Origin: Promethearchaeota archaeon
GTDB lineage: Archaea; Asgardarchaeota; Lokiarchaeia; Sigyniarchaeales; SOKP01
Reading direction: 5' to 3'
Assembly (NCBI GenBank): GCA_016839745.1
Contig: JAEOTS010000009.1
Span: forward strand, 1-64,000
DNA: 64,000 bases
The notes beneath the pieces were generated by a model. The model was not told the origin of the DNA and ran no database searches. It saw nothing but the letters and a program-made list of their open reading frames with translations. This document shows positions 1-64,000 of this stretch, piece by piece. The position numbers and the translations under genes were made by a program. How positions within the stretch are numbered: position 1 is the first letter of the stretch; every line of letters starts with the position of its first letter.

Positions 1-197
1 ACCTGGTTATAACAAGAGATTATACAAACAAAACTTCTATTATTTACGAAGAAAATTTCAATTTTACAATTCAGCCCTTTATAGGCTATGTGCTCATATT
101 TGCTTCCATTATGATAGTTGGATTAGTAGGAATCTCCATAGCAGTCATTGTAATTAGAAAGAAGAAGCACAAAAAGAACATTAGAGAATTGATGTAA
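1..197 (+). CDS. 3' end of a membrane-anchored surface protein (partial)
   Basis: Frame 3 is open from the window edge: ...QPFIGYVLIFASIMIVGLVGISIAVIVIRKKKHKKNIRELM*. This is a C-terminal TM helix plus basic tail; TAA at 195-197. Confidence 0.8.
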   Translation, partial: LVITRDYTNKTSIIYEENFNFTIQPFIGYVLIFASIMIVGLVGISIAVIVIRKKKHKKNIRELM

Positions 198-330
198 GCC
201 TAACAAATTCTTTACAACTCCTTTTAAGTTTAACGATTTGTTATAAAAAAGTTTAATTACTAGTCTTTACTATTTCTATTACTTACAACCATATAAATAA
301 AGCATTTTACCATAATATAGCCAGACTTAT

Positions 331-555
331 GAAATGGTTGTTAGTGGTGTTTTTAGCCACATAATCTTGTAGCGACTAGCTACAACGCCGGAAGTTAAAC
401 TGTTTTGCGTTGCAGATAGTACTGTAGTTGAAAATCTATGGGAACTTGCAAACTGTAGCCTCGGCTACGGTCATGGTAATACAGGATAGTACCCGGTACC
501 ATCCGAACCCGGAATCGTAAATGTGGTTAAAGAATATCACTGAAATCGTTATTTC
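331..555 (+). repeat. Long imperfect inverted repeat enclosing the permuted 5S gene (putative processing stem)
   Basis: AGTGGTGTTTTTAGCCACAT (343-362) pairs with ATGTGGTTAAAGAATATCACT (521-541) using several G-U pairs and one bulge. GAAAT (331-335) pairs with ATTTC (551-555). Confidence 0.75.
388..514 (+). rRNA. rrf: 5S rRNA gene, circularly permuted (3' half 388-460, then 5' half 463-514)
   Basis: 463-514 (GGCTACGGTCAT...ACCCGGTACCATCCGAACCCGGAA) carries the 5S loop C CCGAAC motif. 388-460 (CCGGAAGTTAA...TAGTA...GGGAA...CTGTAGCC) carries loop E AGUA/GAA. Joining 463-514 to 394-460 gives 119 nt that folds into helices I-V. Confidence 0.85.
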
Positions 556-617
556 CTTATAAATAATGTTTTTAAATAATACATTATAAGATCTAGTAAG
601 AGTTAATTAATTCTATT

Positions 618-1172
618 TTGAAGATCTATATGCCTGGAAAATTTGTAAAAACATTAAAGACAATTGGAAGAAAGTGGTTTATTTTTCTCGTTGCTGTAGT
701 CCTTATCGTTTTTATCTTTAATCAATTAGCGGCTATAATAATCACAATTATTACTGTAGTCTTATTTGCTCTTTCTTATGTGCCAACTTTGTTGTTTTAT
801 AAAAAGCTCGATAAATTTTTGAACGGGGTCGATTCAATCAATGACAAGACCTTAGCAAGAAAACTTAAACGCCCATTAGTTCAAATACAGGAATCAATGT
901 ATAAATTATCAAAAAAGCAGAGAGAGAAGAGTTCCCTAATAATTTTCACTAATGGACGCTATATTTTTTACAACGAGAAGATTATTACAAATTTTAAATC
1001 ATATTATAAGAAAGGGTTAGGAGAAAAAGAGGTTCTCGAAAAATTAAAGAAATTCGATATAAAAACAAGGACAGAAATTAAAACTATTGAAGAAACGCTA
1101 ATAAAGTACGATAGATTAGAAGAAAGAAAAGTCTCTGTTAAAGAGTATAGAGATAAAAAAAGATATTCCTAA
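618..1172 (+). CDS. Hypothetical membrane protein (2 N-terminal TM helices, basic cytoplasmic domain); start probably ATG 630
   Basis: 184-aa ORF with a hydrophobic hairpin at about aa 20-60. Confidence 0.7.
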   Translation: MKIYMPGKFVKTLKTIGRKWFIFLVAVVLIVFIFNQLAAIIITIITVVLFALSYVPTLLFYKKLDKFLNGVDSINDKTLARKLKRPLVQIQESMYKLSKKQREKSSLIIFTNGRYIFYNEKIITNFKSYYKKGLGEKEVLEKLKKFDIKTRTEIKTIEETLIKYDRLEERKVSVKEYRDKKRYS

Positions 1173-1191
1173 GTAAGTTCCTTGTTGAATA

Positions 1192-3300
1192 TTAACCTTC
1201 ATTATTATCTGCTATTTTAATGACTGTACCCTCGACCTCTATGGGTTTGCCTTTTTCATCCCTTATCAAGTGAGAATTTAGTTGAACGGTTATTATCTTT
1301 CCATTAGGTATATTAAGTTTTGTAACAAAATTTTTAATATATCCGTTTTCTAACAACCTACGATAATAACATCTATATTCATCAGGATCAGAAAGAAATT
1401 TTGACGACTGAAAGCCAACTAAAGAAAAATCTTCACCTAAACTTAAAATTTTGTTAAGTGCTGCATTGTGCATTAGTAATTTACCTTTAAATTCTCCTTT
1501 ATAGAACCCAACATCTAAATTATTTAATATTTTTCGGTAAATTTCCTCAGATTCTCGCAATTCTCTAGTTCTTTCTTCTACTTTTTGAATTAGTGTTTTG
1601 TTTAACATTTTCAAATTCTTTTCAGAGTTAATTAGCGTTTCTTCCATTGATTTTCTAGTCGTAATATCTCTTAATATCATAATAGCTAACTCTGTTTCTC
1701 CTTCTAAGTTTAATCCTGCTGTACTTGAAGTACACCAATATTTTAATCTTTCCCCATTTATAGTGGTAGATATCCTTTCATTCTCGTGAATTTTCCCGTC
1801 TGTAAAGGTTTTGATTGCCATACATTCCGTACACGGCATACCTCGATGACCGAATACTTTGTAACATTTTTTTCCAGTTAATTGTAATCCGAAAAGTTGT
1901 TTAGCGACATTGTTAGCCCAAACTACATTAAAATGATTATCTATGAGATAAATCGTTTCGGTTAAAGAAGAAATAATTCCAGCTAATAATTGATGACTAC
2001 TTTTTAGCGTTTCCTCTGCCCATTTACGCTCTAACGCATTACCGATAATTTCAGATGTGGTGCGAAGGATGTCTATATCAAATTCATCCCATTCACTTAT
2101 GTGAATAATGTTATCAAATCCAATGTATCCAAAAGATTCGTCCTTTATTTTTATAGGAAACCCAAGTAATGAATTAATATTTAGCCTTTCTAATTCTTTT
2201 TTAAGACTGGTTGCTTCTTCTGGTAGTTCAGATGAATCTCTAATGTGAATAAGCTCTTGATTTTTACCTAATTCAAATACCCAGGGAAATTTTTGCTGGT
2301 TTATACTTGTTAAATCAATCATTTGTGGTTTTATTCCATCAGCACACCACTCTTGTATATAAAACTCAAGGGAACCCTCTTCGTTAAAAAGGAGTATATA
2401 TGCGCGCGAAGCACCAATCAGAACACCCATCTCAAGGAGAGATAAACTTAATGCCTTATCAATATCTTCAGTACTAATAAGCCTAGAAGAAATGGTAGAG
2501 ATAAATTTTTCATTTTCGAGTTTACGCTTTATTCTTTGTTCGAAATTCTTACGCTCCGTGACGTCAATTATAAAAGATTGGACTATTTGTATATCATCAA
2601 GATTTACCAAAGACATATGATTAACAATCCAGGATTTATTCCCATCTTTTTTAAATATTTCAAATTCAGCATACTCAATTGGTTTTCCTTCATTTAATTG
2701 GGATAGTCTTGTTTTAAATATCGGAATTAGCGTAGGAGAATATATACCTAATTTTAAATAATTTTTTCCAATTAGTTCTTCTTTCAGATATCCAAATTGG
2801 TTTTCTGTAGCCAAGTTACAATCAATTAGTGCGCCATTTAAATCTGATAGTACAATTGGTATAGGAGAGCGTTCAAATAGTAGTTTATATTTTTCTTCAG
2901 AATTTTTGAGTTTTTCTTCTGCTAGCACCCAATCAGTTGTATCTTTAATGTGAACAATTATTAAATCGGGTGGTAAGTGGTGAATGTTAAGAGAATTGTA
3001 TATCTTTTGTCCGGTAGCTTCTACAATGTAATTAGATTTTTTAGAAATACTTTTTTTCTCTTGAAAAGAAATATTTATCGCTTCAACAATATCCGGTCTA
3101 TCTTTATGTATTTCAGATGCTTTCCCTTTTAAAAGGTCCTTAATTTTTCCACTTGATATTTCTTCGGCTGCACTATTATAATCAATTAATATAAAATCAT
3201 TATCTTGTTTCTGCCAGATGTAAGAGGGAATAGGGATACTATTAAAAAATTTGTTAATGTTTTCCTCTAAAAGAAATGGTTTACTCTCGAGTTCTTTCAT
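1192..3300 (-). CDS. Multi-PAS/GAF sensor protein without a visible kinase domain
   Basis: Repeated PAS/PAC ends (KDTTD, IDVTERK, RDITTRK), a GAF domain (SLLGFPIKIKDESFGYIGFD), a coiled coil (KVEERTRELRESE) and a terminal PAS. Confidence 0.85.
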   Translation of the reverse strand: MKELESKPFLLEENINKFFNSIPIPSYIWQKQDNDFILIDYNSAAEEISSGKIKDLLKGKASEIHKDRPDIVEAINISFQEKKSISKKSNYIVEATGQKIYNSLNIHHLPPDLIIVHIKDTTDWVLAEEKLKNSEEKYKLLFERSPIPIVLSDLNGALIDCNLATENQFGYLKEELIGKNYLKLGIYSPTLIPIFKTRLSQLNEGKPIEYAEFEIFKKDGNKSWIVNHMSLVNLDDIQIVQSFIIDVTERKNFEQRIKRKLENEKFISTISSRLISTEDIDKALSLSLLEMGVLIGASRAYILLFNEEGSLEFYIQEWCADGIKPQMIDLTSINQQKFPWVFELGKNQELIHIRDSSELPEEATSLKKELERLNINSLLGFPIKIKDESFGYIGFDNIIHISEWDEFDIDILRTTSEIIGNALERKWAEETLKSSHQLLAGIISSLTETIYLIDNHFNVVWANNVAKQLFGLQLTGKKCYKVFGHRGMPCTECMAIKTFTDGKIHENERISTTINGERLKYWCTSSTAGLNLEGETELAIMILRDITTRKSMEETLINSEKNLKMLNKTLIQKVEERTRELRESEEIYRKILNNLDVGFYKGEFKGKLLMHNAALNKILSLGEDFSLVGFQSSKFLSDPDEYRCYYRRLLENGYIKNFVTKLNIPNGKIITVQLNSHLIRDEKGKPIEVEGTVIKIADNNEG

Positions 3301-3473
3301 TGGATTCTCCTAAAGCGAATAAAAATTTTATTCCTTATTTATCCACAAACTTAATCTCAACAGATCAAATTTAACAGAAAGCTATCTTAACTAATAGTTC
3401 ATCAGATGGGTATATAATAGTATGTGAATTGTAAAAAAATCGTTTAAAAATGAAAAAAAAAGTAAATATCAGC

Positions 3474-3761
3474 TTAAATCTTCAAATCTCCAAAATTATA
3501 GTATTTTCTCACGGGTTTCTTGACATTCCAGACGCATTCCAATCCTTTAGGAAATTGTACTAAGTCTCCTTTTGTAAATTCGAGTTTCTCTCCAGTTGTA
3601 TTGTCGGTTACTTCTACATCTCCTTCTAAAATATAACATGTTTCAGTATCACTGTATGACCAATCAAAAATACTCTTTTCTTTTTCCCAAACTCCCCAGG
3701 ATTTTACTCCTAATTTTTCCAACTCTTCTTCGGTGGGTATTTTCTTTTTCATGCGTATCAC
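3474..3761 (-). CDS. Cupin-domain protein (DUF861/EutQ-like); start probably ATG 3752
   Basis: WGVWEKE..FDWSY..TETCYILEGDV...GDLVQFPKG..CVWNV..PVRKYY. Confidence 0.85.
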   Translation of the reverse strand: MIRMKKKIPTEEELEKLGVKSWGVWEKEKSIFDWSYSDTETCYILEGDVEVTDNTTGEKLEFTKGDLVQFPKGLECVWNVKKPVRKYYNFGDLKI

Positions 3762-4115
3762 ACATTATTGAACTCTGATAAACAAATTTGAAATTTTTAA
3801 TCAATTATAAGAAAGAATAGATTAAATAATAATGGTATAATCCCGTTTTGGATTTTTATGATACATTGACTTTTTCAAAGAATATGAAAAAAACATGTAA
3901 GATATTAAATTTAGTTAAGAAGATAATAAAAACTTAAAAAAGAAATAGAATTTAAATTTACTTAAATCAAAAAGATAAAAAATGAAAACTATTATTAACT
4001 AATAAAATAATATTTTAAACTTTGCATCGAAAAATTAAGTATCATTATCTTTAAAATTATTAATAAGAGCCATCAATCTATCGAAGAATATTAATCACGC
4101 GAGAAATCAGGAAAT

Positions 4116-4634
4116 ATGAAAAAGTTTATCTTAAAAATTCTTTTAGCAGGAGAAGGTGGCGTAGGTAAAACCACGCTTCTTCATCGGTATGTAGAAGGAA
4201 AGTTTAGCGCTGAAACGCGTATGACTATTGGCGTAGAATTTTTTCTGAAAGAGGTAGAAATCGACAGTCACTATTGCACTCTCCAATTGTGGGATTTTGG
4301 TGGCCAAGAAAGATTCAGATTCTTGTTAGAAAGTTATGTTTTAGGTGCAAAAGGAGCTTTATTACTTTTTGATTTAACTCGCCCTATTACATTAGAAAAA
4401 CTAGAAAATTGGGTCAATATTTGCCGAAGAGGAGACCCTGATTTACCAATTCTCTTTCTAGGCACGAAGCACGATTTAGCTAACGATATTATGGTTACTG
4501 ACGATTATGCATTAGAATTTAAAGAAGTATTTAATTTATTCGATTACTTAAAGGTCTCAAGTAAATCTGGAGAAAACGTTCAAAATGCATTTAACTTGTT
4601 GACTAAAAAAATTTTAGATCGTCAAACTCACTAA
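4116..4634 (+). CDS. Rab-like small GTPase (eukaryotic signature protein)
   Basis: G1 GEGGVGKT, switch I TIGVEF, G3 WDFGGQERFR, G4 TKHD, G5 SSK; no C-terminal prenylation Cys. Confidence 0.92.
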   Translation: MKKFILKILLAGEGGVGKTTLLHRYVEGKFSAETRMTIGVEFFLKEVEIDSHYCTLQLWDFGGQERFRFLLESYVLGAKGALLLFDLTRPITLEKLENWVNICRRGDPDLPILFLGTKHDLANDIMVTDDYALEFKEVFNLFDYLKVSSKSGENVQNAFNLLTKKILDRQTH

Positions 4635-4653
4635 ATTTTTACTTATTTCAGAA

Positions 4654-5085
4654 ATGTTAGAAAATTATATAGTAATTGACGCTAATTTTATTTTGCTTCC
4701 ATTTCAGTTTAAAATTGATTACCTAACTGAAATTGCAGCAAATTTGGAAGGTAAAACTATATTTGTCATATATAAACAAATACTCAACGAATTAGAAGCT
4801 AAGAAACTTCGAGAACCAAATGCTACTAAATTTCACATGGATTTAAAATCGGGACTCTTGTACCTAGAAAAGAATAACGACAAGTTTAACATTCTTTATG
4901 AACAAACCATAAAATTAAAAGAGGATACTACTGATAGTTTTCTCTTAAAAATTTGCCAAGGGCTAAAGGAAAAAAGTAGAAAGGTATATCTAGCATCAAA
5001 TGACGCAGATTTACGTAGAGAAGCAAGGAAAATAGGGATCAGCACGATTTTTTTGCGACAGAAAAAATATCTGTCTTTTGATTAA
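4654..5085 (+). CDS. PIN-domain nuclease, Fcf1/Utp23-like rRNA processing protein
   Basis: IVIDANFILLPFQFKID...ELE...TDS...LASNDADLRREAR..GI..IFLRQKKYL. Confidence 0.85.
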   Translation: MLENYIVIDANFILLPFQFKIDYLTEIAANLEGKTIFVIYKQILNELEAKKLREPNATKFHMDLKSGLLYLEKNNDKFNILYEQTIKLKEDTTDSFLLKICQGLKEKSRKVYLASNDADLRREARKIGISTIFLRQKKYLSFD

Positions 5086-5122
5086 ATTTAAACCTATGAG
5101 ATTTAGGAGAAATATTATAATT

Positions 5123-6310
5123 CTAAATACGCTTTATTAATATTTCTTTCAAGTCTTCGGGTTTAAGGTGAACTGGATTGTTTTTTAAGCCCGTTTTTTC
5201 TATAATACTATCAATATCTGCTGTGGTGATCCCATACTTACCTAGACGATCAATGTTTAATTGCTTAGTCCAATTATCAAGTCTTTCAATTAATATTGAA
5301 CAGTAATGCGCAACATTAATTTCTTCAAAACTTTCCTTTCCATTGATTAAAGCTCCAACTATAGCGTATTTCAGTAAGCCAATTTTACCCTCGGTACCTA
5401 AGTGCTCTAATCTTTTTATATTCATTTTAGTACTCTCAGCAAGTAGCGTCCCACACACTACACCGTGAGGAATGTTAAACAATCCTCCGATAGAAGATGC
5501 GAAACCATGAACAATTCCTAAGCCAGCGTTTGCAAGGACAATTCCAGACATTAATGAGCCATAAGCCATGGCAGCCCTTGCAGTTATGTCTAAGGCTTTA
5601 TCGTTGCAAGTGGAAATTATCGCATTTTTCATTTGTTTTATGCCATTCTTTGCTAATGCATCAGTAATAGGATTAGATTTAGGTGAAACAAATGCTTCGA
5701 GTAATTGCGTGAAGGCGTCCATTCCACAGGGTGCAGTGACTGATTTGGGGCAGGATAATACAAGTTGGGGATCGATAACGGCATAATTGGGAATTAAATT
5801 GTCATGACGAAGAGATTTCTTAAATCCTCCAATTCCTAACTCAGTTATAACAGCATTCTTAGTTGCTTCGCTTCCAGTTCCCGATGTTGTGGGAACGGCA
5901 ATATAAGGGATTTTTCTGCCATCATGAGCTTTATTTCCAACGCCTTCAAGGTAATTTTTGATTGAATCATTTTTAGGAAGCATTGCAGAAATCGCTTTAC
6001 CTGCGTCAATAACACTACCCCCGCCAATTCCAACAACAACATCTACTTTTTGATTCCTAAACTTTTGCGCCGCTGCATCAACTAATGCAGGTGTAGGTTC
6101 TTTACTAACTGAAATTTCTGAGAAACTAATTGCCTTCTTTTGCATTGTATTTGCAATTTCATCCCATTTTCCCGATTTTTTAAGAGATGATCCTCCGATA
6201 ACATAAAGCGCATTATTTCCAAATTTTGGTATTAATCCGTATATTTCATTTAGTCTTCCAGCTCCAAAAATGATATGCGGTATGCTAGCGAAATTAAAAT
6301 CAAATAACAT
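5123..6310 (-). CDS. Iron-containing alcohol dehydrogenase
   Basis: GIGGGSVIDAGK, PTTSGTGSEAT, MDAFTQ, GIVHG, PHGVVC. Confidence 0.93.
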   Translation of the reverse strand: MLFDFNFASIPHIIFGAGRLNEIYGLIPKFGNNALYVIGGSSLKKSGKWDEIANTMQKKAISFSEISVSKEPTPALVDAAAQKFRNQKVDVVVGIGGGSVIDAGKAISAMLPKNDSIKNYLEGVGNKAHDGRKIPYIAVPTTSGTGSEATKNAVITELGIGGFKKSLRHDNLIPNYAVIDPQLVLSCPKSVTAPCGMDAFTQLLEAFVSPKSNPITDALAKNGIKQMKNAIISTCNDKALDITARAAMAYGSLMSGIVLANAGLGIVHGFASSIGGLFNIPHGVVCGTLLAESTKMNIKRLEHLGTEGKIGLLKYAIVGALINGKESFEEINVAHYCSILIERLDNWTKQLNIDRLGKYGITTADIDSIIEKTGLKNNPVHLKPEDLKEILIKRI

Positions 6311-6410
6311 ATTATCTACCTCTTTAGAATTAATTATAATAAGATTTTTAACTTAATGTAATTTAGATAATTTGTTTTGAATATATAAGTTATAGTATTG
6401 GTGATATCAA

Positions 6411-6746
6411 ATTAAACGCGTTAATGAAAAAGATTTTCAGTATAGAGGAGGAGATTCGGGAGTTAAATACTTAATGCGGGGACCGAGTATTGATTGGGGG
6501 GTTATACTACTCAATCCAGGAGAATCAATGGCCGAAAAAGCTCATGGGCACAACTTTATTGATGAAACCTTCTATTTTGTTGAAGGAAATGGCATTATGA
6601 TTATCAACGATAGAGAAATCGAGGCTTCAGAAGGAAGCATTTTCTTGGTTGAACCAAAAGAAATGCACAATATTCGAAATAAAAGTGACAAAGCTATTAA
6701 GATCATATTTATCAAAGGAGAATATAAGCCTGAAGATAAAATCTAG
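6411..6746 (+). CDS. Cupin-domain protein; probable ATT start at 6411 (ORF track starts at 6474)
   Basis: Cupin motifs HGHN..DETFYF..G and EMHNIRN. The frame is open back to ATT 6411, with GGTGA at 6400-6404. Confidence 0.75.
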   Translation: MKRVNEKDFQYRGGDSGVKYLMRGPSIDWGVILLNPGESMAEKAHGHNFIDETFYFVEGNGIMIINDREIEASEGSIFLVEPKEMHNIRNKSDKAIKIIFIKGEYKPEDKI

Positions 6747-6782
6747 TATCTAAAAAACAATAATTAAAAAAAGGGAAAAATT

Positions 6783-7169
6783 GTGGCTAAAAAGCAAGGA
6801 AAACAAGTAAAGAGAGGAAAAAGTAGAGGCCCTTACGTTCCACCGGTTATTACGCGCGTGAAATTTCCTACTAAAAGGATTGGGGAAATGTTTGGTAGAG
6901 TTACAGATATATATGGTAACGAGCGAATGGGTGTATTTTGTGAAGATGGAAAACATAGAGTAGGTAGAATTCGCGGTAAAATTAAAAAACGGGTTTGGAT
7001 AAGGAAAGGTGATTTAGTAATAGTGTCTCCTTGGGACTGGGAAACGGAAACAGCTGATAAACCTGGAAAATGCGAGATTACTTGGCGATATACTAATGCA
7101 GAAATTTCTTGGCTTGAAAGAAATAGAAGAATTCCAGAAATATTAGATATAAATAATATTCCTCTCTAA
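6783..7169 (+). CDS. eif1a: Translation initiation factor aIF-1A
   Basis: GEMFGRV...G..RM.V.CEDGK.R.GRIRGKIKKRVWIR.GDLVIVSPWD...WRYT. Confidence 0.95.
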   Translation: MAKKQGKQVKRGKSRGPYVPPVITRVKFPTKRIGEMFGRVTDIYGNERMGVFCEDGKHRVGRIRGKIKKRVWIRKGDLVIVSPWDWETETADKPGKCEITWRYTNAEISWLERNRRIPEILDINNIPL

Positions 7170-7349
7170 TAACATAAGAAAAGTCGAATTTATGAGGTTA
7201 GGTAGGATTCTGATTCTACTATTAAATTTCTTTAAAAAGCAAAATTTTTTAATTTAGAATTTCCTTTATATTTTAGACTTCTGTTCTAAGAAATCATAAT
7301 TTAAGCATTTTTAATTTGGATAATTCAAATAAGGAAAAAGTGAAGAAGA

Positions 7350-8120
7350 ATGGTTGATCAAGAGGACCAAGTAGAAAATAAGGAAGAAGAAGAGAAGGAA
7401 TTAGATAATGGCATTGTCGTAACTGAGATCGACGGAGATGAGGGGAGTGAACCCGATACTACTCTATTTGCTGTAAGAACTACAATTAATCAAGAGAGTA
7501 ACATCTTAAGACAAATTTTTTATCGGTTTAAAATCTTGGATTCAGTTCCTGATATTAGAGCGATGCTCGTATCCCCATTATTGCCCGGTTATGTATTCTT
7601 TGAAGCTCCTCAAAAGAGATCTGTCCAGATAGCTGTGCAAGGAATACCTCACATAAAAGGAAGAATCGTTCAAAATATTGATTTAACTGAGTTGAAGCAT
7701 GTTTTACTTCCAAGAAGCGTTACAGAATATTTAGAATCAGGCGATACGGTTGAAATTATAAGTGGAGTATTTGAAGGGTCCAGAGCGATTGTTATGCGCA
7801 TGCCACACGATACATCAAGTAGCGAGGAGGTTGTAGTGCGTCTACTGCAAGAAGAAACACCTATAACAATTAAAATCCACGGAGATTATCTTAAACTAGT
7901 TGAAAAGAAGAAACTCGTAGAGGAACCGATCCCAGAAATAAAGCTTAGCGATGAAGAAGTAGCAACCGATTTAGATAAGGCAATAAGTTTTGACGAGGAT
8001 TATGACGAATACGAAGAAGAAGCAGCTGAAGGTGTTAAAACAGAAAAATCTGAGGTAGTATATGATGACGACGAGGAAGCTGAAGATGACGACGAGTGGG
8101 CTAAATTTGATGGCTTCTAA
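7350..8120 (+). CDS. spt5: Transcription elongation factor Spt5/NusG with acidic N- and C-terminal extensions
   Basis: NGN domain (FAVRTT.NQE...LPGYVFFEA) plus KOW (GDTVEIISGVFEG..A.V). Confidence 0.9.
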   Translation: MVDQEDQVENKEEEEKELDNGIVVTEIDGDEGSEPDTTLFAVRTTINQESNILRQIFYRFKILDSVPDIRAMLVSPLLPGYVFFEAPQKRSVQIAVQGIPHIKGRIVQNIDLTELKHVLLPRSVTEYLESGDTVEIISGVFEGSRAIVMRMPHDTSSSEEVVVRLLQEETPITIKIHGDYLKLVEKKKLVEEPIPEIKLSDEEVATDLDKAISFDEDYDEYEEEAAEGVKTEKSEVVYDDDEEAEDDDEWAKFDGF

Positions 8121-8314
8121 ATTCTTTTTTTTCTTAAAAAAATACGAAATTAGATAATTTTTCATCTTTCATCAGATATTGACAAAAAAGGCGTTAGTTA
8201 ATTGCTTTTACATAAGAATCCCGATTTATACAAGAGTTTTTAAATCTAAACTATTATTAAAAGATTATAAAATCTCTATCCTTGAGTTAAAAACCAATAT
8301 TTTTACGAAGTTCT

Positions 8315-9058
8315 ATGATAAAAAATATCTTCATAATGAAATCTACAGGGGAACTACTTTTCTATAAAACTTATGAAGATATCTTTGACATCAAACTTAC
8401 TAGTAGCTTCCTAAGCGCTATTTTTTCGTTTGTTAAGCAAACTTTGAAAACAAAAGAGCTATCGGAAATTGAAGTAGGACCTTTTAGATTTATCTTTGAA
8501 GTAGAAAAAGCGGATTCCAGCGAATTAATGTTTGCGTTATTTAGTGATAGAACTGATAATCTCGTTGAATTGAGAAACCAATTAAGGGCAATTAAAAGCG
8601 AATTCTTATATGAATTTGATCTCGGACGATTAACTGAAAATTTCGATGGTGATATCTCAAAATATCAAAACTTTGATAAAAATGTCGATGGAATAATCGA
8701 AAGTAAAAAACTGGTCTCCGAAGAAATACAAAAGGATTTGATTGAAGTTTTCAAAGAACTCCATACTTTTTCTACCTTCGTCATCTCTTCCGCTTTATTG
8801 ACTCAAACCGGAAGAGTCATAGTTTCATACCTTAGTCCCAACGTTCTATCCGATATTATAAGGTTGTTAGAAAGCCGATTTATAATTGGAAATTCAAGAA
8901 TCAACGAATTAATCTCACTTGAGGAATACGGTATCTTATCTTTAATAGGAATTGATAATTTTATTTCAATTATTCAATTTCAGAAAAATTGCCCATTCGA
9001 AACGGGATTAATTATATCTAAGAAATTTTCGAATCGATTGAAAAACTTAATAATGTAA
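8315..9058 (+). CDS. Longin-domain protein with a C-terminal roadblock/LC7-like domain
   Basis: Longin-type N-terminus MIKNIFIMKSTGELLFYK...LTSSFLSAIFSFVKQ..LSEIEVG. The C-terminal VISSALLTQTGRVIVS is a roadblock-type motif. Confidence 0.7.
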   Translation: MIKNIFIMKSTGELLFYKTYEDIFDIKLTSSFLSAIFSFVKQTLKTKELSEIEVGPFRFIFEVEKADSSELMFALFSDRTDNLVELRNQLRAIKSEFLYEFDLGRLTENFDGDISKYQNFDKNVDGIIESKKLVSEEIQKDLIEVFKELHTFSTFVISSALLTQTGRVIVSYLSPNVLSDIIRLLESRFIIGNSRINELISLEEYGILSLIGIDNFISIIQFQKNCPFETGLIISKKFSNRLKNLIM

Positions 9059-9175
9059 AAAAATTAATGGGCACTTGTTATTTTCAAGTAATATTAAAAA
9101 GTTATATAGCTTTTTTTCCCATAGATTTATTCCTTTTAAAAAGTTCAAAATTTTAAAAAGTGGGAGATAAAAAAA

Positions 9176-10480
9176 ATGGAAGAAGAAAAATTATCGAAAT
9201 TTATGAATCAAGCTATTAATGACGAAATTCTTGAAAAGTTAAGTCTAAAAAACAGATACGCATTTTTGAACACAAATTTAATGACGATTCTTGAGCAAAA
9301 ACAGATGAACTTTCTTAAGAAAGCTCAAAAGTTTTGTATCCGATATGAAAAAAAGAATAACATCACTCACGCTGCGGATGAAGAGTTTTACCATTGGATT
9401 CCAGATTTTGGAAAAGAAGGATTGATATCCCGGGCTCATCCTTACGAAGAAATTGACATGGATTTTCCAGATAATGGATTAGCTATAGAATTGATGAGAT
9501 GCCTAACTTTAAGCTTTTTCGACCCCATGTTTTCCATGGCTGGGGGCGCAACGATTTTAGCTATTAATCCCATTTATTACCATCACGAAAATATACCTAT
9601 CAGATTAGAGGTTCTAAAAAAGTTCGTAACTGGTGAAACTCCGGGGGCAATTTTAATTACCGAACCAGAACGTGGGTCTGACGCTGTGCATATGTTAACA
9701 ACTTGCACCGAGCAGGACGACGGCTCTTTTCTTTTAAACGGTGAAAAAATTTACAATACAAATGCTCCTAAGGCAGGTTATGTTGTAGCATATGCCACAG
9801 CTGAACAGAACAACGGGAACACGATGGCTCAATTCCTTATAGACACTTCTTGGGATGGATGGGATTGCAAGCGCGTTATGATCCCCTGGGTTCCTAAGGT
9901 GTGGATTGGTCACGAACATTTTACTAATTTAAGAGTTCCTAAGGATTACATCTTAGGAGGTGTAGGAAAAGGACGTGAACATCTATTTGAGGGTTTAGTA
10001 CCAGAAAGAATAGGTATTGCTCTCGACGCAACATCTCAATGTTGGAACGCAATAGCTCACGCAGCGATATACGCTAACAATAGAAAGCAGTTCGATCAAA
10101 TGATTCTAAAGTTCCAAGGCGTAGGCTTTTTACTAACAGATTTGTGGGCTAGGTTATCTAATGTAACTCAGGGATTATTACGTTTCTGTGAACAATACGA
10201 CGCTAAAGTTGAACATTATGGTGGAGAACTACCAAAAAATCTCGCTCAAGCTATGGTAGCTGGAGCAAGTCAATACAAATACCATACTTGCGCTTTATCT
10301 AAAGAAATTTGTTACGAAGCCGCAAATCTTATGGGAGGAGCTGGTTTATGCGATAACACCTTAATGCATGACTTATTGAACATATCCAGAATTCAAGAGA
10401 TTGTGGGCGGTTCGAGACAAATCCAACAATATATACTCAGCATGGCTATGAGGACCTTGTATAAGATGTCAGGGATATAG
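9176..10480 (+). CDS. Acyl-CoA dehydrogenase (paralog 1)
   Basis: ITEPERGSDA, LNGEKIYNTN, RKQFDQ..LKFQGV.FLL, LMGGAG, RIQEIVGGS. Confidence 0.92.
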   Translation: MEEEKLSKFMNQAINDEILEKLSLKNRYAFLNTNLMTILEQKQMNFLKKAQKFCIRYEKKNNITHAADEEFYHWIPDFGKEGLISRAHPYEEIDMDFPDNGLAIELMRCLTLSFFDPMFSMAGGATILAINPIYYHHENIPIRLEVLKKFVTGETPGAILITEPERGSDAVHMLTTCTEQDDGSFLLNGEKIYNTNAPKAGYVVAYATAEQNNGNTMAQFLIDTSWDGWDCKRVMIPWVPKVWIGHEHFTNLRVPKDYILGGVGKGREHLFEGLVPERIGIALDATSQCWNAIAHAAIYANNRKQFDQMILKFQGVGFLLTDLWARLSNVTQGLLRFCEQYDAKVEHYGGELPKNLAQAMVAGASQYKYHTCALSKEICYEAANLMGGAGLCDNTLMHDLLNISRIQEIVGGSRQIQQYILSMAMRTLYKMSGI

Positions 10481-10628
10481 GATAAGAGTTCATTTTTTCA
10501 CACTTTTTTTTTTAATTTCTTCTGTTCAATAATCAATAAACAAATTTAAAAAGAGAAATTATATTTCTCTTAGTAAGACTTTTTCTCTAATAATTTTCAG
10601 ATAGATTATAAAATTTGGAGTTAGGAAA

Positions 10629-11933
10629 ATGGAAGAAGAAAAAAATAAAAGGTTTATAACTCAAGCTATAAATGACGAAATCCTTGAAAAGTTAAGTCTA
10701 AAAAACAGGTATTCGTTTTTAAACACGAATTTAACAGCCATTTTAGAACCAAAAGAATTTAACTTTCTAAAAAAAGCTCAAAAATTCTGCATGCGATTCG
10801 AAAAGAAAAATAACATTACGCACGGACCTGACGAAGATATTTACAGTTGGATCCCCGCATTTGGAGCCGAAGGATACCTAACAAGATCTCACTCATTTGA
10901 CATGTGCGATGTTCATTACGATAATTATGGTGCAAGCACGGAATTAATGAGATGTTTAGCTGTAGATTTTTTTGAACCCCAATTCTCATTAGCTGGGGGC
11001 GCAACCGTGTTAGCTATCAACCCTCTTTACGAACACCACGAAAATATGCCTATACGATTAGAAATCATGAAAAAATTTGTAACAGGTGAAACGCCAGGAG
11101 CGATCTTAATCACAGAACCTGAAAGAGGATCTGACGCGGTACACATGTTGACTACATGCGACGAACAAGAAGACGGCTCGTTCGTCTTAAACGGAGAAAA
11201 AATATTTAACACTAATGCCCCAAAAGCGGGATACGTTGTAGCTTACGCTACCGCAGAGCAGAACAACGGGAACACAATGGCTCAATTCTTAATCGATACC
11301 TCATGGGACGGTTGGAATTGCGAACGCGTTTACATACCATATGTGCCAAAAGTATGGTTAGGTAAGGAAAGATTAGATAACCTTAGAGTACCAAAGGATT
11401 ACGTGTTAGGTGGTGTAGGAAAGGGACGAGAACATCTTTTTGAAGGTCTAGTTCCGGAAAGAATAGGAATAGCAATCGATTCCATAGCCCAGTGTTGGAA
11501 CGCAGTCGCTCACGCAGCAATATATGTTAACAACAGGAAGCAGTTCGATCAAATGGTTCTCAAATTCCAAGGGGTAGGCTTTCTTTTAACAGATTTATGG
11601 GCTAGATTAACTAATGTCACACTTGGACTTTTAATGTTTTGTAAGAACTATGATGATAAGATGGAAAAATTTGGAGGAACGCTTCCTAGAAACATTTCGC
11701 AAGCATTAGTAGCTTCTGCTAGCCAGTTCAAATATCACACATGCGCTTTATCTAAAGAAATTTGTTATGAAGCTGCAAATCTTATGGGAGGCGCGGGATT
11801 ATGCGATAACACTGCAATGCAAGATTTAGTAAACATGTCTAGAATCGCTGAAATCATAGGAGGGAGCAGACAAATACAACAATATGTTATGTCTATGGCT
11901 TTGAGACAACTTTATAAGATGGCTGGCATATAA
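10629..11933 (+). CDS. Acyl-CoA dehydrogenase (paralog 2)
   Basis: Same motifs and length (434 aa) as 9176-10480; colinear with it. Confidence 0.92.
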   Translation: MEEEKNKRFITQAINDEILEKLSLKNRYSFLNTNLTAILEPKEFNFLKKAQKFCMRFEKKNNITHGPDEDIYSWIPAFGAEGYLTRSHSFDMCDVHYDNYGASTELMRCLAVDFFEPQFSLAGGATVLAINPLYEHHENMPIRLEIMKKFVTGETPGAILITEPERGSDAVHMLTTCDEQEDGSFVLNGEKIFNTNAPKAGYVVAYATAEQNNGNTMAQFLIDTSWDGWNCERVYIPYVPKVWLGKERLDNLRVPKDYVLGGVGKGREHLFEGLVPERIGIAIDSIAQCWNAVAHAAIYVNNRKQFDQMVLKFQGVGFLLTDLWARLTNVTLGLLMFCKNYDDKMEKFGGTLPRNISQALVASASQFKYHTCALSKEICYEAANLMGGAGLCDNTAMQDLVNMSRIAEIIGGSRQIQQYVMSMALRQLYKMAGI

Positions 11934-12174
11934 GACATCCAGTTTCTTTACATATCTTTTTTTTTTTTATTAATTCTTAAAAAACTTATCTAAATAAATA
12001 TACGATTTTTCCCTTTAGTTTTTAGTATTCAATATTTAAGATTATGTAAAAAGGCAAAAATTTTAACCGTATATATTATGAATCAAATAGAGAAATCAAT
12101 CTCCTCTATACTTATGATAAAAAAATAAAAATGAAGAAAATTTTATATTAAGGATTCGTTTAAATCTACGAATT

Positions 12175-13470
12175 TTATGAAACGGACATCTTGTAAAGTT
12201 GTCTTAACGACATCGACATAACATATTGTTGTATTTGTCGAGAGCCGCCAATGATTTCTTGAATCCGCGAGATATTCATATAATCGTGCATCAAGGTGTT
12301 ATCACACAAACCTGCTCCACCCATATTATTGGCGCATTCATAACATACCTTTTTCGAGAGTTTTGCAGCGTGGTATTTGAATTGACTTGCTGAGGCAACC
12401 ATTGCTTGAGAAATGTTTTTAGGAATTTCTCCATTGAATTTTATGTATTTTTCATCAAACGACTCACAGAATTTGAGCAAACCAAGCGTTAAATTAGTAG
12501 TTCTTGCCCAGAGATCGGTTAAAAGAAAACCAACGCCTTGGAATTTAAGAATCATTTGGTTAAATTGCTGTCTGTTGTTAGCGTAAATTATTGCGTGTGC
12601 TAATGCACCCCAACATTGACTTACACCCATTATTGCGATAGAAATTCTTTCAGGAACTAACCCTTCAAACATATATTCACGTCCTTTCCCGACGCCTCCT
12701 AATACATATTCTTTTGGGACCCGAACATTCGTAAGTGTTTCTTTTCCAAGATAGAGCTTTGGTACCCATGGAACTCCAGCTCGTTCTACATGAAATCCAT
12801 CCCAATTGGTGTTTATTAAGAATTGAGCCATCGTGTTCCCGTTGTTTTTCTCGGCTGTTGCATAGGCAACAACCCACTTGGAACGCGGAGCGTTAGTGTT
12901 GTATATTTTTACTCCGTTTAAAAGGAACGAGCCGTCTTCTTGTTCGTCGCAAGTAGTTAATTGATGTACGGCATCCGAACCTCTTTCGGGTTCTGTAATA
13001 AGAATAGCCCCAGGAGATACTCCAGTAACCATATCTTTAAGGGCTTCTAATCGTTCAGGAACATCTTCGTGGTGTTCGTATACTGGATTAATTGCTAAAA
13101 CGGTAGCTCCACCTCCCATCGCAAATTGTGGATCAAACATATCGATTGCTAAATTTCTCAAAAAATCCATAGCTAAACCCCAATCGTCGTAATGAACATC
13201 GCACATGTCAAATGAGTGCTGACGGGTTATATACCCTTGTTCTCCAAAAGCGCGAACCCAATCGTAAATATCTTCGTCAGGTCCGTGAGTAATTTCATTT
13301 TTCTTTTCAAAACGCATACAAAATCGTTGGACTTCTTTGAAGAAATTGAATTCTTTTGTTGAAAGAATAGCCATTAAATTGTTATTCAAGAAAGAATATC
13401 GATTTTTAAGGCTAAATTTCGCAAGAATCTCGTCATTAATTGCTTGCACTTCAAATTTTTTACCTGGCAT
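12175..13470 (-). CDS. Acyl-CoA dehydrogenase (paralog 3)
   Basis: Same motifs; convergent with paralog 2. Confidence 0.92.
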   Translation of the reverse strand: MPGKKFEVQAINDEILAKFSLKNRYSFLNNNLMAILSTKEFNFFKEVQRFCMRFEKKNEITHGPDEDIYDWVRAFGEQGYITRQHSFDMCDVHYDDWGLAMDFLRNLAIDMFDPQFAMGGGATVLAINPVYEHHEDVPERLEALKDMVTGVSPGAILITEPERGSDAVHQLTTCDEQEDGSFLLNGVKIYNTNAPRSKWVVAYATAEKNNGNTMAQFLINTNWDGFHVERAGVPWVPKLYLGKETLTNVRVPKEYVLGGVGKGREYMFEGLVPERISIAIMGVSQCWGALAHAIIYANNRQQFNQMILKFQGVGFLLTDLWARTTNLTLGLLKFCESFDEKYIKFNGEIPKNISQAMVASASQFKYHAAKLSKKVCYECANNMGGAGLCDNTLMHDYMNISRIQEIIGGSRQIQQYVMSMSLRQLYKMSVS

Positions 13471-13639
13471 TTTAATATCGCGACCTTTTTTAGATTTTTA
13501 ATTTAATATTCTATTAGTTATAAAAAGGAGAATACAATTTTCTTTTTTAACCTTTTTTTCAAACAATCATCTATATTAATTCAATAAATTAAACAGATAT
13601 GTTAAGTCTTAATTACTATCCAAGCTAATTAAAACTAAT

Positions 13640-14542
13640 ATGAAAATTTTAATAACTGGAAGCTCAGGTTTCATTGGTTCTGCCTTAAAACGATTATTAG
13701 GAGAGAAAGGAATAGAAATCGTTACATATGATATAAAAGAGAATCCAATGGATGATGTCAGAAATTTTTCATCTTTGCAAGCAAAATTTATAGGTGTAGA
13801 TGGCATTGTTCATCTAGCAGCAGTAAGTAGGGTAAAAATTGCTCACGAAAATCCTTTAGAGTGTATCAATACTAATATAGGAGGAACTATCAACGTACTT
13901 GAATCTGCTAGGACACTTATCTCTGAAGATAAACACCCTTGGGTGATATTTGGGTCTTCAAGAGAAGTTTACGGGGAATCTGTGAATTTACCAGTTGTTG
14001 AAACTTCAAATCGTAAACCTATTAATGTCTATGGAGTTTCTAAATTATCTGGAGAAGAACTTTGTAAAGTCTATGCAGGAAATTATGGATTAAAAACAAG
14101 AGTGCTAAGGTTTTCAAACGTATATACCGGTATTAATGACCATTTAGACAGAGTTATCCCTAAATTTATATTGCACGCTTTCAATAGAGAAGATCTAGTA
14201 ATTAACGGTTCGGGAGAAGAAATATTCGATTTCACTTATATTACAGATGCAATTCAGGGAATTTGGGGTTGCATTCAAGAAATTGAGAGGGGTTCGCATT
14301 TATTTGATGATTTTAACCTATCTACGGGAGTACCAGTATCGTTAAAAGAATTAGCAGAAATTATTATCGAAAAAACGAGAAGCTCGAGTAGAGTTAAACA
14401 CACGAAATCTAGATCCTACGATGTTAATAAATTTTACGCGGATCCTGGGAAAGCACAAAAAATACTTGGATTTTCTCCCAATATAGCATTAGAAAAAGGA
14501 ATTGATTTAGTTGTAGAGGAATTAAAGAGTTTAGATTCTTGA
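13640..14542 (+). CDS. NAD-dependent epimerase/dehydratase (extended SDR)
   Basis: ITGSSGFIG, HLAA, SSREVYG, YGVSK, LRFSNVY. Confidence 0.92.
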   Translation: MKILITGSSGFIGSALKRLLGEKGIEIVTYDIKENPMDDVRNFSSLQAKFIGVDGIVHLAAVSRVKIAHENPLECINTNIGGTINVLESARTLISEDKHPWVIFGSSREVYGESVNLPVVETSNRKPINVYGVSKLSGEELCKVYAGNYGLKTRVLRFSNVYTGINDHLDRVIPKFILHAFNREDLVINGSGEEIFDFTYITDAIQGIWGCIQEIERGSHLFDDFNLSTGVPVSLKELAEIIIEKTRSSSRVKHTKSRSYDVNKFYADPGKAQKILGFSPNIALEKGIDLVVEELKSLDS

Positions 14543-14610
14543 AAAGTCCTGCAAGTTTAAAATTATAATAAAAGGAAAAGTAAAATAAAAAAAATAAAGT
14601 CTTTTAGTAT

Positions 14611-14823
14611 TTAATCGTCTTCTTCATCGTCGCCCATAAGGGATTCGATTTTTTCTTCTAATTCTTCAATTTTGTCATTAAGGGCATCGATTTTCTTATA
14701 AGTTGCGCACGTCTCACAACCATCGTCTTCTTGACATTGAGGGAGGGTATCGCAAACCTCTTCGAGTTCGTCCATTTCATCCTTTAATTTTTCAACTTGT
14801 TCTTGGAGATCATCAATACTCAT
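14611..14823 (-). CDS. Small acidic coiled-coil protein with a 4-Cys loop
   Basis: 70 aa; heptad helices flank C-x5-C-x5-C-x2-C. SD AGGTG upstream. Confidence 0.7.
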   Translation of the reverse strand: MSIDDLQEQVEKLKDEMDELEEVCDTLPQCQEDDGCETCATYKKIDALNDKIEELEEKIESLMGDDEEDD

Positions 14824-14946
14824 ATTTCACACCTTTTAAAATAACAATGTAAGATATTATTTTTGGTATAATTTATTTTTTTTTATCATTAAGAAACTTA
14901 TGAATATTGTAATAAAAAAGAAAAAATGGAGTTTTAAAACTTTTTA

Positions 14947-16992
14947 TTAAGCTTTCAATTTATTCATTTTATTTTCAATGGTTTTGTTCAATGATTCAAT
15001 TTCTTTATCGAGTTTTTTAGTCTCTACAGAAATATTTTCGAATCTACTCTCTTGGTCGTTTAATTTTTTAACGTATCGTTCTTTTAAGGTTATAGATTGA
15101 TTATCGTCTCCTAGCACAGAAATGTTTTCTCTCAGTCTTGATTGTTCGTCTGACATTAAATCTCTTTCATCATGTAATTTCTCTCTCTGGTTTTGTTTAT
15201 CGTTCAAATTTTGTATTAATTCTGCGATTTCTTTTAACTGAGTTTCAAGTTTTTCGTTAATAAATTTTTGCTTGGTATAAAACCCAACTCGCTTTAATAT
15301 TTCATTCTTAGACCAGTTTCTAAGGTAATTACTCGAGTAATCCTCTCGTTGTTCTTTTAACTTAAAACTAATTGCTTCCTTAGGTTTCAATGTAATTTTA
15401 AAGCGCCAAAAGTTCGGAGTTTCTTCGGGATCGATAGGTTTTTCGATAAATTTATATTCGTGGGTTTTAGGATGATCCAAATAGAGTTCTTTTTCCTCGT
15501 TCGTTTTATTATTTATCTTATATGTCGTCATTTGGTTAGTGTAATAATATTCGTAGGAATATCCACTTCCAATAGTAATTTTGTGCACATTTAAACTTTC
15601 AGATTTAGCTTCGTTGGTTATTATCACTGCTTGTTCGACTGCGTAATTCAATAGGCGTGTATCTTCTTTGTTTAAAAAAGGAACTATTGCTTCTCCTGCT
15701 AAATTATCGTCATAGATTATCGTTACTGGCCCTCGTTCAAGCGTTAGATTTGTATTATTTGTGATCTCAAGACATGCGTTCGGATTTCTATCGTATTCGT
15801 TTTTGTTGTATAATAGAACTCGTCTTGCTTTTATAGATTCTGTTAATATAGGAACTAAAGCCGATTGTTTCCGTTTTATCGAAACTAGGTTTGATATATT
15901 GTACTCAAATAATTCTCCTAAGTCTTTTGTTTGTATTTTTGTTTGGGATCTTACTTTATCAAGTAAAGCGTCGTCAGACATGACGCCTAATGCGCCACCA
16001 TATCCTATAGCTCCTGCGGGAGCAGGGGGAGGAGCTCCTTTTCGACCACCTTTATACCTTATTTTCATTGCTCTCGGCTTGGCTTCCATTTCTGACATAG
16101 CATAATCTTTGTATTTTTCCATTTCAAGCCCCTCTTCGATTTCAGTAGGTCTTACGCTTAGAACCTTTGGAGGACGGATTACGGGACGTTGAATAAATAT
16201 AGGTCTATAAAATTCGTATTTAAAAGAAACGGGCATTCCCGCAACTAAGGACAACTCAACATCCTCCCAATCTTGATTAGTTGTGTTTTCAATAAGACCC
16301 CAACCAGAAAGTAGGCATTTTTCTTCTAATGCTTGCTCCTTGCTCATTATTAAACGATATGAAGTTTTCCAAATTGGACTTTCACGAATATAGTAGACAA
16401 AAATGATTCTATCAACCTCATCGTTCCCTCCCGATTCGCAGTTTATTACGATTTTTTTTGCATCCTTTTTCTTCCCCGATATAACAGTTTCGAGAAAGAA
16501 TTTTAGGTCTTTTTTGATGTCTTCGTTCATAATATCAAAGGATTTTATCTCAGTAAAATTGATTTTAGAAATGACCTCGCTATCTTGTAGTAGAATCAAT
16601 AATTTTTCAACAATTTTTTCATCCTTACTCATTTTTTCAAATTCTTCGATTCCCATTATCGTTCCCGATATAGTCTTTCCTCCAGCTATGGTAAGACTAA
16701 TGTTTGCCCCTTTTATTTGAGTGATTAATGAGGAAAAAGAGTCTCTATCAGGAATATTTAACATGATAGATTTTAATAATTGAGATGTATCTAAAGCAGC
16801 ATCATAAGAGATCGAACTTATATATCCTTTTTCGCTGGTATCTAAAACAAAGAGTGATTTTAGTACATCATCCATTTCGTCAATTTTAAACTCTAACTCA
16901 AAAGTGTCCGTTCCTTTAACGCTTCCCTCGAGAATGTAGTAGGAAACTCCATGCTTAAAAATTATGACTTTTTTGACATTTAATTTCGACAT
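14947..16992 (-). CDS. DUF4139-like protein
   Basis: IIFKHGVSY, MDDVLKSLFVLD, PIWKTSYRL, ENTTNQDWEDVELSLVAG.P, LGELFEY, C-terminal coiled coil with QSRLRENI. Confidence 0.75.
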   Translation of the reverse strand: MSKLNVKKVIIFKHGVSYYILEGSVKGTDTFELEFKIDEMDDVLKSLFVLDTSEKGYISSISYDAALDTSQLLKSIMLNIPDRDSFSSLITQIKGANISLTIAGGKTISGTIMGIEEFEKMSKDEKIVEKLLILLQDSEVISKINFTEIKSFDIMNEDIKKDLKFFLETVISGKKKDAKKIVINCESGGNDEVDRIIFVYYIRESPIWKTSYRLIMSKEQALEEKCLLSGWGLIENTTNQDWEDVELSLVAGMPVSFKYEFYRPIFIQRPVIRPPKVLSVRPTEIEEGLEMEKYKDYAMSEMEAKPRAMKIRYKGGRKGAPPPAPAGAIGYGGALGVMSDDALLDKVRSQTKIQTKDLGELFEYNISNLVSIKRKQSALVPILTESIKARRVLLYNKNEYDRNPNACLEITNNTNLTLERGPVTIIYDDNLAGEAIVPFLNKEDTRLLNYAVEQAVIITNEAKSESLNVHKITIGSGYSYEYYYTNQMTTYKINNKTNEEKELYLDHPKTHEYKFIEKPIDPEETPNFWRFKITLKPKEAISFKLKEQREDYSSNYLRNWSKNEILKRVGFYTKQKFINEKLETQLKEIAELIQNLNDKQNQREKLHDERDLMSDEQSRLRENISVLGDDNQSITLKERYVKKLNDQESRFENISVETKKLDKEIESLNKTIENKMNKLKA

Positions 16993-17075
16993 AAAGATAA
17001 TAAATCGATATACAAATATAAATCTTAATTCTTGAAAAAAAAAAGAAAAGAAAAGTGAAAAATTAATGAAATTTA

Positions 17076-17576
17076 TTAGAGATTTTCTTTAATTATTTTA
17101 AGAGTATCCTCTTCGATAGTCTCTTTGGGATGTTCTATAATCTGACCCAAATACTCACCATTTTTATTAAAGAAGTAGAAGGTTGGAATCGCTTTTAACT
17201 CGAACTTAGGATTTACCGCTTCAGGGGGGGATCTTGTTTTATGCCATAGTATTTCTCCCGGTTTGCGTAAAGCATCAACCATAATACCATACAAGATACG
17301 AAATTCAACATCTTTAGTTTTCATCCGTTTCACTAGCTTTATCATACGAGGTACGTTTTTATGGCAATCAGGACACCAATCAGCCCCAAAGGCGATAATT
17401 TTTAACTGTTCATTCTTACTTTTTAAGAGTCTGAGAATTTCTTCTAATATTTCGGCTTTAGGTTCGTAAACCTTGTAATTATTCTTTATTTTCGGTCCAA
17501 ACTCTCTTAGATAATCATCAGGGGTCATCGTGGGAGATTCAATATCGCTCCAGCTTAAATCGAGATCACTATTCAT
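17076..17576 (-). CDS. Thioredoxin-family protein
   Basis: GADWCPDC..NVP, and the cis-Pro region AIPTFYF. Confidence 0.88.
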   Translation of the reverse strand: MNSDLDLSWSDIESPTMTPDDYLREFGPKIKNNYKVYEPKAEILEEILRLLKSKNEQLKIIAFGADWCPDCHKNVPRMIKLVKRMKTKDVEFRILYGIMVDALRKPGEILWHKTRSPPEAVNPKFELKAIPTFYFFNKNGEYLGQIIEHPKETIEEDTLKIIKENL

Positions 17577-17636
17577 ACTTAAAATAATAATTTCTTTTTT
17601 AAAAAAATTAAGCTAATGATTGATAAGAATTTTTAC

Positions 17637-19958
17637 TTAATCATTTTTCTCAACATTTAAGAGTTCTTTTAATAGGAAAAGAGCTCCCTGTTTATCTAAT
17701 GGATCGTTATTGTTTCCACATTTAGGGCTCATAATGCACGCAGGACAACCATTATCTGATTTACAGCTACACGATTCAACTAATTTTAAGGCAAGGTTTA
17801 ATAATTCGACTAAATTAAAGAAGAGCTGTTCAGATATTCCAATACCGCCTTTGTAGGCATCATATATGTATATTACAGGCTGCTGTTTAACAGGATCGAA
17901 ATCGATAGAGACCCCACCTAAATCCCATCTTGATATTTGGGCTAATGCTGGAGCCATTGCAATCATGGCGTGTTCCACTGCGTGAATTGTCCCTCCCAAA
18001 TCGAATCCTTTCAATTCTAACTCTTTTTGAAATTCAAATGGAATCCCAAACCAAACCGCTTGAGTTTCAAACTCAATAATTGGAATGTTATTTAGTGGAT
18101 GTCGGGATAAAGTTTCTTGCGTTAAGGTATCAATGACTTTATAAGAGTAATATTCGTGCTCAACTTTTACATTGCCAAAGAATTTCTCAATTATGTTATT
18201 CTGCCCCGTATTATCTTGCGAGAGAATTTCAAGAGGAAATATATCTGTATGCTTGAGCGATTGAGTGTAAAATTCAACATTAGCTCTAGATAAATACACA
18301 ACTTTTTCATCGAGATCTAAGTCTTGTACTACATAAGTTTCAGCTTCATAAAGGTAAACTGCTCCTGGGTGTAAATCACGAAAAACATAACTTTCGTCTT
18401 CGACTGTTAACAGTTCTTCAAATCCACTCTTCCTAAGAATTACTTTATAGCTCCTAGAGGAAACTGCGTTCAATCCGTACTTCTCGTTTGGAAAAAAGTC
18501 TCCTTTCCAATAGTACTTGTCCATCCTCTTCATCAACAACGATTCTGAAACTAAATCACTAATACAATTGTCAAATGTCACCTTTTTCTCAATTCCAAAT
18601 CTCTGATATTCATCAATAGTTATAGGTATTTCTTTAGCAGCACAGCATAAGTGATTTTTTAAAATATATTTATTTTTTAAAGTTATAAGTACTTCTTCTT
18701 GAATATTTCCAAATAATTGCTCATGGTTATGGATATAAAACAAATCTAAGGGATTTTGCATTGGAATGAAAGTTGAAATCGATAATTCTGATCCTCTACC
18801 AGAGCGCCCAATCTGTTGTCTGAAGCTTGAAATAGTGCCTGGAAAACCCGAGCTAATTGTAGCGTCTAGGGAACCTATATCTATTCCTAATTCTAGAGCA
18901 TTTGTAGAGCTAATCCCTAGAATATTCTTATTTTTAAAGTTTTCTTCGATTTCTCTTCTTTTTTTCTTGCTGATGCCCGCTCTATAACTGCTAATTCTGT
19001 CTTTGAGCAGGGGGAGAGCTTTCTTAGTCCAAATGGCTTGTAATTCGGCCATCTTTCTCGAAAGGGTGAAAGTTAAAGTTTGAATGCCGCTTTTGTATTT
19101 TAAATGAGTGATAAATAAATTCTTGGTTTCTTGATGGGCAGACCTATATTTTGCCGAGGCCTTATCATACGGTAAATCCCATAGTATTACTTTTTTTGCT
19201 CCAGAGGGAGAATCGTCTTTATCAATGACTACAAACTCTTCGCCAATTAATTTCTCGCAGAACACTTTTGCGTTATTAATTGTGGCACTTGATAATATCC
19301 AAATTGGTTTTACTTCAAATATGTCAAGAATTCGCTTCAATCTTCTTAAGAGTAAGGCGAAATTAGACCCAAAAATGCCTTTGTATATATGAATTTCGTC
19401 GAGTACAATATATTTTAGATTACTACAAACTCTTCGCCACTTTTGTTTGAACCACGGTAAGTAATAGTGTAATCCATAAGGATTAGTTATTATAATGTTT
19501 GCACTTGCTAATATGCGCCTTTTTTCGTTTGGAGTAGTATCTCCGTCGTACACGCCAATACGGTAATCTTTTATGTTAGTCTCGCTTAGAATTTCTTTTA
19601 ATTGAGAATGCTGATCGCGAGCTAAAGCTTTAGTTGGAAAAAGGTATAACGCCGTAGTTTTTTCGTTGTTTAAAAGGTGATCTAACACCGGTAAATTATA
19701 GCAGAGAGATTTTCCTGATGCCGTGGATGTAACAATAACAGTATTATTATCTTTCCTGATTGAATTTATAGCCACAGCTTGATGTCGCCAAAGATTTATT
19801 CCTTTATTATTTAACCATCGTTCTAATCTTTTTCTTAGAGGTTTATCTAAAGCTTCAAAGCGAGCCTTAAGTTCGGGGATATGTTCAATGTGAGATATTT
19901 GACCACAATAGAAATCTTGAGATTTGATAAACTTAAGAAAATCTTCAAAATCCACCAT
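17637..19958 (-). CDS. DEAD/DEAH helicase with DUF1998 Zn domain (Hrq1/MrfA/RECQ4 family)
   Basis: TASGKS, FPTKALARDQ, DEIH, ALELGIDIG, QQIGRSGR, C-terminal CSC...GCPAC..SPKC. Confidence 0.92.
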   Translation of the reverse strand: MVDFEDFLKFIKSQDFYCGQISHIEHIPELKARFEALDKPLRKRLERWLNNKGINLWRHQAVAINSIRKDNNTVIVTSTASGKSLCYNLPVLDHLLNNEKTTALYLFPTKALARDQHSQLKEILSETNIKDYRIGVYDGDTTPNEKRRILASANIIITNPYGLHYYLPWFKQKWRRVCSNLKYIVLDEIHIYKGIFGSNFALLLRRLKRILDIFEVKPIWILSSATINNAKVFCEKLIGEEFVVIDKDDSPSGAKKVILWDLPYDKASAKYRSAHQETKNLFITHLKYKSGIQTLTFTLSRKMAELQAIWTKKALPLLKDRISSYRAGISKKKRREIEENFKNKNILGISSTNALELGIDIGSLDATISSGFPGTISSFRQQIGRSGRGSELSISTFIPMQNPLDLFYIHNHEQLFGNIQEEVLITLKNKYILKNHLCCAAKEIPITIDEYQRFGIEKKVTFDNCISDLVSESLLMKRMDKYYWKGDFFPNEKYGLNAVSSRSYKVILRKSGFEELLTVEDESYVFRDLHPGAVYLYEAETYVVQDLDLDEKVVYLSRANVEFYTQSLKHTDIFPLEILSQDNTGQNNIIEKFFGNVKVEHEYYSYKVIDTLTQETLSRHPLNNIPIIEFETQAVWFGIPFEFQKELELKGFDLGGTIHAVEHAMIAMAPALAQISRWDLGGVSIDFDPVKQQPVIYIYDAYKGGIGISEQLFFNLVELLNLALKLVESCSCKSDNGCPACIMSPKCGNNNDPLDKQGALFLLKELLNVEKND

Positions 19959-20082
19959 AAACTAGCCCAAGAAATTTAATGAAATATATGAATTAAAAAT
20001 TCAAAGGATATATGATTTTATAATTTTTAAGAACCTCCAAAAATGTCAACTTTTTTAATGAAGTCTACTTACAATTAAAATT

Positions 20083-21390
20083 ATGGGAATGAATGCAAAA
20101 AAAGAAGATGATTTTATTTCTCCTACTTTAGTGAACTACTTAAGACAAGAGATACCAATAGAAGAAATTAGGGATTATTCCTCATCAGGAAGAATAGAGA
20201 GTATTGATTTTGTAAAAGGTTTTGCAATACTGTTCATAATACTGGCCCATTATGCTGCTGTTTGGTTAAATGAAGAGTGGTATTTCGTGTATGGATTAGC
20301 ATTTATGTTTTTAGATATTTTAGGCCCTTCACTTTTTATATTTCTCTCTGCTTTAAGCGTAGTATTTACAGTAAAGAAAAAAGCAGGAAAAATGCCCGAG
20401 AAACTCATTAGAAATCGAGTTTTTTCAAGAGGACTAATTATTGTGGTTATTGGCGTGTTTATAAACTTAACAGAGCACTATTATCCCTTTCCCTTAAATC
20501 TTTGGGGCTGGAATATTTTGTTTTTTATGGGATTTTCCCAAATTTTTTCGTATTACGCATTAAAAATAACTAAGATGCCTCGTGCGATTATTGGAATATT
20601 CATAATTTTCTTAACTCCCACGATTAGAGCTTTTCTCTATACTGAAAAAGACACAAATTTGATAGTGGGATTTTTTCACTTTATCATCACTTCTGCCAAT
20701 CCGTCTGTCACGCTTTTACCTTGGCTTTCGATATGTTTTATTTCGACAATTTTCGGAGAATATCTTTATGAGGCGATGAGTGATAAGTCAGAGAATAGAT
20801 TTAGAGGATTATTTCGCATCTTCTTTACTTGGGGTATTTCCCTTATTGTTGCTGGAGTTATGATGGGGTTTACTTTACAAACGGTAGTAACTATGAACAT
20901 GTCAGAATATGGACACTTATCTCTATTGGGAATTGCCAACGATCAGAGTTTTTTTTACCTGCCAGGCATGCCCGATTTTTTGATTAGAGGAACTGCCTCC
21001 AATATGTTATATAATTTAGGAGCTGCTCTCACAATTATAGGTATCGCTTTTTATTTCATCGATTTAAAAGGAAAATCGAATAATATTGTAAGAATGTTTA
21101 GATACTATGGAAAAATCTCTTTGAGTCTGTTTATGATACATTTTATCTTCATGCCCCTATATGTTAAGCAATTAAATATTTTTTTATTTCCAGTTATTTA
21201 TATTGCGAATGTTGGCTTGTTAGGATTTATGATGTATATATGGATTGAATATGGAAAAGGAATAGGATCACCTGAATGGTTAATGGTTCAAATTGGTAGG
21301 ATTGGACAAAAAACCGGAGAAAATATTAAAAAAACTTCGAAATTAGCAGTTGAAAAAACTAAAAAATCAATTGAAAAAAGAAGGACCTAA
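20083..21390 (+). CDS. Multi-TM acyltransferase, DUF1624/HGSNAT-like
   Basis: RIESIDFVKGFAIL..I.AH, LFIFLS, RGL..., LLPWL, YGKISLSLFMIH; about 11-12 TM segments. Confidence 0.7.
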   Translation: MGMNAKKEDDFISPTLVNYLRQEIPIEEIRDYSSSGRIESIDFVKGFAILFIILAHYAAVWLNEEWYFVYGLAFMFLDILGPSLFIFLSALSVVFTVKKKAGKMPEKLIRNRVFSRGLIIVVIGVFINLTEHYYPFPLNLWGWNILFFMGFSQIFSYYALKITKMPRAIIGIFIIFLTPTIRAFLYTEKDTNLIVGFFHFIITSANPSVTLLPWLSICFISTIFGEYLYEAMSDKSENRFRGLFRIFFTWGISLIVAGVMMGFTLQTVVTMNMSEYGHLSLLGIANDQSFFYLPGMPDFLIRGTASNMLYNLGAALTIIGIAFYFIDLKGKSNNIVRMFRYYGKISLSLFMIHFIFMPLYVKQLNIFLFPVIYIANVGLLGFMMYIWIEYGKGIGSPEWLMVQIGRIGQKTGENIKKTSKLAVEKTKKSIEKRRT

Positions 21391-21535
21391 ATCATACTTT
21401 TATATTTTTTTTATTATAGATGTTTAAGGTTCAAAAGTATAACAGTAAATTCTTCACCTACTAAAATATAAAAATAATTACCCGTTATTGAGATCAATTT
21501 AATCCTAAATATATGAAATATTTTTTAATTGAAAA

Positions 21536-22555
21536 ATGTCTAATTCTGAGTGGAATAAAGTAGATTTTCAGACTTTCATAGATAAGTTTAGTAAGAAAGT
21601 AATCGTTGAAAACGCACCGATTATGTTATACTCGAAGAAGGATAAAGAGCACGAAGCTTTAAATTCGTTGATAACTTTTTTCTTTCTTACTGGAGGTTTA
21701 TTTATTTTTATCTCCTTAGCGATATTTTTTGGATTCGCTGAAATTTTTACTATTCTTTTTGTTGCAATAATCGTTATTGCAGCAGTGGTGGATGCGGTTT
21801 TAATTTTTAATTATCTTCGTTCTCATGTACTAATCAGACCTTTAGAAAATTGGGTGGAAGTGTATGAAGGACAGATGCAAGGAGATAATGTGTTTTATTG
21901 CCTTTCATATTATCCTGTGTTTTCTGGAAAATGTCACCCAAATAAAGCAAAAAATGTGCTTTACAAATTGCTTCAGGAAGAATTATTTAATAGTAGTATA
22001 GATATAACCCAGATTGAAGTTTATTTACAATTTAATTTAACTGATCCAGAAAACTATAATGTAATCGGTTATTATTTCCAGTATGGAGAAGGTGTTCCCT
22101 TTAAGAGCGTTAAAATCAACAGAAATTCATGGAAATTTTTCCCTATGGAGCAAGCAAGCCACGAGAACTTTATTGCAATAGCTAATTGGGATCATCAATA
22201 CGAGTGGCGTAATGATTTAGAATTAGATTATGATAAACTACATAGCTACGCACCATGGATTATACAAAAATGGGACGAATCAAATATAAAACCATTAACG
22301 AAAATATTTAAAAACGAACTTAATTGGGATTTAAGAGGAATTGAATCGATTCCTAAGTTAAAACCATGGGAGCCTAATTTCGAAACAACTTCTTTTGATA
22401 GTTTTAAGGCTTTTAAGGACCTTCAATTGATGAATGATGCGATCGAAAAAGTTATAGGTAAAGATATAAAAATAGAAAAATTAAAAGATATTAAAAAGCA
22501 TTTGTTAGAATTTAAAGCTTATTTAAGGGATTTAAATTCTCAATATATTATCTAA
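21536..22555 (+). CDS. Hypothetical membrane protein (2 TM)
   Basis: 339-aa ORF; hydrophobic hairpin at about aa 43-93; Trp-rich C-terminal domain. Confidence 0.7.
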   Translation: MSNSEWNKVDFQTFIDKFSKKVIVENAPIMLYSKKDKEHEALNSLITFFFLTGGLFIFISLAIFFGFAEIFTILFVAIIVIAAVVDAVLIFNYLRSHVLIRPLENWVEVYEGQMQGDNVFYCLSYYPVFSGKCHPNKAKNVLYKLLQEELFNSSIDITQIEVYLQFNLTDPENYNVIGYYFQYGEGVPFKSVKINRNSWKFFPMEQASHENFIAIANWDHQYEWRNDLELDYDKLHSYAPWIIQKWDESNIKPLTKIFKNELNWDLRGIESIPKLKPWEPNFETTSFDSFKAFKDLQLMNDAIEKVIGKDIKIEKLKDIKKHLLEFKAYLRDLNSQYII

Positions 22556-22577
22556 AGAATTATAGAGTTAAACCAAA

Positions 22578-24011
22578 ATGGAATCTTTACAAACAATTAA
22601 AGAACTTAAAATTGAGACCAATAAAATCTTTTACGATAAAAAAACAGAAATTTTATCTGTGTATATTTACGATATCGTCTTTATTGGAAATTATAAAAAG
22701 AATACAAAGATAAATAAAATATTAGATGACATCTACAAATCGCTTGGAGAAACCCAGATATTGCGCGAATACTTATTAATCGTAGATTTTGTTACACAAA
22801 CTCCAATTAATGAAAAAACTAAATTAAAAGATTTAAAATTAATTTCTAAAAAAGAAAAACCAGATAAAAAAAAAGAAGAGAAGGAGAAGAAAAAAGACAT
22901 AAGTAGAGACAAAAGCGGTAAAGCAGACGAAAAGTTTAAGAGTAAAAAATTACGTAGCGCTCCCGAGAAGCCAATGAAATATCAAGAAAAAGAAAGACTT
23001 GTCGTGGATGCTCCAAAGGCAAAAAAAAGAGCAAAACGAAAGGAAGAAACTTATGAAATAGAGATGGCCGATGAAGAAGCTGCCGATGAAGATATGTTTT
23101 TTGAAGAACCGGGAGAATTTGAGGAGGCTTCAGAAAAGTCAATGAGTGCACTTCCCGTTTCAGCTCCACCCCCATCTCCAGCTCCAACAAGAGCTCCTGA
23201 CGGTGCCCCTAAAGCAAGTAGAGAGGTTTTAGGCGGATATGGCGAAGGTCCAAAAGATGATGATATAGTTCCTTCCGTAGTGTCTGAAGCTGTTTCCGAA
23301 GAACCAAAACCGACAGTTTACGAAATTAACATGGGACTTCAGTACTATTCTGTCATGATGGAAAAGTCGAGCTATCTTTTCTATGTTTACTTATCACATA
23401 AAGAGCTAAAAATTGTTGACGAAGAAGGGAAAACTGTGTTTGAAACGTCGTTTACAATAGTCACAACTAAGAAGGAACCCCCAATAGTGAACTTAAAAGT
23501 TGAGGGAGAAGGATTTGAAGTGCATCCCTTATACGGGAAAGTAGAAATTAAAAAGGACGCTATCAACCCCCCTGTAATGATCTTTTCAGTACTACCTGTA
23601 AAGAATAAGAAAAGAACTAAAAAAGAAAAGAAGATGAGTGAGAGACGATACTTACACGTCTACATTGAATATGAGGATAATGTAATTAATCATAGCGTCT
23701 TATCGATAATCGTACAACCCAAACATTTTAGATTAGATATCGGTCCAATTCATTTAAACATAAGTAAAAAGACGGCAGCTGTAATTTCTTTTCTTTCTAT
23801 TATAGTCGCTGTTGCTTCGTTAATATTTACTATATTTGCTTTCGATCCTTCGTCAACTTTAGTCGATGTCGTAGGAAATTTTGCACCAGGAATTGGTTCT
23901 ATCCTGTTCATAGTGATCTTTCTTATCACATTATTTAAAGAAGGTATTTATCCACTCAAAGAGAAAATCAGTTATTTCCTAAATTTTGATAATACGGGGC
24001 TAATAAAATAG
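22578..24011 (+). CDS. Hypothetical protein: Lys-rich and acidic/Pro-rich disordered region, beta-rich domain, 2 C-terminal TM
   Basis: 477-aa ORF; composition of the translated protein. Confidence 0.7.
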   Translation: MESLQTIKELKIETNKIFYDKKTEILSVYIYDIVFIGNYKKNTKINKILDDIYKSLGETQILREYLLIVDFVTQTPINEKTKLKDLKLISKKEKPDKKKEEKEKKKDISRDKSGKADEKFKSKKLRSAPEKPMKYQEKERLVVDAPKAKKRAKRKEETYEIEMADEEAADEDMFFEEPGEFEEASEKSMSALPVSAPPPSPAPTRAPDGAPKASREVLGGYGEGPKDDDIVPSVVSEAVSEEPKPTVYEINMGLQYYSVMMEKSSYLFYVYLSHKELKIVDEEGKTVFETSFTIVTTKKEPPIVNLKVEGEGFEVHPLYGKVEIKKDAINPPVMIFSVLPVKNKKRTKKEKKMSERRYLHVYIEYEDNVINHSVLSIIVQPKHFRLDIGPIHLNISKKTAAVISFLSIIVAVASLIFTIFAFDPSSTLVDVVGNFAPGIGSILFIVIFLITLFKEGIYPLKEKISYFLNFDNTGLIK

Positions 24012-24022
24012 AAGAGCTTACT

Positions 24023-24943
24023 CTAATATTTCTTATATTTTTTTTTTATGTATTCCCAAAAACCATTCTTTAATTCACTTAATACCTTATTTTTTGATTT
24101 GATAAAAAATAAATCTCTTTTTACGATCTGTGGAGAACCTCTAATTTCTATAATTTTAATTAAACCTGCCTTTTCAGCGTTAACTGCCATCATTTCACTC
24201 ATTATGCTAATATAATTTGATTCGCTAACTGCTGAAATAATAGAATCGTTATCGTTCATCTCGAGTTTAATTTTTAGCCTTTTATAATCTGGAAATTGAC
24301 GCTTAAATGCATTTCTCATCCCTGAGCCCTTTTCTCGCCAAACGAAGGGAAATTTGATCAGATCTGTAAACTCAACTAAACCATTAGTATTTTTTAATAA
24401 TTTATGGTTAGGAGAACAAATAAATTTAAGTTCATCTTCTCCAATTTTAATGAAATCAAAATCATCCTTACTATATTTTAGAAAACCCCCTATACCAGCA
24501 AAATCTGCCAAATTTTTTACGATATTTTCTATTGACTTTCTTGAATTATTGATCTTAACTTTAAAACTTACATTAGGATTATTATCCCGGTATTCAGCAA
24601 TATCTCTAGGAAGGATTTGAGAACCAGGAGTCGTTGATGCAGAGATAATAATATTTTCATACCTAAAATCGCTAAACTTTGACAACTCTTTTACACACGC
24701 ATCGAATAAATCTATAATTCTTTGCGCGTGATCTAAAAAAACTGTTCCAGCTTCGGTTATTTCAAACTTCTTTGTGCTTCTATTTATTAAAACAATATCT
24801 GAGTCATCACCAAAAAAATATCTCTCTAGTTGAGATGTTTGATGAGATAACGTACTTTGAGAAATGGGAAGATCGCGAGCTAATTCGGAGAAGCTTTTAT
24901 ATTTCGCTAATTTAACGAAATTTCTTAAGTATTCGATATTCAT
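24023..24943 (-). CDS. LysR-family transcriptional regulator (CysL/selenium-metabolism-associated type)
   Basis: MNIEYLRNF..LA..SFS.LA.DL.ISQSTLSHQ..QLE, ITEAG, ASTTPG..ILP, FVWREKGSGMR. Confidence 0.88.
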   Translation of the reverse strand: MNIEYLRNFVKLAKYKSFSELARDLPISQSTLSHQTSQLERYFFGDDSDIVLINRSTKKFEITEAGTVFLDHAQRIIDLFDACVKELSKFSDFRYENIIISASTTPGSQILPRDIAEYRDNNPNVSFKVKINNSRKSIENIVKNLADFAGIGGFLKYSKDDFDFIKIGEDELKFICSPNHKLLKNTNGLVEFTDLIKFPFVWREKGSGMRNAFKRQFPDYKRLKIKLEMNDNDSIISAVSESNYISIMSEMMAVNAEKAGLIKIIEIRGSPQIVKRDLFFIKSKNKVLSELKNGFWEYIKKKYKKY

Positions 24944-25127
24944 CCTTCTACTGCTTATTTTTAATTTTTTACTCTAAAAATATCAAGTGTTTCCAATTAA
25001 ATATTACTTTACCAATAATAAATAATTTATCGAAAATATAAATAAATTATTTCGAAAAAATTAATAAATCTTTTTTTATTACAATTCCATAACTAACCTT
25101 ATAAATTTAAACATTACATAATCTAAC

Positions 25128-25487
25128 ATGACAGAAAAGATAAAAGTATTTACGGTTGTAATTGGAAACGCTGCTTATACTTCCGAAAGACCTTATACAA
25201 TGTTACGGTTTGCTTATACCGCCCTATTGGAAGGACATAAAATTAATATCTTTTTGGTTGAAGATGGTGTTTTTGTAGGGAAGAAAAATCAAGATCCTTC
25301 GTCATACGATAACGTTGGTAAATGGCTTAAAGATGTCATCGAAGAGGGTGGAGTAATTAAAGCGTGTGGAGTTTGTACAAAAGCGAGAGGGGTTTCTGCT
25401 GAAGAGTTGATTGAAGGTATTGAAATTACTACCATGAATGGCTTCGTTGACATGTGCGTCCAAGCGGATAATATTTTATTTAGCTAA
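25128..25487 (+). CDS. DsrE/TusD-family sulfur relay protein
   Basis: AYTSERPY..LRFA...L.EGH.INIFLVEDGV...ACGVCTKARG. Confidence 0.88.
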   Translation: MTEKIKVFTVVIGNAAYTSERPYTMLRFAYTALLEGHKINIFLVEDGVFVGKKNQDPSSYDNVGKWLKDVIEEGGVIKACGVCTKARGVSAEELIEGIEITTMNGFVDMCVQADNILFS

Positions 25488-25508
25488 ATCAAATAGAGAT
25501 GATTTATC

Positions 25509-25736
25509 TTGAGCAAAACTTATAATTTGAAATTGGACGGATTGGTTTGCCCATTACCCGTCGCTAAAACTAAAAAGAAATTAAACGAAATGGAAACTGG
25601 TGAGGTATTAGAAGTTACGGGAGATTTTGGCGAATCTGGGGAAAACATCAAGCGATATGTAGAAAAACATGGAGATTCAATTATAGAGTTTAAAATTGAA
25701 GGTGAAGATTATTATATTAAAATTAGAAAAGCTTAG
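25509..25736 (+). CDS. tusA: TusA/SirA-family sulfurtransferase
   Basis: L...GLVCPLPV.KTKK.L..M..GEVLEV. Confidence 0.85.
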   Translation: MSKTYNLKLDGLVCPLPVAKTKKKLNEMETGEVLEVTGDFGESGENIKRYVEKHGDSIIEFKIEGEDYYIKIRKA

Positions 25737-25971
25737 TTTTCTTAATTTTTATTGTAGGTTTTATTAAATCGTCATCTATAGGGAGATAAAGAAAGGAAAA
25801 CCAAAATAAATATTGTAAGTCATCATGCTTGCAAACTGCGCTGGTTAAGTCCCCCCATAAATATGTGCAGGACCAACCTCAAAAACACTTTTTCACTCAG
25901 CTCTTGAAAAGCTTCGAATATTTTCTACTTCAATATTTTATTAAAGTTTAAAAATGAGCACGATTATACAT

Positions 25972-25990
25972 CGAAAAGCTTTATATAAAA
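25972..25990 (+). promoter_or_regulatory. BRE-TATA archaeal promoter upstream of the 26065 gene
   Basis: CGAAAAGC TTTATATA AAA. Confidence 0.55.
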
Positions 25991-26064
25991 TAACGACAAA
26001 ATTTTAATACACATCTTAAAAAATTAAAGATGTTATATATCCACAGCAATTTAAAAAAATTGAG

Positions 26065-27126
26065 ATGATAAAAATTCTAGCACAAGATTTTAGCACAGCT
26101 TGGGCAATCCCTTGGTATACGGTTATGGTGACTATTAACATCATGGGCCTGGTGTATTGTGCAGTTGTTTACAAACGATCACTGATTCCAAGGGATGGAA
26201 AGGATTCAACATATCGGAAATGGATGCGAATAATGGCGGTAATCTTTACGTTAGTTTCTGCATATCGAGCGATTAGTGTATGGTCTATACCTTATACTTT
26301 CCGAATACCGAACACGTTAGCGGAAGTTTCATTCGCTGGGTTATTTGGATATGCGATGTTACGATTTAATACTTATTTGCCTGCTACCGACGATGCACGT
26401 GCTAATAAATTCAAGTCATTCATAACAAAGACTCCCTATATCCTAGTAGGATGTTTAATTCTAGCACAACCCATTGACACATGGGGGGGGATCACCCATT
26501 TTGTATTAAGGGGTGTATTCGTGGAGACATTATGGGCGATTGGGTTCCTGTCAGTACTCCCACTTGCTATTATACAACTGCGCCGTGTTTTCTCGATAAA
26601 AGATAAGGAGGCAGTAGAACGGTTGCGAATACTGAGGTATTCTGCGATAATAATTGTAACTTGGTGCGTGGTTTATTGTATGTACAGGTGGCTCTTTACT
26701 TTACCGGGAATGTGGGGTAGGGCGTTATATATATTAGAAACGGAGGGAATTCAACTTGAAACTGGCATACAAGCGATAATTGATGCCTTGGGCTTTAGAA
26801 CGCGAACATCGCTAGAGTACAGCGATTGGAGTTTTAGTTTTCTAATATGGCACTCTGCCTACTTTAGCGTCTGTACTTGGATTTCAATATTCTTAATGAA
26901 AGCGCCACGACCCCGGGAAATTTCCGGGAAACATAACGCTAAGCTAACGCTAATAACGCTAGCGCTAATAACGATAGGTTTAATATCGCTTATCACGATA
27001 ATTGGCTTACCAGCTGACTTTGATGAGATAATTACTCTTATCATTTTGGGAGGCATATTTCTCGTACCAATTGCCTACTTTTTCGTTTGGGAAATTAAGC
27101 GTGTTAAGTTAAGGACTATAGAATAA
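26065..27126 (+). CDS. Hypothetical polytopic membrane protein, compositionally atypical
   Basis: 353 aa with about 9 TM; visibly more G+C and more CG-containing codons than its neighbours. Confidence 0.7.
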   Translation: MIKILAQDFSTAWAIPWYTVMVTINIMGLVYCAVVYKRSLIPRDGKDSTYRKWMRIMAVIFTLVSAYRAISVWSIPYTFRIPNTLAEVSFAGLFGYAMLRFNTYLPATDDARANKFKSFITKTPYILVGCLILAQPIDTWGGITHFVLRGVFVETLWAIGFLSVLPLAIIQLRRVFSIKDKEAVERLRILRYSAIIIVTWCVVYCMYRWLFTLPGMWGRALYILETEGIQLETGIQAIIDALGFRTRTSLEYSDWSFSFLIWHSAYFSVCTWISIFLMKAPRPREISGKHNAKLTLITLALITIGLISLITIIGLPADFDEIITLIILGGIFLVPIAYFFVWEIKRVKLRTIE

Positions 27127-27434
27127 ATTTTAATTTTTTTTTTTTTTATAAATACCAAATTAATCTCAGTGAATAATAAGTTAAAGATTGGCGACAAAAA
27201 TCGCAACCAAACAATAAGGATCCGTGAATGATTTCATTTATAAACGTGAAAAAAATTCCATTGGATTATAAGATAAAGTGAAGCCTTTTTTAAAATCAAT
27301 AATGATTTATTAGGTGATAGCTTAAGAAAATGAAAAGTGAAAGAGAGACAACATTTTTTGTCGACAAAGACTAATTTGCTACATCATATTTTTTGAAACA
27401 AATAGAAAATAAAAAATAGAAATAATAATTTCTT

Positions 27435-28622
27435 TTATTTCATTCTTGCTGAAACCCAGTCGTAATAACCTTTATCTTCCATTACCTTCGGAATTTCGGC
27501 GAAGAATTGAGCAGTAATCTCTTTTACGTGTTTAGCTGCTACAGGATGGAACATCATAGCTAAATCTAAGCCCACTAAGCTCAGAGTTAATGCGTTAATG
27601 ATTTCCCAGATAGGTCCTCTGTATTGTCTTAAACCCCATTGAGGTGCTTGCTTTTCACTCATCCAGGCTTCACGAGCCCCCCATGCATTAGTAGTTCCGC
27701 CACTAATTGGATAAGCTAAATCAGTTTCTCCCAATAAACCTGCGATTCGCATTCTTTGATAAATGCTAAATGAATATTCCATTCCATAACCTAAGGTAGC
27801 ACATGTAGGGTCCATTACAATTCTATTTTTGGGTAATCCTAGTTCTAATGCGTCTTTGTTCATTTTTATTTGGTTATTTAAATCCAAGCTCGTCCAAAGT
27901 AAGCAATTATGGTCGTACTTAACGGCTAAAGGAATAACTTCCTCCCAGGTTGCTTTATCAGCTGCAGATAGCATTAAAACCTCGCTCTCGGTGGCAGCTG
28001 CAGTGACTTTAAATAACTCGACATCTTTTTCTTTATTTCCAGAGCAACCAATAATTACCGGAACATCAACGGCTTGTAAGATATCTTCTAAATATTTCAC
28101 AGATTGCGAAACTGGTGCGTCGCCCATAGCAGGATCAATTTCTAGAGAATGAAAAGTTATGCTTTCTGCGCCGAACTTATCGACGGCAAATTTTGCCCAT
28201 TCTGCGGGATCTCCTAATACTTCTCCATATTCTTGCTTAATAGGTTTAGGTAACATCATTTTAGAGCCCATATCAAAAACATCATAAGTAACTAAAGGTG
28301 GGTTAGGATTTCTTTTGTCAAGACCAAGAAAGTTGTAAAACGGGGGAACCTTTTCTCCGCCAATTACTGCTTTCTTTCCGTTCGATCTTATGAATTCAAT
28401 CGTTTCGATTTGTCCGGGAAATTCCAAATCAAGAGTAAATTTGGTTGGAGTCCATTCTGCTTTTCCAATTCCAGGTAAAACGGCTTGTGCAGCAGATTGA
28501 ACGATACCGGGCAACATTTGAAACTCTAAATACTCTGCGAATAAATCTACATCTTTTAGTTCGATTTCTTCAGTTTCTTTCATTAATTGGGCTAATTTCT
28601 TACTAATCTCATCAAACGAAAT
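27435..28622 (-). CDS. cdhD: CO dehydrogenase/acetyl-CoA synthase delta subunit (corrinoid Fe-S protein small subunit); probable ATT start at 28622
   Basis: IGGEKVPPFY, NPNPP..TYDVFD, DPAEWAK, LQAVDVP.IIG.SGN.EKD, IVMDPT.ATLGYG.EYS, NAWGAREAW, MFHP. Confidence 0.92.
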   Translation of the reverse strand: MSFDEISKKLAQLMKETEEIELKDVDLFAEYLEFQMLPGIVQSAAQAVLPGIGKAEWTPTKFTLDLEFPGQIETIEFIRSNGKKAVIGGEKVPPFYNFLGLDKRNPNPPLVTYDVFDMGSKMMLPKPIKQEYGEVLGDPAEWAKFAVDKFGAESITFHSLEIDPAMGDAPVSQSVKYLEDILQAVDVPVIIGCSGNKEKDVELFKVTAAATESEVLMLSAADKATWEEVIPLAVKYDHNCLLWTSLDLNNQIKMNKDALELGLPKNRIVMDPTCATLGYGMEYSFSIYQRMRIAGLLGETDLAYPISGGTTNAWGAREAWMSEKQAPQWGLRQYRGPIWEIINALTLSLVGLDLAMMFHPVAAKHVKEITAQFFAEIPKVMEDKGYYDWVSARMK

Positions 28623-28858
28623 TTTGTATCACTTTACATTATTATATTAAATCTATAATTAGGCTATTGGTGAATTGAATTTAAAATTATGTGATGGAAA
28701 ATGATCAAGGATCACCCAAAATGATTGTTTTATGTGGTTTAGATAAGAAAAATTTCGTAAAATTACTGAATTTGACCATTCTTTAAATATAGTCCACTTC
28801 GGAATTCGTCATGTATGTTTGAAAATGATAAAAAAAGTCTTTACTAAAAATTACTTTA

Positions 28859-29377
28859 TTAGTAATTCTTCTTTGTAATTCTCTTCTTAAATAAGATAAT
28901 CAAGCTTGAAGTTAAAATAATAGTTAGAATTAAGAGACCTATTTGATATCCAGGTATAATTGGAAGGTAATATCTCGTTAACTCGTCATTACTACAATAG
29001 AAAAAGAAAGTATCTGGTCCGTTTTCAATCAAAATTAGTTCGATGTAATAGATTTTAGACTCTGATGCTGTATAGTTAATGTAAGGATTATCATCTATAC
29101 TATAATTTATTGCTACATCAAAAATATCAGGATTAAGGCTACTATCAATATTTATAAAAGATTCAGTAGGACGCCTATCATAAAGAAACAGGTTGAAATT
29201 TCCATCACCGCTGTGAGTTACATTAATTACAATATTTTCATCTGCTTCTAAGTGAACAAGGAAATATACAGAAATACCGTTGTTTATATTATCTATATGC
29301 TCAAAACCAAAAACACTTACAGTTGGGATTAAAGTCATTAAAGTAAGAAGTGTAATCGCGAGATACTTTCGTTTCAT
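28859..29377 (-). CDS. Secreted protein with a Loki-CTERM-type (IPGY+TM+basic) sorting signal
   Basis: N-terminal signal MKRKYLAITLL...; C-terminal IIPGYQIGLLILTIILTSSLIILFKKR. Confidence 0.75.
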   Translation of the reverse strand: MKRKYLAITLLTLMTLIPTVSVFGFEHIDNINNGISVYFLVHLEADENIVINVTHSGDGNFNLFLYDRRPTESFINIDSSLNPDIFDVAINYSIDDNPYINYTASESKIYYIELILIENGPDTFFFYCSNDELTRYYLPIIPGYQIGLLILTIILTSSLIILFKKRITKKNY

Positions 29378-29450
29378 AATTTTGGTTAGGTAATAATTTT
29401 AAGTTTGATATAACGTTTAAACTAAATTAAGCTTTATTAAAATATGAAAT

Positions 29451-30359
29451 ATGAAAATAAGTGTGAACTTGTTTAACATGGACAAAATATCAATACAAAA
29501 TTTAGAGTTTGGTAAGTATCATGGTCTTGGAAACGATTATGTAATAATAAATAATCTAAAATATGGGATTCCTGACGATAAAAAATCAGACTTAGCAAAA
29601 ATATTATGTAAGCATCATTATTCTATAGGGGCTGATGGAGTTTTATTTGTTTGCCATCCAAAAAAAACGGAAGTGAGGATGAAAATGTTCAATCCCGACG
29701 GTACTCAAGCCGAGATGTGTGGAAATGGAGTTCGATGTTTTGCGAAATTTCTTTACGAAAACGATATTTATAAAAAAGATAAAATAGAGATTGAAACACT
29801 TAAAAGTATTGTAATCGCTAAACTTACTGTTATTAATGATAAAGTCGAAACAGTAACAATTGATATGGGCACTCCGACTTTAGATTGCGAGAGCATTCCA
29901 GTTAATTTAGAAAGTCCGGTAAATCAATGCGTTAATGAATCAATAGTAGTTTTAGATAAGATTTTTAAATTTACAGCAGTATCAACAGGTAACCCTCACG
30001 CTATTATTTTTTCAAAAGAGGTCATTAATGACGATGATTTGAAGAAATATGGTGCTGCAATCGAGTCTAATATCCTTTTTCCAAAAAAAACCAATGTAGA
30101 ATTCGTAAAAGTATTGTCCAAAGAGGAAGCTATTCTGAGAGTTTTTGAAAGAGGAGTTGGCGTAACTAATTCGTGTGGAACCGGTACTTGTGCTGCTGTA
30201 GTAGCAGGAACGACTTTAGGATTATTTAGGAAAAATACTCCCGTTACAGTCCATAACGATGGGGGTGATTTGAAAATTACTTATGATGGGAAATCAGTTT
30301 TTATGGAAGGTCCGGCTGAAAAAGTTTTTGACGGAGTAATTGAAACAATTGAGTTTTAA
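29451..30359 (+). CDS. dapF: Diaminopimelate epimerase (start probably ATG 29478)
   Basis: KYHGLGNDY, IGADG, AEMCGNG.RC, GNPHA, TNVEF, ERGVG.T.SCGTG. Confidence 0.95.
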   Translation: MKISVNLFNMDKISIQNLEFGKYHGLGNDYVIINNLKYGIPDDKKSDLAKILCKHHYSIGADGVLFVCHPKKTEVRMKMFNPDGTQAEMCGNGVRCFAKFLYENDIYKKDKIEIETLKSIVIAKLTVINDKVETVTIDMGTPTLDCESIPVNLESPVNQCVNESIVVLDKIFKFTAVSTGNPHAIIFSKEVINDDDLKKYGAAIESNILFPKKTNVEFVKVLSKEEAILRVFERGVGVTNSCGTGTCAAVVAGTTLGLFRKNTPVTVHNDGGDLKITYDGKSVFMEGPAEKVFDGVIETIEF

Positions 30360-30432
30360 TTTGTTTTCATAATTTACTTGGCCATTTTTATTTAAAAAAG
30401 AAGGAAATTTATCAAATTTGAGGTAATAAACT

Positions 30433-31746
30433 ATGAATTATTCTGATTGGTTAAAGAGAAAAGGATTAGAATATAGAGAGGATATATTGTATTTTGCAAA
30501 AAAAAAAACCTTAGATATCGCTAAAAGGTTTGGTACACCCCTTTATGTAATTAACGAACAAATGATACGTGAGCGCTACAGAAGCTTGAAAAATGTTTTA
30601 AATCACGAATACAAAAATAACCAAATTAACTATGCTGTTAAAGCAAATTCAAATCTGTCTGTTCTAAAAATTCTGAATTCAGAAGGGGCTTCCTTCGATT
30701 GTACTTCTATGGGAGAAGTGTACATTTGTTTAAAAGCGGGTATATCTTCAGAAAAGATGATATATACGGGAAATATGTTCACAGATGCTGACTTTAAATT
30801 CGCAGTAAAAAATAATGTTTTCGTCAATTTAGACAGTCTAAGCCAATTGAACCGTTTAGTACGAATTCATGAGAGCCTTGGTAAGGAAAAAAAAGCTATC
30901 TCTTTTAGGATAAATCCAGAATTTGGGGCAGGACACCATAAACACACAATTACAGCAGGAAAAGACATAAAATTTGGTATACTCGAACAACAAGCAATAG
31001 AAGCGTACAGAAAAGCTAAAGAAGCTGGTTTTGAAAAATTTGGTATTCATCAGCATATTGGGTCTGGAGTAATAAACGCTCTCGATTTTGGAAAACCAGC
31101 AGAAAAATTTATTAGTATTATCAAGAAAATAATAAAAACACTTGATATTAAGTTTGAATTCATCGATTTTGGTGGGGGTTTGGGAATTCCTTATCGACCA
31201 GAAGAAGAACCATTAGATTTAGAGAGTTATAAAAATTTAGTAATAAAACCGTTTTTGAATTTGTTGGAGGCAGAAGAGTTAGGCGAACCCATTTTTAAAA
31301 TCGAACCAGGACGTTTCCTAAGCGCGGAGTCTACAATTTTATTAACGCAGATAAATACAATAAAAGATAATGGATTTAAGCTTTTTGCTGGAGTTAACGC
31401 TGGTTTTAATACGCTAATTCGTCCAACATTATACAATAGTTATCATCATATAATTCCTTGTGATTTAAAAGGAAAAAAGCGGGAATTTGAATATGATATT
31501 GTAGGACCTATTTGTGAGTCTGGAGACATTCTTGGAGAAGGTAGGAAATTAAATGAGTTGAAAGAGGAAGATTATCTTGCTATTCTTGATACTGGAGCAT
31601 ACGGTTTTGTTATGAGTAGCCCTTATAATTCAAGACCTAGACCTGCTGAAGTATTAATTAATAATAATTCTGTGTATGAGATTAGAAGGGCAGAAACTTT
31701 CGAGGATCTATTAAACGGTCAAAAAGTTCCAGAACATTTAAAATAA
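30433..31746 (+). CDS. lysA: Diaminopimelate decarboxylase
   Basis: GTPLYV, YAVKAN, KFGI, HIGSG, DFGGG, EPGR, GPICESGD, GAYG..MSSPYNSRP. Confidence 0.95.
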   Translation: MNYSDWLKRKGLEYREDILYFAKKKTLDIAKRFGTPLYVINEQMIRERYRSLKNVLNHEYKNNQINYAVKANSNLSVLKILNSEGASFDCTSMGEVYICLKAGISSEKMIYTGNMFTDADFKFAVKNNVFVNLDSLSQLNRLVRIHESLGKEKKAISFRINPEFGAGHHKHTITAGKDIKFGILEQQAIEAYRKAKEAGFEKFGIHQHIGSGVINALDFGKPAEKFISIIKKIIKTLDIKFEFIDFGGGLGIPYRPEEEPLDLESYKNLVIKPFLNLLEAEELGEPIFKIEPGRFLSAESTILLTQINTIKDNGFKLFAGVNAGFNTLIRPTLYNSYHHIIPCDLKGKKREFEYDIVGPICESGDILGEGRKLNELKEEDYLAILDTGAYGFVMSSPYNSRPRPAEVLINNNSVYEIRRAETFEDLLNGQKVPEHLK

Positions 31747-31838
31747 GAAAAAAGAATTAAATCCTTTATAACGTTAATTATCACGAGATAGAATTATAAA
31801 TATGGGCTGCGTAAGGATTGGATACCCTTTATGCCGTT

Positions 31839-31904
31839 TCGATGAAGAGTTGGCGTAATGAAATCTATATTACTTAGATTAATGATAATACCGATCTGCT
31901 CTGA
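31839..31904 (+). ncRNA. Candidate C/D-box guide sRNA
   Basis: C-like TCGATGA, 12-nt guide, D'-like ATGA, hairpin AATCTA/TAGATT, C'-like ATGATAA, 12-nt guide, D box CTGA. Confidence 0.4.
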
Positions 31905-32028
31905 TTTATTTATAATTTTATCTCTCTTATTAAAAAGATAAGTATAATTTTTAAATGAAAGAAAATCTTCTTAAAACCTAAGAACTTTTTATTTTATCAT
32001 CACAGAAATTATAATTAAAGTTTTATCT

Positions 32029-32754
32029 ATGAATGTTGCTATTTTATCTGATATTCATGGAAATATTCACGCATTAAACGCCGTAATATCTGACATCAAA
32101 TCTCTCAACATCTCAGAAATTGTATTTTTAGGAGATTTGGTTATAAATGGCCCTTCACCATCGGAAGTATTTCAAGAATTGCGAAATTTAAAACCAATTT
32201 GTTGGATAAAAGGAAATACTGACACCTGGTTTGCTGAAATAAATGACGAATGGTCACCAACTACGGAACAAGAAGAAAAATTATATAATCTTTTTATCTT
32301 TGCTCGAAATTATTTAACCAAAGAATCGATAGAATTTTTATTAAAACGCCCTGAGAAATGTGTTTTTGAAACTGCTGGAGTAGCTATCTTAGCATTACAC
32401 GGATCGCCTAGATCTATTTCAGAAGGTATAGGAAAAAATATTACGCAGAATGAACTTAAAGGAATTTTCTCAGATATAGAAGAATCAGTTATAGTGTCAG
32501 GACATTCACATGTACCTTTTATAGGAAAGGTTGCGAATAAATTTATTTTTAATGTAGGAAGTATTGGAATGTCCTTAGACGATGATAATAGAGCGTCTTA
32601 CGGTATAATAAAAATTAAAAATGAGATCCCTGAATGTTCGATCCGAAGAATAGCATATCCTATAAGTAAAACTCTATCAATAGCACAGAATCGGGATTTT
32701 CCTGATTTGAAAAATTATAAAAAAAAGTTAAATGAAGCGAGAAGTTCACCGTAA
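32029..32754 (+). CDS. Metallophosphoesterase (YfcE/MJ0936-like)
   Basis: SDIHGN, LGDLV, KGNTD, HGSP, GHSH.P, NVGSIG. Confidence 0.9.
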   Translation: MNVAILSDIHGNIHALNAVISDIKSLNISEIVFLGDLVINGPSPSEVFQELRNLKPICWIKGNTDTWFAEINDEWSPTTEQEEKLYNLFIFARNYLTKESIEFLLKRPEKCVFETAGVAILALHGSPRSISEGIGKNITQNELKGIFSDIEESVIVSGHSHVPFIGKVANKFIFNVGSIGMSLDDDNRASYGIIKIKNEIPECSIRRIAYPISKTLSIAQNRDFPDLKNYKKKLNEARSSP

Positions 32755-32776
32755 ATTTATTTAAAGATATAAAAAG

Positions 32777-33598
32777 CTAAAGATCAAGTACATCTTTCAT
32801 TTCGAAAATTTTATTTTCTTTCACTTTGGCAACAAATTTGATAGCTTTAATTGCTCCTGATGCGAAACATGCTCTACTATGAGCTTGATGCTTTAATTCT
32901 ATTCGTTCGCCTGGTCCTGCAAATAAGATGGTATGGTCGCCAATAATATCACCACCCCGGACAGAATGGATGCCTATTTCGCTTTTTGCTCCAACGAGTC
33001 GCTTATTTGGTCCTTTTTCTCTTCCATATTTTGCTATTTCATCTAAGTTAGAACCTATCGCATTAGTTATAGCCTCTCCAATTTTTAAAGCAGTGCCACT
33101 AGGAGAATCAACTTTCCTATGATGATGTGCCTCTATGACTTCTATATCCCACTCCTTCAAATAGCTTGCTATTATACCGGAGATTTTAAATAGGAGATTT
33201 ACTCCAGTGGCCATATTTGGTGATATTACAGCAGGAGCTCTATTTTTTTCTACAAGTTCTTTAAACTTTTCTAAAAAATCTTTTGACATAGCAGTTGTTC
33301 CAATTACGCACCGTATTCCGTTTTTAACACAAATTAGGCAATTCTTTTCTGTAGCTCTTGCAACTGTAAAATCAACAACCACATCTGGCTTGGTTTCGTT
33401 AATAACCTCTTGAATATTATTCACATCTTTGATCATAATCTTATTAGCGTCATCGATTGCTACAAGGGCTCCTAACTCATTATTAATTTGAGTTAGGTCG
33501 CATGCAGCTACAACTTCTATTTCGCCATCGGTAATTGCGAGTGAGGAAATTAATTTTCCCATCGATCCGGTAGGACCTAGTATTAATAACTTTATCAT
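32777..33598 (-). CDS. dapB: 4-hydroxy-tetrahydrodipicolinate reductase
   Basis: GPTGSMG, VDFT, IGTT, PNMATGVN, EAHHHRKVDSPSGTA, SVRGGDIIGDH. Confidence 0.95.
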   Translation of the reverse strand: MIKLLILGPTGSMGKLISSLAITDGEIEVVAACDLTQINNELGALVAIDDANKIMIKDVNNIQEVINETKPDVVVDFTVARATEKNCLICVKNGIRCVIGTTAMSKDFLEKFKELVEKNRAPAVISPNMATGVNLLFKISGIIASYLKEWDIEVIEAHHHRKVDSPSGTALKIGEAITNAIGSNLDEIAKYGREKGPNKRLVGAKSEIGIHSVRGGDIIGDHTILFAGPGERIELKHQAHSRACFASGAIKAIKFVAKVKENKIFEMKDVLDL

Positions 33599-33624
33599 CT
33601 CAATTCCTCAATCATACTAGTGAT

Positions 33625-34524
33625 CTATATTAAGTTTAGATTTCTTAATACAGTCTTTATTTTTTCTTGATTTTCTTCTAAAGGTGGAGTTAAAGGTAAT
33701 CTCATCCTTTTATTCATAATGCCCATTATTTCAGCGGAAAACTTAACAGGACCGGGATTGGTTTCCACAAATAATATTTTGAAAAGATTAAAAAGTTCCA
33801 ATTGCATTTCCCTTGCCCTATCCCAATTTCCCTTAAGCATGGTGTTCGTGAATTCCACTAGTTTAGCGGGTATAATATTTGAGGCTACGCTTACAACTCC
33901 TTTGCCACCTAAAGCCATTATATGAAATGTCATCCCGTCATCACCACTAAGTACTATGAAATCATCTGGAGTTGTTTTTATGATCTTCGTAATTTGGTCT
34001 ATGTTTCCGCTCGCACATTTAATCCCAACGATGTTATCTTTTTTATATGCTAATTTTGAAACAGTTTCAGGTTCTAGATTCCTCCCCGTCCTACTGGGAA
34101 CATTATAAAGAACTATTGGCAAAGAAATTGAATCTGCTACTGTGGAAAAATGATCGATCAGAGAATGTTGAACAGGTTTATTATAATACGGTACAACTAC
34201 TAAGCACCCGTCTGCACCTGCTTTTTCAGCGTACTGGCAAAGCGAAATCGCTTCTTTAGTTGAATTACTCCCACAACCCGCTAAAATAAAGGGATCTTTT
34301 CCACTCTTCTTCCCTTCATCAATAGCTATATCCATAGCAACATGGTGTTCTTCGTGAGAAAGGGTCGCTGATTCTCCCGTGGTGCCCATAGTTAGTGGTT
34401 GACACCCGTTGTCAATCTGAAACCTGATAAATTCTCTATATTTTCCCTCGTCTATTTCTAAATCCTCTGTGAAAGGTGTAATCATCGCAGTAATGACATT
34501 TTGTAATTTTTCTATTTTATTCAT
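33625..34524 (-). CDS. dapA: 4-hydroxy-tetrahydrodipicolinate synthase
   Basis: TAMITPF, GTTGESATL, PYYNKP, LYNVPSRTG, GIK, LSGDD, ETNPGPVK. Confidence 0.95.
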   Translation of the reverse strand: MNKIEKLQNVITAMITPFTEDLEIDEGKYREFIRFQIDNGCQPLTMGTTGESATLSHEEHHVAMDIAIDEGKKSGKDPFILAGCGSNSTKEAISLCQYAEKAGADGCLVVVPYYNKPVQHSLIDHFSTVADSISLPIVLYNVPSRTGRNLEPETVSKLAYKKDNIVGIKCASGNIDQITKIIKTTPDDFIVLSGDDGMTFHIMALGGKGVVSVASNIIPAKLVEFTNTMLKGNWDRAREMQLELFNLFKILFVETNPGPVKFSAEIMGIMNKRMRLPLTPPLEENQEKIKTVLRNLNLI

Positions 34525-34775
34525 ATACTCTCAACTCGGTTTTAAATATATTGAATGATTGTATTGACTTAACTATTTAAATAAAAAATGCTAATTAAAG
34601 TATTATTTGGTAAAGCTCACTTATAAGCCTTATTGCTAAACGCATCATAAATAAATCTCTAAGCAATTTGAGTCTCGTTGTATCCTCCTTTGATTTTGGG
34701 GATTAATGATTTTAGTTTAAGACAAAAAATAAATAGGAAGTTAATTATGATTTTGGTATAAAATTCTATAATAAC

Positions 34776-35786
34776 ATGAAAATCGATTATTTAGATAAAT
34801 TTTCCGGAACCCTTTTAGGAGTAAGCATTGGAGACACCTTAGGTCATCCGTTTGAAGGAATGATCAGGGAAAGAATATATTCACATTTTAAGGACTTCAA
34901 ACAATATTTGAAAGACAACAAACGGTTCTTCAAAACTTACACAGATGACACTCAACTGACACTACACACAGCAGAAGCGCTTATCCAAGGATCAGGATTT
35001 AATGAAAACAATTTCATTAGGGAGTATGTTAAATGGCTTGACGATCCTCCAATAGGTCCCGGATTTGGGTGCATATCCTCCATACAAAAATTAAAATACG
35101 GAATTCCATGGAAAAAAGCAGCTTCAAATTCCGGAGGTAATGGCACAGCAATGAGAGTCTCTCCTATTGGACTATTTTATTGTAAAGACATAAAGAGTTT
35201 AAATAGTGCGGCGTTAAAATCTAGTGTAATTACTCATTCTCACCCAGCAGCTTCGGCAGGTGCTATCGTTATAGCAAGAGCAATAGCTTTTCTAGTTGAT
35301 AAATCAGTAGAGAATCGTTTCTCAATAGAGGAATTTTTTGCTACTTTAATATCTTCAATTTCAGACTCGCAAGAAAAAATATGGGAAGAATTTATTAAGA
35401 TTTTAAATAGAGTTAAAGACAATCTCAACATTTCAGTAGAGACTGGGCTAATAAAATTTTCCCAAGTGGGTGTAAAATCTCCGTTCTTTATCGAAGATTA
35501 TTTGGGTAAAGCTTTTGTTCATCCCTATACATTAAGCACCGTCGCTTGCGCAATATTCATCTTTTTAAAAAATCTGAACTCGTTTGAAGATTGTATCATT
35601 CAATTAGCTACTGCGGGTGGCGATAGTGATACTGTAGGTGCTATTGGTGGGAGCTTAGCTGGAGCTTATTTCGGATTAGGAAATATTCCAGATGATTTGA
35701 AAACGATGGTAAAACAGCATAAAAATATCTTAAAAATTAGTGAGCAATTACATTTTAAATTCATAGAAAAATACGAAATATTTTAA
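34776..35786 (+). CDS. ADP-ribosylglycohydrolase family protein
   Basis: GDTLG.PFE, YTDDTQ, GNGTAMRVSP, ITH.H, GGDSDTVGAI.G. Confidence 0.92.
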   Translation: MKIDYLDKFSGTLLGVSIGDTLGHPFEGMIRERIYSHFKDFKQYLKDNKRFFKTYTDDTQLTLHTAEALIQGSGFNENNFIREYVKWLDDPPIGPGFGCISSIQKLKYGIPWKKAASNSGGNGTAMRVSPIGLFYCKDIKSLNSAALKSSVITHSHPAASAGAIVIARAIAFLVDKSVENRFSIEEFFATLISSISDSQEKIWEEFIKILNRVKDNLNISVETGLIKFSQVGVKSPFFIEDYLGKAFVHPYTLSTVACAIFIFLKNLNSFEDCIIQLATAGGDSDTVGAIGGSLAGAYFGLGNIPDDLKTMVKQHKNILKISEQLHFKFIEKYEIF

Positions 35787-36352
35787 TCAGCTCTACTTAG
35801 ATACTTCTTCAGTTTTTTCAAACATATTTCGCAGAAATCATGCGGTTTTTTATCGGTATCGTCTAAGGAGTTTGAGAAACGCATCACACATAGATTCTCG
35901 CAATGTTCTAATCCAAAAGTGTGGCCAAGCTCGTGAATTGCTTCTTTGAGAACTCTTTGCTCAAATTGAGCTTCATTTTCGGTTCTTCTATAGAATTCTT
36001 CTCTTAAGCGAGTAACTGAAATTAATGCGCTCCCAAAAGACTTATTTCTAGGCAGATCAGCAACGCCAAATACAAAGTTTAAAAATTTAGAGAAAATGTC
36101 AACATCCATAACCCCCAGAATGCGATAATAATTTTTATTCTTTACATGAGCGTTTAATCTTTTTTTAACTTGTAACGCATCGTATTGTCGCTTTATGGGT
36201 TCAAATTCGGAATCCAACACGGGAAGTTGGTCAGGAAGGATAACAACTTTGATATTATATTTTTTAAAGAACCACTTTAAATTCTTTTTAAGAATTATTA
36301 ATATTCCGGGTTCGATATCTCCAATTTTCTGCAAATATATTGTTTTCGTCAT
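35783..36352 (-). CDS. amzA: Archaemetzincin Zn metalloprotease
   Basis: LNFVFG.A, KEAIHELGHTFGLEHC...CVMRFSNS..DTD.K...FC..C. Confidence 0.93.
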   Translation of the reverse strand: MTKTIYLQKIGDIEPGILIILKKNLKWFFKKYNIKVVILPDQLPVLDSEFEPIKRQYDALQVKKRLNAHVKNKNYYRILGVMDVDIFSKFLNFVFGVADLPRNKSFGSALISVTRLREEFYRRTENEAQFEQRVLKEAIHELGHTFGLEHCENLCVMRFSNSLDDTDKKPHDFCEICLKKLKKYLSRAD

Positions 36353-36551
36353 TTTAGAGCTAACTTAAATAGCTTTCCTAAGGAAGTTAAATATAACCTA
36401 ATTTATTAGATTTAACAATAACTGCTTAGATGGAATAAAGAAATAAAAAAATTAAAAATCGAAAAAAGATTTGGATCATTATTATTGATATTTTATAATG
36501 TAATTTTTCATTATGAAAGCATAATTTATCAAACTACTCCTCGAATTTAAT

Positions 36552-36625
36552 GGGAGGGTGGTCTAGCTTGGTATGATTCCTGGTTTGGGACCAGGTGGCC
36601 GGGGGTTCGAATCCCCCCTCTCCCA
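36552..36625 (+). tRNA. tRNA-Pro (anticodon TGG), intronless, CCA not encoded
   Basis: Acceptor GGGAGGG/CTCTCCC, anticodon stem CCTGG/CCAGG with loop TTTGGGA, T arm GGGGG-TTCGAAT-CCCCC; T-run follows. Confidence 0.96.
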
Positions 36626-36707
36626 TTTTTCTAATTATCTTTCTTGAGAGATCTAATTTCAAAGAATATGATCAAAAAAAACTAAGCGGTTATAAAATGA
36701 AAAAGGA

Positions 36708-36995
36708 TTAGATTTCGAAATATTCTTCAACATTTATTGAATCGTTTGTATTGAAATAGATATCTGGAATTAGTTCTTGAACTGTTGTCAGAAGAGACAA
36801 CATTATTGCGGGATTATCTGAAGTAATTTTGTAGTAAATATGGAGCCCTATTCTCGTTTTTACTTGAATCTGTTCTTTAAAGAACTCTATTAACTGCTGG
36901 ACATCTTCTTTAAACTCTTTATTTTTTTCAATCCAGACGAAAATTTGTTTCTTTTTAGTTTTGATGTTTGATTTAATTTTTAATTTTAATATCAT
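36708..36995 (-). CDS. Hypothetical protein
   Basis: 95-aa ORF filling an intergenic gap. Confidence 0.6.
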   Translation of the reverse strand: MILKLKIKSNIKTKKKQIFVWIEKNKEFKEDVQQLIEFFKEQIQVKTRIGLHIYYKITSDNPAIMLSLLTTVQELIPDIYFNTNDSINVEEYFEI

Positions 36996-37113
36996 TTTTA
37001 TCGAGAAATTATATAATTAATTCTTGAAGTATTAGTTAATATTCTTTTAAATCTAATTATAAAAACGAGGATATTTTTAGGGGAAAATTAGAGGGATTAA
37101 AATTTTAAAATGT

Positions 37114-37392
37114 TTAATCTCTAATCCTCTTTAATTCGATTTTAACAACATTATAACGATCCGGACACTCTAATTCGACTACATCAGAATCTTGCGACCA
37201 AGGAAATGTGCCGCCAAATTGTAAAGTTATAATAGAGGGAAAGATATCATGATAAAAGAAGCCACACAATCCTCCGGAATCGTGTCCGCTCAATTCTATC
37301 ACATCTCCTTCCTTATGATTTGCGTTACATTGACCTTTAACATCTTTTATGGTGCCTAGTATTTTATAGGTTTTCCTATCGTTTTCGCTCAT
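37114..37392 (-). CDS. TIGR04076-like small Cys protein
   Basis: VKGQC.A.HKEGD, GLCG.FYH.IFP...LQFGG.FPW, CPD. Confidence 0.75.
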   Translation of the reverse strand: MSENDRKTYKILGTIKDVKGQCNANHKEGDVIELSGHDSGGLCGFFYHDIFPSIITLQFGGTFPWSQDSDVVELECPDRYNVVKIELKRIRD

Positions 37393-37408
37393 TATTATAC
37401 ACGTTACT

Positions 37409-38497
37409 TCATTTTAGTTTTTTTCTTAATTCTTTTAGAATGTTATCCACTTTTTTATCTTTAATCCAATACCTAATTTTAGAAGATTGTAATAGCGATT
37501 GGAATTTGGCATTAAGCTCGTTTAATTTTTGCTTATCATCGTCAGATAATTGAGGAACATCTACTACTTTCGACTTGCTAATTTTTTTAATATGTTCTTC
37601 TATAGAGGGAATCTCTACTTGCTCCTTACCTTCAATAAGAGCTTTTCTTAACACTTCTTTAATATTTTTAACCCAACCTTCTATCCAAGGATAAGGTCCT
37701 CTCTTCTTTGGGTCTCTGATCTGAATATTTTTCCTTTTAACAACAATTAAATCGTCAGGACAAGAATTTTCGCACGCTCCACAATAAAAACATTCATCTT
37801 CGTTACAGGCAATTTTACCATATTTCACGACTTCCTCTGCGCTTTCAGGGATGTAAAACGATTCCACGGGGCAGATATTGACGCAAGCTTTGCAACCTTG
37901 TGGGTCGCACTTGTGTAACATATTTTTCTTAATAATTACTTCTCCTTCTATTGGAGTACTGATTGAAAAACAATCAGCTGGACATTCTTTTGAAATTTTA
38001 TAGTAATCTTGGACATAATTGCTCTCTCTTACCGATAAACATAGTTGACAAATTTCGTTTTCCTTATCTTCGGTACACTTATCCAAATCGATTTCATAGA
38101 ATTTCTCGATTGTAGGAAATTCGTCCATATTAATTTGTCCTTCGGGTTCAATATTTTCGTGGAACGCGTTGGTCGGGCATACAACGACACATAACATACA
38201 ATAGCAGCATTTATCATGATCAATAAATAGTTTAGGATTTGAATCGTCCAATATATTTTGGGCAATTTCTGGGATTGGTCCTAGTTCTATGGCATCAACT
38301 GGGCAGACAAGTTTACATAAACTGCACCCAATACATTTTTTGATGTCGTAGGTTAATTTTTTCTTAACTTCCTTATATTGCCAATTTAAAACCAACTGAT
38401 CTAGAATTACATCTAATGTTTTTTCGATCTCTTCCTCTTTATTTGGGTCTGTTTTATCCTTTCCTGAAGTTTCAGTAATATTGATTCTCCCTAACAC
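37409..38497 (-). CDS. Polyferredoxin (multiple 4Fe-4S; FwdF-like)
   Basis: CIGCSLCKLVCP, CCYCMLCVVVCP, C...GCKACVNICP, CFYCGACENSCP. Confidence 0.85.
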   Translation of the reverse strand: MLGRINITETSGKDKTDPNKEEEIEKTLDVILDQLVLNWQYKEVKKKLTYDIKKCIGCSLCKLVCPVDAIELGPIPEIAQNILDDSNPKLFIDHDKCCYCMLCVVVCPTNAFHENIEPEGQINMDEFPTIEKFYEIDLDKCTEDKENEICQLCLSVRESNYVQDYYKISKECPADCFSISTPIEGEVIIKKNMLHKCDPQGCKACVNICPVESFYIPESAEEVVKYGKIACNEDECFYCGACENSCPDDLIVVKRKNIQIRDPKKRGPYPWIEGWVKNIKEVLRKALIEGKEQVEIPSIEEHIKKISKSKVVDVPQLSDDDKQKLNELNAKFQSLLQSSKIRYWIKDKKVDNILKELRKKLK

Positions 38498-38575
38498 TTT
38501 GTTAAGACTTTTCTAAGTAATCTAAATTACGGAGATTAATTAATTTTAACTCTTAAATAAATATAAAATAAAAGG

Positions 38576-39076
38576 TTAGGAATAATAGGATTGACTCTCT
38601 CTATCGAAGCCAACCACATATTCAATAGATTTACCTTTTGGCCGCGGTCCGGGAGGACGATATAGAAGTTGCCAGTGAGGAATGAATGCACCAATTCCGT
38701 TTTTTGCGAGTATTATTGCAGGATGGTTCTTGTCTTTGAAAACCTCCTCACTAATATTAAGCGTAATAGTCTTACACTGCCACTCATTGATAGCACCAAG
38801 TGAATGGATATATTCATGAAGTAGAATATGATAAGTGTATGCCCAAATGCGATCATCTGGTTGTGTTTCTAATAGTTTCTTCAATGGAGATGTATTCATT
38901 ACTATTTCCGTTCCGGGATAAAAATGCATTCCTCCTATAAATCCACGGGGGGACATTCCCATTTCTAAAAGACCTAAACTCAAACCCGCACGATGGCGAC
39001 CCAATATTCTTCTTACGTCTTCTTTGACATGTTCAAATATTTCAGGCATTTTTTGTTTTAAATCGTCTAGGTTCAT
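38576..39076 (-). CDS. Small HExxH zinc metallopeptidase-like protein
   Basis: HILLHEYIHSLG..NE. Confidence 0.7.
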   Translation of the reverse strand: MNLDDLKQKMPEIFEHVKEDVRRILGRHRAGLSLGLLEMGMSPRGFIGGMHFYPGTEIVMNTSPLKKLLETQPDDRIWAYTYHILLHEYIHSLGAINEWQCKTITLNISEEVFKDKNHPAIILAKNGIGAFIPHWQLLYRPPGPRPKGKSIEYVVGFDRESQSYYS

Positions 39077-39145
39077 ATAACTCCTCCTGCAATTACTAAT
39101 TTTTATTTAAAATATAATAAATGAGAGTCTTAATGATTAAGATTG

Positions 39146-39940
39146 TTAAAAATCAAAAAACCAATCATCATCATCCTCCCAAAGAAAATCCATAAAGGAT
39201 GACATATCTTTCATCAGGGATTTTACATTTGCTATTTTGGAATCTCTTGTAAAATTATCTAAATCAGAAAAAAATAATTTATCGACAAGATTATCGATAC
39301 TGATTCTTTTCCGAAATTGTAATGGATTGTAGAATAAAGTATATAAAATTTCTCGTTCTAGATTTTCAACTTCAGATTTTGGTTTTAAAAAATTTTGTTG
39401 GTAAGTTTTGTTAATTATGTTCTTAAGTTCGACGATGAAGCACTCTTTGTTTTGCAATAGTTTACTTCTCTCTACTTCTAGGTTTCTAATATCATGCTCA
39501 ATATCTCTAATCTGCTGCCCTAAAAATCTAATTTTATCATCAGGGGCTTTAATGCTCTCAAATTTTGTAGAACATCCAATATCTTTAAGATCAATAGATT
39601 TAATATCGTCGTCTATTTGAGCCATGTTGTATTGGATGCTATAATAATCTGGTGTTATATCAATTCTTATAGAAAGATTGCTTTTTATTCTGTATTTGCC
39701 ACCTCGCTTTTCATCTCCTATTCTCTCAACAACATTGTTAGAGGTTAGAATGTCTAACTGGCTGTGCACTGCTTGTCTTGATATCCCTAAAATTTTAGAT
39801 AATTCTGAAGTAGAGTGGGGAACTTTAGCTAATTTAGACAATATAATACGTCGAGTCGGATTCCCTAACATCTCTAATAAATCATCTAAGCTAATAAATT
39901 GTTTTGTCTCATCTTCTCTTTCTATTTCCATTTGCATCAC
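39146..39940 (-). CDS. ArsR-family HTH regulator with coiled coil (Phr/HSR1-like heat-shock regulator)
   Basis: LGNPTRRIILSKL..P....ELS..LGISRQAV..QL..L; lies in an operon with cdc48 and hsp20. Confidence 0.8.
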   Translation of the reverse strand: MMQMEIEREDETKQFISLDDLLEMLGNPTRRIILSKLAKVPHSTSELSKILGISRQAVHSQLDILTSNNVVERIGDEKRGGKYRIKSNLSIRIDITPDYYSIQYNMAQIDDDIKSIDLKDIGCSTKFESIKAPDDKIRFLGQQIRDIEHDIRNLEVERSKLLQNKECFIVELKNIINKTYQQNFLKPKSEVENLEREILYTLFYNPLQFRKRISIDNLVDKLFFSDLDNFTRDSKIANVKSLMKDMSSFMDFLWEDDDDWFFDF

Positions 39941-39970
39941 TTTATTTTATCAAATTGAAATAATTTTTAA

Positions 39971-42286
39971 CTATCTATACATATCATCTGACCCTTCTGA
40001 ATATTGATCGTGAACTCTCTTAGCTCTGTCTGCTCCTTTAATGATTTTGTCAATTGCTTCGTCGAATTCTGCTTGATTTATCTCGATTTTACTGACGATT
40101 TTGGATTGAGCGCTCTTAATTTTATCCTCTAACGCTTTGATATCGTTACTAGACGCTTTTTCTAGTTGTAATTGTTCTAATTGTTCTTCATAATCATGTA
40201 ATTCTAATTTTTTTTCGTTAAAAACAGGAATATTTTTACGGATTGTTAATAGCGTTGCTTCTTCGCATATAGCTTGAATGTCAGCACCCGTATAATCTTC
40301 TAAAGCTTCAGCTAATTTATCATAATTTACATTTTCGGCTAAGGGTTTATTCTTGAGATGAATTTTGAAAATTTCCTTTCGTGTTTCCAAATCAGGCATA
40401 GAAATTTCGACATGCCTCCCAAACCGTCCTGATCTTAGTAAAGCTGGATCGAGCATATCAGGTCTATTTGTTGCAGCTAGTAAAATTACGTCTTTCAAAT
40501 CTTCTAAACCGTCCATTTCGGTTAGAAGTTGGGAAATCACTTGATCTGTTACCTCTGAACTCGCAGATCTACCCCTCATCCCTGCAATTGCATCGATCTC
40601 ATCGAAAAATATAATACAAGGGGCGGCGGATCTCGCTTTCCTAAAAGTTTCTCTAACTGCTTTTTCACTTTCACCAACCCATTTTGAGAGAAATTCGGGA
40701 CCCTTTACTGAAATAAAATTTACTTCGCTTTCGTGAGCTAGTGCTTTTGCTAACAAGGTTTTTCCTGTTCCGGGAGGTCCATATAACAATATCCCACTTG
40801 GAGGTTTTGAAGATAAATGACTGTATAATTCGGGGTACTTTAAAGGCCACTCAATAATTTCTCTTAGTTGTAATTTAGCGTCTTCTAGGCCTCCCACATC
40901 ATCCCAAGTTTCCTTAGGCTGAGAAATAACTACTTCTCTTAATGCAGAAGGTTCGATATTGTTAAGAGCTGAAGTAAAATTATCCATTCTAATCCTGATC
41001 GCATTTAACACCTCGAAAGGAATTGGTTTGTCTAAGTCTATTTTAGGAAGCATTTCTCTAATGGCTAACATGGCCGATTCCTTTGCTAAGGCTTCAACAT
41101 CGGCACCAACAAAACCGTGAGTCCTTTCTGCGATTGTTCTCAAATTTACATCCTCGAATAAAGGCATACCTCGAGTGTGAATTTGCAGTATTTCATATCT
41201 TCCATCCGTGTCGGGTACTCCAATTTCGATTTCTTTATCAAATCTACCCGGTCTTCGGAGGGCAATATCGATGTCGTTAACTCTATTTGTTGCTCCGATT
41301 ACGATGATTTCACCTCTCCCTTCCAAACCATCGAGTAGAGAAAGCAGTTGAGCTACAACCCTTCTTTCAACCTCTCCAGTGACTTCCCCTCTTTTTGGGG
41401 CAATTGAATCTAATTCATCGATAAATATTATTGAAGGTGCGTTGTTTTTAGCATCATCAAAAATATTTCTTAAATTTTGTTCGCTTTGTCCGTAAAATTT
41501 ACTCATAATTTCCGGACCGCTGATCGTTATGAAATGAGCATCGGTTTCAAAAGCTACAGCTCTTGCTAATAATGTTTTCCCTGTTCCAGGAGGTCCGTGT
41601 AATAAAACACCCTTAGGTGGATCAATTCCAATTCTTTGAAAAAGCTCCGGATGTTTCATTGGTAATTCGATCATTTCACGAATTCTCTGAATTTCATCTG
41701 CTAATCCCCCAATATCTTCGTAACTTACTCTTGATTTTTCTCTTTCTACTAGTTCTTTATGTGTTTTTTCGCTTAATTTAATGTCTGTTCCAAGATGGAT
41801 TCTCACTGCATCTATTCTTGGCTGGAAATCAACGACGATCATATCGTATCTCTTATTGTAAGAATAAAAACTCAAGATGTCGTCTTTGGTAACAACTCTA
41901 TTTTCTAATAATGTATTTAACTGTCTAGGACTGATTACAATTGATTCTGATAAACTCGCAAAGACAACCTTTTCTGCTAAAGCAGTTTTAATTTTACGAA
42001 TTATAACATTATCGTCAATAGTCGCATCTATATTTCTTCTTAAAAAATTATCAAGTCTGATGAAACCAGTACCGTTATCTTCTTGCTTTCCTGGAAATAA
42101 CAATGCTGCCGTTTTAGATTTTGAAATAGGATGAAATATTTCTATAGCATCACCAGTTTTAAATTTTAGCTTTTTAACTACCTCAGGATCTATTCTTACT
42201 CTACCCAATCCAGAATCTTCTTTAAAAGCGTCTTTTACTCTTAACCTACTGTCTTTTCCTTCAATACCACTTGAAATTCCGCTCAT
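39971..42286 (-). CDS. cdc48: Cdc48/VCP (VAT) AAA+ ATPase
   Basis: N domain, two AAA modules ([28 protein letters not shown]), C-terminal HbYX motif MYR. Confidence 0.96.
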
Positions 42287-42300
42287 AATTGATACATCCT

Positions 42301-42933
42301 CTAAGAATTCTTCTTTCTCATTAATATAGATACAATTCCATTATTCACTTCCATTACATGATCGTCCATCGTAGACTCAAACGGTAATCGTATCTTTTTT
42401 TCAAAATCAACAAAGTTGATTTCTATTGATACCTTAAGATTTCTTCCATCCTCGCTTAAACTTAAAAGTATGTGCCCTTTTTCAACTCCAGGCGCTTCTA
42501 TAATAATATCAGCAAAATCCTCATGAAGATTAATTTCATAATAAGGTTCGTTTACCACCGATTTTTCGCGCTTTATATTTGGTTGTAGGGATAAAGTTCC
42601 TACATCAATAGCTTGTTTTTTTCCTGATTGTCCTAATTGTCTAAACTGCGGAAAATTAGAAATATTTAGTCTTTTAAAATAATCTTGAAGTTTTTGCTCA
42701 TCAAAATTACCCTCAATTCTGATCTCTGGCTTGTCCATTCCAGATTCAAAATGGTAAGTAACCTTAAATCCTTTTATATTTTCATCTTTTAGATTCTTAT
42801 TTGGATCAAAATTTGGTTCAGGCAGAAATAAAAAATCCACATCAAAAACATCTGAGTCTATATTAAGAAATTTCTTAATACGCTCTAAAAACTCATTATA
42901 ATCATCATCAAATTCATCTGACAAAAATATCAC
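42301..42933 (-). CDS. Small heat-shock protein (Hsp20/alpha-crystallin-like); start probably TTG 42924
   Basis: Archaeal sHSP pattern GFKVT..SG..KPEI..EGN...EP...[12 protein letters not shown]...NNGIVSI. Confidence 0.75.
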
Positions 42934-42946
42934 CTATTTGAAAAAT

Positions 42947-42965
42947 TGTCAACTTCTAATTGACA
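42947..42965. promoter_or_regulatory. Palindromic operator candidate TGTCAA-N7-TTGACA upstream of the hsp20-cdc48 operon
   Basis: Perfect 6-bp inverted repeat just upstream of the SD (AGGTGA) of hsp20. Confidence 0.55.
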
Positions 42966-43045
42966 TAAGGTACTTTACCTTAAAAAATGTATCGATTTTT
43001 AAAAATAAGCGGTTAACATTAAAACAATTTTAGGAGCAATTTCCA

Positions 43046-43639
43046 TTATTCGACCAGCGATATCATTTCTGATTTGTATATTTTCTTCAGTATAAGCTCT
43101 AATAATTCTTCAAAGGATTCTACGATCCCTTCACCGTATATCGCAGCAGTATTTTTAGTTTTTAAGTTGTGGTACTTAAAGCTATTAATGTTTTCTAGAA
43201 ATTCAGAGGTATTAAATTTATCGTCCAAATCTTGCTTGTTGAATGCAAGAATTTTAGGGATTTTTTCAAAATCTTCTTCGAAATAATTGCATAACTCATT
43301 CCACGAGGTTAAGTTCCTATAATAGGCAGAATTTTGTGAATCAGCAACGAAAATAATTCCATCTATTGCTCGTAAAGTTATAGGTCTAGTTATAATGTAA
43401 AAGTCTTGCCCAGTTGTGGAATAAAGGTGGAGTTTAAGGAGCCATTGTTTATTTTCAAAAACAATCGTACCATAATCGAAAAATAGAGTTCTTCGTACGC
43501 TACTGTCTATGCTTAACACCCTATCTTCCTTTCCAAAATGTTTAAATAAGGATTTCAAGGTAGTGGTTTTTCCCGAAAGTGCAGGACCAAAATAACAGAT
43601 TTTTAATTGAATTGTTTGACTTAAATGGTCTATTATCAT
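43046..43639 (-). CDS. MglA/Arf-like small GTPase
   Basis: KICYFGPALSGKTT, RTLFFDY, LYSTTGQ (MglA-type G3), DGIIFVADS, NKQD. Confidence 0.85.
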   Translation of the reverse strand: MIIDHLSQTIQLKICYFGPALSGKTTTLKSLFKHFGKEDRVLSIDSSVRRTLFFDYGTIVFENKQWLLKLHLYSTTGQDFYIITRPITLRAIDGIIFVADSQNSAYYRNLTSWNELCNYFEEDFEKIPKILAFNKQDLDDKFNTSEFLENINSFKYHNLKTKNTAAIYGEGIVESFEELLELILKKIYKSEMISLVE

Positions 43640-43748
43640 CTTATATCTTTTTGCATTAATTTTTGACTTATATTCTGATTAGAAGTATATTAATTTCTAT
43701 TTTTTTTCCAAAAAATGTAGAAGAGGAAGAAGAGATATATGCGAGGAT

Positions 43749-44804
43749 TTAATCATAACTAAGTTTTACTTCCTTAATGACATTGTAAGTTCTTCGCAAT
43801 AATTCATATGCAATTTGGGGAGGATTCCATCCTTTAAGTCCACAATCAGGTCCTACGAATTTAAGTCGATCGTCATAATGTTCAAGAGCAAAAAGTAAAT
43901 TTTTCTTGATGAATTCTTTTGAATCTATTAAGTTCATAGTTCCTTCAAATGTATTGAGTTCATCAAGTGGGGTTCCAGTATCCAATTTTTCAGCCATTAT
44001 ACTATTAATATTCGTTCTCGTGATACCGACCCGTATAAACTTATCAAACTTCTCTAAGTCATTTTTTGGAATGATATTAGAATGATCAGAGGCATATTCA
44101 CAAGTAAGCACATCTATGTTTTCTGCTTGAATAGGAATTGAGTATTTTTTTAAAGTGTGAAGGTGGATTTGGATAAATCCATCTATTCCTTCTACAGTTT
44201 TATCAAATGCTTTAATCAAGGCATCATCTTCAATATTAAACATGTCAACATACCCAAATGAAGGTTCATCTATCGAGATGATGGAACTTCGCAGATATTT
44301 GGTATTCTTTATTGATCGTCTCAATATACTATTGAGAGACTTAGCAAAATTTAACGCTATGTCAGGATATATCGTAAATCCATGCTTTTTTATGTATAAT
44401 TCTATGGGTCCGGTAATACATACTTTGATTTTAAGCGCATTTCCAGTTCTTTCATAGTAATCCTTAGCAAAATTTTCTAAAATAAAGAGTTCTGGAATAA
44501 TAGCTTTTTTAGGATCAATCAAAGATGGCTCTACTTCATAATCTTCAATAGGCTTTAAAAATTGAGTATACATGTCCATATGTTGGGGATAATTTATTAT
44601 TTCTACACCCGAGTTTAATTTTAGCTGGAACGACTGGAGAAATGGATGGATAAAAAAATTATAAATTCCCCTATTCTCATATATATCTGCATTATTTACT
44701 ATTCCCTTGTATGCTGCCCAATAAAACTGCTCGAACTTATCAAAGTCGATATAATCTGGTAAGGGAAAACTTCCTACATCGTCAAATTGGGGAAAGTCTT
44801 TCAT
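43749..44804 (-). CDS. Cobalamin-independent methionine synthase catalytic-domain protein (core MetE-like)
   Basis: DVGSFP, ITGPIEL, IDEPS, IHLH, VGPDCGL..W. Confidence 0.75.
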   Translation of the reverse strand: MKDFPQFDDVGSFPLPDYIDFDKFEQFYWAAYKGIVNNADIYENRGIYNFFIHPFLQSFQLKLNSGVEIINYPQHMDMYTQFLKPIEDYEVEPSLIDPKKAIIPELFILENFAKDYYERTGNALKIKVCITGPIELYIKKHGFTIYPDIALNFAKSLNSILRRSIKNTKYLRSSIISIDEPSFGYVDMFNIEDDALIKAFDKTVEGIDGFIQIHLHTLKKYSIPIQAENIDVLTCEYASDHSNIIPKNDLEKFDKFIRVGITRTNINSIMAEKLDTGTPLDELNTFEGTMNLIDSKEFIKKNLLFALEHYDDRLKFVGPDCGLKGWNPPQIAYELLRRTYNVIKEVKLSYD

Positions 44805-44871
44805 GAAAATTTAATCGATCTAAAACTGTAATTTCGTTAATCATAAATAATCCTTTACAACAGATATATGT

Positions 44872-45930
44872 ATGGAAGAAGAGTTAATTAATAAACAAAT
44901 AAAAAGGAAGAAAAAAAAGCAAATCGCAGAATTAGCGCTAGCTGCTAAAAGCGCTAAGGAAAATAATGGAAAACCATTTATATTTCACTTTCTAACGACT
45001 TTAAAATGTAATTGCGATTGTGAAACTTGCCTTTGGAAAAATAATACTTTAAAGGACGAACTTTCTCTCGAGGAAATCAAGCGTATTTATTCGGAAGCAA
45101 AGGAAGCCGGTTTTGTGGTAACCATTTTATGGGGTGGAGAACCTCTAATTAGAAAAGATATTACAGAAATTATTAAATTCGTTAAAAGAGAGTTAAAATT
45201 TGCAATTGTAGGAATTGTAACAAATGGTTGGTTCCTTCCAGAGAAAATCAAAGAATTTGGAGATGATTTAGATTTTATTCTGATATCTCTAGACTCCCCT
45301 AAGGCTGAAGAACACGATAAGATTAGAGGATTGCCGGGATTATACAATAAAATCATGAATGCAGTTTCTACAATTCAAACTAATTATCCATTGATCTCAC
45401 TTCAGTTTAGTTTTTCTATTAGTAAATATAATGTAAACCGCGTTGAGGAAATGATACAATTATCAGATAAAAAGGGAATCCCGGTGGCTTTTAATGTAAT
45501 TAATACTGTTCGCCATTATTCATATAGTGATGTAGATGAGAAAGGCACGCTTTCTGCGAGTGAGAACGAAATTAGTAAAGCATTTGAGGTAATTTTTAAC
45601 GCTAAAAAGAGCGGTTCAAAAATATTAAATTCAGAAATGTATTTAAACCACTTTATTGGCGGGAAAAAACAATATATCTGCCACACAAGAAAGGTTTTCA
45701 TGTTTGTAAACTATAATGGAGACATCGAAAATTGTCTCCAACTTGATAAACCTATCTCTAATTTACGCCAGACATCTGTTATAGAAGTGTTACAACTCCC
45801 TGAATTCGTTAAATTCACTGAAGAAAGCGAAAAGTGTTATAGTTGTAATTCTCCTACCATGATCGACACAAGTTATCTATGGGATGATATAAGTTTGTTA
45901 ACAAAATCAGGAGGTATTTCCTTTGGTTAA
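44872..45930 (+). CDS. Radical SAM protein with SPASM/twitch domain
   Basis: CNCDCETC, GGEPL, TNG, ISLD..HD.IRG, C...G...NC...CYSC. Confidence 0.9.
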   Translation: MEEELINKQIKRKKKKQIAELALAAKSAKENNGKPFIFHFLTTLKCNCDCETCLWKNNTLKDELSLEEIKRIYSEAKEAGFVVTILWGGEPLIRKDITEIIKFVKRELKFAIVGIVTNGWFLPEKIKEFGDDLDFILISLDSPKAEEHDKIRGLPGLYNKIMNAVSTIQTNYPLISLQFSFSISKYNVNRVEEMIQLSDKKGIPVAFNVINTVRHYSYSDVDEKGTLSASENEISKAFEVIFNAKKSGSKILNSEMYLNHFIGGKKQYICHTRKVFMFVNYNGDIENCLQLDKPISNLRQTSVIEVLQLPEFVKFTEESEKCYSCNSPTMIDTSYLWDDISLLTKSGGISFG

Positions 45931-45946
45931 ATATTTATTAACTCGT

Positions 45947-47827
45947 TTAATAATATTTCTCAATCAAAAGCTCTATCTCCTCTTCGTCCAAACCAAATAA
46001 CTTAAGAAGACAAATATCTATTATTCTTTTGAAGTTTTTTACATCCCTTATTTGGGAATAAATATTAAGGTTTAAATCTTTTAACTTATCAAATTTGCCT
46101 TTATCCATGGAGACTATATTTTGAGTTAAATTTGAAGTTAAATATCGAATAATATCAATTAATTCTATTTGATAAGGAAATTGAAAAAGTGAAATGTTGG
46201 GAACTGGGATCTCCTCCTCCAATTTAGTCTTACTTCTCTTTATTGTTATATTTTTTGCTTTGAAAAGAAATTTCACAATCTTCGAATTAAGATATGCAAG
46301 TAGAAATAAGTGATCAATGTCGGTTTTTCCCTCCCTCGGCCATAAGAAATAAGTATCAGAAGTAGCATAATATGAATCTTGGGTGTATCCAAAGACATTT
46401 GAATTGGAAATGTAACTAAAAAAAATCTTAGGTTCCTTATCATAGTAAGGTTCGAGATTAACTAATTTTCTTTTATGGTTAATATCAAACTGGGTAATTA
46501 AACTCCCTCTTCTTGGAAAATATATGTCTCTAATATTTTCTTTGGCATTCCTAAGTATATCTTCAAGTTCTCTTCTGTATTGGTTTAAATATGCCGTAAG
46601 GTTAGGATATTTCTTCTCAGTTAATTTATTCCTTCTTTTTAAGTCTTGAATTTTAAATTCATTCTTTTCTAGGTAGATTAAATAACCTGAAAAGCCATTC
46701 TTGTCATAAGAGAATGGCAAGATAACTTTGCTTTTAAACAATTTTTTTAATTTTTGTTTCTCATCATTGTTCAATTTTACGAAAGTATTGTTCATCTTGA
46801 TAAACATGTTCGAATCGGCAATTTTGAGGTTATCATTCTCTTTTAATATGAAAACTTCATCTTTAATCAAAATTAATCCATTTCTAATGATAAAAAAATC
46901 AGATAGATAAGATAAACTCCCATTAAAGCTGCAAAATATCTCGATCTTTTTAACAACATTCTTTACATCAACAGGATATTGTAAGTTCCAGCCGTTAATT
47001 TTAGATAAATCTTTATTTGTCATTGCTGATTTGTATTTTAGAAGATGTGGTGAATTTTCGTTGTTTATTATATTTTTAAAGAGGATTTTATTCGATTTTT
47101 CATTAAATCGGTTATTATATGGATTAACTTGAACCACATCTATATATTTATTGATATTCTTTTGTTTTTCATTCTCATACTTCTTTTGAAGAACAAAGAT
47201 ACAATTGTGTTGACCCTTAGCATCCTTAAAAACAGAAATTTTTGATAAATCAATGAGTTGTAATATAAAGCAATCGGTTACTATGTGTGGTTTTAGATGT
47301 TTAATCCCTGTCTTATTAGATTTCGTTAACCAGTAGTTAGTGGTGATAAAAGATAGTAACCCTCCCGGTTGTAATTTTTCTATTCCTAGATGAATGAAAA
47401 AATAAAATAAATCCATATTTCCAACGAAATATTTTTCACACATCGAATAAGTCCTTACAAGCTCTTGAAAAATATGTGCGTTATAGTTTTGTCCTAAATA
47501 AGGTGGATTTCCTATAATAATATTAAATTTTTCGTTAGAGTCTGAGCCTAAGAAATTCTCGAATTTAAATTTTACATTCGGATAATAATTTAAAAGAGGT
47601 GCTTCTAAACTTTGATCTAATTCATAAGCGGTGATATCGGTAAATCCTTCATCTATCATATGACTGAGAAAGATTCCTTTACCTGCGCTAGGTTCGAGAA
47701 TTTTAATTAAATCAATGTTTGGCTTATTGTGGATTGAAAGATATTGTTGCTTAATGTTTTTGACCATAAATTCTGCTATGTAATCAGGAGTAAAAATTTG
47801 ACTTAACTGGTTTTTATTCAAATCCAT
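45947..47827 (-). CDS. N6-adenine DNA methyltransferase (Eco57I/TaqI-like, gamma class) with C-terminal TRD; orphan
   Basis: FTP..IA.FM, ILEPSAGKGIF, IIGNPPY, DLFYFFI..G..KL..GG.L.FIT, LLAYLNS. Confidence 0.88.
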   Translation of the reverse strand: MDLNKNQLSQIFTPDYIAEFMVKNIKQQYLSIHNKPNIDLIKILEPSAGKGIFLSHMIDEGFTDITAYELDQSLEAPLLNYYPNVKFKFENFLGSDSNEKFNIIIGNPPYLGQNYNAHIFQELVRTYSMCEKYFVGNMDLFYFFIHLGIEKLQPGGLLSFITTNYWLTKSNKTGIKHLKPHIVTDCFILQLIDLSKISVFKDAKGQHNCIFVLQKKYENEKQKNINKYIDVVQVNPYNNRFNEKSNKILFKNIINNENSPHLLKYKSAMTNKDLSKINGWNLQYPVDVKNVVKKIEIFCSFNGSLSYLSDFFIIRNGLILIKDEVFILKENDNLKIADSNMFIKMNNTFVKLNNDEKQKLKKLFKSKVILPFSYDKNGFSGYLIYLEKNEFKIQDLKRRNKLTEKKYPNLTAYLNQYRRELEDILRNAKENIRDIYFPRRGSLITQFDINHKRKLVNLEPYYDKEPKIFFSYISNSNVFGYTQDSYYATSDTYFLWPREGKTDIDHLFLLAYLNSKIVKFLFKAKNITIKRSKTKLEEEIPVPNISLFQFPYQIELIDIIRYLTSNLTQNIVSMDKGKFDKLKDLNLNIYSQIRDVKNFKRIIDICLLKLFGLDEEEIELLIEKYY

Positions 47828-47914
47828 TATTTACTAGATTGTTGAAAGTAGCTAAATATTTGAAGTTTTTACTTAGATAAACTTATTGCCTTAGAAAAAG
47901 TGAAAAAAAAGTTT

Positions 47915-49441
47915 TTAATGCTCGTGTTGATGTTCATGGCCGTGAGATTTAATATTTATTGGTCGCATTTTTCCAATTGCCCAACCTGTTACTTCATTAA
48001 GAGAGGGATGAATTACCATTGATTTATAAAGCGGCATAAAAGAACCTGCCTCAGGACAAGCTCTCCCTAACTTGTTAGAACCTGTTCTTCCGGGAAAATC
48101 GGGAGAATCGCAGGTATAGCCTGCATTCATCAAATAGACAAAGGGTTGAACCAGCATCGCAGCGTGAGGGCCGACCACATGTGCACCTAATAATTTATAA
48201 GATTTATCGATGACGAGTTTAACAAAACCATTATCAAAATCATCACTTTCATATCCCATTGCAAATCCTTTTGCAACTGAGGAGTAATTATTTATTGCAA
48301 CATATATCTCGTGACCATTTTCTATGGCTTCTTCTTGAGTCATTCCCACATGTCCTATTTGGGGCGATGTAAAAATAGCCCAAGGCACTACTGAATAATC
48401 TACTTCTCTTTTATCATCGGGAGGACCAAAAATGTTGTTTGCACAGATATCCGCTTCATAGTTAGCTTTATGTCTAAATTGATAAAGACCGTTAGCATCT
48501 CCAAAGCACCATATATTTGGTTTTGAAGTTTCTAAGTATTTATTGGTTTTAATCCAGCCTCTTTCGTCAGTTTCAACTCCAGTCTTCTCAACCGCCAATA
48601 AATCAGCATTAGAACGACGTCCAGCGGCAATTAAAATTTCTTCGGCTAGTAGTTCAATTTCCTTTCCACTCTCAACATTTTGAACTATAACAGTCTTTAG
48701 ATTCTTTTTTATTCCTACTTTAATCGCTTTATGGTTTACTAACACAGTCATATGTTTCTTAAAATTGCGTTCTAAGAACTTGCTTATTTCAGGTTCTTCA
48801 GTCATGACTAAACGTGGCAACATCTCAACGATGGTAACGTTTGTACCAAAAGCTGAAAATATATGTGCGAATTCAGCTGCAATTACTCCACCCCCAATAA
48901 TAATTAGACTTTCCCATGGTTTTTTAGGAAATTTTTCACCAAAGAAATTCTTGTTTGTTACATATTCGATTTCGTCTAATCCTTGTATTGGAGGAATTAG
49001 AGAACGCGCGCCGGAAGCTAATACAAATTTTTCTCCTTTAAAGTGTCCAATTATTCCATTGGATTCTACAGATTTAACTATCATTTCGTAATCTCCTACA
49101 AATTCTCCTACACCTTTATAAAGTTTCAAGTTTGGTACATGCGATAGTCCTTCTTCCATTTCTTTGCTTTCGTCTATCTGACTCCACATACGCTTACCAA
49201 TCAACTCCCAATCAAAATCTTCAACTCTTAATTTGATTCCTACTTTAGTAGCATGCTCTGCTTCTCTTATCAAATCAGCAGGGTGAACCAAAACTTTTGA
49301 AGGAATGCAACCACGAGTTAAACATGTCGCTCCTAGTTTTGTGTCTTCGACTAGAACGCACTTTAAACTCATTTGAAGTCCATAATTAAGGACACTTAAT
49401 CCTGCTCCAGATCCTATCACAACTAAATCATAGTTATCCAT
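47915..49441 (-). CDS. Pyridine nucleotide-disulfide oxidoreductase (dihydrolipoamide dehydrogenase/mycothione reductase family)
   Basis: IGSGAG, TCLTRGCIPSK, IIGGG.IAAEF, GD, FT.PQI, HPSLNE. Confidence 0.88.
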   Translation of the reverse strand: MDNYDLVVIGSGAGLSVLNYGLQMSLKCVLVEDTKLGATCLTRGCIPSKVLVHPADLIREAEHATKVGIKLRVEDFDWELIGKRMWSQIDESKEMEEGLSHVPNLKLYKGVGEFVGDYEMIVKSVESNGIIGHFKGEKFVLASGARSLIPPIQGLDEIEYVTNKNFFGEKFPKKPWESLIIIGGGVIAAEFAHIFSAFGTNVTIVEMLPRLVMTEEPEISKFLERNFKKHMTVLVNHKAIKVGIKKNLKTVIVQNVESGKEIELLAEEILIAAGRRSNADLLAVEKTGVETDERGWIKTNKYLETSKPNIWCFGDANGLYQFRHKANYEADICANNIFGPPDDKREVDYSVVPWAIFTSPQIGHVGMTQEEAIENGHEIYVAINNYSSVAKGFAMGYESDDFDNGFVKLVIDKSYKLLGAHVVGPHAAMLVQPFVYLMNAGYTCDSPDFPGRTGSNKLGRACPEAGSFMPLYKSMVIHPSLNEVTGWAIGKMRPINIKSHGHEHQHEH

Positions 49442-49549
49442 ACATTCAATTCTCCATCTATCATTTTTAAAGTTTTTATTAATTTTTTAAAGATTATAGA
49501 AAAATAAGATTGTTTAAGAGAATTAATTCTAATTAAGAGGTTTTAGGGT

Positions 49550-50740
49550 CTACTTACGCATATTAATAAAACCCCCAGATTTCATTAATTCACATGGTTT
49601 AAGGAATGTCTTATCGCTCACTTCAACGAATTCTTCCAATATTTTGGACCACTTTTCATAATTTCTCTTGCCTGAACCGAAAGGACCAGGCATACTCGTT
49701 CCTGCGAGCATCACATCATTAATTACTTTATATCCGGAAACAATATTCTCTTCTAACAACTTACATCCTTCATTGAGCATAATAGCCATTGTCATTTCGG
49801 GATTTAAAATGCCCGCTTTTTTATCTAAATTTATTTCTGCCTTCCCCCTCGTCCAATCGTAGAAGCCTCGACCTGATTTCCTTCCTAAATGCCCTTTATT
49901 GACAAGTTCAGTAAGAACCTTTCCGGGAGCGAAATCTGGAGAAAAAATCTTTTCATAACTTCTCAATGAATTATAAGTAGTATCTATCCCAAGATAATCA
50001 GTTAATTCGCAAGGGCCCATAGGAGTTAATCTTCTTGCTTCGGCATCAGCATCGATTTGTTCCCAAGGAATACCTTTCTCTGAAGCTATATCGAAAATCC
50101 AACTAAGATAAATAATTGGTGGAATTAGTAAACGATTTGCAATAAATCCCGGACTTTCTTTCTCAATTCGAACTGAAAGTCGTTTTCCTTTAAGACATGG
50201 TAGACTTTTTCCTATTTCGACACCAATATCTAATGCTCTATCGGTTGTTTCTTCCCCTTTCATCACTTCAACACAGCATTGAAGTACAACAGGGAAGAAG
50301 AAATGCATTCCAATAACATTTTCTGGTCTAATTGAATCTTTAGCTATGTCTGTTATTTTAAATGTCGAGGTATTTGAAGCAAAAATACAGTGTGGAGGTG
50401 AATTTTCCATAACCAGATTACATACTTGTTTTTTAATGTCTAGCTTCTCAATAATAGCTTCAAAAACGAAATCACTCTTTTTAACTGCATATGATAAATC
50501 AGTTGATACCTTACATTTTAACATTAGATCCAAAACGGAGACTCCTTCTTCTAGTTTATCTTTTATCTGAGCTTTTTTCAAACCCTCTTTAATTTTTGAC
50601 AAACCATTGTTAACTATGTTTTCTTTAATATCAACTAAAATTACTTTATAACCTGCCATTAAAGCAACTTGAGCTATTCCATATCCCATAGCTCCTGCCC
50701 CTACAACGGTTACATTTTTAATTTTGCTAATCTCCACCAT
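49550..50740 (-). CDS. 3-hydroxyacyl-CoA dehydrogenase
   Basis: VGAGAMG.GIA, EAIIE, SNTS, GMHFF, PGFIANR, PMGP, LGRKSGRGFY. Confidence 0.92.
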   Translation of the reverse strand: MVEISKIKNVTVVGAGAMGYGIAQVALMAGYKVILVDIKENIVNNGLSKIKEGLKKAQIKDKLEEGVSVLDLMLKCKVSTDLSYAVKKSDFVFEAIIEKLDIKKQVCNLVMENSPPHCIFASNTSTFKITDIAKDSIRPENVIGMHFFFPVVLQCCVEVMKGEETTDRALDIGVEIGKSLPCLKGKRLSVRIEKESPGFIANRLLIPPIIYLSWIFDIASEKGIPWEQIDADAEARRLTPMGPCELTDYLGIDTTYNSLRSYEKIFSPDFAPGKVLTELVNKGHLGRKSGRGFYDWTRGKAEINLDKKAGILNPEMTMAIMLNEGCKLLEENIVSGYKVINDVMLAGTSMPGPFGSGKRNYEKWSKILEEFVEVSDKTFLKPCELMKSGGFINMRK

Positions 50741-50927
50741 TTAAGGCGCCAACTCTCAATATTCAAATATCCATTGATCTCTTATTTTCCGAATATAAAT
50801 CTTTTATGTTTCTGGAATTTATCAAAACAATACTGCTTTAAATACGAGTTTTATAAAAAATTATGAAAGAGATTCAATAAAAATATTGGTTAAATAAAAA
50901 TGAAAAAGTAAGAAATTAAAGTTGCAT

Positions 50928-51875
50928 TTAGTTTCCGATAATATCCTTTAACTTGGGAAAGATTCGGGGATAATGCACCGCCATGCAATGGATCCCTGCT
51001 AGGAGGTTTTTACTTCGTAATTCTGATATGAATGGTTTGAAGAAATCATAATTATATTGATCGTATAATTTTTTCTGCTCCTTTTTATCAGTGACTTCTT
51101 TTTTAACGTTTTTCCACTTAGCTAAGATTTCTTTAGGGACGCTAACGCCAGGTACAAAAGTATCGAAACCTTTAGCAATTCCATATGACTTCATTGGAAA
51201 TATTCCAAGTAATATCGGCACTTTATACTTCTTGATTTCTGTTAAAAACTCTATAGTACGATCGAGGTCGTAAACAACTTGAGTTTGGATAAATTCACAA
51301 CCCGCTTCTGCTTTTCTACCTATTTTTAATATTTCTGCGCCCATTGGTTCAGCATTAGGATTTGCAGCCGCCCCAACATGTAAAGTTGGAGGTGCTTCGA
51401 TCTCGTTACCGTTAATAGAACCTTTATCAACCATTTCCCTCACTAACTTTACCAGCGTTGCGGAATCAAGATCAAAAACAGGTTTTGACTCGGGCATATC
51501 GCCTAAAGCTGTGTGATCGCCTGTTAGAGAAAGAACATTGCGTATCCCTAGAGCGTGCGCGCCCATTATCATTCCCGCAATTCCTAACTTATTAACATCC
51601 CTTACAGTCATTTGCCAAACGCATTCTAAACCGGCAGCTTTTTGAATTAAATGCGTTGCAGCCATAGAATTTATTGTTACAATGCCTAAGGGACTATCTG
51701 TCACATTTGCAGCAATAACATAGGGGGCCATTTCTTTAGCTTCATGGATAGTGTGAGAGAGATCCGTTGTTTTTTCAGGCTCAAGTTCACCTGTTAATAT
51801 AAATTCACCCTTCGCGATGGCCTCTCCTAATTTGGAATAAGTTTTTACTTCTGTCATTTTCACATTTACCTCCAA
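50928..51875 (-). CDS. metF: Methylenetetrahydrofolate reductase MetF (copy A); start probably ATG 51857
   Basis: TGELEP, ANVTD.P, TVRD.N, LTGDH, DLDS..L, K.EAG..FIQTQ. Confidence 0.88.
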   Translation of the reverse strand: MEVNVKMTEVKTYSKLGEAIAKGEFILTGELEPEKTTDLSHTIHEAKEMAPYVIAANVTDSPLGIVTINSMAATHLIQKAAGLECVWQMTVRDVNKLGIAGMIMGAHALGIRNVLSLTGDHTALGDMPESKPVFDLDSATLVKLVREMVDKGSINGNEIEAPPTLHVGAAANPNAEPMGAEILKIGRKAEAGCEFIQTQVVYDLDRTIEFLTEIKKYKVPILLGIFPMKSYGIAKGFDTFVPGVSVPKEILAKWKNVKKEVTDKKEQKKLYDQYNYDFFKPFISELRSKNLLAGIHCMAVHYPRIFPKLKDIIGN

Positions 51876-52537
51876 ACTATCTCTCTTTGATGACCGATCT
51901 TACTCCAATCCAATGGGTCTCTTAATTTTGAAAATAAGTCTAAACGGCCTAACTCTTTTAGGCGATTATATATCGTTATCCAACCGCAGTCTTTCTCATA
52001 ATCACCCACTTCACATTTTCCATCCACCATACCTCCACAAGGTCCATTCATAAGCGCTTTAGCGCAAGTTGTGACTGGACAAATACCTCCAGTTTCGTTT
52101 AACAAACAATCGCCACACCCTTTGCAACGCATATAGAAACGTCCGATGCGTTCTGTCATTCCTATAAACTCAGTGTTATTAGCCGTGAAAACGGGTATTT
52201 CTGGATGAGATTTCGTAAGAACTTCAATAATCGATTGTACCCCTAAACCACAGGCTAATGTTAAAATACCGTCTGAGTTTTTAACATCCTCATCAATCTT
52301 GCGTAAATCTTTTTTCATCACACGGTTATCACAAACATCCTCGCTCACTATTGCATTAGTAACATTAAATCCCCTTTCTTTTAGTTTTTCCGACCATTCC
52401 TCAGCTCCTTCACTCCCCCCAGTTTGACAGAGAGCTGCGCAAACCCCACAGCTCACGACTAATATATTTTTTACTTTATAATTGTTAAGAGCTTCAAAAA
52501 CCTCTTCTTCCGGTTTTTTCGTTGTTATTACAACCAT
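51866..52537 (-). CDS. metV: MetV, Fe-S/flavin subunit of methylene-THF reductase (copy A)
   Basis: CGVCAALCQTGG, ACGLGVQ, CKGCGDC.L..TGGICP...CAK.L.NGPCGG...CEV...CGW..IY.RL. Confidence 0.88.
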   Translation of the reverse strand: MVVITTKKPEEEVFEALNNYKVKNILVVSCGVCAALCQTGGSEGAEEWSEKLKERGFNVTNAIVSEDVCDNRVMKKDLRKIDEDVKNSDGILTLACGLGVQSIIEVLTKSHPEIPVFTANNTEFIGMTERIGRFYMRCKGCGDCLLNETGGICPVTTCAKALMNGPCGGMVDGKCEVGDYEKDCGWITIYNRLKELGRLDLFSKLRDPLDWSKIGHQREIVWR

Positions 52538-52742
52538 GATTTTTAACTCTTCTTTTTTGATTTTAGTTGATTTTAAATTTTAATCCTGTAATATTTGAGA
52601 AAATTATCTAATCCATTTTAACTTAATTATTACAATAAATAAACAATTAAATGCATCAAAATGATAATTTTATCGAATTATGAAAACTAGCTGATCGAAA
52701 CCTTCCAAATCAGAGCTTTTAAAAAAAAAAATAAAAAGGAAT

Positions 52743-54257
52743 CTATAACTCATTCTTAATTTGATGTTTTTCCTTTGTATCTTTTGAAATATTGCGTTTA
52801 TTGCGATAGCGGAATATAACCACGACTGATATTGTCCCTATTATAAGTACTATTACAATGATAAATACTAATTCTATTGGAAATGGTAAAGCAGTAATTC
52901 CATAAGCATAATATATATCCATCTCATTATTTCTTCCGTCAGACCAAGCTATATGAGGGATTCCGTATTGATCAAGTTGAATACACATATATTCTCCAGG
53001 TCTCGTAAAAATACTCGAAGTGTCTTGGTCCGCTATAACTATTTCATCGGACAAGACAGGATCGTTTCTATTAACCCCCGTAAAATTGATTGTACGATAA
53101 TAGGGTCTATAATTACCTCCAATTTCACTATAATAGACAACATGTAATCTTCCAGTCGGATCAATTACCATATCGGGATTCCATTGGTTTCCGGCAGTGT
53201 TTGGGTTCACTTGTATTCGTTCACTCCAATTTATACCATAATTATCGGAATAACGCAAGTATACATCCCATGTGTCAGCAACTTGATCAAATTTATCCGC
53301 CCATATAACATAAAGCCGATCATCATTATCAAACTTTATTACTGGTAAGGTAGATTTACTTACTCCACCACTTGCTAGTTCAAACGCGGAATAATTTCCG
53401 TCGTCGTTAATAATTTGCGGAGTGTCAAATGATAAACCCTTATCAAGACTTTTAGAAATAAAAAGATTTCCACCCGAGCCAGGTACCCAACTCCATGCTA
53501 CAAAAGGGTCTCCAGAACCATTTAAAGTAATATAAGGCCCTACAAAAAACTCATCTTCACCTATCACCGAAATTTCATGGTATGAGGCTCCTCCATCCAT
53601 AGAACGCGTTACACGAATGGTTGCGTTCCCATTTGGGTCTTCTACATTAGCATCGTCATAAACAAGATACACTGTGTTATTTTCACCAACAAAGAAAGTT
53701 TCCTTATCTGCAAAATATGTGCTATTGGAAGCTTGTATGGGATTCCATGTAACTCCGTTGTCGCTGCTTTTAGCTATCGTTATTTGTGTTAGATAACCTC
53801 CACTCGGATCATTAAAGTACTCAGGTTCGAATTCAAGATAAGCATAATAGACAGTTCCATTATACCAATATAACCACGGATCAGATTGTCGTGTAAAAGA
53901 ACCAAACATTGGCATGTCGTACGGTTGAGTCCAAGAAGTACCACCATCAAGAGATCTTACAATGCTCACGCGTGCCCCACCTCCATTATGCGTTTCTGAA
54001 TTTTTCCAGCCAACGAAAATCGTTCCATCATCGCTTATTGCCATCGAAACTTCCACATGGTGGGCGTAGTTGTTGTCGTCAGTTGATAAAAGTTTATTAC
54101 TTGAAAATCCTAAAATAACTTTGTCTGTCTCTTGAGAAAGGCTTAAATTACCTGCAGCAATGGAATTAATTGAAATAAAAGTAGAAAAAGGGAGTAAAAA
54201 TGCTAAAATGAATACATAAGAAGTCAAGAAGACATATGATTTTCTAATTCTATTCAT
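52743..54257 (-). CDS. Membrane-anchored BNR/Asp-box (sialidase-like beta-propeller) surface protein
   Basis: Signal peptide; Asp-boxes SLDGGTSW, SSDNGVTW, SMDGGASY, SLDKGLSF, SDNYGINW; C-terminal TM plus basic tail. Confidence 0.85.
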   Translation of the reverse strand: MNRIRKSYVFLTSYVFILAFLLPFSTFISINSIAAGNLSLSQETDKVILGFSSNKLLSTDDNNYAHHVEVSMAISDDGTIFVGWKNSETHNGGGARVSIVRSLDGGTSWTQPYDMPMFGSFTRQSDPWLYWYNGTVYYAYLEFEPEYFNDPSGGYLTQITIAKSSDNGVTWNPIQASNSTYFADKETFFVGENNTVYLVYDDANVEDPNGNATIRVTRSMDGGASYHEISVIGEDEFFVGPYITLNGSGDPFVAWSWVPGSGGNLFISKSLDKGLSFDTPQIINDDGNYSAFELASGGVSKSTLPVIKFDNDDRLYVIWADKFDQVADTWDVYLRYSDNYGINWSERIQVNPNTAGNQWNPDMVIDPTGRLHVVYYSEIGGNYRPYYRTINFTGVNRNDPVLSDEIVIADQDTSSIFTRPGEYMCIQLDQYGIPHIAWSDGRNNEMDIYYAYGITALPFPIELVFIIVIVLIIGTISVVVIFRYRNKRNISKDTKEKHQIKNEL

Positions 54258-54414
54258 TTAGCGCCACAAATCTAATTTTATTTTTAGTAGAATATATTTT
54301 CACTATTAATGGTTCATTTATATCAGTCAACTAATAAACATTGTTATTAAATAACACAAGTTATTTATTCCAGTTTCTTTTTAAAAAACCAAATAAAAAA
54401 AAGAAAGAAAAGGA

Positions 54415-55902
54415 TTATTGTATTAAAGTGGGAAGAATTTTTGCTAATGGAACAGCTAGACCACCTAGTAAAGAACCAATAGAAGTCAGTTTTTTCAAAT
54501 AATCCTTCATGTTTTTAGTTACTTTTATAGTTCTCGTTTTTCCCTCAATAATGGTGCCATCAGAGGACATTAAAAAGATTTGAATTGTTTGTTCTCCCGT
54601 TTCTCTTGGCTCTAAAGTTAACCAAGTTGTATCTCCATTTTCTAGCATAGTTGACAATACACCTGCAATGTCAGTACTTTCAGAAGAGATTAAAGGAATG
54701 GATTCATTCGGAATTAAAAAGCTTCCTCTCCCTTCGACTTTGATATCCAACTTTAATTTGCTAGGTTCGAAACCAGGGGCGACTACCTTTATAGCGTAAT
54801 TCTTATCCTCAGGAGCATTATTATAAAGAAAAACAAAAATATTTAACTCCGAATTCAAATAAACGACTTCCTGTGCTGAAGAATCCATATATATTGGATC
54901 TTTTGAAAGACGTTCAATGTTATCAGCGAGTTCTAATTGAAGCCTATCGATGATGTTAAAAAAACCAGGATTGAATTTTTTAATGTAATTGAATAATTTA
55001 TAGATATCAGAAGTAGAGAAGTACCACAAACCGTCAATTAACAATCCCTTTTTGACATCAAAAGAAACAGAATCTACATTAATTACTTCTTTTAATTCAC
55101 GAGTAAATTGTTCATCGGTTAAAACGCCTTGAAATCGCAAATAATATAAGAATAAGATCGATTCAATTCCAAAAGTTAATGGTAATTCATCTTCCTCGGC
55201 TTCTTTCACCTTTTGAATAAAGGACGGTGTTAAAATTTTTTCTATTCCTAGTAAGTATTCGTCCCATTTAAGATATGTAACCGGATCCAAATGATCTGCA
55301 AATACTTCAGCAAAAAAATTATCAAGAAAAATTTGATGAGTTGTGGGCTTATAGAAATCTTGAAGACCATTTACATCGTGAATATTTAGGTTTAAACTCC
55401 TAATAATAATCGCTAATCCTAACCCTATTAACGCAAATCCTGCTGCTGCGAATCCTAAATTCAGATCTCCGAGTAATAACATTACCAAGAACAAAATTAA
55501 AGCAATAAAACATATTGTGGCAATAATCTTTAGCAGGTTAACAACTCGTTTAACGCTTGAAAACAACATTTCAAAACCATCAAGGCTGTCTATTGGTCTC
55601 CCTCTCTTTCTTTCAAATTTTAATCTTAATTTAAGAGAAGAATTTGTCGAATTTGCACCTAAAAATAGCATTATTGAATTAAAGGCATATATACCTAATA
55701 TCACGAAAAACACAATTTTTAACGTGAAATCCAACGCTGAAATAAAAGCTAGAATGGTTACTATTAGCAGAAGAATAGGAAGAATGAACAGTAGAACTTT
55801 GCCAAATCCAGATACGTACTTAACCATTTTGCCTTGAAATCGTTCCTTTTTACTTATTTTAGATAAGTCTTTTTCTAATTCTCTTTCCATTTTATAATTC
55901 AT
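54415..55902 (-). CDS. Hypothetical membrane protein (4 N-terminal TM, soluble domains, C-terminal hydrophobic tail)
   Basis: 495-aa ORF; hydrophobic pattern. Confidence 0.7.
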   Translation of the reverse strand: MNYKMERELEKDLSKISKKERFQGKMVKYVSGFGKVLLFILPILLLIVTILAFISALDFTLKIVFFVILGIYAFNSIMLFLGANSTNSSLKLRLKFERKRGRPIDSLDGFEMLFSSVKRVVNLLKIIATICFIALILFLVMLLLGDLNLGFAAAGFALIGLGLAIIIRSLNLNIHDVNGLQDFYKPTTHQIFLDNFFAEVFADHLDPVTYLKWDEYLLGIEKILTPSFIQKVKEAEEDELPLTFGIESILFLYYLRFQGVLTDEQFTRELKEVINVDSVSFDVKKGLLIDGLWYFSTSDIYKLFNYIKKFNPGFFNIIDRLQLELADNIERLSKDPIYMDSSAQEVVYLNSELNIFVFLYNNAPEDKNYAIKVVAPGFEPSKLKLDIKVEGRGSFLIPNESIPLISSESTDIAGVLSTMLENGDTTWLTLEPRETGEQTIQIFLMSSDGTIIEGKTRTIKVTKNMKDYLKKLTSIGSLLGGLAVPLAKILPTLIQ

Positions 55903-56038
55903 CTTTTCAATTTCTTAAAAATTTAATAAATATATAGTTAGAATAATAAAAATCGTGATTTAAAATATTAATGAAAATAATCTCTCTTAATCTGAATTAA
56001 AAACTAAATATTTAAACAAGACATCCTTTAATAAAATC

Positions 56039-57157
56039 ATGTCGGAAATAGAGTATTATGAGATTGTAAGACAAAAATTAACTCTAGGGCCTTTATACGC
56101 GCCAAAACATAAGAAAATCTTTGAGCTGATGAAACTCTTGTGGAATGAAGAGGAAATTGAAATACTTTCCAAATTTGAAGGCGCTGATAAATATAATTCG
56201 TTAAAAGAGTTAGTAAAATCAACTGGGATCTCAAAAGATAAACTGGTACCCATTTTAGATCGGTTATATAATAAAGGCACAATTGCTAAAGTCGAGAGCG
56301 GGTACGGGCTAGTTCCGATTCTACCAGGCATATTTGAAAGATATTTTATTAGAAGGAACGATTCTAAAGTAAATTTAAAAAGAGTAGCTGAAATATATAG
56401 GTGGTTTTTTAAGAATTTTTTACCCCCATTCTTAGTGGAAACAAATTTAAAATTTTTTAGACCGCGATTACCCGTTGACGCTAAAGAAAAATTAATACAA
56501 ATAGACGAGTCTCTTGATGTTGAGACTCAAATTCTTCCGTATGAATTAATAACTCAATTAATTGATAACTACGATGTCTTTACCGTTATTTCCTGTCAAT
56601 GTCGTTTAATTGCAGAATATGGAGGAGACCCATGTAAAGTAGCACCCGCAGAAATGGGATGTTTTTTAGCAGGTGAAGGTGCTCGATCTTCCATTGAACG
56701 TGGGGCTCCAAAACTTAATAAAAAAGAAGCAATAGAATATTTAAAAAAAACAGAAAAAGCGGGATTAATTCATAATTGTGTAGCTGATAGCAGTATTGAA
56801 TCTACTTTAGCCATATGTAATTGTTGTAGTTGTCATTGTGGGGCACTTGTAGCAGCAAAAGAGCATAAATACTATGCCACTTTGGCATCTAATTACACAC
56901 CCAAAATAAACGACGATCTTTGCACTAAATGCGAAATCTGCCTTAATAAGTGCCCAATGGGCGTAATTTATCATAAACTTCCTAATGAATCAGATTCTTC
57001 TGATGAACATATGTTTATAAATGAAGATTTTTGCTTGGGGTGTGGAGTTTGTGCAACTAATTGCCCCAATGATGCTATAAAGCTAGTAAAAGTTAGAGAT
57101 AATGTTCCCACAGAACAGTACAAATTCGGGACGAAAACATTTTTGGAATTGATATAA
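56039..57157 (+). CDS. 4Fe-4S dicluster protein with N-terminal wHTH and Cys-rich middle domain
   Basis: CQCR, ICNCCSCHC, CTKCEICLNKCP, CLGCGVCATNCP. Confidence 0.85.
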   Translation: MSEIEYYEIVRQKLTLGPLYAPKHKKIFELMKLLWNEEEIEILSKFEGADKYNSLKELVKSTGISKDKLVPILDRLYNKGTIAKVESGYGLVPILPGIFERYFIRRNDSKVNLKRVAEIYRWFFKNFLPPFLVETNLKFFRPRLPVDAKEKLIQIDESLDVETQILPYELITQLIDNYDVFTVISCQCRLIAEYGGDPCKVAPAEMGCFLAGEGARSSIERGAPKLNKKEAIEYLKKTEKAGLIHNCVADSSIESTLAICNCCSCHCGALVAAKEHKYYATLASNYTPKINDDLCTKCEICLNKCPMGVIYHKLPNESDSSDEHMFINEDFCLGCGVCATNCPNDAIKLVKVRDNVPTEQYKFGTKTFLELI

Positions 57158-57518
57158 ATTTAACCATTAAGTTGTGAGTTTTTTTTCATATTTTTGAGAA
57201 TAGTTTTATGGTTATAAATGACTAATTTCAGACAAATTTTTTTAAATAGTGCGGAAAAAGGAAAAAACAATCTTAAAAACTTCAAAAAATGATCATTTTT
57301 TAATTTTTAACTAATGTTTGGGGGACTTTTTTCCCCTTAAATAACGAATTCCTTTTTCGTTTATATTGTATTCAGAAAAAGTTAAATTATTAAGGATTCA
57401 CCCGATCTCGTAAAATTGGCTAAGGAAAATTTCCCATTACATTTATATACTTAACTAGTCTAACAATATTTAGAAAAAAAAAAAAAGAAATAAAATTTTA
57501 AAAAAGTGTGATAAAAAA

Positions 57519-57857
57519 ATGGAAATATTAAAACTTCAAGAAAAAATATTAAACCTTACGGATGAACAAATAAACGGAATATATTCTTTCGCAAGTAGAG
57601 TCACTCAAGAGACCATTGATGAGTTAGCTCCAATTTTATTAGATGTCTGTTTAGAAGCCGAATCAGGTATTCTAAAGAACGAGTTAGGCAGAGTAATATT
57701 TCATTTACAGAAAACGGAGAGATTGAATACCCGAATTGGTTTTGAAAAACTATTGCATGGAGCCTTAAAAGTGGATACTAAAGAAGTTTTTAAGGTTCTT
57801 GAATCCGGAGCTTCAGACGCAAAGGATTTAGTTGGAAGAATCAAATCTGTATTATAA
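57519..57857 (+). CDS. Hypothetical helical protein
   Basis: 112-aa ORF with SD-like GTGTGA upstream. Confidence 0.7.
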   Translation: MEILKLQEKILNLTDEQINGIYSFASRVTQETIDELAPILLDVCLEAESGILKNELGRVIFHLQKTERLNTRIGFEKLLHGALKVDTKEVFKVLESGASDAKDLVGRIKSVL

Positions 57858-57895
57858 GGAAAAAGTTTTTTTTAACTTCTTATTTTATTATAGTA

Positions 57896-58177
57896 ATGGA
57901 TAATCGAGATACTCAGTCTGATTTAGATAAAGCTTGGGAGCATTACGAGAAAATCCGAGACTCTCTCAACGGTTTATACGAAATTTTGAACATGAATTTG
58001 GACGATGGAAACATATTTTACCAATGCGCAGTTGATAATCTTGAGATTTTAAAGGAGACCATAATTGATTTGTTAAAAAAAGATTATAACCCAACCGAAA
58101 TTAAAATTAAATTGCGGGAATTAGAATTTGACATGAAGAAAACTCTCTTTTTTGAGAAAAAGGAGAATCAGAAATAA
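57896..58177 (+). CDS. Hypothetical helical protein
   Basis: 93-aa ORF co-oriented with the preceding gene. Confidence 0.65.
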   Translation: MDNRDTQSDLDKAWEHYEKIRDSLNGLYEILNMNLDDGNIFYQCAVDNLEILKETIIDLLKKDYNPTEIKIKLRELEFDMKKTLFFEKKENQK

Positions 58178-58343
58178 GTTATTTGAGCTAATCTGTTTGT
58201 ATTAATCCCGCACTATTAATTCTTTCATTTTCTTAGCATTGCATTTCAAATATCACTTTCATTTATAAGGGGGATTGAGACAATTTAAATTAAAGTTATT
58301 TTATATATTTATTTGAAAACTAAAAATTAAGAGGGAATATGAA

Positions 58344-59057
58344 GTGTTAACTTTATTTGGTTGGATAGATGGGATTACTGCGTCTGGAGTTGTTATTTTT
58401 GGTTTCATTTTTGGATTTTTCTTCTTATATAAAGCGCGTAAGTCCAGTGCTAAGATTTTATCTGTTTTAGGAATAGTAAATATTTTAGCTGGGCTTATGT
58501 ATTTAGGGGTTTTTACAGATTTCTTAGTAGTTCTGGTAACAGAAACTAACCTGGATAATACTTACGGCTTAGTTGGGATTTTAAGTTATATATGGTTCGC
58601 TCCAGTAATAATACTTGCTCTCTATATCGGTGCTGAACTCTTGATACCCAAAAGAAAGTGGTATCTCATGTTTATCATCGTTGTTATATGTATATTATTT
58701 GAAATTCTTTTCTTCTTAGACCCATTGGGTACATTTAATTTTGTCCCTCCACCAGAAGTTCCACCAACAGGAGAATTATTAATTGATTACAATGTAAATA
58801 TGTTTACACCAGCTGGAATAATAATGGCAATATTATTACTCGCGGTCCTAATTATTCTTGGATTTGGTTTTTTAATAAAGAGCTTTCAGTCTTCAGGCGT
58901 ATTAAGGAAAAAATTCTTTTTCTTATCAATGGGATCGATCTGTTTTTGCATATTTGGACTATTAGAGGGTTTAACAGAACCCGGATTTATGGTAATTTTC
59001 GTAAGGCTCGGTTATCTCATTAGTTTTTGGCTGATGTATTATGGTCTAAAAGATTAG
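58344..59057 (+). CDS. Stand-alone 7-TM membrane protein
   Basis: About 7 hydrophobic segments; no soluble domain. Confidence 0.7.
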   Translation: MLTLFGWIDGITASGVVIFGFIFGFFFLYKARKSSAKILSVLGIVNILAGLMYLGVFTDFLVVLVTETNLDNTYGLVGILSYIWFAPVIILALYIGAELLIPKRKWYLMFIIVVICILFEILFFLDPLGTFNFVPPPEVPPTGELLIDYNVNMFTPAGIIMAILLLAVLIILGFGFLIKSFQSSGVLRKKFFFLSMGSICFCIFGLLEGLTEPGFMVIFVRLGYLISFWLMYYGLKD

Positions 59058-59169
59058 AATTATCTTTCAAATCTTTTTTTTCTTTTTTATCGATTTAAAA
59101 GGCAAAATAAAAATTGCTTTATTTATTTTCTCAATTAAAGGTAATTGATTAATAGTTAGGTATTTTTTT

Positions 59170-60192
59170 TTGTCTACACTTAAATCTGCAATCGATGAAA
59201 TTGACGGTGTTTACCGAATAAAAATTGATGTTCCTTTTCAAGTCAAATTCGTATGCAGTTATCTTTTTAAGTTAGAGGACCAAACTGTTCTAATCGATGC
59301 AGGTTTCAATAGTCCCTCGTGGAAGAAGAAATTTATACAAAAAATCAACAATATTGGATTTAATATTGAGGATATTGATATTTGTATAATCACTCATAAC
59401 CATATAGACCATATTGGGCTAATTCAAGAATTTAAAAAGAAGAACCCTGAGTTAAAGATCGTTATGCATAACATAACTAATAAACTCTTAGAGTGGGAAA
59501 CAGATAAATCAAATAAGGAAGACATTGAAAAAAAGGCTATTAAAATTTCTTTGGAAATGAAGAAATATGGGTTGAGTGAAGAGGAAAGGTTAAGAATTAT
59601 ACAATTTTTTACTTATTGGCCAAGTTTAAGGAGACATTACCCACCAGATAAAATTGTACATGATGGTGATAAGCTTTTAAACGATTTAGAAATAATTTGG
59701 ACACCAGGTCATAGTTTTGGGCATATTTGTATTTTTAACTCAAAAAAGAAATATCTTTTCAGCGGGGATCATATTTTAAGTCGCATTACACCACATATAG
59801 GCAATTTTGTAATACCTGATTTTCTCGCTGATGAATATAAGAACTATAACTTCAAGAATGTGCTTGATCAATACCTTCAGTCATTAGACAGAATTGACCT
59901 ATTGAATCCAAAAGTTATCTTTCCCGCTCACCAAGAAATAATTTATAATCCCCATGAAAGAATAAAAACAATAAAAGAACACCACGCGAATAGGCTTAAT
60001 GATATTTCCAAAGTAATAAAAAAAAATCCAATAAGCCCAAGGAAGATATCTCAAATTCACTTTGGTGAAGATTTGGACGTAATTAACTCGTTTATGGCTT
60101 TAAGTGAAGTTTTAGGCCATCTTTTCTATCTCGAAGACCTCGGAAAAATTGATAAATTAGAAAAGAACGGCAAATTTTATTATCAAAGTTAA
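59170..60192 (+). CDS. Metallo-beta-lactamase-fold hydrolase
   Basis: LIDAG, THNHIDHIG, TPGHS.GH, SGDH, PAH. Confidence 0.9.
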   Translation: MSTLKSAIDEIDGVYRIKIDVPFQVKFVCSYLFKLEDQTVLIDAGFNSPSWKKKFIQKINNIGFNIEDIDICIITHNHIDHIGLIQEFKKKNPELKIVMHNITNKLLEWETDKSNKEDIEKKAIKISLEMKKYGLSEEERLRIIQFFTYWPSLRRHYPPDKIVHDGDKLLNDLEIIWTPGHSFGHICIFNSKKKYLFSGDHILSRITPHIGNFVIPDFLADEYKNYNFKNVLDQYLQSLDRIDLLNPKVIFPAHQEIIYNPHERIKTIKEHHANRLNDISKVIKKNPISPRKISQIHFGEDLDVINSFMALSEVLGHLFYLEDLGKIDKLEKNGKFYYQS

Positions 60193-60232
60193 AAACTATG
60201 GGTTTCCTCTCCTAAATAAATTAGTTAATTAG

Positions 60233-60724
60233 CTACATAGGAACTTTCTCATTTTGAGATACGGTCTTAATAGGTTTTAAAACTACGCAAACTCGTTCCA
60301 CTCCTTTAACATCGCTTCTACCTCTAAAACTTTCTATAACTGCATCGAGTTCATTTATTTCTGGAACATTTACCTTAACAAGAATGCCACATTCTCCCGC
60401 TAAGAAATATACTTCTTCACACTGGGGAAGTATTTGGGCTTCTCGCAATAATTCCTTTAATTCGGATTGACTTCTCGGGATCAATGTGATAAATGCTATT
60501 ATACAGTGTTCGTCCTCTCTACATACCTTAATCGTGAACTTTTCTATTACGTTTTCGTCTTGAAGTTTAATAACTCTTTTTCTCACGGTGGATTCACTCA
60601 TTCCTATTTCCTCTCCTATTTCTCGATATGGTCTTCGTGAATCCTCGATTAACATTTCTAGAATTTGTTTATCTTTCTCATCTAAATTTTTCATATTTCT
60701 ATCACACTCTTCCAATTTGTTCAA
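60233..60724 (-). CDS. Lrp/AsnC transcriptional regulator (start probably ATG 60694)
   Basis: LDEKDKQIL.ML.EDSR.PY.EI...IG.SESTV.KRV.KL, RAM domain V..LAGE. Confidence 0.92.
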   Translation of the reverse strand: MNKLEECDRNMKNLDEKDKQILEMLIEDSRRPYREIGEEIGMSESTVRKRVIKLQDENVIEKFTIKVCREDEHCIIAFITLIPRSQSELKELLREAQILPQCEEVYFLAGECGILVKVNVPEINELDAVIESFRGRSDVKGVERVCVVLKPIKTVSQNEKVPM

Positions 60725-60771
60725 ATACAGTAAAAAAATTATTAAAATTAAATTTTATATTACACTATTAA

Positions 60772-61710
60772 CTAAAAATTCTTTAATAATGGCTCAAAAA
60801 GCCTTTCGTAGTGAACGGCCATGCAATGAATGCCCGCAGCCTTAGTAGTTTTCTGGATTTCTCTTATAAACGGTTCAAAAAAATCAATATTAATTTTATC
60901 GATAGCTTGATTCCGTTTTTTCTTATCTTCTTTGAATTCCTTTTTTACACTTTTTAAAGCGCTCAAAAGATCCTTTGGAACTGAAACACCAGGGATGTAC
61001 TCGTTAAAATACCAAGCAATTCCATAATTTTTTATAGGAAATAATCCCAGCAAAACAGGAACATTGAATCTTTCTAATTCTTTTAAAAATTCCTTGGCAT
61101 CATCTATATCAAAAGATGTTTGAGTTTGAATGAAATCAGCACCAACTTCTACTTTTCTTCCTACTTTAAGGATTTCAGGTTCTCTGGGGTTTGAATTTGG
61201 ATTAGCGGCGCATCCCACATTCATTTCGATTTTCCCACCTTCAATTTCGTTTCCCTCTAAGTCAGTACCATCATCTACCATTTTAGAAACGAGATCGATT
61301 AATTGTGTAGAGTCTAAATCATATACTGCTCTTGCATTTTTATTATCTCCTAACGCTGAATGATCTCCTGTCAAAGCTAAAAGGTTTCTCAATCCAAGAA
61401 TCGAACCTCCTAAAATATCACCAAATAAAGCAATCCTATTCCTATCTCTAACGGTTATCTGCCAGATGGCTTCTAGCCCTACTTTTTCTTGAACTAAATG
61501 GCATGGTACCAAAGAGCAAGTGTAAGCGTCTCCTTGTGGTCCATCAGTTACATTAGCCGCAGTAATCTTTCCCGTTTTCTTCATTTCTTCTGCGGAATGC
61601 AGAATGGAGGATAAATCAACCATCTTTTTCGGCTCCAATTCACCAGTGAATAAAAATTTGCCTTCTTTCATTGTTTTTACTAAATTACTATATGCTGGTC
61701 TTTTTGCCAT
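60772..61710 (-). CDS. metF: Methylenetetrahydrofolate reductase MetF (copy B)
   Basis: TGELEP, ANVTDGP, TVRDRNR, LTGDH, DLDS, GADFIQTQ. Confidence 0.88.
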   Translation of the reverse strand: MAKRPAYSNLVKTMKEGKFLFTGELEPKKMVDLSSILHSAEEMKKTGKITAANVTDGPQGDAYTCSLVPCHLVQEKVGLEAIWQITVRDRNRIALFGDILGGSILGLRNLLALTGDHSALGDNKNARAVYDLDSTQLIDLVSKMVDDGTDLEGNEIEGGKIEMNVGCAANPNSNPREPEILKVGRKVEVGADFIQTQTSFDIDDAKEFLKELERFNVPVLLGLFPIKNYGIAWYFNEYIPGVSVPKDLLSALKSVKKEFKEDKKKRNQAIDKINIDFFEPFIREIQKTTKAAGIHCMAVHYERLFEPLLKNF

Positions 61711-61713
61711 TTT

Positions 61714-62412
61714 TTAATTCTCCTCCTTTTGTGGTTCAGTTTCTTCGTTTGTGAACGTTTTATTTATCTCTATGAATCTGGGGCTACTCCATAGCTGATA
61801 ATTTCTTGGCGGACGATACTTATTAAAGAGATCAAGCCTATTGAATTTCCTAAGACGTTCATAAATCTTTATCCAGGCACACTCATGTATATATCCACCA
61901 ACTTCGCATTTACCATTAACTGTACCTCCACACGGTCCATTACTCAAGTTTTTAGCACAACCTGCCATAGGACATACTCCACCAGTAACCCCTAGTAAAC
62001 ACTCTCCACAAGTTTCACAGTATTCAGCAAAATTATTTTCAGCGTTATTTTCTGCTCCTCCAAACATACTATTTTGGGCTGGATAAGTAATAATGTTTTC
62101 GAATATTCTATTCATCATAACAACTCCCAAACCGCAGGATAGAGATACAATTGCATCATAATGCTCAACAAACGGTCGAACAGTTGTTGCTGCGATTCTA
62201 TCGTCACATTGTCTGAGTACAGTTATAGCTTTCCATGTTAATTCCTTCCCCTCGCTCCTTGCTTTTAATTCTAGCATCTGTGCTAATACTTTTGCCTCGT
62301 TGATAGAGCGAGGAGGTTGACAGCAGCCGTCACATCCAGCTACTAAAATCTTCGAATACGGTTTTATCATCTCGTAAATTTCTTCAATATTTTTCTGTTG
62401 CGTGATTATCAT
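61714..62412 (-). CDS. metV: MetV (copy B)
   Basis: MIITQQK, GCDGC, RQCD, SCGLGV, CETCGEC..GVTGGVCP..CAK.L.NGPCGG. Confidence 0.88.
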   Translation of the reverse strand: MIITQQKNIEEIYEMIKPYSKILVAGCDGCCQPPRSINEAKVLAQMLELKARSEGKELTWKAITVLRQCDDRIAATTVRPFVEHYDAIVSLSCGLGVVMMNRIFENIITYPAQNSMFGGAENNAENNFAEYCETCGECLLGVTGGVCPMAGCAKNLSNGPCGGTVNGKCEVGGYIHECAWIKIYERLRKFNRLDLFNKYRPPRNYQLWSSPRFIEINKTFTNEETEPQKEEN

Positions 62413-62443
62413 ATTATTTAACTCCTTTTTTTATCATAAATAT

Positions 62444-64000
62444 TTATTCTGATATTTTAATTGATTTACTTTTATTTTCTAATTCAATTGATCCTAATTT
62501 TTTTATTCTTTCGACGAATTCTATCATCGTATCAGAGAATATTTTACCTTCGCTGGCAGAAATCCATTTACGCAAAAATCTATCAGGATTAATCCCTATG
62601 GATTCGAGTTCTGATTCAATTTCATTTGTTCTTCTCAAAGTATCTTGATTTCCAGCAATGTAATGACAATCTCCGATATGACATCCTCCTACGAAAACTC
62701 CATCTGCACCCTCTAAAAATGCTTGTAATATGAGGCTCTTAGATAATCCTCCAGAACACATCACTCTTATCGTTCTAACATTAGGCGGGTATTGGTATCG
62801 ACTTACTCCAGCTAAATCTGCGCCGGCATAACTGCACCAATTGCATAAGAATGCTATGATTCTTGGACGTCCGTTTCCGAATTCAACGCGTGCTGCTTCA
62901 GCTATCATTGGTTCAATCTGAGAGGTTCCAAAATGGCTCATTGTAATTGCTTCAGCAGGGCACTCAGCGGCGCAGTCCCCACATCCCTTACACAACAAGG
63001 GGTTTACTTCGGAGATCATTTTACCTTCTTCATATTTTACTCCAACGGCTCCGTAGTTACAAACTTCAGCACATCGATTACAACCTATGCATAGTGCTGG
63101 ATTAACTTTTGAAATTACACCTTCTGTTACTAGGATATCCTTAGATAAAATTGTAGTCGCTCTCGAAGCTGCTGATAATGCTTGAGCGATACTTTCGCTG
63201 ATCGTAGCAGTTCCACGGGCTGTACCACATAAGAATATACCATCAGTTGCGAAATCTGAAGGTCTTAGTTTCACATGCGCCTCCAAAAAAAAGTTGTCAC
63301 TATTTGTAGGTACTTTTAGCATTTTCGCTAATTTTTCATTTTCTTCTCCATCAGAAACAATACCGGCGCTTAATGCTATTAAATCGGAATTAATAGACAA
63401 ATTGCCTAATTTTGGTGTTTCTATTTTTACACTTAATTTTCCGCTATCTTGAACGATTTCTGGGGGTTTTTCATGATTAAATCGAATGAAAACAATTCCT
63501 TTTTCCCTTGCTAAGTTGTAATACTTTTCCTTAAATCCATAAGTTCTTATATCCCTGTAAATAACTACAATATTTAATTTTGGATTAACTTCTTTTGCTT
63601 TTATTGCGTTTTTAATAGCTTCAGCACAACACATTCTGCTACAATAGGGGTGTTCTTCGTTTCTAGAACCAACGCACTGTATCATTACTAATGTGTTTAC
63701 TCCCTCGATTTTTTCAGGATTCGTATAAAGAATATTTTCTAATTCAGATTGCAAAATTACTTTATCATTTTTCCCAAAAAGAAATTCTCCTTCTTTTGGT
63801 TGATATTCGTGAGCACCGGTAGCTACGATTATGATTCCATGCTGAAATTCCGTTGTTTCTTTATCATTACCAAAAGTAATATTTGTCGTGAAATTACAGA
63901 CATATCCACCAATTGAATTGATTTTACCATTAAGAAAAACATTAATGAGTTTATGTTCATTAACTTTTTTGATTAAATCCGAAATATGTTCTTGAACATC
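62444..64000 (-). CDS. hdrA: HdrA-like flavoprotein fused to MvhD (5' part outside the window)
   Basis: Frame open to the window edge (..HGIIIVATGA..). QCVGSR..PYCSRMCC, RDIRTYG, FFLEAHVKLRP, two 4Fe-4S motifs, then MvhD FLCNWCSYAGADLAG..RVMCSG..GCHIGDCHY..WISASEG. Confidence 0.92.
   Translation of the reverse strand, partial: DVQEHISDLIKKVNEHKLINVFLNGKINSIGGYVCNFTTNITFGNDKETTEFQHGIIIVATGAHEYQPKEGEFLFGKNDKVILQSELENILYTNPEKIEGVNTLVMIQCVGSRNEEHPYCSRMCCAEAIKNAIKAKEVNPKLNIVVIYRDIRTYGFKEKYYNLAREKGIVFIRFNHEKPPEIVQDSGKLSVKIETPKLGNLSINSDLIALSAGIVSDGEENEKLAKMLKVPTNSDNFFLEAHVKLRPSDFATDGIFLCGTARGTATISESIAQALSAASRATTILSKDILVTEGVISKVNPALCIGCNRCAEVCNYGAVGVKYEEGKMISEVNPLLCKGCGDCAAECPAEAITMSHFGTSQIEPMIAEAARVEFGNGRPRIIAFLCNWCSYAGADLAGVSRYQYPPNVRTIRVMCSGGLSKSLILQAFLEGADGVFVGGCHIGDCHYIAGNQDTLRRTNEIESELESIGINPDRFLRKWISASEGKIFSDTMIEFVERIKKLGSIELENKSKSIKISE

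What the first reader, a model, noticed from the sequence alone, without database searches (positions are those of the whole stretch)
388..514. Circularly permuted 5S rRNA gene in an Asgard archaeon
Seen: the two halves of a 5S rRNA are in reversed order. 388-460 is the canonical 3' half (CCGGAAGTTAA, helix II 3' strand CTGTTTTGC, loop E TAGTA/GAA, helix IV CTGTAG/CTATGG, terminal CTGTAGCC). After a 2-nt linker (TC), 463-514 is the canonical 5' half (GGCTACGG, loop A CAT, helix II 5' strand GTAATACAG, ACCCGG-loop C CCGAAC-CCGGAA). The normal 5' and 3' ends are therefore joined as a hairpin (CTGTAGC-CTCG-GCTACGG), and the new ends fall in helix III, where CCGGAA occurs twice (388-393, 509-514). 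The re-ordered sequence is 119 nt, the standard 5S size, with all helices intact, which argues against decay. Established: permuted 5S rRNAs are known from some algal mitochondria, and permuted tRNA and SRP RNA genes from Thermoproteales. I do not know of an archaeal chromosomal permuted 5S gene. Inference: this is a functional 5S gene that linear-model annotators would miss or call partial.
Basis: partly seen in the sequence, partly recalled or inferred. Interest (0 to 1): 0.95.

Follow-up and report, generated by a model that had tools for sequence, protein, structure and literature searches.

The report
Back-to-front 5S rRNA gene, splice-rejoined
This Loki-type Asgard archaeon encodes its only 5S ribosomal RNA with the back half before the front half, between cut signals of the tRNA-splicing type, so a normal 5S can form only if the transcript is cut and its ends rejoined, probably into a 121-base ring.

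Summary
Window 394-460 is the 3' part of a 5S rRNA, 460-463 is a 4-nt cap (CUCG) and 464-514 is the 5' part.

- **Order of the halves.** Rfam finds only two sub-threshold half-matches in swapped order. The re-ordered 119 nt match a profile of canonical 5S from the sister family end to end.
- **Only 5S in the genome.** The locus is single-copy and is the only 5S signal here. It is present in 118 of 131 genomes of the family (12 of 13 genera). The only canonical 5S genes found in family genomes lie on two bacterial contaminant contigs.
- **Structure.** The 5S helices hold in permuted order: 96% of cells are paired against 35-43% in slid controls, with 13 compensatory pairs.
- **Cut signal.** The ends form a bulge-helix-bulge motif: ACG-CCGG-AA|G ... 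CCGG-AA|T-CGT. It is present in 62 of 67 species loci against 0.07% of slid sites, and it covaries. Its cuts restore the canonical junction for two different breakpoints and for about 30-nt introns.
- **Enzymes.** The genome encodes two EndA paralogues (alpha/beta-like) and RtcB.

I could not obtain RNA evidence. Ligation, and whether the ring stays closed, are inferred.

I found no published archaeal permuted 5S gene. This scan has noted the same design many times before on other Asgard DNA.

The parts
300..322 (+). Conserved A/T-rich upstream element (AAGCATTTTAC..ATAGCC), a candidate BRE/TATA promoter. Inferred.
   Evidence: Conserved block in the alignment of 41 loci. It lies about 20-40 nt upstream of the processing stem. 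No promoter test was run.
341..362 (+). 5' strand of the leader-trailer processing stem. The conserved core is TTAGCCACAT, 353-362.
   Evidence: The MFE fold pairs 341-362 with 521-542. The 10 core pairs are 95.6% paired across 37 loci, and 3 of them show changes on both sides, such as CG to UA.
367..385 (+). Leader hairpin TTGTAGC-GACTA-GCTACAA. It abuts the outer BHB helix and may stack on it.
   Evidence: MFE. The stem sequence changes but a hairpin is kept in most lineages. It is absent where the outer BHB helix is 6 bp, as in G007, G041 and G045.
385..387 (+). BHB outer helix, 5' strand (ACG). Pairs with 516-518.
   Evidence: The outer helix is at least 3 bp in 62 of 67 species loci. Many pair types occur: GCG/CGC, ACG/CGT, CCGC/GCGG, TAGTG/TGCTA, AAAGCG/CGCTTT and TTAAAATG/CATTTTAA.
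388..391 (+). BHB central 4-bp helix, leader strand (CCGG). Pairs with 509-512. It mimics the 5' strand of helix III and is discarded.
   Evidence: 99.3% paired, CG:20, UA:14, UG:2 at the variable pair; 4 of 4 pairs in 67 of 67 loci.
392..394 (+). 5' bulge AAG. The predicted cut is after A393, so G394 becomes the 5' end.
   Evidence: The cut position within the bulge follows the known BHB rule (established knowledge). For this type the product is the same for a cut after bulge base 0, 1 or 2.
394..459 (+). 3' part of the 5S rRNA: helix III outer 3' strand, helix II 3' strand, helix V, loop E (AGUA/GAA), helix IV, loop D and helix I 3' strand.
460..463 (+). Cap tetraloop CUCG, joining what are normally the free 3' and 5' ends of helix I.
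   Evidence: The cap is always 4 nt in 65 distinct loci: UUCG 25, UUUG 16, UUAG 15, UACG 4, CUCG 3. The closing pair covaries (C-G, G-C, A-U).
464..514 (+). 5' part of the 5S rRNA: helix I 5' strand, loop A, helix II 5' strand, loop B, helix III and loop C, ending in CCGGAA.
509..512 (+). BHB central helix, 3' strand (CCGG). This is the mature helix III 3' strand. It pairs with leader 388-391 before cleavage and with 493-496 afterwards.
   Evidence: three-way covariation of alignment columns 107, 242 and 290; the BHB conformer is 3.7 kcal/mol above the MFE.
513..515 (+). 3' bulge AAT. The predicted cut is after A514.
516..518 (+). BHB outer helix, 3' strand (CGT).
521..542 (+). 3' strand of the processing stem. 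The core is ATGTGGTTAA, 521-530.
569..573 (+). T5 run inside the conserved GTTTTTAAA, a candidate transcription terminator. Inferred.
   Evidence: Conserved in the alignment. Not tested.

Best explanation
This is the organism's functional, and only, 5S rRNA gene, encoded in circularly permuted order.

Proposed pathway:
1. A precursor of about 230 nt is transcribed from its own promoter.
2. Leader and trailer pair in a processing stem (341-362 with 521-542).
3. Leader CCGG (388-391) pairs with the 3' strand of helix III (509-512). This gives a relaxed bulge-helix-bulge motif: outer helix 385-387/516-518, bulges AAG and AAT.
4. The tRNA-splicing endonuclease, here a two-gene alpha/beta type, cuts after A393 and after A514.
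5. RtcB joins A514 to G394. This rebuilds the conserved ...CCGAACCCGGAA-GUUAAAC... junction of helix III and loop C. The product is a 121-nt covalently closed RNA in which helix I is capped by a tetraloop.
6. The released CCGG then pairs with 493-496 to form helix III.

Shown here: the permuted order, conservation, covariation of the 5S helices and of the BHB, the absence of any other 5S gene, and the presence of the EndA and RtcB genes.

Inferred: transcription limits, cleavage, ligation, and that the ring is what enters the ribosome. I put about 0.8 on the ring forming and about 0.55 on it staying closed.
For: **Native against re-ordered match.**

**No other 5S.**
- There is no other RF00001 signal at E<=10 in the own genome.
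- The model R1 of the permuted core finds one copy in 118 of 131 family genomes and 12 of 13 genera.
- Two single-contig and three 10-contig family assemblies have only sub-threshold RF00001 signals, and all of these lie at the permuted locus.
- The two canonical hits in family MAGs lie in bacterial rRNA operons.

**Structure.**
- In A1, 96.4% of cells are paired against 35-43% when slid, with 13 pairs changed on both sides.
- In A2, 91.3% are paired against 37-47%.

**BHB motif.**
- The central helix is 99.3% paired, with CG:20 and UA:14.
- 62 of 67 loci have 4 of 4 central pairs plus an outer helix of at least 3 bp, exactly at the site that restores the canonical junction. Only 22 of 29,480 slid sites do so.
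- The same rule works for two breakpoints in this family, type A in 41 species and type B in 26.
- It also works by eye for a third breakpoint in family f3.
- It works for introns of about 30 nt in loop C and helix IV.
- After in-silico processing, all 37 genus loci become 120-121 nt and collinear with 5S.

**Enzymes.**
- Two EndA paralogues of about 200 aa are present.
- One carries Tyr, His and Lys, and its best solved relatives are PDB 3P1Z_B and 3AJV_B.
- The other lacks the His.
- RtcB is present.

**Cap.** It is invariably 4 nt and is UNCG-like in many loci.

**Precedents.**
- E. coli ribosomes work with a 5S whose native ends are joined by a tetraloop (PMC7283268).
Against: - No RNA evidence was reached. 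The metagenome scan for the ligated junction returned only canonical 5S genes of other archaea. The viral-contig and protein routes found nothing.
- The motif is relaxed. No inner helix forms next to the 5' bulge (inner = 0). The outer helix is only 3 bp in this lineage.
- Three genus members (G005, G009, G042) have only 1 contiguous outer pair.
- The minimum-energy fold of the precursor pairs the leader CCGG with the other strand of helix III. The BHB conformer is 3.7 kcal/mol less stable.
- The MFE of the ring is not unusual against shuffles (z = -1.45).
- A review-level statement in PMC12918454 says archaeal 5S, unlike 16S and 23S, is not known to be circularised.
Confidence: 0.8

Rival explanations
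1. The RNA is cut out at the BHB, or trimmed, but never ligated. The working 5S would be a linear, permuted molecule. Helix I would be capped and a nick would sit in helix III, held together by helices II and III. Brown-algal mitochondrial 5S is likewise permuted in the final product.
For: A linear permuted 5S exists in nature (PMC4267664). No ligated junction was seen in any data I could reach. The 5S fold closes without the junction.
Against: - Established knowledge: EndA products carry a 2',3'-cyclic phosphate and a 5'-OH, which are the substrates of RtcB.
- RtcB is encoded here.
- The introns of about 30 nt in the same gene in relatives need ligation in any case.
- The nick would fall at three different places in different lineages, each time inside or next to conserved loop C or loop B.
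- The Thermoproteus precedent is ligated.
Confidence: 0.12
2. A ring is formed but is only an intermediate. It would be re-opened at the cap to give an ordinary linear 5S with normal ends, as for permuted tRNAs of Cyanidioschyzon and for circular pre-16S and pre-23S rRNA.
For: Precedents are cited in PMC4267664 and PMC12918454. My evidence does not exclude a nuclease acting at the cap.
Against: - The cap is always exactly 4 nt, often UUCG or UACG, with a covarying closing pair. That looks like a structural tetraloop, not a spacer.
- No tRNA-like or other known processing element lies at the cap.
- Capped native ends are tolerated in working ribosomes.
Confidence: 0.22
3. The locus is a decaying or rearranged pseudogene, or an assembly artefact, and the real canonical 5S gene is simply unassembled.
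For: The own genome is 89% complete in 192 contigs. rRNA genes are often missing from MAGs.
Against: - The same order occurs in 118 of 131 independent assemblies of the family, one copy each.
- Compensatory changes occur in every helix.
- Two single-contig assemblies have no canonical 5S.
- The only canonical hits are bacterial contaminants.
Confidence: 0.02

Closest known systems
Permuted, circularised SRP RNA gene of Thermoproteus tenax / T. uzoniensis (Plagens et al. 2015, eLife, PMC4731332)
   Same: Both are essential structured RNAs of a universal RNP, encoded back part first. The new ends lie next to a functionally important loop. [quoted passage not shown]
   Different: - The RNA differs: 5S rRNA here, SRP RNA there.
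- The phylum differs: Asgard here, Thermoproteota there.
- Here the breakpoint has moved between lineages (types A and B, and a third in f3), and BHB introns occur in the same gene.
- Circularisation is shown there by RNA-seq and cleavage assays. Here it is only inferred.
Circularly permuted tRNA genes (Cyanidioschyzon merolae; cited in PMC4267664, refs 58-59)
   Same: The 3' part precedes the 5' part. A BHB-type motif at the transcript ends is cut and ligated into a circle.
   Different: tRNA circles are re-opened at the acceptor ends by RNase P and tRNase Z, across a spacer. Here the 'spacer' is an invariant 4-nt tetraloop with no known processing signal.
Permuted mitochondrial 5S rRNA of brown algae (mtPerm-5S; Valach et al. 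2014, PMC4267664)
   Same: It is a 5S rRNA in which helix I is closed as a hairpin and the ends lie elsewhere.
   Different: There the ends lie at the junction of the alpha and gamma domains. The final RNA is itself permuted and linear, and no BHB or splicing machinery is involved. Here the break is in helix III next to loop C and is predicted to be sealed.
BHB-containing processing stems of archaeal 16S/23S rRNA, and circular or permuted 23S rRNA (PMC12918454; PMC7758197)
   Same: A leader-trailer stem carries a BHB. EndA and RtcB excise and circularise the rRNA. Circular 23S is reported inside ribosomes.
   Different: Those genes are collinear, so ligation there joins the natural ends. Here ligation creates an essential internal junction, and the natural ends are already joined in the DNA. 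The literature I read states that 5S is not processed this way.
Engineered cp5S rRNA in E. coli (Huang et al. 2020, PMC7283268)
   Same: The native 5S ends are linked by a tetraloop and new ends are opened at loop C or D. The ribosomes are functional.
   Different: That construct is artificial and fused into 23S rRNA. It is not a free or circular molecule.

Membership tests
5S rRNA (Rfam RF00001) | Collinear match to the covariance model at or above the gathering score (38 bits) | tested here: not met
   Native DNA gives 20.1 and 14.8 bits, as two half-matches in swapped order.
5S rRNA (Rfam RF00001) | Full-length sequence homology to canonical 5S once the two parts are re-ordered | tested here: met
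   nhmmer with an HMM of 9 canonical 5S genes of sister family f2. The re-ordered window matches HMM positions 4-114 at 34.2 bits, E 1.8e-11. Processed relatives give 32-52 bits. The native DNA is split into 18.8 and 0.1 bits.
5S rRNA (Rfam RF00001) | Three-way junction with helices I-V, supported by covariation | tested here: met
   In A1, 96.4% of cells are paired against 35-43% when slid, with 13 pairs changed on both sides. In A2, 91.3% are paired, with 11 such pairs.
5S rRNA (Rfam RF00001) | Conserved loop motifs: loop A CAU, loop C CCAUCCGAAC, loop E AGUA/GAA | tested here: met
   All are read directly in the sequence and are invariant or nearly so in 37-43 loci.
BHB-processed permuted RNA genes (SRP RNA of Thermoproteus, permuted tRNAs) | The 3' part is encoded upstream of the 5' part, and the natural ends are joined in the DNA | tested here: met
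BHB-processed permuted RNA genes (SRP RNA of Thermoproteus, permuted tRNAs) | A 4-bp helix flanked by two 3-nt bulges on opposite strands, placed so that the cuts give the functional junction | tested here: met
   The motif is ACG-CCGG-AA|G ... CCGG-AA|T-CGT. It is present in 62 of 67 loci against 0.07% of slid sites, and it covaries.
BHB-processed permuted RNA genes (SRP RNA of Thermoproteus, permuted tRNAs) | Both flanking helices present (strict hBHBh') | tested here: not met
   The outer helix is present at 3-8 bp. The inner helix is absent at the permutation site (inner = 0). The motif is therefore relaxed. The helix IV intron of relatives is strict (inner 5 bp, outer 3 bp).
BHB-processed permuted RNA genes (SRP RNA of Thermoproteus, permuted tRNAs) | Splicing endonuclease and RtcB ligase encoded in the genome | tested here: met
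   Two PF01974 proteins (97.9 and 71.8 bits) and RtcB (565.8 bits) are present. The alpha-like protein has Tyr, His and Lys; the beta-like one lacks the His. That alpha2beta2 enzymes accept relaxed motifs is established knowledge and was not tested here.
BHB-processed permuted RNA genes (SRP RNA of Thermoproteus, permuted tRNAs) | Ligated junction or circular RNA observed | tested here: inconclusive
   The metagenome-contig scan for the joined junction found only canonical 5S genes of other archaea. Viral contigs gave 0. Protein look-ups of ring ORFs gave 0. No raw RNA reads are available here.
Mitochondrial permuted 5S (mtPerm-5S) | Ends at the alpha/gamma three-way junction, with a final RNA that is linear and permuted | tested here: not met
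   The break here lies in helix III next to loop C, or in loop B in f3, and carries a BHB. The description of mtPerm-5S is from PMC4267664.

The most novel reading that the evidence does not exclude
In this whole family of Loki-type Asgard archaea the 5S rRNA inside the ribosome would be a covalently closed 121-nt circle made by the tRNA-splicing machinery. Sub-threshold swapped-order signals suggest the same in several other Asgard lineages. The machinery would also remove micro-introns from the gene, and the splice point has moved during evolution. That would be the first natural circular 5S rRNA. It would also make a universal ribosome component dependent on RNA splicing in the closest archaeal relatives of eukaryotes.
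Probability: 0.5. Interest if true: 0.9.

Novelty: new variant of a known kind. Interest (0 to 1): 0.8.

Why it matters
- **Annotation.** It explains why 5S genes look missing from many Asgard genomes, and gives annotators a fix: a permuted-core covariance model finds one copy per genome.
- **Reach of the splicing machinery.** It extends BHB, EndA and RtcB 'moonlighting' from tRNA, SRP RNA and 16S/23S processing to 5S rRNA. A review-level statement in a paper I read says 5S is not processed this way.
- **Gene evolution.** It offers a natural series in which the splice point of an essential RNA has shifted and micro-introns have come and gone. The series comprises two breakpoints in one family, a third in a neighbouring family, and introns of about 30 nt in loop C and helix IV, one of them leaving a 7-nt micro-exon. 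Such a series is useful for studying how fragmented RNA genes evolve.
- **Ribosome biology.** If the ring persists, it would be a circular 5S in the ribosomes of the archaea closest to eukaryotes. This is directly testable by RNA-seq or cryo-EM.

Tried and rejected
- **Infernal on the re-ordered sequence.** This was not possible, because the Rfam and CM tools read only the window or loci and Infernal is not in the script box. I substituted nhmmer with a profile of sister-family 5S genes.
- **RNA evidence for the ligated junction.**
These carry canonical, G+C-rich 5S genes of other archaea, not rings.
  - The viral-contig scan gave 0.
  - Searches with ORFs that run through the locus or round the predicted ring gave no candidates.
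  - Earlier notes of this scan claim environmental RNA support in relatives. I could not reproduce that, and I do not count it as evidence.
- **Canonical 5S in relatives.** G015:C263 (51.9 bits) and G089:C68 (80.8 bits) looked like exceptions. Both lie in bacterial 16S/23S operons, so they are contaminant contigs.
- **Alternative BHB registers.** Leader CCGG can also pair with the 5' strand of helix III. That would give a 105-nt circle lacking loop C. It has only a 1-bp outer helix and loses loop C, so I rejected it.
- **Tandem-duplication relic in the leader.** The leader hairpin resembles helix I, but the leader does not align to a 5S 5' half, so I did not pursue this.
- **R1 across the phylum.** It found nothing outside family f1. 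This reflects the sequence-specific model rather than absence. A 1.4-Mb genome of family f5 shows, by eye, the same design with different sequence.

Full report
**1. Observation**

The sequence is as described.
- 388-460 carries GGAAGUUAAAC, the 3' strand of helix II, loop E, helix IV and the 3' strand of helix I.
- 463-514 carries the 5' strand of helix I, loop A, helix II, helix III and loop C.
- CCGGAA occurs at both ends.

Rfam at gathering thresholds finds no 5S in the 64-kb window; the only hit is a tRNA at 36552-36625. In E-value mode it gives two weak RF00001 hits in swapped order: 469-557 at 20.1 bits and 349-461 at 14.8 bits, against a cut-off of 38. These are the only RF00001 signals at E<=10 in the whole genome, which is 3.53 Mb in 192 contigs and 89% complete.

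The re-ordered 119 nt fold into the 5S Y shape. A profile HMM built from nine canonical 5S genes of the sister family matches them end to end (positions 4-114, 34.2 bits, E 1.8e-11). The native DNA gives two pieces in reversed order.

**2. Conservation and structure**

- blastn finds the locus in 38 of 42 genomes of the genus, at 70-98% identity.
- A junction pattern finds it in 70 archaeal species records, labelled Promethearchaeota or Promethearchaeia. The same scan also gave one chance hit and one evidently mis-binned contig.
- A covariance model of the permuted core (R1, from alignment A2) finds one copy in 118 of 131 genomes of the family, covering 12 of 13 genera.
- R1 also hits 1 of 1 genomes of family f3, and 0 of 14 of f2 and 0 of 4 of f4.
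- Family f2 has ordinary 5S genes at 54-69 bits.

In the permuted order the 5S helices are 96.4% paired across 37 loci, against 35-43% when the partner is slid by 1-3 columns. Thirteen pairs change on both sides. For 43 more diverse loci the figures are 91.3% and 11 pairs.

No archaeal canonical 5S turned up in any family genome I searched with RF00001.
- The two canonical hits, G015:C263 and G089:C68, lie in bacterial rRNA operons.
- Two single-contig and three 10-contig assemblies have only sub-threshold signals, all at the permuted locus.
- The four genus members without the locus also lack a canonical gene.

Misassembly and pseudogene readings are therefore excluded.

**3. The ends form a splicing-type motif**

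In the window the motif has these parts:
- leader ACG (385-387), CCGG (388-391) and AAG (392-394);
- on the other side CCGG (509-512), AAT (513-515) and CGT (516-518).

This is a 4-bp helix between two 3-nt bulges on opposite strands, plus a 3-bp outer helix. It has the handedness of an archaeal bulge-helix-bulge (BHB) site. Cutting after the second bulge base, which is the known rule and comes from established knowledge, gives G394...A514. That is 121 nt: the 119-nt 5S plus 2 extra bases in the cap.

Evidence for the pairing:
- The leader CYGG pairs with CCRG in 99.3% of cells, with CG in 20 sequences and UA in 14.
- The same 3' strand covaries with the 5' strand of helix III in the mature fold. 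The leader therefore mimics that strand.
- Where the leader is CTGG and the 3' strand is CCAG, the two CCGGAA-like copies differ. Complementarity, not duplication, is what is conserved.
- Across 67 species loci, all have 4 of 4 central pairs and 62 have an outer helix of at least 3 bp, at exactly the site that restores the canonical junction. Only 22 of 29,480 slid sites do so.
- Outer helices vary widely in sequence: GCG/CGC, ACG/CGT, CCGC/GCGG, TAGTG/TGCTA, AAAGCG/CGCTTT and TTAAAATG/CATTTTAA.

Outside the BHB lies a conserved processing stem, TTAACCAC(AT)/(AT)GTGGTTAA, with compensatory changes. A leader hairpin at 367-385 abuts the outer helix.

**4. The same rule explains other gene layouts**

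- 26 species have the break on the other side of loop C (type B): leader GCG-CYGG-AA|C CAUCCGAAC... and 3' end ...ACCCGG-UC|N-CGC. Cutting there gives the same mature sequence.
- A genome of family f3 has a third break, in loop B, read by eye.
- A 1.4-Mb genome of family f5 has the same design, with different sequence and a 10-bp outer helix.
- Some genus members carry inserts of about 30 nt that are BHB introns.
  - One is in loop C: UCCG-AA|A...CGGG-AA|C. It leaves a 7-nt micro-exon before the permutation joint.
  - One is in helix IV: CUGC-AA|A-AGUGC...GCACU-GCAG-AA|U. This is a strict hBHBh' site.
- After in-silico cutting and joining, all 37 genus loci become 120-121 nt and collinear with 5S.

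**5. Enzymes**

The genome has two EndA-domain genes of about 200 aa.
- One keeps the Tyr, His and Lys. Its best matches among solved structures are 3P1Z_B and 3AJV_B, named only 'tRNA-splicing endonuclease' in the output; from memory these are the Aeropyrum pernix enzyme.
- The other is 29% identical and lacks the His. It matches a beta-subunit model only below the cut-off.

This suggests an alpha2beta2 enzyme. By established knowledge that type accepts relaxed BHB motifs, which fits the missing inner helix here. RtcB is present.

**6. Fate of the product**

The cap is always 4 nt: UUCG 25, UUUG 16, UUAG 15, UACG 4 and CUCG 3 of 65 loci. Its closing pair covaries. This looks like a structural tetraloop rather than a spacer to be cut.

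Engineered E. coli ribosomes tolerate a 5S whose native ends are joined by a tetraloop (PMC7283268). I therefore favour a ring that stays closed, but this is inference.

The BHB conformer of the precursor is 3.7 kcal/mol above the minimum-energy fold, so it is accessible but not the default.

**7. What I could not show**

I obtained no RNA data.
- The other routes found nothing.
- Earlier notes of this scan report the same design in many other Asgard genomes and claim environmental RNA support. I treat those as leads only.

**8. Known or new**

Full-text searches found no archaeal permuted or circular 5S. One 2026 paper states that circularisation applies to 16S and 23S 'but not 5S rRNAs' (PMC12918454).

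The closest known case is the permuted, circularised SRP RNA of Thermoproteus (PMC4731332). Brown-algal mitochondrial 5S is permuted in a different place and stays linear (PMC4267664). I therefore class this as a new variant of a known kind.

At phylum level, canonical 5S above the cut-off was found in 47 of 151 mostly near-complete Asgard genomes, concentrated in a few families: f9, f2, f18, f14 and f28. Two of the 47 are the bacterial contaminant contigs noted in section 2. Several other families show only sub-threshold signals, some as adjacent swapped half-matches, or no signal at all. The phenomenon is therefore probably wider than this family.

Noticed in passing
window 36552-36625 (+): An ordinary tRNA gene (RF00005, 60.5 bits). 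It is the only Rfam hit above threshold in the window.
   Followed up: no
L066 (G015:C263:1-12000) and L179 (G089:C68:10000-20000): Two MAGs of the family contain contigs with bacterial 16S/23S/5S operons. The one in G089 has group I introns in its 23S. These contaminants would be mistaken for the archaeon's 5S gene.
   Followed up: yes
L067, L071, L076, L097, L104, L106, L114 (helix IV / loop D region): Further inserts of about 30 nt lie in or near loop D of the permuted 5S, for example GUUGCGAGUUACAACCC..GUUGUGAGCGAAAUCUG. They are probably more BHB introns at a third position. I did not analyse them.
   Followed up: no
L084 (CAZRKO010000109.1, about 5250-5362): The permuted cap and 5' half are present, but the upstream 3' half is highly divergent or interrupted by a long insert. 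My rules could not process it.
   Followed up: no
L111 (DATKTW010000142.1): A contig labelled Nanopelagicaceae bacterium carries a Loki-type permuted 5S nearly identical to the window's. It is most likely a mis-binned archaeal contig.
   Followed up: partly
L015, L064, L017 (G016, G057, G024), trailers just 3' of the type B cut: The trailer (CGCUACGAUCUGGAAGUUU) looks like a decayed copy of loop C plus the helix III 3' strand (CCAUCCGAACCCGGAAGUU). This suggests that the breakpoint moved from type A to type B by duplication of a 16-nt block, followed by decay of the old copy.
   Followed up: partly
L013 (G026:C63, family f3) and L177 (G156:C1:337480-337980, family f5): There are permuted 5S genes with other breakpoints and sequences. 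In f3 the break is in loop B. In f5 the layout is GGUAGUAUCG-CGUG-AA|A...cap UUCG...CACG-GA|A-CGAUACUACC, with a 10-bp outer helix. So the design is not confined to this family.
   Followed up: partly
window 367-385 against 452-471: The stem of the leader hairpin (UUGUAGC/GCUACAA) resembles helix I (CUGUAGC/GCUACGG). It could mis-pair with helix I strands, or act as a folding guide in the precursor.
   Followed up: no
G032:C1:1399892-1400758 (family f2): The single-contig genome of the sister family has three tandem canonical 5S genes about 375 bp apart. This contrasts with one permuted copy per genome in family f1.
   Followed up: no
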